32,000 nucleotides of DNA from Microcystis aeruginosa NIES-2549 (GCF_000981785.2 NZ_CP011304.1:1380001-1412000); one strand, 5' to 3'. Shown: positions 1 to 32,000, counted from the stretch's first letter. A program made the numbers and translations. The notes: a model not told the origin generated them from the sequence alone.

Positions 1-82
1 AGCATTTGTCCTAAAATTCCCGATAGGCGGTTTAAATCCAGTACAGCTTATTATAGAAAAGGTTGATTGATCAGGTGGCAAT

Positions 83-568
83 ATGGCGCAATTTTCTCGC
101 AAAACTCTACTAACCTTGTTTGCTAGTATATTAGTATTATTATTCTCCTTGGCTCCAGCCCAAGCGCTAAGTTATAATAACCGCAATTTGACCGATAATG
201 ACTTTGCGGGGCAGGATTTGCGCGATTCCACCTTCGATCACTCTAATCTGCGCGGTAGTAACTTCAGTCATGCCAATCTAGAAGGAGTGCGCTTTTTTTC
301 TGCCAACTTGGAGGGGGCTGACTTTAGCGATGCCAATATGAGAAATGTGGATTTAGAATCGGCCCGTTTAACCAAAGCCAACTTTACCAATGCCGTTCTC
401 GAAGGAGCTTTTGCCACTAACATTTTAATCAAAGGTGCAATTATCGACGGGGCCGATTTTACCGATACAATTATTCGCTCCGATGTGGAAAAATATCTTT
501 GTGAGATAGCCACAGGAACTAACCCCATAACTGGCAGAAATACCCGCGATACCCTATTTTGTCCCTAA
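83..568 (+). CDS. Secreted/lumenal pentapeptide-repeat protein
   Basis: Signal-like N-terminus ([20 protein letters not shown]). It is followed by uninterrupted A(D/N)LxX-type pentapeptides ([46 protein letters not shown]). Confidence 0.85.
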
Positions 569-720
569 TCGCGCTGTCATGACCGATCGAATTAGAGCCA
601 GATCGGCCATAATTGCTGTAAGCTAGTATTCGATTTTTTAACAAAACCTTTAGAATAGACTTTCAAGTAAGTCAGTTCGATCGATCAGTCCCCTCTTGGA
701 AAAAGGAAATTGTAACCATC

Positions 721-2652
721 GTGTCCACCAGTACCCTCGGCAATCAAGACAAAGAGCAGAAACCTAGTAGTGACTCGGATAGCTTTTTCCAAGGAGTCTC
801 TAGAGTCGCAGGGGGAACTGTTCTCGGCCTGTTGATGGTATCCACGGCCGTGGTGACGGGGGCTGTGGTAGGATTAGCGATTAGTTACCGCAATCTACCC
901 GATGTGAGGATTTTACGCGGTTACGTCCCCACGGAAACCAGTTATATCTACGATGTTAAAGGCAGACCCCTGACCAGCTTACACGGGGAAGCGCATCGGG
1001 AAGTGGTGGAACTCGATCAAATTTCTCCCAATCTAAAACGGGCCGTGATGGCGATCGAAGATAGCCATTTTTATCACCATCGTGGTATTAATCCTAATAG
1101 TATCGGTCGGGCAGTAGTGGCTAACTGGAAAAGTGGCGGTGTGGTAGAAGGTGCATCTACCCTCACCATGCAGTTAGTCAAAAATATCTTTCTTTCCCAT
1201 CAGCGTACCGTTAGCCGTAAATTAGCCGAGGCGGTCCTGGCAGTACGAGTGGAACAGGTTTTTAGCAAAAATGACATTCTGGAAATGTACCTCAATAATA
1301 TCTATTGGGGTCATAATAATTACGGAGTGCAAACCGCCGCTAAAAGTTATTTTAATAAACCCGCCTCCGAGTTAAATGTAGCAGAATCGGCGATGATGGC
1401 GGGAATAATCCAAGCGCCGGAAGTTTATAGTCCTTTTAATAATTATAAAACCGCCAAGGAAAGACAGGCACTGGTTCTCAGTCGGATGCGTGCCTTAGGT
1501 TGGATTACCCCCGCACAGGAAGAGGCCGCTTTAAAGGAACCACTGAAACTGGGTAAACCCACCGCTTGGCAAGAAAGTAAATTACCCTACGTTACCGATG
1601 CAGTGGTGGCAGAATTGCGGCAAAAATTTGGCAAAGAAACCCTAACTAAAGGGGGAATGCGGATTCAAACCACGATCGATCTCGACTTTCAAAACATGGC
1701 CGAGTCTACCATCCAAAGGGCCTATAATAGCTTGCGTCGTCGCGGTATTCGTACCAAAGACCTACAAATTTCTCTAGTCGCAGTGGATCCCCGCACCCAT
1801 TTTGTTAAGGCGCTCGTCGGTGGCGTTGATTACAATAAAAGTCAATTAAACCGGGCCATCCAATCCCGTCGTCAACCGGGGTCAGCTTTTAAACCTTTTG
1901 TCTATTATACTGCCTTCGCTAGTGGTCGTTTTACCCCCGAAACGGTGGTTAATGATGCTCCCATTCGTTTTCGCGAGGCTGGCGGCTTCTATAGCCCAAA
2001 AAACTACGGTGGCGGCTTTTCTGGTCCGGTTTCCCTGCGTAGCGCTCTGGTGCAGTCTCTGAATATTCCCGCAGTTGTTCTCGGTCGTCGCGTCGGGATA
2101 AATAAAGTCATTGAAGTCTGTCGTCTGCTGGGTTTCGAGAGTCCTTTAATTGCCGTCACTTCTTTACCTTTGGGTTCCGTGGATGTGACTCCTCTGGAAA
2201 TGGCGGGAGCCTACGCTACTTTTGCCAGTAATGGCTGGCATTCCGAGCCTACCTTTATCATGCGTGTTACTGATAGTCGGGGTAACGTCATGCTCGATAA
2301 TACACCCAAACCGAAGCTAGTTTTAGACCCCTGGGCCACCGCTTCCCTCAATTCTGTCCTACAGGGAGTTATTCGAGGGGGAACAGCAACCTCGGCCCAA
2401 ATCGGTCGTCCGGCAGCGGGAAAAACCGGTACTACCGATAACGAGAAAAATGTCTGGTTTGTTGGTTATGTTCCCCAATTAGCCACGGCAGTGTGGATTG
2501 GAGATGACCAAAACCGCACTTTAGGTAAAGGTATCACCGGTGGCGGTTTTGCCGCTCCCATTTGGCGTGATTTCATGGCACAAGCACTTAAAAATGAACG
2601 GGTAGAATATTTTCCTTCTCCTTCCAAATTCCGCAAACCAACAGTTAAGTAG
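721..2652 (+). CDS. Class A penicillin-binding protein (PBP1A family transglycosylase/transpeptidase)
   Basis: N-terminal TM anchor. GT51 motifs EDSHFYHHRGI, GASTLTMQ, RKLAE. Transpeptidase motifs SAFKP (SxxK), SLN (SxN), KTGT. Starts at a GTG; the next in-frame ATG would remove the membrane anchor. Confidence 0.92.
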   Translation: MSTSTLGNQDKEQKPSSDSDSFFQGVSRVAGGTVLGLLMVSTAVVTGAVVGLAISYRNLPDVRILRGYVPTETSYIYDVKGRPLTSLHGEAHREVVELDQISPNLKRAVMAIEDSHFYHHRGINPNSIGRAVVANWKSGGVVEGASTLTMQLVKNIFLSHQRTVSRKLAEAVLAVRVEQVFSKNDILEMYLNNIYWGHNNYGVQTAAKSYFNKPASELNVAESAMMAGIIQAPEVYSPFNNYKTAKERQALVLSRMRALGWITPAQEEAALKEPLKLGKPTAWQESKLPYVTDAVVAELRQKFGKETLTKGGMRIQTTIDLDFQNMAESTIQRAYNSLRRRGIRTKDLQISLVAVDPRTHFVKALVGGVDYNKSQLNRAIQSRRQPGSAFKPFVYYTAFASGRFTPETVVNDAPIRFREAGGFYSPKNYGGGFSGPVSLRSALVQSLNIPAVVLGRRVGINKVIEVCRLLGFESPLIAVTSLPLGSVDVTPLEMAGAYATFASNGWHSEPTFIMRVTDSRGNVMLDNTPKPKLVLDPWATASLNSVLQGVIRGGTATSAQIGRPAAGKTGTTDNEKNVWFVGYVPQLATAVWIGDDQNRTLGKGITGGGFAAPIWRDFMAQALKNERVEYFPSPSKFRKPTVK

Positions 2653-2767
2653 ATGGTTAATCTAATTGGTTTGATCGTAATTTATTGATCGAGTAAAGGT
2701 GGCTATGTTAAAAATGAAACCCACGCTTTGAGCCTTCAGGTTTCCTACGATTAATAGGTAAGTTACC

Positions 2768-3049
2768 ATGAGTACCATCCAAGTTCAAATTCCCGACTCA
2801 TTACAGAAAAGTTTAGATGATCTAGCGGCTCGTGATGGAATTTCGATCGATCAATTTATCTTTACTGCGATCGCTGAGAAACTTTCAGCGTTGATGACAG
2901 AAAATTACCTAATAGAAAAGTCCAAAAAGGGAAGTCGAGAAAAGTATCAGGCAATCTTAACAAAAGTTCCCGATGTTGAGCCAGAAGCCTATGACCAGTC
3001 AAATATGCCTGAATCGTCGGTAAGCAACCCAGATAAAGTTCATTTATAA
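2768..3049 (+). CDS. Ribbon-helix-helix (HicB/CopG-like) antitoxin-type DNA-binding protein, no cognate toxin adjacent
   Basis: The N-terminus MSTIQVQIPDSLQKSLDDLAARDGISIDQFIFTAIAEKL has the beta-strand/helix/helix pattern of RHH antitoxins. The C-terminal tail is acidic. Confidence 0.55.
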   Translation: MSTIQVQIPDSLQKSLDDLAARDGISIDQFIFTAIAEKLSALMTENYLIEKSKKGSREKYQAILTKVPDVEPEAYDQSNMPESSVSNPDKVHL

Positions 3050-3460
3050 TAAAGTCACAAAAAAAACCTTTGCTTGAACCGATGACGACTTCCTTGACTG
3101 AGAGTCTCACCCTTGAAGATTTCCTCAAATTGCCATATTTGGAGGATTCTCCAGCATGGGAATACTTGCATGGAGTCGCAATTCAGAAACCCATGCCTAA
3201 GACTCGACACTCTATCCTGCAAAAACGTCTTTTAGCTGCGGTTGACAGCCACACTGTTGATTATACAGCCTTACCTGAGTTGCGATGTACCTTCGGCGGG
3301 CGTTCGATCGTTCCTGATGTGGCGGTAATTGCATGGAATCGAATTAACCTAAATGAAGCAGGTGAACCGGAGGACGACTTTAGGGAAGCACCTGATTGGA
3401 CTATCGAAATTCTTTCACCGGATCAAAAGGTAAACCGTGTAATTGACAACATTTTACATT

Positions 3461-4606
3461 AGACCTCTCCATAATTTAATTAAATCACAATATATAGGAT
3501 ATAATAAAACAAATAGTAACTCAAAAAAGCCATGAAAAACTACACTTGGGAATACATTCAAAAATATCCGAAACAAACTAAAAGACTATTAGGAATTGAC
3601 TACCAACAACTAGAACAACTGATGGCACTTGGAAAACTTATACATCGGAAAAACCAATCAGAAATCGAAAAAACCAAAATTAGGATTAATCAACCAGGAA
3701 GCGGAACACCTCCTAAATTATCAGAAGAGGAACAAATTGTTCTAATGTTGGTTTATTTAAGACATCATCTAAGCTTTCAAATCTTAGGACTAATATTTCA
3801 AGTGAGTGAATCAACGGCTCATAATATCTTTACCTATTGGCAAAAACTTTTTGAAGGAGAGTTACCGCCAAGTTTGTTAGAACAAATAAAGAAGTGCCAA
3901 GAAGAGGAAATAATAATTGAACAATTAAGGGATTATGAGTTGATTGTCGATAGCGCAGAACAGCCCGTGGAGAGGCCGACCGATTATCAAGAACAAAAAA
4001 TATATTATTCGGGAAAGCAAAAAAGACATACTTTAAAAAGTCAATTTATTGTCTTGCCAAAAGCTGAAGATATTGTTGATGTAGTTATTGGTCAACCTGG
4101 TCCGACGAGCGACATAAAAATCTGTCGGCAAACTTTAAGCAAATTCGATTCTCAACAAACTTTTATTGGAGATAAAGCTTACCTAGGAGAAAATCAAATC
4201 AGAACTCCTGATAAAAAACCTAAGAATGGAGAATTAACCGAGAATCAAATTAAAGAAAATAAAGTTTTATCATCTCGGCGAATTTTTGTTGAGCATTTAA
4301 TTCGAGTTGTCAAAGTATTTAAAGTAGTTCAAGAAAGATTTAGATTAAATAAAAGTCGATATAAATCGGTTTTACTGACCGTTTGTGGCTTAGTAAGGTT
4401 GAGAATTAGTGCGCTAATTTTAGAAGTAATAGAAGGGGAGCAATCAGGGGAAGTAATTGACGTTATAATTAGCCATAGTTTTCCGTCAAAATTGGATTTT
4501 GTCTCTTCAAACCCTGATTAATCGGTTTTGAGAGCTAATTTTGACTCTTGGTCTAATCTGCCTCTCTTCCTTGCTGTGACTGACTTATAAATTTTTGGAG
4601 AGGTCT
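3461..4606 (+). mobile_element. Insertion sequence (about 1146 bp) with an HTH_Tnp_4/DDE_Tnp_4 (IS5/Harbinger-like) transposase
   Basis: Perfect 11-bp terminal inverted repeats: AGACCTCTCCA (3461-3471) and TGGAGAGGTCT (4596-4606). ATT flanks both ends (3458-3460, 4607-4609). One complete transposase ORF. By eye it is more AT-rich than its flanks. Confidence 0.8.
3532..4521 (+). CDS. IS transposase, DDE_Tnp_4 type
   Basis: HTH region LSEEEQIVLMLVYLRHHLSFQILGLIFQVSESTAHNIF. DDE-type blocks LIVDSAEQPVERP, YYSGKQKRHTLKSQ, IGDKAYLG, RRIFVEHLIRVVKVFKV. No internal stops. Confidence 0.85.
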   Translation: MKNYTWEYIQKYPKQTKRLLGIDYQQLEQLMALGKLIHRKNQSEIEKTKIRINQPGSGTPPKLSEEEQIVLMLVYLRHHLSFQILGLIFQVSESTAHNIFTYWQKLFEGELPPSLLEQIKKCQEEEIIIEQLRDYELIVDSAEQPVERPTDYQEQKIYYSGKQKRHTLKSQFIVLPKAEDIVDVVIGQPGPTSDIKICRQTLSKFDSQQTFIGDKAYLGENQIRTPDKKPKNGELTENQIKENKVLSSRRIFVEHLIRVVKVFKVVQERFRLNKSRYKSVLLTVCGLVRLRISALILEVIEGEQSGEVIDVIISHSFPSKLDFVSSNPD

Positions 4607-4878
4607 ATTGTTTAAAACATGGCAGTAAATTAGGATGGATGCTTGATCCAGATGATTATTCTGTTTTAATGTTTACTCCCCAACAAGAGCCGGAAGTTTG
4701 CAGAGGGGATGACCAACTTAAGGTAATTGCAGGGGTTCAGTTGACACTGACTCCACAACAAATCTTTGCATGGCTAAAAGTTGGTCAAGCTAGACAAAGT
4801 AAGTAGAAGTCTGGGGAGAAGCACAAGGACTAACTTGGTCGTTAGACGAAATTCAATAATAAACGGATTTAGTATAAA

Positions 4879-5688
4879 ATGTCAAAAATTAAAAGTCCTC
4901 TGCGCTATCCGGGGGGGAAATCCCGGGCAATTAAGCAAATTTTGCCGCAAATTCCTGTCAATATTGGGGAATATCGAGAACCTTTTTTTGGTGGTGGTTC
5001 TGTATTTTTTGCTGTTAAGCAACTCTTTGGACAACAAATAAAAACCTATTGGATTAATGACTTAAATTATGATTTATATTGTTTCTGGCAATGCGCTCAA
5101 GAAAATATTGAGCTTTTGGTAGCAAAGATAACAGAAATTAAACAGAAATATGATAGCGGACGAGAATTATTTCAAGATTTGACAAGGGAAGATTTAAAGT
5201 TAACCGATTTTGAAAAAGCGGTGCGTTTTTTTATCTTAAATCGGATTACTTTTTCGGGAACAGTGGATTCGGGGGGTTATTCCCAAGCGGCTTTTACCAG
5301 TAGATTTACTGATTCATCAATTGCCAGATTAACTCAAATTGCGCCGTTATTATCATCGGTAAAAATTACTAACCAAGACTACGAAGAATTATTATTTGCT
5401 GAGGGAAAAGAAGTTTTTATCTTCCTTGATCCCCCCTACTATAGTGCCACAAAATCCCGTTTATACGGTGTAAGAGGTAATTTACATACTAGCTTCGATC
5501 ATCAACGTTTTGCCGATAATATGCGTCAATGTCAGGCTAAATGGTTAATTACCTACGATGATTGTCCAGAGATACGAAAACTCTTTGATTTTGCCCATAT
5601 TATCGAGTGGAATCTTCAGTATGGCATGAATAATTATAAACAAGGAGCGGCGGCATCCGGTAGGGAATTAATGATCAAAAATTATTAG
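4879..5688 (+). CDS. Dam-class (D12) N6-adenine DNA methyltransferase
   Basis: N-terminal LRYPGGKSR and FFGGGSVFF (AdoMet binding). Catalytic FLDPPYY (DPPY motif). Size is typical of Dam-family enzymes. The GATC specificity is inferred, not shown. Confidence 0.85.
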   Translation: MSKIKSPLRYPGGKSRAIKQILPQIPVNIGEYREPFFGGGSVFFAVKQLFGQQIKTYWINDLNYDLYCFWQCAQENIELLVAKITEIKQKYDSGRELFQDLTREDLKLTDFEKAVRFFILNRITFSGTVDSGGYSQAAFTSRFTDSSIARLTQIAPLLSSVKITNQDYEELLFAEGKEVFIFLDPPYYSATKSRLYGVRGNLHTSFDHQRFADNMRQCQAKWLITYDDCPEIRKLFDFAHIIEWNLQYGMNNYKQGAAASGRELMIKNY

Positions 5689-5772
5689 TGCGATGCCGAT
5701 ATATTCTATGCTATTAATCACAGCAAAAAAGCTGAATACTGACCACTGCCTGCAGCGGCAAAACTAAGGGGT

Positions 5773-6630
5773 TCAATCTAGACGCAGTTTACTGATAATT
5801 CTTTGACAATAGAGTTGAATTCCTTCTAACTTAGCTAGGGAAAATTTGGGTTTAATGGGAAGGATCAGTAAAGACATAAAACTCATCCGCAGCAAGCGAT
5901 AAACAAGGATAGTTAAAGTCGTATGTTTTTCGAGACTGAGAAGATAACTATAGATATTATGAGTTAGTCTTAGATAACCATAGCGACGGGTGATAGAAGA
6001 TGGTTCATGAATAATTTTAATCTGATTGGTAACAACGACTAAATAGCCTTGATTTGCGTATCTTCGGGAAAAATCAAAGTCTTCGTAGTAGAGAAAGTAA
6101 TCGGGATCGAAATGGGGACAAGTGGAAAAATTAGAGAAATTAATTAATAAACTGCATCCCGTCACCCAGTCGGGAACAAGATAGGGTTTATCTCGATAGT
6201 CTAAGGATTCCTCCACCACGTTAATTGTGCCGATTTTGGCATTAAATTTTCCCCAACCAAACCAGATTTTACCATCTGGTTCGTAAATTTCTGTACCGGC
6301 GATGGCAACTTCCGGATATTGCTGAAAAAATTTGCTTGCTTTCTCCAGAGAGTCCGGTAATAAGTAAGCGTCAGGATTAACTAACCAAACGATAGCTTTT
6401 CTGTCTTGTTGATAAATCCAATCAAGTCCTAGATTACATCCTTTCCCAAATCCTAAATTTTCCCCCGCTTCAATAATCTTGACTCTTTGCGCTGCTAGAG
6501 ATTGGATATTTTTATCTTCAGTAGAATTGTTAACAATGATGAGAGTAGCAGATAAGTCATCGTTGAGGGAAGCGATTAAACGCTTAATTAATTCCGCGCA
6601 ATTGTAGTTAACCGTCAATAGATAAATCAT
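5773..6630 (-). CDS. Family 2 glycosyltransferase
   Basis: MIYLLTVNYNCAELIKRLIASL... IIVNNSTED ... ENLGFGKGCNLG ... NPDAYL are typical GT-A/GT2 signatures, including a DxD-like NPD. Confidence 0.8.
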   Translation of the reverse strand: MIYLLTVNYNCAELIKRLIASLNDDLSATLIIVNNSTEDKNIQSLAAQRVKIIEAGENLGFGKGCNLGLDWIYQQDRKAIVWLVNPDAYLLPDSLEKASKFFQQYPEVAIAGTEIYEPDGKIWFGWGKFNAKIGTINVVEESLDYRDKPYLVPDWVTGCSLLINFSNFSTCPHFDPDYFLYYEDFDFSRRYANQGYLVVVTNQIKIIHEPSSITRRYGYLRLTHNIYSYLLSLEKHTTLTILVYRLLRMSFMSLLILPIKPKFSLAKLEGIQLYCQRIISKLRLD

Positions 6631-6694
6631 TACAGATAAAAGTTAGGAGTCACTGGCAATTAACAATGGTTAGAGAATGGCTTTTCCGTGCTAA

Positions 6695-8299
6695 TTACTT
6701 TTTTTGGAGACGACAGAGATTAAAATTTTCAATTTTACTAGGAAAGGGTTGACAATTTTGGAAATCAATAACGAGATTTTCTTTAGCCAAATCTTCCACT
6801 ATATCAGGGGATTTTTTATTAAAGTCCGTCTGGAGAATGTAGAGAGATTCTGGGGGAGTATTAGCAATAAATGTCTCGGCATTTTTTCGCATTAAAGTTC
6901 CCTCACTGACTCCCATATTCCCTCGCAATCGCACAAAACGAGTCGAAGCGGGAAAATGGGGAACTAGATAACCCGTTCCTTCATCTCCCCAGATAACAAT
7001 CGTGGAATTTTCGTAGGGTTTTAATGCTTGACTATCGATACCAAAATAATTATCTGACCATCCCATTCTCCACCAGTCTAAGGGTTTGACTGTAGCGGCA
7101 ATTAAGGCAAAAATAGCGATAGATATTATAAAAACTGTCCTTTTATGAGGATAAAAATAGGCAATAATCAGGATAATTAAAACCGGTGTGATTAACTCTA
7201 GAACCATCAGATAACGATAAATAGAAAACCCCTTTAACCAGATCAGATAGGCACTACAATAAAAAGGTAGTAAAAATCCGAGAATGGGTAAATGGACTAA
7301 ATTATTTTTTTGCTCTAGAGAACGGCGAGAGGTGTAGCGATAAATAATTACTCCCAGAAGAATAACAATTAAAAGATAGGCAATAGCAAAACGAGTCTCT
7401 TTAAATTTTACCTCAGCCACTAGGGTTTGTTCCTGCACAAAATAAAAGGGATAAAATAAAAATTGCCAAACATCTTTCGGTAAAAAGCGTACATCTTGCA
7501 GGTTAAAATCTGTTTCGATGTAGGGAGATTGAAAAATTTTGTTGAAGAAGGGAAAAAGGGGATTAGCAAAATTAGTCCACATCAGGATTATCCAATAACC
7601 CATCGTCAGGGAAAATCCCACAGCCATAGAGAGAATTAAGGACAGAAGATTACGCAGCTTTTCCCTGATGGTATTGGTTAAAAAACTAATCGCCACGATT
7701 AAACTGATACTATACAGTGCCGTGGTCAATTTTAGTCCTGTTGCTAGTCCTAAAAGCAATCCTGCGAAAATTATAGTTTTAACCTTAACCGGTTGATTAC
7801 GACCAAGACAAGCGATAATTAAAAATAATCCTGCCAAAACAAAAACACTGCTGGTACTATCACCAATACTGGTTCCCAACTCTGATAGAAAAGCTGCCCC
7901 AAAAATACTGGTAATTGCTGCCGCTATGCTTAAAGTTATCTTGTATCTTTCGGAAACTTTATCGAAGGAGTGATAAGTGATTAAATGAACCAACCACTGA
8001 TTTAATCCATGAAAACCTCCCAAGAAAAACCCGACCACCACAGGAGGTAGTTTTAAGTAATGGATAGCAACGAAAAAAGGAACATCCATCAGAGGATTAA
8101 AGAAAGTTTGTATCTGCGCGGGTAGGACATCATACTTAAATCTTCCTGTCAATAACATATAGGGATTATAAAAATGATAATTGCGTAAATCCCAGCTAAC
8201 ATCTTGACCTAAGATAACTGATAAAATCCCTAGTCCGATAAAATAAACTACTGCCCAGAAGAGGGGATGAGTCAGGGTGAACCGTTTTAATAATGCCAT
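6695..8299 (-). CDS. Polytopic membrane protein, GT-C-like glycosyltransferase candidate
   Basis: 534 aa with more than 10 predicted hydrophobic helices. An acidic motif follows the first helix (GQDVSWDLRNYHFYNP). The soluble C-terminal domain is about 120 aa. It lies 65 bp upstream of, and co-oriented with, the GT2 gene. Function is inferred from architecture only. Confidence 0.5.
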   Translation of the reverse strand: MALLKRFTLTHPLFWAVVYFIGLGILSVILGQDVSWDLRNYHFYNPYMLLTGRFKYDVLPAQIQTFFNPLMDVPFFVAIHYLKLPPVVVGFFLGGFHGLNQWLVHLITYHSFDKVSERYKITLSIAAAITSIFGAAFLSELGTSIGDSTSSVFVLAGLFLIIACLGRNQPVKVKTIIFAGLLLGLATGLKLTTALYSISLIVAISFLTNTIREKLRNLLSLILSMAVGFSLTMGYWIILMWTNFANPLFPFFNKIFQSPYIETDFNLQDVRFLPKDVWQFLFYPFYFVQEQTLVAEVKFKETRFAIAYLLIVILLGVIIYRYTSRRSLEQKNNLVHLPILGFLLPFYCSAYLIWLKGFSIYRYLMVLELITPVLIILIIAYFYPHKRTVFIISIAIFALIAATVKPLDWWRMGWSDNYFGIDSQALKPYENSTIVIWGDEGTGYLVPHFPASTRFVRLRGNMGVSEGTLMRKNAETFIANTPPESLYILQTDFNKKSPDIVEDLAKENLVIDFQNCQPFPSKIENFNLCRLQKK

Positions 8300-8548
8300 A
8301 ATTTAATCAATAATTTTGGTGAATTCGACGAGAAAACTAAACCCAATAGGACTGTTTACTTTCAGCAAAAGCCAATCAGTTATTAGTTTTTATTGTGCCA
8401 TTAAACCAATGACTAGCTCTGGGATGAGTCGGCCTTTTAGCTGATAGCTTTTTACTTGATATACCATGTTTGGCTAACAAATACAAACGGAAACTTTTGA
8501 CTCCAAAAAACGTCTTTGGGCAAGTTGACCAAATTTTGATATACTAAG

Positions 8549-10243
8549 GTGATAAAATTGCCCACCATACTGACTCGATCGCCAATGAAGTCTAGAAAAG
8601 GGTTAATCTCGGTCAAGCAAGCTTATCTAAAAATTCTATCGGTGATCCTAGTTCTGGCGATAATTGGTTTATCGGTAGTAGGAAACTATGGTATCACTTG
8701 GGACGAACCGATCGAAGTGGATATGGTCAATCATAATCTCGAATATATCCGAGAAAACAAGCCCATATCAGAAATGTCGCGTCATTACGGCTTTTATTTT
8801 AACTACATATCCCAACTTATCTATGAAACCAAAGAAAATTTTTTCCCTGCTACCCCCAATCTTCCCCCCAATCCCACCGATAAGGAGGAATGGCTATCGA
8901 GGATCTGGCAAATAACCCGGGTTAAGCACGTTGTCACCTTTCTTTTTTCCCTGATTACCTATCTATCGGTGGTGGGAATCGTCGCTATCCTAGCAGGAAT
9001 CGAATCTGCTTGGTTAGGTGCGCTAATTTTAGCCCTATTTCCCGCTTTTTGGGGTCATAGCTTCTTTAATCCCAAAGATATTCCCTTTGCAGCCATGTTC
9101 ACCCTCGGAACCTTCGCCGGTTCCCTATTGCTAGATAAATATTTTCGATCCGAAAATCAGGCTATTAAACTAGGATTTAACCGTTTAACCGTTTATTCTT
9201 GTCTCTACGGGGTTCTCGCTGGTTTAATCACCGGAATTCGCATCGGTGGCTTTTTTATCCTCTTTTATCTCATCTTCGCCCATCTGGTGGCCCGATGGGA
9301 TCTCAAAACCCTCCCCAAAACTCTCTGGCGTTTTCTGCCCCTATACGCAGTTATTATAATTTTTTGGGCAATAACAACCTATATAGTCCATCCTGCCGCT
9401 TGGAGAGACCCGATTACTTGGTTTATCGAAGCGATAACCCTCATGTCAAAGTATAACATCTGGGATAATACGGTTCTCTTTGACGGTCAAAATATCCCCG
9501 GTCGTTCCCTACCGTGGTACTATCTACCCCGGCTATTTTCCCTCACCACCCCCGTCCTCCTGCAAATCGCCGCCCTGGTCGGTGTAATTGGGATTTTGAC
9601 AAAAATGACCAAATTAACGCCAACCCAGCGTGCTTGCGCCCTAATCACCGTACTCCAAGCGTTTTTACTGCCTACCGTTGCTATCCTGCGTCAATCTACT
9701 CTCTACGACGGCATCCGTCACTTTTTATTTGTCATTCCCGCCCTAGCAGCGATCGCAACTACGGTCATTATTTGGACATACCATAAACTCAAACAAAAGT
9801 CAATAAAAATCTTTCTCACTACCCTGCTAATCCTCAACTTTAGCCTCATTGTCCACGACATGATTAGCCTACATCCCTACGAATACACCTACTATAATCG
9901 CGCCTACGGAGGCTTAAAAGCTGCCCACGGTCAACAGGAAACCGATTACTGGGGATTAAGTCTCAAAGAGGGGATGGAATGGCTTAATCAAAATGCCGCC
10001 GCTAACTCTACCATTGTCGTTGCCGGTCCGATGTTTGCGGCAGAAATGGTAGAGAATCACCAACGAAACTTTACGATGATCTATCGAGATGACTTTGCTT
10101 GGGGAAAAGCTCCCGACCCCGATTATTACATGGGTTTATCCCGATACGATTATTTCCAAGCTTTCCCCCATTGTCCCACTGTTCACGCCGTCCAACGCCA
10201 AGAAACCCCCCTAACTATCATTAAACATTGTCGTCAGCCATGA
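8549..10243 (+). CDS. GT-C membrane glycosyltransferase, ArnT/PMT (GT39/GT83)-like
   Basis: Many TM helices. An acidic first-loop motif GITWDEPIE follows TM1, as in the DE motif of ArnT/PMT enzymes. Soluble C-terminal domain. Starts at a GTG; an alternative ATG lies about 36 nt downstream (MKSRKG...). Confidence 0.65.
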   Translation: MIKLPTILTRSPMKSRKGLISVKQAYLKILSVILVLAIIGLSVVGNYGITWDEPIEVDMVNHNLEYIRENKPISEMSRHYGFYFNYISQLIYETKENFFPATPNLPPNPTDKEEWLSRIWQITRVKHVVTFLFSLITYLSVVGIVAILAGIESAWLGALILALFPAFWGHSFFNPKDIPFAAMFTLGTFAGSLLLDKYFRSENQAIKLGFNRLTVYSCLYGVLAGLITGIRIGGFFILFYLIFAHLVARWDLKTLPKTLWRFLPLYAVIIIFWAITTYIVHPAAWRDPITWFIEAITLMSKYNIWDNTVLFDGQNIPGRSLPWYYLPRLFSLTTPVLLQIAALVGVIGILTKMTKLTPTQRACALITVLQAFLLPTVAILRQSTLYDGIRHFLFVIPALAAIATTVIIWTYHKLKQKSIKIFLTTLLILNFSLIVHDMISLHPYEYTYYNRAYGGLKAAHGQQETDYWGLSLKEGMEWLNQNAAANSTIVVAGPMFAAEMVENHQRNFTMIYRDDFAWGKAPDPDYYMGLSRYDYFQAFPHCPTVHAVQRQETPLTIIKHCRQP

Positions 10244-11205
10244 TCGAAATGACCTCTATTCCGCCGATTTCCCTGCAAAACTACCGTATCGCCGCGATTA
10301 TTCCCTGTCACAACGAAGAACTAACAATCGCTAAAGTTGTCTCCCAATTCCAAACTTTTTTGCCAGAAGCGGCAATTTATGTTTATAACAACCGCTCTAG
10401 CGATGATACCGTGACCGAAGCACTGAAAGCGGGGGCGATCGTTCGTCAGGAAATCCAGCCGGGGAAAGGCAATGTTGTCCGGCGGATGTTTGCCGATATC
10501 GAGGCCGATATCTATATTCTTATTGATGGCGATGATACCTACGAAATTGCGGCAGTACGTCGCTTAATTGAACGAATGCTGGGGGAACAATTGGATATGG
10601 TCGTCGGTGCGCGTCGGGAAGCGGTAAAATCCTCCCAGGCTTATCGTCCGGGTCATCGCGCTGGTAATCTATTTTTAACAGGATTCGTGAAATTTCTGTT
10701 TGGAGCGCGTTTAATCGATATGCTCTCCGGTTATCGCGTCTTTTCCCGTCGTTTCGTCAAATCTTTTCCCGCTTTATCCAATGGTTTCGAGATTGAAACC
10801 GAGTTAACTATCCACGCTTTAGAATTAAAAATTCCCTTCGCTGAAGAACCAACCCTCTACGGGGAACGTCCCGAGGGTTCCCAAAGTAAGTTAAAAACCT
10901 TTCAAGATGGCTGGCGGGTATTGGGAACCGCTATCCTACTATTTAAAGAAATTCGTCCTTTTCTCTTTTTTAGCCTTGTCTCGCTGATTTTGGCGCTTAT
11001 TTCCCTCCTCTTAGCGATCCCCGTCCTGTTTGAATACCTCGAAACCGGCCTAGTACCACGTTTTCCCACCGCTATTTTATCGGCCTCGATCATGCTTTTA
11101 GCCTTTTTAAGTTTGACCTGTGGCATGATCCTCGATTCCGTCTCCCGGGGACGAAAAGAGATGAAACGAATGGCTTATCTAGCTAACAGTTGGCCAAAAG
11201 GTTAG
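10240..11205 (+). CDS. GT2 polyprenyl-phosphate sugar synthase-like glycosyltransferase (GtrB/ArnC/DPM1-like)
   Basis: AAIIPCHNEE, YNNRSSDDT, LIDGDDTYE (DxD), MLSGYRVFSRRF, followed by two C-terminal TM helices. Its ATG overlaps the upstream stop (ATGA at 10240-10243). The tracked TTG at 10228 is a less likely start. Confidence 0.8.
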   Translation: MIEMTSIPPISLQNYRIAAIIPCHNEELTIAKVVSQFQTFLPEAAIYVYNNRSSDDTVTEALKAGAIVRQEIQPGKGNVVRRMFADIEADIYILIDGDDTYEIAAVRRLIERMLGEQLDMVVGARREAVKSSQAYRPGHRAGNLFLTGFVKFLFGARLIDMLSGYRVFSRRFVKSFPALSNGFEIETELTIHALELKIPFAEEPTLYGERPEGSQSKLKTFQDGWRVLGTAILLFKEIRPFLFFSLVSLILALISLLLAIPVLFEYLETGLVPRFPTAILSASIMLLAFLSLTCGMILDSVSRGRKEMKRMAYLANSWPKG

Positions 11206-11249
11206 GGGGAAAAGTTCACTAAACATACAGGTCTAGGTCACATATCGGG

Positions 11250-11615
11250 TTAAATCGTCTGTAACTGTTGCAGCACGGAGGAGGGTTTTTTGCCAATAAA
11301 CTCCGCTGGCGAAATTTGATATTTAATCAGATTGGCTAATTCCTCTAGTTGGCTGATGGCTTCCGCACCTTCGAGTTTCATTAACTCTCGGTCGTCCCGC
11401 ATTTCTGTCCAAGTGATGCCGTAATCGGACACGAGAAACCGAATTAGATGGGTTTCACCCAATCCCACCATAAAGGATGCGCTGTTCATTTGACCGCCAC
11501 AGGTGTAGCAAGATGCTAGATAACCTTGATTTTCCAATGCGATCGCTAAGGCCTGTAAATCCATGACTAAGTCTTTGACCAGTTGGCGATGCTGTTCTGC
11601 AAGTCGTTTAAACAC
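11250..11615 (-). CDS. Hypothetical protein (no family recognised)
   Basis: Open frame with a strong AGGAGG 7 nt upstream of a GTG at 11615. The tracked TTG at 11642 lies upstream of that Shine-Dalgarno site. Coding-like composition. No motif recognised. Confidence 0.55.
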   Translation of the reverse strand: MFKRLAEQHRQLVKDLVMDLQALAIALENQGYLASCYTCGGQMNSASFMVGLGETHLIRFLVSDYGITWTEMRDDRELMKLEGAEAISQLEELANLIKYQISPAEFIGKKPSSVLQQLQTI

Positions 11616-11942
11616 AATTTTCCTCCTGATAACACTCCTCAATTATAAAACCTTAATACTTTTTTAAGATTCTTGCTTGAGAAAATAAGGTATGTGAACC
11701 AAGTTTTTTTACGGATGTTAAGCAACAAAATGTAAAGAACCCGAGGCCTAGGGTAGCGTGAATTCCTGAGTTCGCCAAGTATATATAACTACAAAGCCAC
11801 CAGTTTATCCATCTTTCCACCTCCTCGATCCCAACCATTCCCATCATGCCCATTTTTAAAGTTTATGATCCGGTTTCGACAAAAAAGTTCGTAAATCTAT
11901 ATTGACAATTACATAAACCTATGCTTCTATGCCGGATGCGGA

Positions 11943-12003
11943 GGGGTGTGGGGTGTGGGGTGTAGGGTGTAGGGTGTGGGGTGTCGGGTGTCGGGTGTGG
12001 GGA
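11943..12003. repeat. G-rich heptamer tandem array, (GGGGTGT)-like x8 plus a partial unit
   Basis: Read directly: ggggtgt ggggtgt ggggtgt agggtgt agggtgt ggggtgt cgggtgt cgggtgt gggga. Confidence 0.9.
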
Positions 12004-12020
12004 GAATAAATAAAAATAAT

Positions 12021-12062
12021 CTCCTGTCTCCTGACTCCTGATCACTGATCACTGATTGCTGA
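12021..12062. repeat. Second heptamer tandem array (CTCCTGA / TCACTGA type, 6 units)
   Basis: ctcctgt ctcctga ctcctga tcactga tcactga ttgctga. The CTCCTGA unit recurs near 21090. Confidence 0.85.
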
Positions 12063-12106
12063 TAAGATTGTTACGAAAATATAAACACGAAATTCTATAG
12101 TTAGCC

Positions 12107-12814
12107 ATGACCCAAAACGGAAGCTCGAAGTCGATCGTTGTCTCTCCCTCGATCCTATCGGCGGATTTTAGTAAATTAGGAGCCGATATCGAGGCTGTGG
12201 ATAAGGCAGGAGCCGATTGGATTCACGTTGATGTGATGGATGGTCGTTTTGTCCCGAATATCACCATTGGACCCCTGATTGTCTCCGCTATTCGTCCCTA
12301 TACGAAAAAACCTTTAGATGTGCATTTAATGATCGTCGAACCAGAAAAATATGTGGCTGACTTTGCGAAAGCGGGTGCTGACATTATTTCTGTTCACGCT
12401 GAACATAATGCTTCTCCCCACCTTCATCGTACTCTTTGTCAGATCCGCGAACTCGGTAAACAAGCGGGTGTGGTATTAAATCCCTCCACTCCCTTAGATT
12501 TAATCGAATATGTGCTGCATTTGTGCGATTTAGTCCTAATTATGAGCGTTAACCCCGGTTTTGGTGGCCAGAGTTTTATCCCGGAAGTTGTCCCCAAAAT
12601 CCGTCAATTACGCCAAATGTGCGATGAAAGAGGCTTGGATCCCTGGATTGAAGTGGATGGCGGCTTGAAACCGGCTAATACTTGGCAAGTTCTCGAAGCG
12701 GGTGCTAATGCGATCGTAGCAGGTTCGGCGGTATTTAATGCCCCCGATTACGCGGCGGCGATCGAAGGTATCCGTAACAGCAAACGTCCCCAACCTCAAT
12801 TAGCCACGGTTTAA
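12107..12814 (+). CDS. rpe: Ribulose-phosphate 3-epimerase
   Basis: [51 protein letters not shown] and AGSAVF are canonical Rpe blocks. Confidence 0.95.
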
Positions 12815-12862
12815 TTGCCGCAGGGGTGGGTTAGCTGTTGATTAATTATCTTAGTATTGGCA

Positions 12863-13669
12863 CTAACCCACTCTGCTGATTTGTTCTAAAACCTGCCGCC
12901 ATAAACCCGAATTAGAGACGGCTAAAACTTCGCTAGAATCAGCTTTTAGGGGATTACCAGACCAATCGCTAATTATTCCGCCCGCACCTTCAATAATCGG
13001 GATTAAAGCACAAAAATCGTAGTATTTCAGGTCTGATTCTAGGATTACCATCGGCATGGCAGTGCAGCCAGTGGCTAACATCATATAGTTATAACAATCA
13101 CCCCCAAAAGCGGTACGTTTACAGACGCTTTGCAGCTGACGAGCGATCGCCTGTTGTCGTTCTGTGATAAACATTAAGGGAGTGGTGGAGGCTAAACAGG
13201 CATTTTTTAAGACAAGTTCCCGATCCTGACGATAGGGATTAACAATCATCTGGTTATTATAAAGACTGGCTTTTCCCTTCACTCCTAACCAGCGATCGCC
13301 TAAAATCGGTTGATCGACAATTCCTAAAATCGGTTGATTTTCTGCCACTAGGCCGATTAAAGTTCCAAAAATCGGCAATCCTTTGACAAAAGAGGATGTG
13401 CCATCGATCGGATCCAACACCCAATAACGACCACTTTGGGAGGGAATATTGGCTCCTTCTTCCCGAATAACCCCATCTTCGGGTAATTCTCGCTGAATAA
13501 TCGCCACCATCGCCTCCTCAGCTTCTTGATCGGCGATTGTTACTATTGAGGAAACTTGCTCGAGTTTGGTCTCGGTTTCTAGATGGGGCTGCCGAAAATA
13601 GCGCCGGATAATCTCTCCAGACGCGTCCGCTAATTGATGAGCTAGTTGGATAGTGCGATCGATATTCAT
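12863..13669 (-). CDS. Inositol monophosphatase-family phosphatase (SuhB/HisN-like)
   Basis: The metal-binding motif WVLDPIDGTSSF and the C-terminal block DFCALIPIIEGAGG, with family-typical length. ATG at 13669; the tracked start at 13672 is a TTG one codon upstream. Confidence 0.85.
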   Translation of the reverse strand: MNIDRTIQLAHQLADASGEIIRRYFRQPHLETETKLEQVSSIVTIADQEAEEAMVAIIQRELPEDGVIREEGANIPSQSGRYWVLDPIDGTSSFVKGLPIFGTLIGLVAENQPILGIVDQPILGDRWLGVKGKASLYNNQMIVNPYRQDRELVLKNACLASTTPLMFITERQQAIARQLQSVCKRTAFGGDCYNYMMLATGCTAMPMVILESDLKYYDFCALIPIIEGAGGIISDWSGNPLKADSSEVLAVSNSGLWRQVLEQISRVG

Positions 13670-14037
13670 CAATAAAAGTTATCCATACAGGAAAACAATA
13701 ATGTTTATTTATGGTAGAGGGGAGAGGGGAGAGGTGGGGGATTTAGCGTAAATTTCCCTATCACCCTAAATCTCTATTGCCTCTTGCATAGTGCGATCAA
13801 TATTCATCAATAAAAGTTATCCATACAGGAAAACAATAATGTTTATTTATGGGAAAGGGGAATTCGGGAATTGGGGGAAATTTCCCTATCACCCTAAATC
13901 TCTATTGCCTCTTGCATAGTGCGATCGATATTCATCAATAAAAGTTATCCATAGTGGAAAACAATAATGTTTATTTATGGTAAAGGGGAAGTGGGGAAGT
14001 GGGGGAAATTTGCCTATCACCCTAAATCCCTATTGCC
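13651..14037. repeat. Tandem triplication (units about 138, 128 and 121 bp) covering the first 19 nt and upstream region of the IMPase-family gene
   Basis: The anchor tagtgcgatc(g/a)atattcatcaataaaagttatccata recurs at 13651, 13789 and 13917. Each unit also carries ...aacaataatgtttatttatgg + a variable G-rich core + aaatttccctatcaccctaaatctctattgcc. Confidence 0.9.
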
Positions 14038-14154
14038 GCGTCGAAGCTAGAACTATCAGTGGGTAACAGTTTGATTTTGACTCCATAATTAAATTAGTCA
14101 ACGATCGACTCAATCTCAAGACGAGAAAAAATTAATCTATTAGGAGTTTAGCTG

Positions 14155-14550
14155 ATGACGGCTTTTACGGAAAATGACCTAAAAAGGTTAGAAAATCTGA
14201 TTATCAATGGACAAAAAGCGATCGAAACTCGTTTAACCTCTCTGGAGAATGGACAAAAAGCGATCGAAACTCGTTTAACCTCTCTGGAGAATGGACAAAA
14301 AGCGATCGAAACTCGTTTAACCTCTCTGGAGAATGGACAAAAAGCGATCGAGAATAGTGTCGGAGAGATCAAAAGAGAAATTCAGGTCTTAGAGATAGGA
14401 CAGACGGAAATTAAGGGAGAAATCAGGACTTTAGACGCAAAAATCACCGGTTTAAATGAAAGAGTGCAACTCATCGAGGCATCCGTGGGAAAAATTCCCG
14501 ATTTAGCTGAAAAAATCGGGGGGGTAAAAAACTGGATTCGGGGAAAATAA
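14155..14550 (+). CDS. Coiled-coil repeat protein (function unknown)
   Basis: GGAG lies 9 nt upstream of the ATG. Heptad-like sequence with 14-aa repeats NGQKAIETRLTSLE, then related EIKREIQVLE/TEIKGEIRTLD segments. No TM segment or recognised domain. Confidence 0.6.
   Translation: MTAFTENDLKRLENLIINGQKAIETRLTSLENGQKAIETRLTSLENGQKAIETRLTSLENGQKAIENSVGEIKREIQVLEIGQTEIKGEIRTLDAKITGLNERVQLIEASVGKIPDLAEKIGGVKNWIRGK
14206..14351 (+). repeat. Perfect 42-bp in-frame tandem repeat, 3 full copies plus 20 bp
   Basis: aatggacaaaaagcgatcgaaactcgtttaacctctctggag at 14206, 14248 and 14290, with a partial copy at 14332-14351. No mismatches seen. Confidence 0.95.
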
Positions 14551-14602
14551 AACTAGGCCATGTAACATAGTATTAAGCATTTGTATATTTTTATTAATTT
14601 TT

Positions 14603-15277
14603 ATGGAACAGACAGCTTTAAATCTGATCGCGATTACCGTTTTTTCGATCACTCTTTCCGTATTTGTCACCCCTTTGCTGTCTATTTCGCCTTTTGTCCC
14701 CGCTTTAGCTACTCTTAGCCTCTTGGGATTAGTTACCGTCGATACTCTCACCTTTAATAACCGGGGCGTGACTTTACTACTGGATGCTCTTTCTCCCAGT
14801 AAACACCGTCAAAGAGTTATTCACCACGAAGCCGGACATTTTCTCACCGCTTATATTTTGGGCATTCCGATCGCCAGTTATAGTTTGACCGCCTGGGAAG
14901 CCTTTCGTCAAGGCCAGGAGGGAGTCGGCGGCGTTCAATTTGACATAGCAGATTTAGAGCAAAAAGTCAAGAACTTTACCGATTTTCCTGCTTTTTTAGA
15001 GCGAATTTCTACGGTGTGGATGGCGGGAATTGCTGCCGAAACCTTAGTTTATGGTAAAGCGGAGGGGGGAGAAAGCGATCGATTTTATCTGCAATCGGCC
15101 TTAAAATTAGCGGGGGTTCCTGAGAATAATTATGCCCAAAAAGAGCGCTGGAGTTTATTACAGGCAAAAACTCTTTTAGAAAAACAACAGACTGCCTATC
15201 AAGCTTTAGTGATAGCTATGGAAAAAAGGGCCAGTGTGGAAGAATGCTGTCGGGTGATTAGTGAAAGTTTAGTATAA
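14603..15277 (+). CDS. Membrane-anchored M41 (FtsH-type) peptidase-domain-like protein lacking an AAA+ module
   Basis: Two N-terminal hydrophobic helices. HEAGH zinc motif (14825-14839). Downstream VWMAGIAAETLVYG...GGESD resembles the FtsH protease domain. Confidence 0.6.
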   Translation: MEQTALNLIAITVFSITLSVFVTPLLSISPFVPALATLSLLGLVTVDTLTFNNRGVTLLLDALSPSKHRQRVIHHEAGHFLTAYILGIPIASYSLTAWEAFRQGQEGVGGVQFDIADLEQKVKNFTDFPAFLERISTVWMAGIAAETLVYGKAEGGESDRFYLQSALKLAGVPENNYAQKERWSLLQAKTLLEKQQTAYQALVIAMEKRASVEECCRVISESLV

Positions 15278-15327
15278 CGGGAAAAGTAATCAGGGATAGA
15301 TTTGATAATTTCTCCGTTAAATTATTT

Positions 15328-17592
15328 ATGAATAATCAGAGCATTCAATCCGATCAGCGATTAGCTTTAATTGTGCGCGGAGCAGTACAAGGGGTCGGTT
15401 TTCGTCCTTTTGTTTATCGATTAGCAACGGAATTAAACCTAACTGGTTGGGTGAATAATACAGCAGCGGGAGTTTTTATTGAAGTCGAGGGCAATCGAGA
15501 CAAACTAGAAACTTTTTTGAATCGATTATCTTTAGAAAAACCACCTCAATCGCTAATTGAAAATATTGAGAATCAATGGTTAAATCCTATCGGTTATCAA
15601 AACTTTAGCATACGTCCTAGCAGCGGCGGTGAAAAAAATACAATTGTTCTGCCCGATTTAGCCACTTGTCCCGATTGTTTAGCCGATATTTTTGACCCTA
15701 ATAATCGTCGTTATCGCTATCCTTTTACTAACTGCACTAACTGCGGTCCTCGCTACAGTATTATCGAGAGTTTACCCTATGATCGCAGTGCCACAACTAT
15801 GAGGGATTTTAATCAGTGTCCCGAATGTCAAAGGGAATACGAAAACCCTCTGGATCGCCGTTTTCATGCCCAACCGAATGCCTGTCCTAGTTGCGGACCC
15901 CAAATTAGTCTTTTAGATAGTCAAGGCTCTGTATTAGCGGAAAAAGATCAAGCTTTAATCGCTACTGCTAGAGCAATTAAACAGGGAAAAATTATAGCGA
16001 TCAAAGGGTTAGGAGGATTTCACCTAGTTGTCGATGCAAAAAATACGGAAGCAGTGCAAAAATTGCGACAACGTAAACAGCGACCAGATAAGCCTTTTGC
16101 CGTGATGTATCCTAATCTTGAGTTAGTGAAAAACCACGGTTATGTATCTTCTTTAGAATCGCAATTATTGCAGTCTCCTGCTGCGGCAATCGTCCTGATT
16201 AAACAAAGAAAAAATTATCTTTCTCCTTCGGTTTCTCCGGGTAATCCCTATCTAGGAGTCATGTTACCCTATACTCCCCTGCATCATCTTTTATTAGCAG
16301 AATTAGGCTTTCCTATTGTAGCAACCAGTGGTAATCTAGCCGATGAACCTATCTGTATTGAGGAAAAAGAAGCTTTAGAAAAATTAGGAAAAATCGCCGA
16401 TTTATTTCTAGTTCATAATCGTCCCATAGTTCGACCAGTGGATGACTCTATTATCAGGGAAATGGCGGGAAAAGCGATGATTTTGCGCCGTGCGCGGGGA
16501 TATGCTCCCTTTCCAGTTAAAGTTAATGAGGGAGATTTTACCCCGATTCTGGCCGTGGGAAGTTATTTTAAAAATACCGTGGCTATCTACCAAAAAAATC
16601 AAGTTTTTATTAGTCAACATATCGGCGATTTAGATACGGTTAATGCTGTCAATCATTTTGAAAATATCCTCGATAGTTTAAAAAAATTATACGAGTTTGC
16701 ACCCGAAGTTATTGCCTGTGATGCTCATCCTGAATATCTAGCAACCAAGTACGCTTATAGCTTAAATTTGCCCGTTATTCCCATTCAACACCATTACGCT
16801 CACGTTTTATCCTGCATGGCAGAACATCAGCTACAACCTCCAGTTTTAGGGGTTGCTTGGGATGGAACAGGATACGGTTTAGACGGCACAATTTGGGGGG
16901 GAGAATTTATCCATATTGCTGCCGATTCTTGGCAGCGCGTCGCCCATTTTAAACCCTGGCCATTACCCGGAGGAGAAAAAGCAGTTAAAGAACCCAGACG
17001 AGTAGCTTTAGGATTACTAGAAGTTATGGAAAATACTGATAGGATAAAATCAGCTTTTAGTGAACAGGAATGGTCTATTTTTAGGCAAATGTTAACCAGA
17101 AAAATTAATTGTCCTTTAACTTCTAGTGTCGGACGTTTGTTTGATGGTGTGGCGGCGATTCTAGGTTTATGTTATCAATTAAGTTTTGAGGGACAGGGAG
17201 CAATGCAGTTAGAATTTGCCCTTGAAGGCATTAAAACGGAAGAATATTATCATTTTTCTTTATCCGCCGACTCCCCCATAGTTATTGATTGGAATCAGAT
17301 AATTTTAGGAGTTGTTGAAGATTTAGAAAAACCAGTACAAATCGGCATAATTGCCGCTAAATTTCATAATAGTTTAAGTGAGATTATTGTAGAAATTGCT
17401 CACCAAATAGGTAGAGAAAAAATTCTCCTGACGGGAGGCTGTTTTCAAAATCGTTATCTAACGGAAAGAACAATTAATCGCCTACAAGCTTCGGGATTTC
17501 AACCCTACTGGCAGCAAACTGTCCCCACTAATGATGGTGGTATTAGCCTTGGTCAAATTATCGGGGCTTTTTCTGAACTTAAACGGTTCTAG
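15328..17592 (+). CDS. hypF: [NiFe]-hydrogenase maturation carbamoyltransferase HypF
   Basis: Acylphosphatase domain (VRGAVQGVGFRPFVYRLA). Two CxxC-X18-CxxC zinc fingers (CPDCLADI...CTNCGPRYSI; CPECQREY...CPSCGP). YrdC-like and Kae1-like C-terminal domains. 754 aa. Confidence 0.95.
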   Translation: MNNQSIQSDQRLALIVRGAVQGVGFRPFVYRLATELNLTGWVNNTAAGVFIEVEGNRDKLETFLNRLSLEKPPQSLIENIENQWLNPIGYQNFSIRPSSGGEKNTIVLPDLATCPDCLADIFDPNNRRYRYPFTNCTNCGPRYSIIESLPYDRSATTMRDFNQCPECQREYENPLDRRFHAQPNACPSCGPQISLLDSQGSVLAEKDQALIATARAIKQGKIIAIKGLGGFHLVVDAKNTEAVQKLRQRKQRPDKPFAVMYPNLELVKNHGYVSSLESQLLQSPAAAIVLIKQRKNYLSPSVSPGNPYLGVMLPYTPLHHLLLAELGFPIVATSGNLADEPICIEEKEALEKLGKIADLFLVHNRPIVRPVDDSIIREMAGKAMILRRARGYAPFPVKVNEGDFTPILAVGSYFKNTVAIYQKNQVFISQHIGDLDTVNAVNHFENILDSLKKLYEFAPEVIACDAHPEYLATKYAYSLNLPVIPIQHHYAHVLSCMAEHQLQPPVLGVAWDGTGYGLDGTIWGGEFIHIAADSWQRVAHFKPWPLPGGEKAVKEPRRVALGLLEVMENTDRIKSAFSEQEWSIFRQMLTRKINCPLTSSVGRLFDGVAAILGLCYQLSFEGQGAMQLEFALEGIKTEEYYHFSLSADSPIVIDWNQIILGVVEDLEKPVQIGIIAAKFHNSLSEIIVEIAHQIGREKILLTGGCFQNRYLTERTINRLQASGFQPYWQQTVPTNDGGISLGQIIGAFSELKRF

Positions 17593-17622
17593 ATAGGATA
17601 AAATTAACTTCTTGGTTAGGAT

Positions 17623-17655
17623 AGGCAAGAGGCAAGAGGCAAGAGGTAAGAGGTA
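17623..17655. repeat. Heptamer tandem array, (AGGCAAG)x3, AGGTAAG and a partial unit
   Basis: aggcaag aggcaag aggcaag aggtaag aggta, read directly just downstream of the hypF stop. Confidence 0.8.
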
Positions 17656-17716
17656 TTTATAAGCGTTAAAGATAAACCACAGAGACACGAAGAACACAGA
17701 GAGAGCCGATTTTTTT

Positions 17717-18010
17717 CTAGAATGTTAAACGATGCCACTCGACGATTTTATTGCCTACTTTCAAAATAATTGCTTGACCTAAACCCAGTTCTTGTGTCAC
17801 ATTAACTAGATGGGCAAAATTTTGACGGGTGATTGCTAGTCCCTGCAAACAGGCTAGAAAATCGAGACAGAGAACCGTAGAAAATTCCCAGGTTTGTCGG
17901 TAAACACGGCAATTATCCGGTAAAAAAGCCACAAGAGTGCGAAAATGACTCAAAGCGGCTTTCTCAAAATTGGCGCTAGTGCAGTCAAAAGACGAGTGCT
18001 GATAGCTCAT
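17717..18010 (-). CDS. Hypothetical protein (orphan ORF)
   Basis: 97-codon ATG ORF in an otherwise gene-free gap. No motif recognised and no obvious Shine-Dalgarno site seen. Coding status uncertain. Confidence 0.4.
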   Translation of the reverse strand: MSYQHSSFDCTSANFEKAALSHFRTLVAFLPDNCRVYRQTWEFSTVLCLDFLACLQGLAITRQNFAHLVNVTQELGLGQAIILKVGNKIVEWHRLTF

Positions 18011-18375
18011 AAAAACTTTGCCTGATAGAGAAAGAGCAGGGTTTCCCTCAGACTAGCACCTCGCTTCTGGGGATCACGTTCCCTTTAGAATTTCTCAATA
18101 GACTGGCAAATCCCCCCAGAGGGGTATCCTTACCCGCGAGCAAATCGCTAGAAGCTAGGTTTCTTCCCGGAGATGGTGTACTTTAGATATTGATGTCCTT
18201 CCGGCTGGCAAGATAACCCGCAAATTTCCCCACTCGTCCCCAGCGATAAAAGGCTGTATTTAGTCAAAAATCAAGTGTTGACTTTGATGCAAAACTTGCC
18301 AAGTAAAAAATGATGACAGCCTCAAGTTGCCGCTTAACTACTTGACTAATTAACTGATAACTGGTAACTAAAATT

Positions 18376-20106
18376 ATGAATAATGCAATTGTCAAACCGA
18401 GAGATGTACAAGTAGCACCGATAGCCGCCGATACTTTTGTCTTTCGTTCCCGCACTTGGGACCGGTTAAAATTCGAGATCGAATACGGATTACAAAAGGG
18501 AACCACCGCCAATAGTTATCTGATTAAAGGTGAAAAGGTCGCTCTTTTTGATCCACCGGGAGAATCATTCTCGGATATATTTTTAGAGGCTTTAACTAAA
18601 AGAATCGATCCGAAAACTATTGATTATATTATCCTCGGTCACGTTAACCCCAATCGTGCCGTCACCCTCAAGGCACTTTTAGAAATCGCTCCTCAAGTCA
18701 CTTTTGTTTGTTCTAATCCGGGGGCAATTTCCCTGACAAAAATTCTCGAAACCGAAGCATTAAATCTGTTCGTTGTCAAGGGGGAAGAAATATTAAATTT
18801 AGGAGCAAATCATCAATTAGAATTTATCCCCACTCCTAACCCCAGATTTCCCGATCAACTCTGTACCTACGACAGCAAAACTGATATTCTCTACACCGAT
18901 AAATTATTCGGAGCGCACGTTTGTGGCGACCAAATTTTTGATGAGGGTTGGAGCGTTTATAACGAAGATCGGCGTTATTATTTTGATTGTCTCATGGCTC
19001 CCTATGCCAGCCAAATTAGCAACGCTTTGGAGAAATTAGCCGCTAAATCGCCCTTATTTTATGCTGTTGGTCACGGTCCGTTGGTGCGTTACGCGATGCA
19101 CGAATTGACCCTTTCCTATCAACAATGGTTAGCAGTACAAAAGTCCCAAGAGTTGACAATCGCCCTGATTTATGCTAGTGCCTACGGCAACACCGCCACC
19201 CTCGCTCAAGCGATCGCCATGGGGATCACGAAAGCGGCAGTAGCAGTCACGGCGATTAATGCCGAGTTCGCTGAACCAGACGAGATCAAAACGGCGATCG
19301 AAAAAAGTGTCGGTTTTATCTTTGGTTCCCCCACTTTGGGAGGACACGCACCGACTCCCATCCAAACCGCCTTGGGGATTACCCTGTCCAATGGCGATAA
19401 AAGCAAGCTGGTGGGGGTTTTTGGCTCCTACGGTTGGAGTGGGGAAGCGATCGATCTTTTGGAAGGTAAATTCCGGGATGGCGGTTATCGCTTCGGTTTT
19501 GAGCCAATTCGGGTTAAATTTAAGCCCACAGAGGCAGTTTTAAAGACCTGTGAGGAAGCGGGAACCGATTTCGCTCAAGCAGTCAAAAAAGCTCGCAAAA
19601 GCAGACAACCGAAAACTAATGTTAACCAATCCCAAAGCGATCGGCGATCGCAGTCCCTGGGACGTTTGGTGGGTTCTCTCTGTATCGTCACCTGCGAATT
19701 GGGGGAATTGCGCGGCGCCATGTTAGCCTCTTGGGTGTCGCAAGCGACGTTCACACCCCCCGGATTGACTATTGCCGTGGCGAAAGAACGAGCGATCGAG
19801 TCTCTGCTTTATAGCGGTACGCCTTTTGTCCTTAATATCCTCCAAGAAGGTCAACATTTGGCTTTAATGAAGCATTTTCTTAAACCTTTTTCCCCCGGAG
19901 AAGATCGTTTTGCTCATATCGAAACCACTAAAGCTGAAAACGGTGGGCCGATTCTGGCCGAAGCGCTCGCTTATCTGGAATGTCGGGTAGAACAACGAAT
20001 GGAGTGTGGTGATCATTGGCTGATTTATGCGATCGCAGAAAAAGGCAGGGTTTTACACCAGGGTTTAACCGCCATCCATCATCGCAAATCTGGCAGTTAT
20101 TATTAA
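18376..20106 (+). CDS. Flavodiiron protein (class C: metallo-beta-lactamase-like + flavodoxin-like + flavin-reductase-like domains), FlvA (Flv1/Flv2)-type
   Basis: Three-domain order is visible: N-terminal beta-lactamase-like fold, flavodoxin-like LIYASAYGNTATLAQAIA...FGSPTLGGH, and a C-terminal flavin-reductase-like domain. The diiron-ligand position reads HVNPNR instead of HxExDH. Confidence 0.9.
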   Translation: MNNAIVKPRDVQVAPIAADTFVFRSRTWDRLKFEIEYGLQKGTTANSYLIKGEKVALFDPPGESFSDIFLEALTKRIDPKTIDYIILGHVNPNRAVTLKALLEIAPQVTFVCSNPGAISLTKILETEALNLFVVKGEEILNLGANHQLEFIPTPNPRFPDQLCTYDSKTDILYTDKLFGAHVCGDQIFDEGWSVYNEDRRYYFDCLMAPYASQISNALEKLAAKSPLFYAVGHGPLVRYAMHELTLSYQQWLAVQKSQELTIALIYASAYGNTATLAQAIAMGITKAAVAVTAINAEFAEPDEIKTAIEKSVGFIFGSPTLGGHAPTPIQTALGITLSNGDKSKLVGVFGSYGWSGEAIDLLEGKFRDGGYRFGFEPIRVKFKPTEAVLKTCEEAGTDFAQAVKKARKSRQPKTNVNQSQSDRRSQSLGRLVGSLCIVTCELGELRGAMLASWVSQATFTPPGLTIAVAKERAIESLLYSGTPFVLNILQEGQHLALMKHFLKPFSPGEDRFAHIETTKAENGGPILAEALAYLECRVEQRMECGDHWLIYAIAEKGRVLHQGLTAIHHRKSGSYY

Positions 20107-20229
20107 CTCATGGTGACGGGCAAGGGATCGCAAAAAACAAGGGTTTCGGCTGATCCCGAAAGTGAACAATACTCTCCCCTATCCTTCTGCTACTGTTTGT
20201 AAAACAAGATCAATAAATTTCTGGCTGTA

Positions 20230-20661
20230 TTATATGCCTTGTTGTTGCATCGTTTCTATGTAAGGTTTGACTGCAGCGATCTTTCCCAACTGTTTTGCTT
20301 TAATTAAAATACCGATCGAACCTGTAATTGGAATATTGAGAGATTTACATACCTGACGAGCAGCTAATTCATCGATAAGCACTAAAGAGGCTTTTTGTTC
20401 TAGTGCAAGGACGATGACTTCTGATTCTCCTCGATCCAGAGTCGGTAATAGTAAGGAAACCTGCTGTTGAGAGGCGATTTCTCGGACAGAAATCCACTGT
20501 TCTCGTAATAGATCGATCGAGCCAGTTTTGTCTTGATCGTAAGTGCTGATTTCAAGAGCTACCGCCTTAGGAATAATGATGCTTTTAACTATTTCTTGTA
20601 AAAGACCGAGTTGACCAATTCGCGCAAAAGCGATGAGGGGAGTAGCGTTACTTACAATCAT
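20230..20661 (-). CDS. PIN-like (DUF3368-type) toxin
   Basis: MIVSNATPLIAFARIGQLGLLQEI... and the acidic residues (D/E...LIDE) are typical of DUF3368 PIN-fold proteins. It overlaps the upstream antitoxin gene by 14 nt. Confidence 0.8.
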   Translation of the reverse strand: MIVSNATPLIAFARIGQLGLLQEIVKSIIIPKAVALEISTYDQDKTGSIDLLREQWISVREIASQQQVSLLLPTLDRGESEVIVLALEQKASLVLIDELAARQVCKSLNIPITGSIGILIKAKQLGKIAAVKPYIETMQQQGI

Positions 20662-20932
20662 CAGGCTCCAGTTTTTCTATTCCCTTTAATTCAACCGCTA
20701 ACGCCGATTCGTCATAATCAAACAATACAATCCCTTTTTTAGACAAAATATCCATAAATTCTAGGCGATTAATTCTCGCTAATTCCGCCGCTTTTCCTAA
20801 AGAAAGTCGCTTTTCTTGAAAATAATAAATAGCGGCCAGAAGTTTAATTTCTTGACCGAGTTCATCAATTCCTATTTTTAAAGCGGCAAGAACATCGGGA
20901 GAAAATTCTAGATTTAATATTTCATTTTTCAT
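20648..20932 (-). CDS. UPF0175-family antitoxin
   Basis: LSLGKAAELARINRLEFMDILSKKGI is the hallmark HTH block of UPF0175. Small size and 5' position in the bicistron. Confidence 0.8.
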   Translation of the reverse strand: MKNEILNLEFSPDVLAALKIGIDELGQEIKLLAAIYYFQEKRLSLGKAAELARINRLEFMDILSKKGIVLFDYDESALAVELKGIEKLEPDDCK

Positions 20933-21266
20933 TCTAAGTACCTAGTTAAAAATAAAGTTAACTTTAGAGACAAGGGAACTCCGGAACAGGGAACAGAAGG
21001 GTTTCTGACTTTTTTTAAGATGCCTCTTAATTATTACAGCTTACAGCGTTTGTCATAAAGATGAAGTATAATCTGATTTGGCATCGTCTCCTGACTCCTG
21101 ATTGAGGTGATTAAACCGCACAGTGCGCTATTATAGCAGAGGGCAGAAGGCAGAAGGAAAATCCTTGCCAGAACTGAATTTTAGCGATTTAGGTTGTCCT
21201 AACCAACTCGTTCTCTGCTATAAGTCTTATTAAGGGGGTGTTAGACCGATGCAGGTGAGATAGTGG

Positions 21267-21388
21267 CAGCAATTCTCATTTTGAAACGATTTTGCGTTGT
21301 TTCAGCGATCTAGAGATTCGTTAAGAATTATTAACCCCTCTAGGTGCAAGGGTTTTAATGTCATGAAACCTTAAAATGAGAATTGCTG
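21267..21388. mobile_element. MITE-like mini-element / long hairpin (16-bp perfect inverted termini)
   Basis: cagcaattctcatttt (21267-21282) pairs with aaaatgagaattgctg (21373-21388). The termini resemble those of the 25460-25735 element (ggcTGCAtCTCATTTTtG vs ggcaGCAatTCTCATTTTG). Confidence 0.5.
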
Positions 21389-21429
21389 GAGGATAATACC
21401 TCCCATCGACTCTACCCACTTTATATCCA

Positions 21430-21712
21430 TTTTGTCCTTAATATCCTCCAAGAAGGTCAACATTTGGCTTTAATGAAGCATTTTCTTAAACCTTTTTCCC
21501 CCGGGGAAGACCGTTTTGCTCATATCGAAACCACTAAAGCTGAGAACGGTGGGCCGATTCTGGCCGAAGCGCTCGCTTATCTGGAATGTCGGGTAGAACA
21601 ACGAATGGAGTGCGGTGATCATTGGCTGCTTTATGCGATCGCAGAAAAAGGTAAGGTTTTACACCAGGGTTTAACCGCCATCCATCATCGCAAATCTGGC
21701 AGTTATTATTAA
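21430..21712 (+). pseudogene. Displaced duplicate of the 3' end (last 94 codons) of the flavodiiron gene
   Basis: Aligns base for base with 19824-20106, with 7 substitutions by hand alignment, and includes the same stop codon. It lacks the rest of the gene. The tracked ORF start (21383, TTG) lies in unrelated sequence. Confidence 0.9.
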
Positions 21713-21787
21713 TTTGTCGTTATGATCATTTCAGGGGGTGTTTTCAGGCAGGATAACCCACCCTGATTGGTCTAAAAATATATTCTT

Positions 21788-24700
21788 ATGAAAAGTATTG
21801 TTTTAATTGTTGGCTTTGAAACCTTTAACAGGAATTTGTATCGGCAATCGGGCCTGTTGGCCAGTTCTAAATGTCCCGATTTAGAAGTAAAAGTATTTAG
21901 CGATAAATCCTTGACTAGCGAACCGGAAATAGTCGAGCAAGCTTTAGCCACTGCCGACGTTTTTTTTGCTAGTTTGATCTTCGATTACGATCAAGTTACT
22001 TGGCTGCGGCAACGAGCGGCACAGATTCCGATTCGCTTAGTTTTTGAGTCTGCTTTAGAGTTAATGAGTTTAACCCGTTTGGGAGAATTTGCCATCGGGG
22101 ATAAACCAAAAGGAATGCCAAAACCAATTCAATTTATCTTGAGTAAATTTTCCAGTGGCAAGGAAGAAGATAAGTTAGCTGGTTATCTTAGTTTCCTCAA
22201 AACAGGTCCGAAACTACTGAAATTTATTCCCGCTAAAAAAGTTCAAGATTTGCGTAATTGGTTAATTATCTACGGTTATTGGAATGCGGGAGGAACCGAA
22301 AATGTTGCCGCTATGTGTTGGGTAATTGCCCAAAAATATCTAGGATTAAAAGTACAGGAAATACCCGAAGTTATTGAAACTCCTAATAAGGGACTATTAC
22401 ACCCCGATTATCAGGGTTATTTTCTCACTCCCCAAGAATATTTGACTTGGTATCAAAAAAATAAATCCCTTGATAAACCAGTGGTGGCACTGCTGCTTTA
22501 TCGGAAGCACGTTATCAGTAAATTGCCCTATATTAATCAATTAATCCGTCATTTTGAAACGGCTAATTTAATTCCCCTACCCGTGTTTATTAACGGAGTA
22601 GAAGGCCATACAATTGTTCGGGATTGGTTAACCACAGACTACGAAATTCAGCAAAGAAAAAAAGGAATCATTGAAACTCCTTCTTTAAGTCAAGATGCGG
22701 TGACAGTAGATGCAATTGTTTCGACGATTGGCTTTCCTTTGGTGGGGGGTCCCGCGGGTTCTATGGAAGCAGGAAGACAGGTAGAAGTGGCTAAACGAAT
22801 TCTGTCCGCTAAAAATATTCCTTATCTTATCGCTGCCCCTTTATTAATTCAAGATATTTATTCTTGGACAAGACAGGGAATCGGTGGTTTACAGAGTGTG
22901 GTTTTATACGCTTTACCAGAATTAGACGGGGCAATTGATACAATTCCTCTGGGGGGATTAGTCGGGGAAACTATCTATTTAATCCCCGAAAGATTACAGC
23001 GTTTAACTGGACGTTTAAATAGTTGGATTAAGTTACATAAAACCCCTCCGCAAGAACGCAAAATAGCCATCATTCTTTATGGATTTCCCCCGGGTTATGG
23101 GGCAGTTGGTACGGCAGCTTTATTAAATGTTCCCCGGAGTTTAGTTAAGTTTTTACAAGCTTTGCAAGCGCAGGGTTATAATGTGGGAACAATTCCCGAA
23201 GACGGGGAAGAAATTATTCAAAAAGTTAAATTTGCCGATGATGAAAATCTCTCTAAACAAAATCGTTTATCGATAGAAACTTTAGAAAATTGGCTAGGTT
23301 ATCTGTTAACTTCTCGCATTGAAAAACACTGGAAATCTCTGAAAGATGCGGGGATAAAAACCATTGGCGACCAGTATCATTTAGGGGGAATTGAGTTAGG
23401 TAATATCTGGATTGGAGTGCAGCCACCTTTAGGCATTGCTGGGGATCCGATGCGGTTAATGTTTGAAAAAGATTTAACTCCTCACCCTCAGTATGCAGCC
23501 TTTTATCAGTGGTTACAAAAAGATTTTAAGACCGATGCTATCGTTCATTTTGGTATGCACGGAACTGTCGAATGGCTGCCCGGTTCACCCCTAGGAAATA
23601 CTGGTTATTCTTGGTCAGATATTTTATTAGGAGATTTACCGAATTTATATATTTATGCCGCTAATAATCCCTCGGAATCTATCTTAGCTAAACGTCGCGG
23701 TTATGGGGTGTTAATTTCCCATAATGTGCCTCCCTACGGACGAGCGGGATTATATAAAGAATTGATGATTTTACGAGATTTGATTGCCGAGTTTCGAGAA
23801 AATCCTGAGAAAAATTACGCTTTAAGAGATAGTATTCTTCAAAAGATTATTGATACAGGTATCTCTAAAGATTGTCCTTTTCTGGAAGCAGAAAAACAGG
23901 GAATAGAATTCACTTTAGAAAATGCCAAATTATTTAGCCGCTATGCACTAACCGATTATTTTGTCAAGGTGTATAATTACTTACAAATCGTCGAACAAAG
24001 ACTATTTTCTTCGGGTTTACACACCCTAGGAACTGCTCCCAACCAGGAAGAATTAAAAGGTTATCTTGATGCTTATTTTACCGATTTATCTGAGCGAGAA
24101 TTTCAGCAAATTATCGCTGACGAAGCAACCAATGAAAAGCTTAAAGAAGGCATTGCTATTAAAAATTTATTAGGACAAAATAGCGAAGAATTAACTAATC
24201 TTTTGCGGGGATTAAATGGGGAATATGTACCACCGGCACCGGGGGGTGATTTACTCCGGGATGGTGCGGGAGTTTTACCCACAGGACGCAATATACACGC
24301 TTTGGATCCCTACCGGATGCCTTCCCCCGCAGCCTACACTCGCGGACGAGAAATCGCCAAAAAACTGCTAGAACAAAACTTAACCGAAAAAGGAAAATAT
24401 CCCGAAACTGTAGCAGTTTTACTCTGGGGATTAGATGTGATTAAAACTAAGGGTGAATCCCTGGGTATTCTCCTAGAATTAGTCGGTGCGGAACCAGTGA
24501 AAGAGGGAACGGGAAGAATTGTCAGATATGAATTAAAACCTTTAGGGGAAATTGGACACCCGCGCATCGATATTTTGGCTAATTTATCGGGAATTTTTCG
24601 CGATACTTTTATCAATATTATCGAGTTATTGGATGATTTAATGCAGCGGGCAGCCGAGATAGAAGAATCGGAAAATGATAATTATATCCGTAAGCACTAT

Positions 24701-25453
24701 TTAGCCTTAAAAAGTCAAGGGATTGACAATGCCAGCGCTCGTTTATTTTCCAATCCTGCTGGGGATTTTGGCTCTTTAGTTAATGACCAAGTAGTGGAGG
24801 GAAATTGGGACAATGACAACGAATTAGCGAAAACTTGGGAAAAGCGTAATGTTTTTAGTTATGGTCGTCAAGATAAGGGACAAGCGCGGCCAGAAGTGCT
24901 ACAACAGTTATTAAAAACCAGTGAAAGTATTATCCAAGAAATTGACTCGGTAGAATACGGTTTAACCGATATTCAGGAATACTACGGCAACACGGGAGGA
25001 TTAAAATTAGCCGCAGAAAAACAAAGCGGTAAACGGGTGATGACGAGTTTTGTCGAGAGTTTTTCCAATGATACAACTCCCCGCAAATTAGAGGAGGTTT
25101 TGCGCTTAGAATACCGCAGTAAATTACTCAATCCTAAATGGGCTAATGCCATGGTTAATCAAGGTTCCGGTGGGGCCTACGAAATCTCCCAAAGAATGAC
25201 CGCTTTAATTGGTTGGGGCGGTACGGCTAATTTTAGTGACGATTGGGTGTATGATCAGGCAGCCGATACCTACGCTTTTGATGCAGAAATGGCGGAAAAA
25301 TTGCGTCAAGCTAATCCCGAAGCTTTCCGTAATATTGTCGGTAGAATGTTAGAAGCACAGGGTCGCGGTTTTTGGCAAGCAGACCCCGACAAATTAGAGA
25401 AATTACAGGAATTATATCAATTGACCGATGAAAAGTTAGAAGGGGTTACTTAG
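21788..25453 (+). CDS. Magnesium-chelatase H-subunit family protein (ChlH/BchH-like paralogue; CobN superfamily), 1221 aa
   Basis: N-terminus resembles ChlH rather than CobN (IVGFETFNRNLYRQ...VFFASLIFDYD). Core block VHFGMHGTVEWLPG...PNLYIYAANNPSESILAKRRGYG matches the ChlH-type AANNPSE signature as I recall it. It is shorter than canonical ChlH (about 1330 aa). Confidence 0.75.
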   Translation: MKSIVLIVGFETFNRNLYRQSGLLASSKCPDLEVKVFSDKSLTSEPEIVEQALATADVFFASLIFDYDQVTWLRQRAAQIPIRLVFESALELMSLTRLGEFAIGDKPKGMPKPIQFILSKFSSGKEEDKLAGYLSFLKTGPKLLKFIPAKKVQDLRNWLIIYGYWNAGGTENVAAMCWVIAQKYLGLKVQEIPEVIETPNKGLLHPDYQGYFLTPQEYLTWYQKNKSLDKPVVALLLYRKHVISKLPYINQLIRHFETANLIPLPVFINGVEGHTIVRDWLTTDYEIQQRKKGIIETPSLSQDAVTVDAIVSTIGFPLVGGPAGSMEAGRQVEVAKRILSAKNIPYLIAAPLLIQDIYSWTRQGIGGLQSVVLYALPELDGAIDTIPLGGLVGETIYLIPERLQRLTGRLNSWIKLHKTPPQERKIAIILYGFPPGYGAVGTAALLNVPRSLVKFLQALQAQGYNVGTIPEDGEEIIQKVKFADDENLSKQNRLSIETLENWLGYLLTSRIEKHWKSLKDAGIKTIGDQYHLGGIELGNIWIGVQPPLGIAGDPMRLMFEKDLTPHPQYAAFYQWLQKDFKTDAIVHFGMHGTVEWLPGSPLGNTGYSWSDILLGDLPNLYIYAANNPSESILAKRRGYGVLISHNVPPYGRAGLYKELMILRDLIAEFRENPEKNYALRDSILQKIIDTGISKDCPFLEAEKQGIEFTLENAKLFSRYALTDYFVKVYNYLQIVEQRLFSSGLHTLGTAPNQEELKGYLDAYFTDLSEREFQQIIADEATNEKLKEGIAIKNLLGQNSEELTNLLRGLNGEYVPPAPGGDLLRDGAGVLPTGRNIHALDPYRMPSPAAYTRGREIAKKLLEQNLTEKGKYPETVAVLLWGLDVIKTKGESLGILLELVGAEPVKEGTGRIVRYELKPLGEIGHPRIDILANLSGIFRDTFINIIELLDDLMQRAAEIEESENDNYIRKHYLALKSQGIDNASARLFSNPAGDFGSLVNDQVVEGNWDNDNELAKTWEKRNVFSYGRQDKGQARPEVLQQLLKTSESIIQEIDSVEYGLTDIQEYYGNTGGLKLAAEKQSGKRVMTSFVESFSNDTTPRKLEEVLRLEYRSKLLNPKWANAMVNQGSGGAYEISQRMTALIGWGGTANFSDDWVYDQAADTYAFDAEMAEKLRQANPEAFRNIVGRMLEAQGRGFWQADPDKLEKLQELYQLTDEKLEGVT

Positions 25454-25459
25454 GGTTTT

Positions 25460-25735
25460 TAGGCTGCATCTCATTTTTGTCAATCTACCAAGTTGGGATT
25501 TTTACGGGGACACTCTCGGCTAAAATCGGTCATTACTTCCGATTTTACCACTCAATCCAAGCCTTTGGGGGGTTCTACCCCCCAAACCCCCCGTTGGGGG
25601 GTAGAACCCCCCAAACCCCCCGCGCATTAGTTTTTCGGTGGGATGCTTACACGCAGCCGCTGACCCATCTGTAATAATTTAAGAGTCACTGATAATTGCT
25701 GATTGTCGGTATTTCTGCAAATGTGAGATGCACCC
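25460..25735. mobile_element. MITE (about 276 bp) with imperfect terminal inverted repeats and a 7-bp target-site duplication
   Basis: Terminal inverted repeats ggctgcatctcatttttg (25462-25479) and caaatgtgagatgcaccc (25718-25735) match at 15/18 positions. GGGTTTT flanks both ends (25453-25459, 25736-25742). No credible ORF. GC-rich palindromic core. Confidence 0.65.
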
Positions 25736-25741
25736 GGGTTT

Positions 25742-26242
25742 TCATCGCAACAGGGAATCCTTGGCATAATCTGATTTCCCTCCTGTTTTACTCAGCAGAC
25801 GGATATTTTCAATCAGGATTGATTTTTCTAACGCTTTAGCCATATCGTATAAAGTCAAGGCTGCCACAGATACCGCCGTTAAAGCCTCCATTTCTACCCC
25901 TGTTTCCGATTTTGTCACCACTTCTGCGCGAATTTCGTAGCCGGGTAACTCTGCTTTCGGGATAATCTGAACATTGATTTTTTGCAGGGGTAAGGGATGG
26001 CAAAGGGGAATTAAACAGGAAGTTTGTTTGGCCGCCATAATTCCCGCTAGTCTGGCCGTCCCTAAAACGTCACCTTTAGGCGCATTTCCCTGTTCTATGG
26101 CTTCAAAAGTCGTTTTTAGCATTCTCACTTGTCCTAGGGCGATAGCAGTGCGTTTAGTGGGCATTTTCTCCGATACATCCACCATCTGGGCCTGGCCTTG
26201 GCCATCGAGATGAGATAATTTTTCTTTACCCTCTTGCGTCAT
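25742..26242 (-). CDS. moaC: Cyclic pyranopterin monophosphate synthase MoaC
   Basis: [56 protein letters not shown] are canonical MoaC blocks. Confidence 0.95.
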
Positions 26243-26285
26243 TGAATGAACCTGTGCTATATTGGTTTACTGTTGAGAAAAACAA

Positions 26286-26359
26286 GGGCTTGTAGCTTAG
26301 TGGATTAGAGCGTGTGGCTACGGACCACAAGGTCGGGAGTTCGAGTCTCTCCAAGCCCG
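26286..26359 (+). tRNA. tRNA-Arg (anticodon ACG)
   Basis: Hand-folded cloverleaf: acceptor GGGCTTG/CAAGCCC, D-arm GCTT..AGAGC, anticodon stem TGTGG/CCACA with loop CTACGGA, T-arm GGGAG TTCGAGT CTCTC, discriminator G. CCA is not encoded. Confidence 0.9.
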
Positions 26360-26383
26360 TTAGATACAATGGCATATACTACA

Positions 26384-26421
26384 GGAATTAGGAACCTATG
26401 GTTCCTAATTCCTTTGGTTTT
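26384..26421 (+). terminator. Intrinsic terminator downstream of tRNA-Arg
   Basis: Perfect 13-bp stem ggaattaggaacc / ggttcctaattcc with a 3-nt loop, followed by tttggtttt. Confidence 0.7.
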
Positions 26422-26514
26422 CTACCCCATCTCCCCCAAGTCCCTAATATAGAACAAGTGTATTTATTTTTTTTTCTGCAAGGGGACTGAGGTTAAATTG
26501 AAGTAAACCAGAAT

Positions 26515-28224
26515 TCAAAATAAGAAATAGCGTTGGGCCATAGGTAAAACCGTAGCCGGTTCACAGATTAATAATTCCCCGTCAGCACGCACCTCGTAGG
26601 TTTCGGGATTAACTTCCATGCGCGGTAAAGCGTCATTTAGCTTCATACTAGCCTTACTGATATTGCGCGTATTCGACACTGCCACGGCGGTTTTTTTCAG
26701 CTTTAACTTCTCAGGAATGCCCGCTTTCATAGCATATTTAGAAACAAATGTCAAGGAAGTTTTGGCGATCGCACCACCAAAAGAGGCAAACATGGGACGC
26801 ATATAAACCGGTTGGGGTGTGGGAATACTGGCATTAGCATCGCCCATTTGCGCCCAGGCGATTAAACCGCCTTTCAGGACAATTTCCGGTTTTACGCCAA
26901 AAAATGCCGGTTTCCAGAGAACCAAATCGGCTAATTTGCCCACCTCGATGGAACCGACATAATCGGAGACACCATGGGTAATAGCAGGATTAATCGTATA
27001 TTTAGCAATATATCGTCTTGCCCGCAGATTATCATTCTCTCCCGTTTCCCCGGTCAGTCTGCCCCGTTGTAACCGCATTTTGTGGGCAGTTTGCCAAGTG
27101 CGGATAATTACTTCCCCCACCCGTCCCATCGCTTGAGAATCGGAGGAAATGATGCTAAAAGCCCCTAAATCGTGGAGAATATCCTCGGCGGCAATAGTCT
27201 CTCGGCGGATGCGGGATTCGGCAAAGGCCACATCTTCGGGAATACTCCGGTCTAAATGATGACAAACCATCAACATATCAAGGTGTTCCTCTAAGGTATT
27301 CGTCGTATAGGGACGGGTGGGATTAGTAGAGGAGGGTAAAACGTTCATTTCCCCGCAAACCCTGATAATATCGGGAGCATGACCACCGCCGGCCCCTTCC
27401 GTGTGGTAGGTGTGAATGACGCGATTTTTAAAAGCGGCGATAGTGGCCTCAACAAAACCGGCCTCATTGAGAGTATCGGTATGAATCGCCACCTGCACAT
27501 CGTACTTATCGGCCACGCTTAAACAGGTATCAATGGCTGCCGGAGTGGTTCCCCAATCTTCATGGAGTTTTAAGCCAATTACCCCCGCTTTTACCTGTTC
27601 CGCTAGTCCTTCCGGCTGACTGCTATTGCCTTTACCCAAAAAACCCAAATTCATCGGGAAAGCTTCGGCCGCCTCTAGCATTCGATAGATGTTCCATTCT
27701 CCCGGGGTGCAGGTGGTGGCATTAGTTCCCGTCGCAGGTCCAGTCCCGCCACCAATCATCGTGGTAATCCCCGACGCAATCGCTGTCTCAATTTGTTGGG
27801 GACAGATAAAATGAATATGAGCATCAATCCCCCCTGCTGTCAAAATCATCCCCTCCCCGGCTAATGCCTCGGTAGCAGGACCGATAATAATATCGACATT
27901 ATCTTGAATGTGGGGATTACCCGCTTTACCGATTTTATAAATTTTGCCGTCTTTAATGCCCACATCGGCCTTAACGATGCCCCACCAGTCGAGAATTAAG
28001 GCATTAGTAATCACTAGATCCACCGCCCCATCTTCCCTAGAAATGGGGGATTGGCCCATCCCATCGCGAATTACTTTACCGCCGCCGAATTTTACCTCAT
28101 CGCCGTAGGTGGTGAAATCTTTTTCGACTTCGATAAATAATTCCGTGTCTGCGAGGCGAACTTTATCTCCGACGGTGGGGCCGTAGGTTTCTGCATAGGT
28201 GCGGCGATCGATGCGATAATTCAT
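26515..28224 (-). CDS. ureC: Urease alpha subunit
   Basis: [56 protein letters not shown], and a 569-aa length are canonical UreC features. Confidence 0.97.
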
Positions 28225-28305
28225 AGGGGGAATTCTTGAAAATCGACATTGATTATACGATCAATTTTCCAGGAATTATCGCTTTTTAGGGATTTTCTTC
28301 CATTT

Positions 28306-29202
28306 TTAATCTGGCTCATTTTCCAGGATTTCTTTGGCTTTCAGTAAAGCTTGGCGATGTTCTTCGGTAACGGTGGGATATTTTAAACCGAGGGATTCCA
28401 GGGTGTGATAAATAACCGCCCCCACAGCTAAACGAGTAAACCATTTGCGATCAGCCGGGATAATATACCAGGGGGCCCATTCGGTACTGGTATGATTGAA
28501 TACCTCCTCGTAGGCTTTCATGTAATCACCCCAAAAAGCTCTTTCTTTGACATCATTTTCGGAAAACTTCCAATTTTTTTCGGGGCGATCAATTCTTTCT
28601 AAAAATCGTTTTTTCTGTTCTCCTTTAGAAACATTGAGAAAGAATTTTAGGACAATAACCCCATTGTTAACCAGATATTTTTCAAAATTATTAATCTCCT
28701 CAAAACGTCGCTGCCAAACTTTCTTGGTTCTGTCTTCTGGGGGGAGTTTTTGCCGTTCCAATAAATTTTGATGGACGCGCACGACTAATAATTCTTCGTA
28801 GTAAGAACGATTAAAAATACCGATACGACCCCGCTCCGGTAAGGCTTTATAATATCGCCAGAGATAATCGTGGTCTAGTTCTTCGGCCGAGGGTACTTTA
28901 AAGCTAAATACCTGACAGCCTTGGGGATTTAAGCCGGACATAACGTGTCTGATCGTACCATCTTTACCCGCCGCATCCATGGCTTGCAGATTAATTAACA
29001 GGGCATAGGTATCCTGGGCATAAAGTTTATCTTGAAACTCGGCCATTTTTTCGATCCCCTGTTGCAGCAGCAGCGTGGCATCTTCTTTGGTAATGTAGTC
29101 TGGCTTAAACCCGGGATCGTAGTCTTTGTGCAGAGAAATTTCTTTACCCGGTGGCACTATTAAGGATTGTAAAAATGCTTGGCGATCAATTTTGCTGACC
29201 AT
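28306..29202 (-). CDS. Polyphosphate kinase 2 (PPK2) family protein, single-domain
   Basis: Walker A-like MDAAGKDGTIRHV, plus FNRSYYE and WYIIPADRKW blocks typical of PPK2. Confidence 0.9.
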   Translation of the reverse strand: MVSKIDRQAFLQSLIVPPGKEISLHKDYDPGFKPDYITKEDATLLLQQGIEKMAEFQDKLYAQDTYALLINLQAMDAAGKDGTIRHVMSGLNPQGCQVFSFKVPSAEELDHDYLWRYYKALPERGRIGIFNRSYYEELLVVRVHQNLLERQKLPPEDRTKKVWQRRFEEINNFEKYLVNNGVIVLKFFLNVSKGEQKKRFLERIDRPEKNWKFSENDVKERAFWGDYMKAYEEVFNHTSTEWAPWYIIPADRKWFTRLAVGAVIYHTLESLGLKYPTVTEEHRQALLKAKEILENEPD

Positions 29203-29380
29203 GCTCTTCTCCTTGATTGTTTTGACCCCTAAAATTACATTGTAGCACTTTTGCTCGGAAAATATCTAACTCTTAAACTGGCGAGTCAAAGATGAAGTGG
29301 CAGAAATGACCTAGAAACAAGTATATTTAAATACTCGATTTTAGCGACTCCTCATCTGACGAGAAAGTAAAGAATAATTT

Positions 29381-29722
29381 TTAGGTGATCGCAAATTCGG
29401 TAAACTGACGCACTTCGGGAGGTTGAAAAGCTAAAACTATTTCACTACTGGGAATTCCTACGCGCATTAATTCCGTGGCGATACTTGCTTCTGTCCAATC
29501 TTCTTCAATATAAATTTTGTCATTTTTTAGACGAAGATAAACGGAAATCGCTTTAATTAGTTTGCCATTTTTCCAGCCAATATTAAACCAAAGATATTGG
29601 CTTCTATTATCGTCAAACATCAATATTTTTTCTATGTCTTGATCGGGTACTTGTGAGAAAATTTCTGCATATTCTGTGAGAATTTTCTTGATTATGTTTT
29701 GATAATAATTTAGTTTATCCAT
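29381..29722 (-). CDS. xisI: XisI-family protein
   Basis: MDKLNYYQNIIKKILTEYAEI...YLWFNIGW...IYIEEDWTE...GIPSSEIVLAF are typical XisI blocks. AGGAGG lies 8 nt upstream of the ATG at 29722. The tracked start at 29752 is upstream of that RBS. Confidence 0.85.
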   Translation of the reverse strand: MDKLNYYQNIIKKILTEYAEIFSQVPDQDIEKILMFDDNRSQYLWFNIGWKNGKLIKAISVYLRLKNDKIYIEEDWTEASIATELMRVGIPSSEIVLAFQPPEVRQFTEFAIT

Positions 29723-30080
29723 TGGACGATTCCTCCTGATTATTGTCAACAATTAACAATAAAATTTGATACTTTTGCAAGATTATTTGTATGGCAGCTT
29801 GAGCGAAAAACTTTTCATAAATTTCTTGTCCGATTAAAAAAATAAAGAAATTAATACATACAAGATATTTATTACAATGGTTCTTCGTTACTTGGTATGG
29901 TTCGATAGGGTGGCATAAATCGACTAAATCCTTATCTGGCAAGAGATTTAATTGATTAGTTCGCTCCAGATCGCAAACAATTGACAAAAATCGCAGCAAT
30001 GTCTGTCTCTATAAGGGTTTCATTCCTTATAACCCCGTCCATTGCATAAGACAAACCGAAGAACCGAAATTCGGTTCCTT
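29715..30080 (-). pseudogene. Degraded xisH-like gene (frameshifted/deleted)
   Basis: The C-terminal part of the 29715-29999 frame (KYLVCI...EIYEKFFAQAAIQIILQKYQILLLIVDNNQEE) resembles the XisH C-terminus (LYLA..Y..FF....IQ.....L.IVV). Its stop overlaps the xisI ATG, as in xisHI operons. A possible N-terminal remnant (AMDGVIRNETL, compare KDGWxIThDP) lies in a different frame. The central XisH blocks are missing. Extent is approximate. Confidence 0.45.
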
Positions 30081-30309
30081 GTTGAATAAGGGAAAGGGCT
30101 GTACTCAATGGACGTTGTGCTTGTTTCCAATATTGCTCAGATGACAATTGATCGATTACTTCTTCATTCTCATCGCTATAATACACATTATAAAAATATT
30201 CCGCATCCTTAAGTTTTGTAGATAAACTTATCAGCGTATCCCAAGCCAGATTTAAAAAATCAATGCCAGAGGATTTAAAATCATCTCCAGTCGGTACATC
30301 TATAATCAT
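29956..30309 (-). CDS. Hypothetical ORF running into the xisH remnant
   Basis: 117-codon ATG ORF. The first 75 or so residues match nothing I recognise, and the C-terminal part may be xisH-derived. It may be a fusion artefact of decay rather than a functional gene. Confidence 0.35.
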   Translation of the reverse strand: MIIDVPTGDDFKSSGIDFLNLAWDTLISLSTKLKDAEYFYNVYYSDENEEVIDQLSSEQYWKQAQRPLSTALSLIQQGTEFRFFGLSYAMDGVIRNETLIETDIAAIFVNCLRSGAN

Positions 30310-30440
30310 AATTTTTCGTACTCACTTTTATCATTTCATTTAAGGCGATTTATTGGTAAATGAGATTGTGTGGCTTTTCATCCCGCTCAAAATGATAGCG
30401 AACTTTTTTATTGTGTGGCTTGTACCCGAACTAAACTTGA

Positions 30441-30707
30441 CTATACTTTGTGAGCCTCCGCATAAATCCGTAAAGCGGCGGACATTTTTTGTTCACAATC
30501 CTCGCCCTGTGATTGAAACCAAGCTAGGGTTTCGGGATCTACTTGAACAAGAACATTTACTTTCTCTACAGGTTTCCACCACCGCGATTTACTAAAAAAC
30601 TCCTCGGTTAAGGGCGGAATATCGGATGTGTCGATTTCCTCTTCTGTAAGAGCGTCAACTTTCTCCCAATTCGTCTCGGAGGTATTGTTCATATCGTTTT
30701 CGTTCAT
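30441..30707 (-). CDS. brnA: BrnA-type antitoxin
   Basis: Lies downstream of and overlapping brnT. DALTEEEIDTSDIPPLTEEFFSKS and the C-terminal RHH-like LAWFQSQGEDCEQKMSAALRIYAEAH are typical of BrnA. Start taken as MNEND (30707); an alternative ATG lies at about 30692. Confidence 0.7.
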   Translation of the reverse strand: MNENDMNNTSETNWEKVDALTEEEIDTSDIPPLTEEFFSKSRWWKPVEKVNVLVQVDPETLAWFQSQGEDCEQKMSAALRIYAEAHKV

Positions 30708-30948
30708 AGGGTAAAGCTTTACGAAGTGAAATAATACGAATTGTATCTCTACTCGGTTCTGTAAAAACGACAACTACCACTCGGCCATCGAGCGTACCGA
30801 TTCCTATCAATCGATCTTCGCCATAATTTTCTCGTTCGTCAAGGGAAACTCGAATGGGATGTTCAAATATCCGCTGCGCGTCCGCGAAGTCTAGATCGTG
30901 CTTGATGATATTCGCTCGGTTCTTTTGTCGATCCCACTCGAATTTCAT
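30655..30948 (-). CDS. brnT: BrnT-family (DUF497) toxin
   Basis: MKFEWDRQKNRANIIKHDLDFADAQRIF...ENYGEDRLIGIG...VVVVVFTEPSRDTIRIISLRKA is the canonical BrnT pattern. Confidence 0.85.
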   Translation of the reverse strand: MKFEWDRQKNRANIIKHDLDFADAQRIFEHPIRVSLDERENYGEDRLIGIGTLDGRVVVVVFTEPSRDTIRIISLRKALPYERKRYEQYLRDELGES

Positions 30949-31022
30949 ATTTTTATTTTATCGAGTTGTCATTCCGTATATCGAAAAAAATCCTATAATT
31001 GTCGAAAATTCGATCGTTAGAG

Positions 31023-31075
31023 GGGTCATCTTGATCGAAATCAAAAGAAATCTTTCGCCTCGATCGAAATGACCC
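31023..31075 (-). terminator. Hairpin downstream of acnB (possible terminator)
   Basis: gggtcatcttgatcga / tcgatcgaaatgaccc gives a 16-position stem with one mismatch and one G-T wobble, and a 21-nt loop. It starts 12 nt past the acnB stop. There is no clean U-tract, hence the low confidence. Confidence 0.3.
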
Positions 31076-31087
31076 ATAACCGGTCAA

Positions 31088-32000
31088 CTAACTCAAAACA
31101 CCAGAAGGAATCCCTAAGATATCCTCAATTTTAGGTAAATCTTCTAGGGGAATTACCCGGCCTTCATCCTCAAAACCAGCGATTTCATTAAAGTTCAAAT
31201 AGCGGTATAAATCGCCAGCAAAAGGATTAATTTTCTCGGTGACAATTGCCAGGTATTCCTCGACGGTGGGAATGCGTCCCAGTAGCGCACAAACTGCCGC
31301 TAATTCGGCGGAACCGAGATAGACTCGCGCATCTTTTCCCATGCGATTATTGAAGTTACGAGTCGAGGTAGAAAATACCGTCGCTCTGTCTTCAACCCGC
31401 GCTTGATTACCCATACAAAGGGAACATCCAGGCATCTCGGTACGCGCCCCAGAAGCGGCAAAAATGCCGTACATTCCCTCCTCGCGCAATTGTTTTTCAT
31501 CCATGCGGGTGGGGGGACAAATCCACAGTTTAGCCTTAGCAACTCCTGCACCTTCTAATATCTTAGCGGCGGCGCGATAATGACCAATATTAGTCATACA
31601 AGAACCGATGAACACCTCATCAATTTTATCCCCGGCGCATTCCGACATTAACTTGATATTATCGGGGTCATTGGGTGCGGCAACAATTGGTTCTTTAATC
31701 TCGTTTAAGTTGACGGTGATAATATCCGCATATTCGGCATCCTTATCAGCCTCCATCAGGACGGGATTAGCTAACCATTGTTCCATTTTTGCTACCCGAC
31801 GCAGGATAGTTTTAGCATCACTATAACCCCGGGCCGCCATATTCTTTAACAGGGCTACATTAGAGCGTAAATATTCCGCCACTGTCTCGGTACTTAACTT
31901 AATCGTACAACCAGCGCAGGAACGTTCCGCCGTGGCATCGGTTAACTCAAAAGCCTGTTCTAATTTCAAATCCGGCAGCCCTTCCATCTCCATAATGCGA
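31088..32000 (-). CDS. acnB: Aconitate hydratase B / 2-methylisocitrate dehydratase, C-terminal part (gene continues beyond the window)
   Basis: IGSCMTNIGHYRAAAKIL, MPGCSLCMGNQARV, TSTRNFNNRMG, YLGSAELAAVCALLGRIPT and YRYLNFN are canonical AcnB C-terminal blocks. The frame stays open to the window edge. Confidence 0.95.
   Translation of the reverse strand, partial: RIMEMEGLPDLKLEQAFELTDATAERSCAGCTIKLSTETVAEYLRSNVALLKNMAARGYSDAKTILRRVAKMEQWLANPVLMEADKDAEYADIITVNLNEIKEPIVAAPNDPDNIKLMSECAGDKIDEVFIGSCMTNIGHYRAAAKILEGAGVAKAKLWICPPTRMDEKQLREEGMYGIFAASGARTEMPGCSLCMGNQARVEDRATVFSTSTRNFNNRMGKDARVYLGSAELAAVCALLGRIPTVEEYLAIVTEKINPFAGDLYRYLNFNEIAGFEDEGRVIPLEDLPKIEDILGIPSGVLS

Follow-up and report, generated by a model that had tools for sequence, protein, structure and literature searches.

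Prophage e14 and phage 21 integrate in the icd gene of Escherichia coli and carry a substitute 3′ end for their target gene. Homology-facilitated illegitimate recombination, which takes place in natural transformation, has been described for Acinetobacter, Streptococcus pneumoniae, and Pseudomonas stutzeri. In Microcystis aeruginosa PCC 7806, a ParE/ParD-like toxin-antitoxin (TA) module lies downstream of the orthocaspase gene MaOC1 and is flanked by identical 152-bp direct repeats (PMC7935541). Here we analyzed a stretch of 32,000 nt from M. aeruginosa NIES-2549 (NZ_CP011304.1:1380001-1412000; hereafter the window, on which all coordinates are based), in which a TA cassette follows the flavodiiron protein gene flv and separates the end of that gene from a second copy of it. 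As in icd, the insertion lies within the 3′ part of a coding gene, the incoming 3′ end would keep the gene intact through its stop codon, the displaced original end appears as a pseudogene on the far side, and most differences between the two ends are synonymous. As at MaOC1, a Microcystis TA cassette sits directly 3′ of a chromosomal gene, has direct repeats on both sides, and occurs in some strains only (PMC7935541). However, the repeats at MaOC1 do not represent a duplicated gene end but non-coding border elements that contain inverted repeats, and the TA family is a different one.

We regard the locus, with a probability of roughly 0.6, as one allele of an old insertion polymorphism of single origin in Microcystis, which is passed on by homologous recombination and was founded by the join proposed below.

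Layout of the locus and the toxin-antitoxin module

The locus is composed of the following features, given with their strand and the basis of each call:

18376–20106, plus strand: flv, intact flavodiiron protein gene, 576 aa (ORF; C-terminal flavin-reductase domain)
19238–21832, no strand: recombination tract relative to the nearest empty-site relative, L100 (CP012375.1; pairwise comparison)
19824–20106, plus strand: repeat copy A, terminal 283 nt of the functional flv, ending in TAA (repeat finder, base-by-base comparison)
20107–21429, no strand: insert, 1323 bp, present or absent among Microcystis strains (comparison of occupied and empty loci)
20144–20161, minus strand: putative terminator-like hairpin just past the ancestral toxin stop (consensus scan only)
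20179–20661, minus strand: DUF3368 (PIN-fold) toxin gene, ancestrally 160 aa (DUF3368 Pfam match; read through the stop)
20648–20932, minus strand: UPF0175 antitoxin gene, 94 aa (Pfam UPF0175, E = 2.5e-22)
21267–21388, no strand: MITE, 122 bp, with perfect 16-nt terminal inverted repeats (inverted-repeat search)
21383–21712, plus strand: 109-aa ORF reaching through copy B (ORF call)
21389–21415, plus strand: 3′ end remnant of a group II intron (domain VI), 27 nt (homology to longer pieces elsewhere)
21416–21429, plus strand: exon-like 14 nt, CCACTTTATATCCA (resemblance to the 3′ exons that follow other copies of this intron)
21430–21712, plus strand: repeat copy B, displaced flv 3′ fragment, codons 483–576 and stop (repeat finder, base-by-base comparison)
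21713–21787, plus strand: spacer, 75 bp (identical sequence after the single flv stop at empty sites)
21788–25453, plus strand: ChlH/BchH-like magnesium chelatase H gene, 1221 aa (TIGR02025, Pfam)

The flv product matched the Pfam families ODP/Lactamase_B, Flavodoxin_1, and Flavin_Reduct, and the gene was 97–98% identical to its Microcystis orthologues. The chlH-like gene scored 1516 bits against TIGR02025 (BchH/ChlH), for which the cutoff is 829, and had Pfam matches to CobN-Mg_chel and DUF3479. The repeat finder returned a single direct-repeat family, consisting of 19824–20106 and 21430–21712, which is 283 nt long, ungapped, and 98% identical. A first-pass annotation of this DNA had described an ungapped 283-bp repeat running through a shared stop with seven differences, five of them synonymous and the others I to L and R to K, and base-by-base comparison matched this description exactly. 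The synonymous changes fall on third positions (19899, 19905, 19938, 20007, and 20046), and the two nonsynonymous ones are ATT to CTT (I550L, 20023) and AGG to AAG (R558K, 20048). The copies are homologous from TTTTGTCC up to and including the TAA stop of each, and no further. The insert that separates them contains the TA operon, a non-coding stretch, the MITE, the group II intron remnant, and the 14 nt of exon-like sequence; within this 1323-bp interval we found the UPF0175 and DUF3368 genes of the PIN/UPF0175 cassette that had been annotated at 20107–21429.

The two TA genes are co-oriented, with the antitoxin upstream of the toxin and an overlap of 14 nt, and the operon runs convergent to flv. 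Type II modules that pair a PIN-fold toxin (COG2405/DUF3368) with a UPF0175 protein (COG2886) likewise consist of two small overlapping genes with the antitoxin first, and both Pfam matches are present here (for the toxin, DUF3368 E = 1e-9 in the window and 1.3e-12 in a full-length relative). Based on this gene order and the family signatures of both partners, we predict a type II TA module of the PIN-like DUF3368/UPF0175 kind. The Pfam PIN match of the toxin was below threshold (E = 0.021). Its AlphaFold2 model (pLDDT 93.8) had VapC4 (5h4g, TM 0.60–0.65, probability 1.0), HARP RNase P, and M. tuberculosis VapCs as its top Foldseek matches in the PDB, all with E-values no better than ~2e-3, and predicts a PIN nuclease fold of the VapC type, as in the described modules.

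Residues E37, D76, E79, D97, E98, and E159 are invariant among 31 toxin homologues. The window toxin departs from the described modules in two respects: Asn5 occupies the N-terminal position at which classic PIN domains have the first catalytic Asp, and 17 residues are missing from the C terminus, among them the invariant F149 and E159. Translation through the stop and comparison with 160-aa relatives located a nonsense codon at 20230–20232 (Tyr144 to stop), which leaves 143 of 160 aa in an ORF at 20230–20661 on the minus strand. Given this truncation, the module is probably decaying in the window genome; the same 143-aa toxin was found in an independent Logan contig. The nonsense truncation had not been mentioned in the first-pass annotation, and neither had the group II intron remnant at the right junction. 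An antitoxin protein identical to that of the window is encoded on 612 contigs, all of them Microcystis wherever the source names an organism. In a Coleofasciculus MAG, an unrelated DUF3368/UPF0175 pair lies 13 nt after flv.

The right junction of the insert

On sequence grounds, a mobile group II intron contributes its 3′ end to the right junction, followed by 14 nt of exon-like sequence. The Rfam scan of the window gave no intron match, the 27 nt of the remnant being too short for detection. Longer pieces are found at the same place in other genomes (154 nt in L002, L086, and L089, and at least 449 nt in L105), and RF00029 (domain V/VI) matched those in L002 and L105 with 48.4 and 52 bits, respectively, and a full-length copy in L125 with 61 bits. 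The remnant is 97–99% identical to full-length copies encoding an RT-maturase-HNH protein; these relatives measure 2.1–2.35 kb and have RVT_N, RVT_1, GIIM, and HNH domains. With its domain V/VI match, the locus resembles bacterial group II introns of this coding type and their 5′-deleted remnants. In contrast to full introns, however, this locus keeps only the 3′ 27–154 nt, or at least 449 nt in L105, and the 5′ part has been lost next to the MITE: the intron homology begins precisely where the MITE ends on its right side, no match was found upstream of this point, and neither the intron 5′ end (GUGYG) nor domains I–IV are present at the locus. L105 retains the HNH-coding part beside copy B, and the window keeps none of the intron coding sequence. 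The 3′ flank of other copies of the same intron is CCACCTTATCTAAT, CCACCTTATTTAGG, or CCATCCTATTTTCG. After the exon-like stretch, an illegitimate junction with flv sequence follows at 21429|21430, identical in occupied loci.

The hairpin that had been described as MITE-like and 41 bp from the right junction is, judging from its sequence, a genuine MITE, separated from copy B by 41 nt. Copies 96–99% identical to it occur with unrelated flanks on two Microcystis plasmids, from NIES-2481 and FD4, and no further copies were found among the 128 loci compared. The flanks of three aligned sites showed no clear target-site duplication.

Intron endonucleases place their bottom-strand nick at about +9/+10. 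The junction lies near this expected position, 14 nt into the intron-exon-like sequence, which brings into consideration that the intron machinery itself made it, either through an unspliced read-through transcript (flv end, TA in antisense, intron, and start of the 3′ exon) that was reverse-transcribed and integrated into flv, or by faulty repair of an HNH nick in the 3′ exon. The RT-maturase-HNH intron family is active in Microcystis, where several copies are mutually 97–99% identical, and the piece of at least 449 nt beside copy B in L105 is still 99.4% identical to full-length copies. However, +14 is not +9/+10, flv upstream of the junction is unlike the conserved 5′ flank of the usual intron sites, and we found no intron exon-binding sites pairing with either of these flanks. 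A poly-A-like or template-switch signature is not visible at the junction, and to our knowledge there is no bacterial precedent for such a mechanism. We therefore consider an origin through the intron machinery very improbable.

The 40 nt upstream of copy A and the 40 nt upstream of copy B share a patch of similarity, ATCGAGTCT--CTGCTTTATA aligned with ATCGACTCTACCCACTTTATA, with 16 matches in 21 columns (local alignment, p = 0.0066 against 5000 shuffles). The patch stops before the switch point, by 4 nt on the B side and 10 nt on the A side, and given this offset it is not a classic junctional microhomology. Its two halves are also independently explained, as intron sequence and as intron-exon-like sequence.

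Occupied and empty alleles in Microcystis

Both junctions were found again in some 30 independent assemblies, with several complete chromosomes among them, so that the duplication is real and no product of assembly. The structure in L002 is the same as in the window, and seven metagenome contigs have the same locus. A search via the antitoxin protein led to the flv-TA-orphan-chlH locus in 20 of 20 further genomic contexts, in the gene order hypF-flv-TA-orphan-chlH-moaC. Junction strings are identical across all loci where they are covered; at the left junction, every occupied locus that covers it reads TAA|CTCATGGTGACGG after copy A. An empty site with a spacer of about 75 bp had been predicted and was found in ten relatives, namely L003 and nine loci retrieved via a neighbouring 97-aa ORF, in which the flv stop is followed by the 75-bp spacer and the chlH-like gene. 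Since the same structure occurs in about 30 assemblies and the empty site in ten loci, the insertion is a presence/absence polymorphism in Microcystis, neither an artefact nor a strain-specific event.

We also considered whether empty sites are simple products of A-by-B deletion. The single-copy flv ends in TAG in six of the ten empty sites, and also in the outgroup Pannus, which rules out such a deletion for those six. Outgroups lack the hypF-flv-chlH gene order, and thus the ancestral arrangement is not polarisable beyond Microcystis.

The polymorphism could have begun as an integrase-type integrative element with a substitute flv 3′ end in its att site, which inserted site-specifically at codon 483 and was subsequently stripped of the integrase and most other genes. 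Such erosion fits the architecture, in which an element-borne 3′ end would restore the ORF through the stop and the original end, now displaced, lies beyond the insert. The direct repeats, 283 nt long and both running through the stop, are of the attL/attR kind, and mobile elements typically carry TA modules, group II introns, and MITEs as cargo or passengers. Unlike e14 and phage 21 in icd, however, the Microcystis alleles carry no integrase or element genes. The absence of an integrase had been noted before and extends to related loci: none was called around the insert, in ~8 kb on either side of related loci, or across some 30 occupied loci taken with flanks of 5 kb, and these occupied alleles likewise contain no excisionase or other element gene. 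The insert is also small, merely 1.3–1.45 kb, or ~3.05 kb where an IS605-family element has inserted, compared with 1.3 kb in the window. It was not found free or with other cargo; phage records and viral contigs gave no match to the cassette, and plasmid matches were to the MITE only. Its right end also differs from the icd case, being formed by a group II intron 3′ end and intron-exon-like sequence instead of a recognisable att core, and movement between Microcystis strains is explained by homologous recombination in the flanks. An eroded integrative element is thus unlikely.

Integration of a ~1.6-kb circle, made of the 283-nt flv end and the cassette, by a single homologous crossover of the Campbell type would also produce direct repeats of the shared homology on both sides of the insert, as seen here. 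This origin seems quite improbable to us: the flv fragment of the circle must end exactly at the stop on one side and 14 nt past the intron end on the other, building the circle would still require an earlier illegitimate event, and the phage, viral, and plasmid collections searched contained no such circle, plasmid, or excised form.

Recombination, a proposed founding join, and the fate of copy B

Flank diversity (π) was 2.07–2.11%, the same for occupied, empty, and pooled sets, and within the insert it was 0.59% in the TA genes, 1.0% in the non-coding part, and 1.6% in the MITE. The lower diversity of the insert (0.6–1.0%, versus 2.1% in the flanks) suggests one origin followed by spread via homologous recombination. 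Consistent with such exchange, the window and L100 have zero mismatches over 14030–19237 and 21833–25617, with one 1-nt indel at 22955, and the 2.6-kb tract between these segments spans part of flv, copy A, the insert, copy B, and the spacer. The choice between gain of the cassette in the window lineage and loss in the L100 lineage rests on parsimony within the clade, where two distinct relatives are occupied versus five empty. In the reading we prefer, the cassette arose once and would now move between strains, and probably also be lost, through ordinary homologous recombination with flv and chlH as arms, a process for which an integrase is not needed.

The founding event is the least certain part of this reading. 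A single illegitimate join, guided by the short similarity patch, may have linked DNA with the arrangement flv-TA cassette-group II intron to a point 283 nt inside flv of a flv-chlH chromosome, and the other side would have been resolved by a homologous crossover within flv. Such a join would leave flv intact and strand its old end as copy B. Homology ending exactly at the stop in both copies is expected if the boundary between copy A and the insert is the native gene end of the donor and not a recombination junction. As in homology-facilitated illegitimate recombination, there would be one homologous anchor (flv) and one illegitimate join near a short similarity, and foreign DNA would have been gained with no site-specific recombinase involved. 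On the other hand, the Microcystis patch does not coincide with the switch point, recipient sequence has been duplicated where a deletion would be more usual, and the donor arrangement was not observed here: none of the collections searched contained a flv-TA-intron chromosome lacking copy B, and the donor arrangement is accordingly hypothetical.

That an incoming flv 3′ end together with the TA module displaced the resident end had already been proposed in the first-pass annotation, and this stands as the best founding model. However, the seven differences in the window are no evidence for that event, because the insertion is old and shared and both copies lie inside one recombination tract (19238–21832). 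Nor are copies A and B of the window a fresh pair of donor and resident alleles, as had been suggested; I550L and R558K are polymorphisms that segregate alike in A copies, B copies, and single-copy genes. The window and L094 share a rare N-to-H variant at 19915, which each of them carries in A as well as in B and which single-copy genes of this clade also have.

The view that copy B is not a decaying duplicate is contradicted by other strains, in which B has a stop codon (L108), an IS630-family insertion (L114), or a deletion with loss of the upstream region (L084), and by private radical substitutions in several strains. As read from our tables, B-private variants number ~9 nonsynonymous to 5 synonymous, versus 2 to 5 for A and single-copy genes, an excess that is not statistically significant. 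Selection could nonetheless have kept B, whether for a small protein resembling flavin reductases (the 109-aa ORF at 21383–21712) or for a role as promoter or 5′ region of the chlH-like gene; 17 of 18 translated full-length B copies are free of indels and stops, pairwise pN/pS in B is just 0.15, and gene callers predict Flavin_Reduct ORFs of 79–110 aa there. We find this hardly credible. Besides the three disrupted copies, B spans only positions 47–138 of the 153-position flavin-reductase profile, the starts of the predicted ORFs vary among strains (giving 79, 98, 109, or 110 aa), and the promoter scan of the window found no plus-strand promoter-like site within B. The low pN/pS is attributable to imported functional-allele sequence, since B is far more diverse (~4.5%, or 12.8 differences per 283 nt) than the non-coding insert next to it (1.0%).

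We infer instead that copy B is a pseudogene fragment in which gene conversion and allelic exchange have repeatedly replaced the sequence with that of copy A or of single-copy alleles. The seven differences between A and B would then resemble those between functional alleles because B keeps receiving functional-gene sequence by recombination. A recent case of such overwriting appears to be preserved in the window itself, where the first 75 nt of copy B are A-type; copy B of L094, the nearest occupied relative, has nine differences in the same 75 nt.

Duplicated flv end and its distribution in Microcystis

The 3' end of the flavodiiron gene flv is present twice, as ungapped direct repeats of 283 nt that are the sole strong direct-repeat family returned by a repeat finder in 17000-24000, and the 1323 bp between the copies carry a toxin-antitoxin (TA) cassette. 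The first-pass annotation had described these repeats, the TA cassette, and a chelatase neighbour, and every item was present on re-examination:

19824-20106, copy A, the 3' end of the intact flv gene
20107-21429, the insert: UPF0175 antitoxin and DUF3368 toxin genes (minus strand), non-coding DNA (with unique stretches at 20107-20143 and 20933-21266), a MITE, an intron remnant, and 14 nt
21430-21712, copy B, a displaced flv 3' fragment
21713-21787, the spacer
from 21788, the chlH-like gene 3' of copy B, for a BchH/ChlH-type chelatase subunit

Base-by-base comparison gave seven differences between the copies, five of them synonymous third-position changes and two nonsynonymous, ATT>CTT (I550L) and AGG>AAG (R558K). 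Homology runs from TTTTGTCC precisely to the TAA stop codon of each copy, beyond which the sequence reads CTCATGG after copy A and TTTGTCG after copy B. Misassembly, a concern already raised at first pass, is ruled out because complete genomes and numerous independent assemblies have identical junctions. Also rejected is a tandem duplication with a later insertion precisely at its joint, as the stop codon would have to be the site of two separate coincidences. The repeats do break short-read assemblies here, as seen from N gaps in L136 and from the ends of contigs L001 and L105; the seeming absence of copy B from L136 is such a gap within the scaffold. Both copies also seem deleted from one shared internal position (after ...TGGCTGCTT) in L123 (VYLR01000399.1), a single metagenome-assembled contig left out of the evidence, where the paired deletions may reflect misassembly or a deletion spread by conversion.

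The protein encoded by flv shares 97-98% identity with Microcystis proteins, with Pannus and Chroococcopsis next at 78-80%, and an exact-protein lookup returned no identical entry for the window protein. A Microcystis MAG (L002) has the duplicated structure as in the window, and in M. aeruginosa NIES-4325 (L003) flv runs straight into the same spacer. The window antitoxin occurs letter for letter in 612 contigs. Using it and a second antitoxin variant, we obtained 20 distinct genomic contexts, several of them complete chromosomes, and all 20 had the order hypF-flv-TA-orphan fragment-chlH-moaC; seven metagenome contigs provided additional occupied loci. The junctions TAA|CTCATGGTGACGG and CCACTTTATATCCA|TTTTGTCC were identical in the occupied loci wherever covered, except for a deletion (L084), an N gap (L136), a locus with no exact string match (L140), and contig ends. 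A lookup of the neighbouring 97-aa ORF added nine further loci with flv, spacer, and chlH in succession, so that the empty site whose existence in relatives the first-pass annotation had asked about is present in 10 loci. Microcystis is therefore polymorphic for the presence or absence of the structure, with approximately 30 loci found occupied and 10 found empty.

The stop codon of flv is TAG in 6 of the 10 empty alleles and in the outgroup Pannus, and TAA in every A and B copy. The TAG alleles are therefore not simple products of an A-B deletion, and the insert was probably never present in them. Given that the hypF-flv-chlH gene order was absent from the outgroups examined, this polarity does not extend beyond the genus.

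Two further observations concern the region 3' of flv. The 75-bp flv-chlH spacer (window 21713-21787; also L003, L083, L084, L095, L097, L099, and L102) is a hot spot for small insertions: L003 carries a ~250-bp element related to window 25532-25691, the same insertion sequence starts in L083 and L084, and the spacers of L095, L097, L099, and L102 hold a different element with GGGTGTAGGGTGT repeats. In a Coleofasciculus sp. MAG (L031, 4820-5590), an unrelated DUF3368/UPF0175 pair, with a toxin 34% identical, lies convergently 13 nt past the orthologous flv stop codon, and no duplication accompanies it; either this is coincidence or the region is a favoured landing place.

Variation in copy B and exchange of the insert

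The first-pass annotation correctly saw that the A/B differences look like those between two functional alleles, but its reading of them as a trace of origin does not hold. In a variable-site table of 13 A copies, 13 B copies, and 10 single copies (the flv genes of empty loci), I550L (20023) and R558K (20048) segregated in all three classes. A rare N to H variant (19915) was found in both copies of the window and of L094, its nearest occupied relative, as well as in single-copy genes of their clade, and the L-to-I change (19858) typical of B was found in copy A of L083 and L084. Copies A and B of L089 differ at only three sites. The first 75 nt of B in the window are identical to window A; L094 has the canonical B haplotype in that stretch, with nine differences in 47 nt. 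Given that copy B is approximately 4.5% diverse vs 1.0% for the adjoining non-coding insert, most B variation does not stem from mutation since insertion. It would instead have been imported, from copy A by gene conversion or from single-copy alleles by allelic exchange through B, spacer, and chlH, which would explain why the differences resemble those between functional alleles. A very divergent source for B is unsupported, as B copies are 3-13 nt away from their closest A or single-copy counterpart, distances that A and single-copy genes also span (maximum 17). Mostly synonymous differences between a gene and a displaced fragment should therefore be read with caution, as they can arise by gene conversion and allelic exchange whatever the origin of the fragment.

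Copy B itself is not immune to decay. It has acquired an in-frame stop codon in L108, is split in L114 by a 1088-bp IS630-family element encoding a 332-aa DDE_3 transposase (window-equivalent 21463-21467), and has lost the 44 nt upstream of it in L084. Radical replacements (L to R, P to R, P to L, E to G, and S to F) occur among the B-private variants, whose nonsynonymous excess over A-private variants was not statistically significant at these numbers. The fragment spans only positions 47-138 of a 153-position flavin-reductase profile, and a promoter scan found no plus-strand promoter-like site in it.

Pairwise diversity by segment among 12 occupied alleles
flv 5' part: 2.11%
chlH 5' part: 2.04%
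TA genes: 0.59%
Non-coding insert: 1.00%
MITE: 1.62%

Flank diversity was unchanged when only empty alleles or all alleles together were considered, and synonymous diversity at the flv end was about 9-10%. The low diversity of the insert relative to its flanks indicates that it is several-fold younger than their coalescence, yet it sits on diverse backgrounds, as would be expected had it arisen once and then passed between strains by homologous recombination. The closest relative by flanks (left 99.87%, right 99.89%) is L100 (CP012375.1, a complete 4.29-Mb chromosome), which we take to be M. aeruginosa NIES-2481, and its site is empty. Between the window and L100 there were no mismatches in 14030-19237 and none in 21833-25617 save one 1-nt indel; the differences are confined to 19238-21832, a tract that reaches from the final 870 nt of flv, which hold A, through the insert, B, and the spacer to 45 nt into chlH. 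Given that the window clade holds five distinct empty relatives and one occupied (L094), gain of the cassette in the window/L094 lineage would be more parsimonious than loss in the others. Whether gain or loss, the exchange ran via flanking homology and an integrase is unnecessary.

The chlH-like gene of L100 has a 1-nt deletion at window-equivalent 22955, with no chlH gene called there, and is probably a frameshifted pseudogene. An intergenic, internally repetitive stretch at about 13650-14250 of the window carries indels and many substitutions even relative to the near-identical L100, L094, and L095.

Intron remnant and proposed founding event

Perfect 16-nt terminal inverted repeats bound the hairpin at 21267-21388, and copies of it 96-99% identical occur on two Microcystis plasmids in unrelated flanks, so the earlier label "MITE-like" was apt. 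In L002, L086, and L089, the 154 nt from the MITE to the junction match domain V/VI of a group II intron (RF00029, 48.4 bits). Only the last 27 nt remain in the window (21389-21415), owing to one of several nested deletions in that stretch, and Rfam gave no match on the window's insert. A metagenome scan with the domain VI sequence recovered further copies of this intron at 97-99% identity; those of full length measure 2.1-2.35 kb and encode an RVT_N-RVT_1-GIIM-HNH protein. L105 (VYLM01000085.1) begins within the intron and has at least 449 nt of it, HNH coding region included and 99.4% identical to full-length copies, immediately preceding the shared 14 nt and copy B. The site therefore formerly held a longer intron, probably a complete one. 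Homology to it starts exactly at the right end of the MITE, with no match to the left, so its 5' part was lost in a deletion adjoining the MITE.

The metagenome contigs L109, L112, L125, L111, L104, L119, and L106 represent an apparently active Microcystis group II intron family (RT-maturase-HNH), with 186 nt extra within the intron in L112. Copies at two different sites (L109/L112 and L125) have ~34 nt of upstream flank in common (GCCGATCTTGTAGGGTGCGTTAATGAAATGTAAAG), and a CCAYYTTAT-like 3' exon start is common to most copies, which suggests homing into a repeated target.

The 14 nt between the intron 3' end and B (CCACTTTATATCCA) resemble the 3' exons that flank further intron copies (CCACCTTATCTAAT, CCACCTTATTTAGG, and CCATCCTATTTTCG), which places the illegitimate junction 14 nt into intron-exon-like sequence. 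The reading frame continues from these 14 nt into B (P-L-Y-I-H-F-V), and CCACTTTATA in the exon-like sequence corresponds to CTGCTTTATA in flv. We considered insertion of the intron straight into flv with B as its 3' exon and set it aside, because the flv 5' side is unlike the 34-nt flank of the L109/L112 and L125 copies and because other 3' exons already account for the CCAYYTTAT motif. A search for exon-binding sites in the intron complementary to the flank found nothing exact.

Both boundaries are common to all occupied alleles, so there was one founding event. The A|insert boundary lies at the stop codon, as expected if it were no recombination joint but the gene's own end in DNA that had the TA cassette after flv; 21429|21430 would then be the sole novel joint. 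A patch of similarity (ATCGAGTCT--CTGCTTTATA vs ATCGACTCTACCCACTTTATA; p = 0.0066, 5000 shuffles) is common to the 40-nt stretches preceding A and B and stops 4-10 nt short of the switch point. We prefer, at a probability of roughly 45%, one-sided homologous plus one-sided illegitimate recombination between a chromosome of the flv-TA-...-intron type and one of the flv-spacer-chlH type. Recombination of this mixed kind is described for natural transformation. Searches of genomic contexts, metagenomes, viral contigs, and phages did not find the donor arrangement. A small circle integrated by a Campbell-type single crossover is a rival to this account. An eroded integrase-type element, like e14/phage 21 at E. 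coli icd, is weakened as an explanation, given that recombinase genes are wholly absent from the approximately 30 alleles. Alternatively, the intron machinery itself may have made the founding rearrangement, bringing the neighbouring TA cassette and flv-end copy into flv, either from an unspliced read-through transcript that was reverse-transcribed or through failed repair at the HNH nick in the 3' exon. Such a route would account for a junction 14 nt beyond the intron 3' end, but the flv 5' side lacks any match to the conserved 5' flank of the intron, and we consider the two forms together very improbable. If true, this would give bacteria an equivalent of LINE-type transduction or retro-duplication.

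Toxin-antitoxin operon and relation to known systems

Gene organisation, family signatures (a DUF3368 toxin and a UPF0175 antitoxin), and predicted fold place the cassette in the PIN-like/UPF0175 class of type II TA systems, with a toxin that is broken in the window. An AlphaFold model of a full-length toxin relative (pLDDT 93.8) matched PIN/VapC structures, with a TM score of 0.60-0.65 to 5h4g. Toxin relatives have 159-160 aa; in the window, TAA replaces Tyr144 (20230-20232, minus strand), leaving 143 of 160 aa. The ancestral frame runs for 16 more codons to a stop at 20179-20181, and the lost tail holds the invariant F149 and E159. An independent Logan contig (L001, DRR783855), 100% identical to the window over 20077-21199, encodes this 143-aa product too, so the nonsense codon is not a sequencing error. 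Other strains have lost the toxin gene's function independently, through an IS605-family insertion (Y1 transposase and TnpB) between toxin and flv in L090, L091, L113, and L116, which yields a 154-aa toxin, and through early truncation to 25 aa in L108, L133, and L134. The antitoxin is intact in all seven of these strains. Repeated toxin lesions beside a perfectly conserved antitoxin fit the typical picture of TA decay. Searches for the toxin and for intron domain V in viral contigs gave no result, nor did a search of the phage collection.

The architecture works like that of insertions that restore their target gene. Unlike an integrative element, the locus has no recombinase, other element genes, or free form, and it therefore fails as a member of that class. 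A different Microcystis TA module is bracketed by 152-bp direct repeats (PMC7935541), so strain-variable, repeat-flanked TA inserts are not new for this genus. The present finding is a real, well-resolved, and essentially ordinary structural polymorphism that does not overturn current understanding; the group II intron end at the junction is the only feature that could prove unusual. Its value lies in being a clean, well-bounded case of a small selfish cassette becoming a strain-variable locus in Microcystis, by one illegitimate event followed by spread and loss through homologous recombination without a dedicated recombinase.

Elsewhere in the window, 27783-28069 (plus strand) strongly matched the Rfam Helicobacter 5' ureB sRNA (125.6 bits) antisense to a 569-aa ORF (26515-28224) that probably encodes the urease alpha subunit. 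Conserved coding sequence, not an sRNA, is the most likely source of this score.
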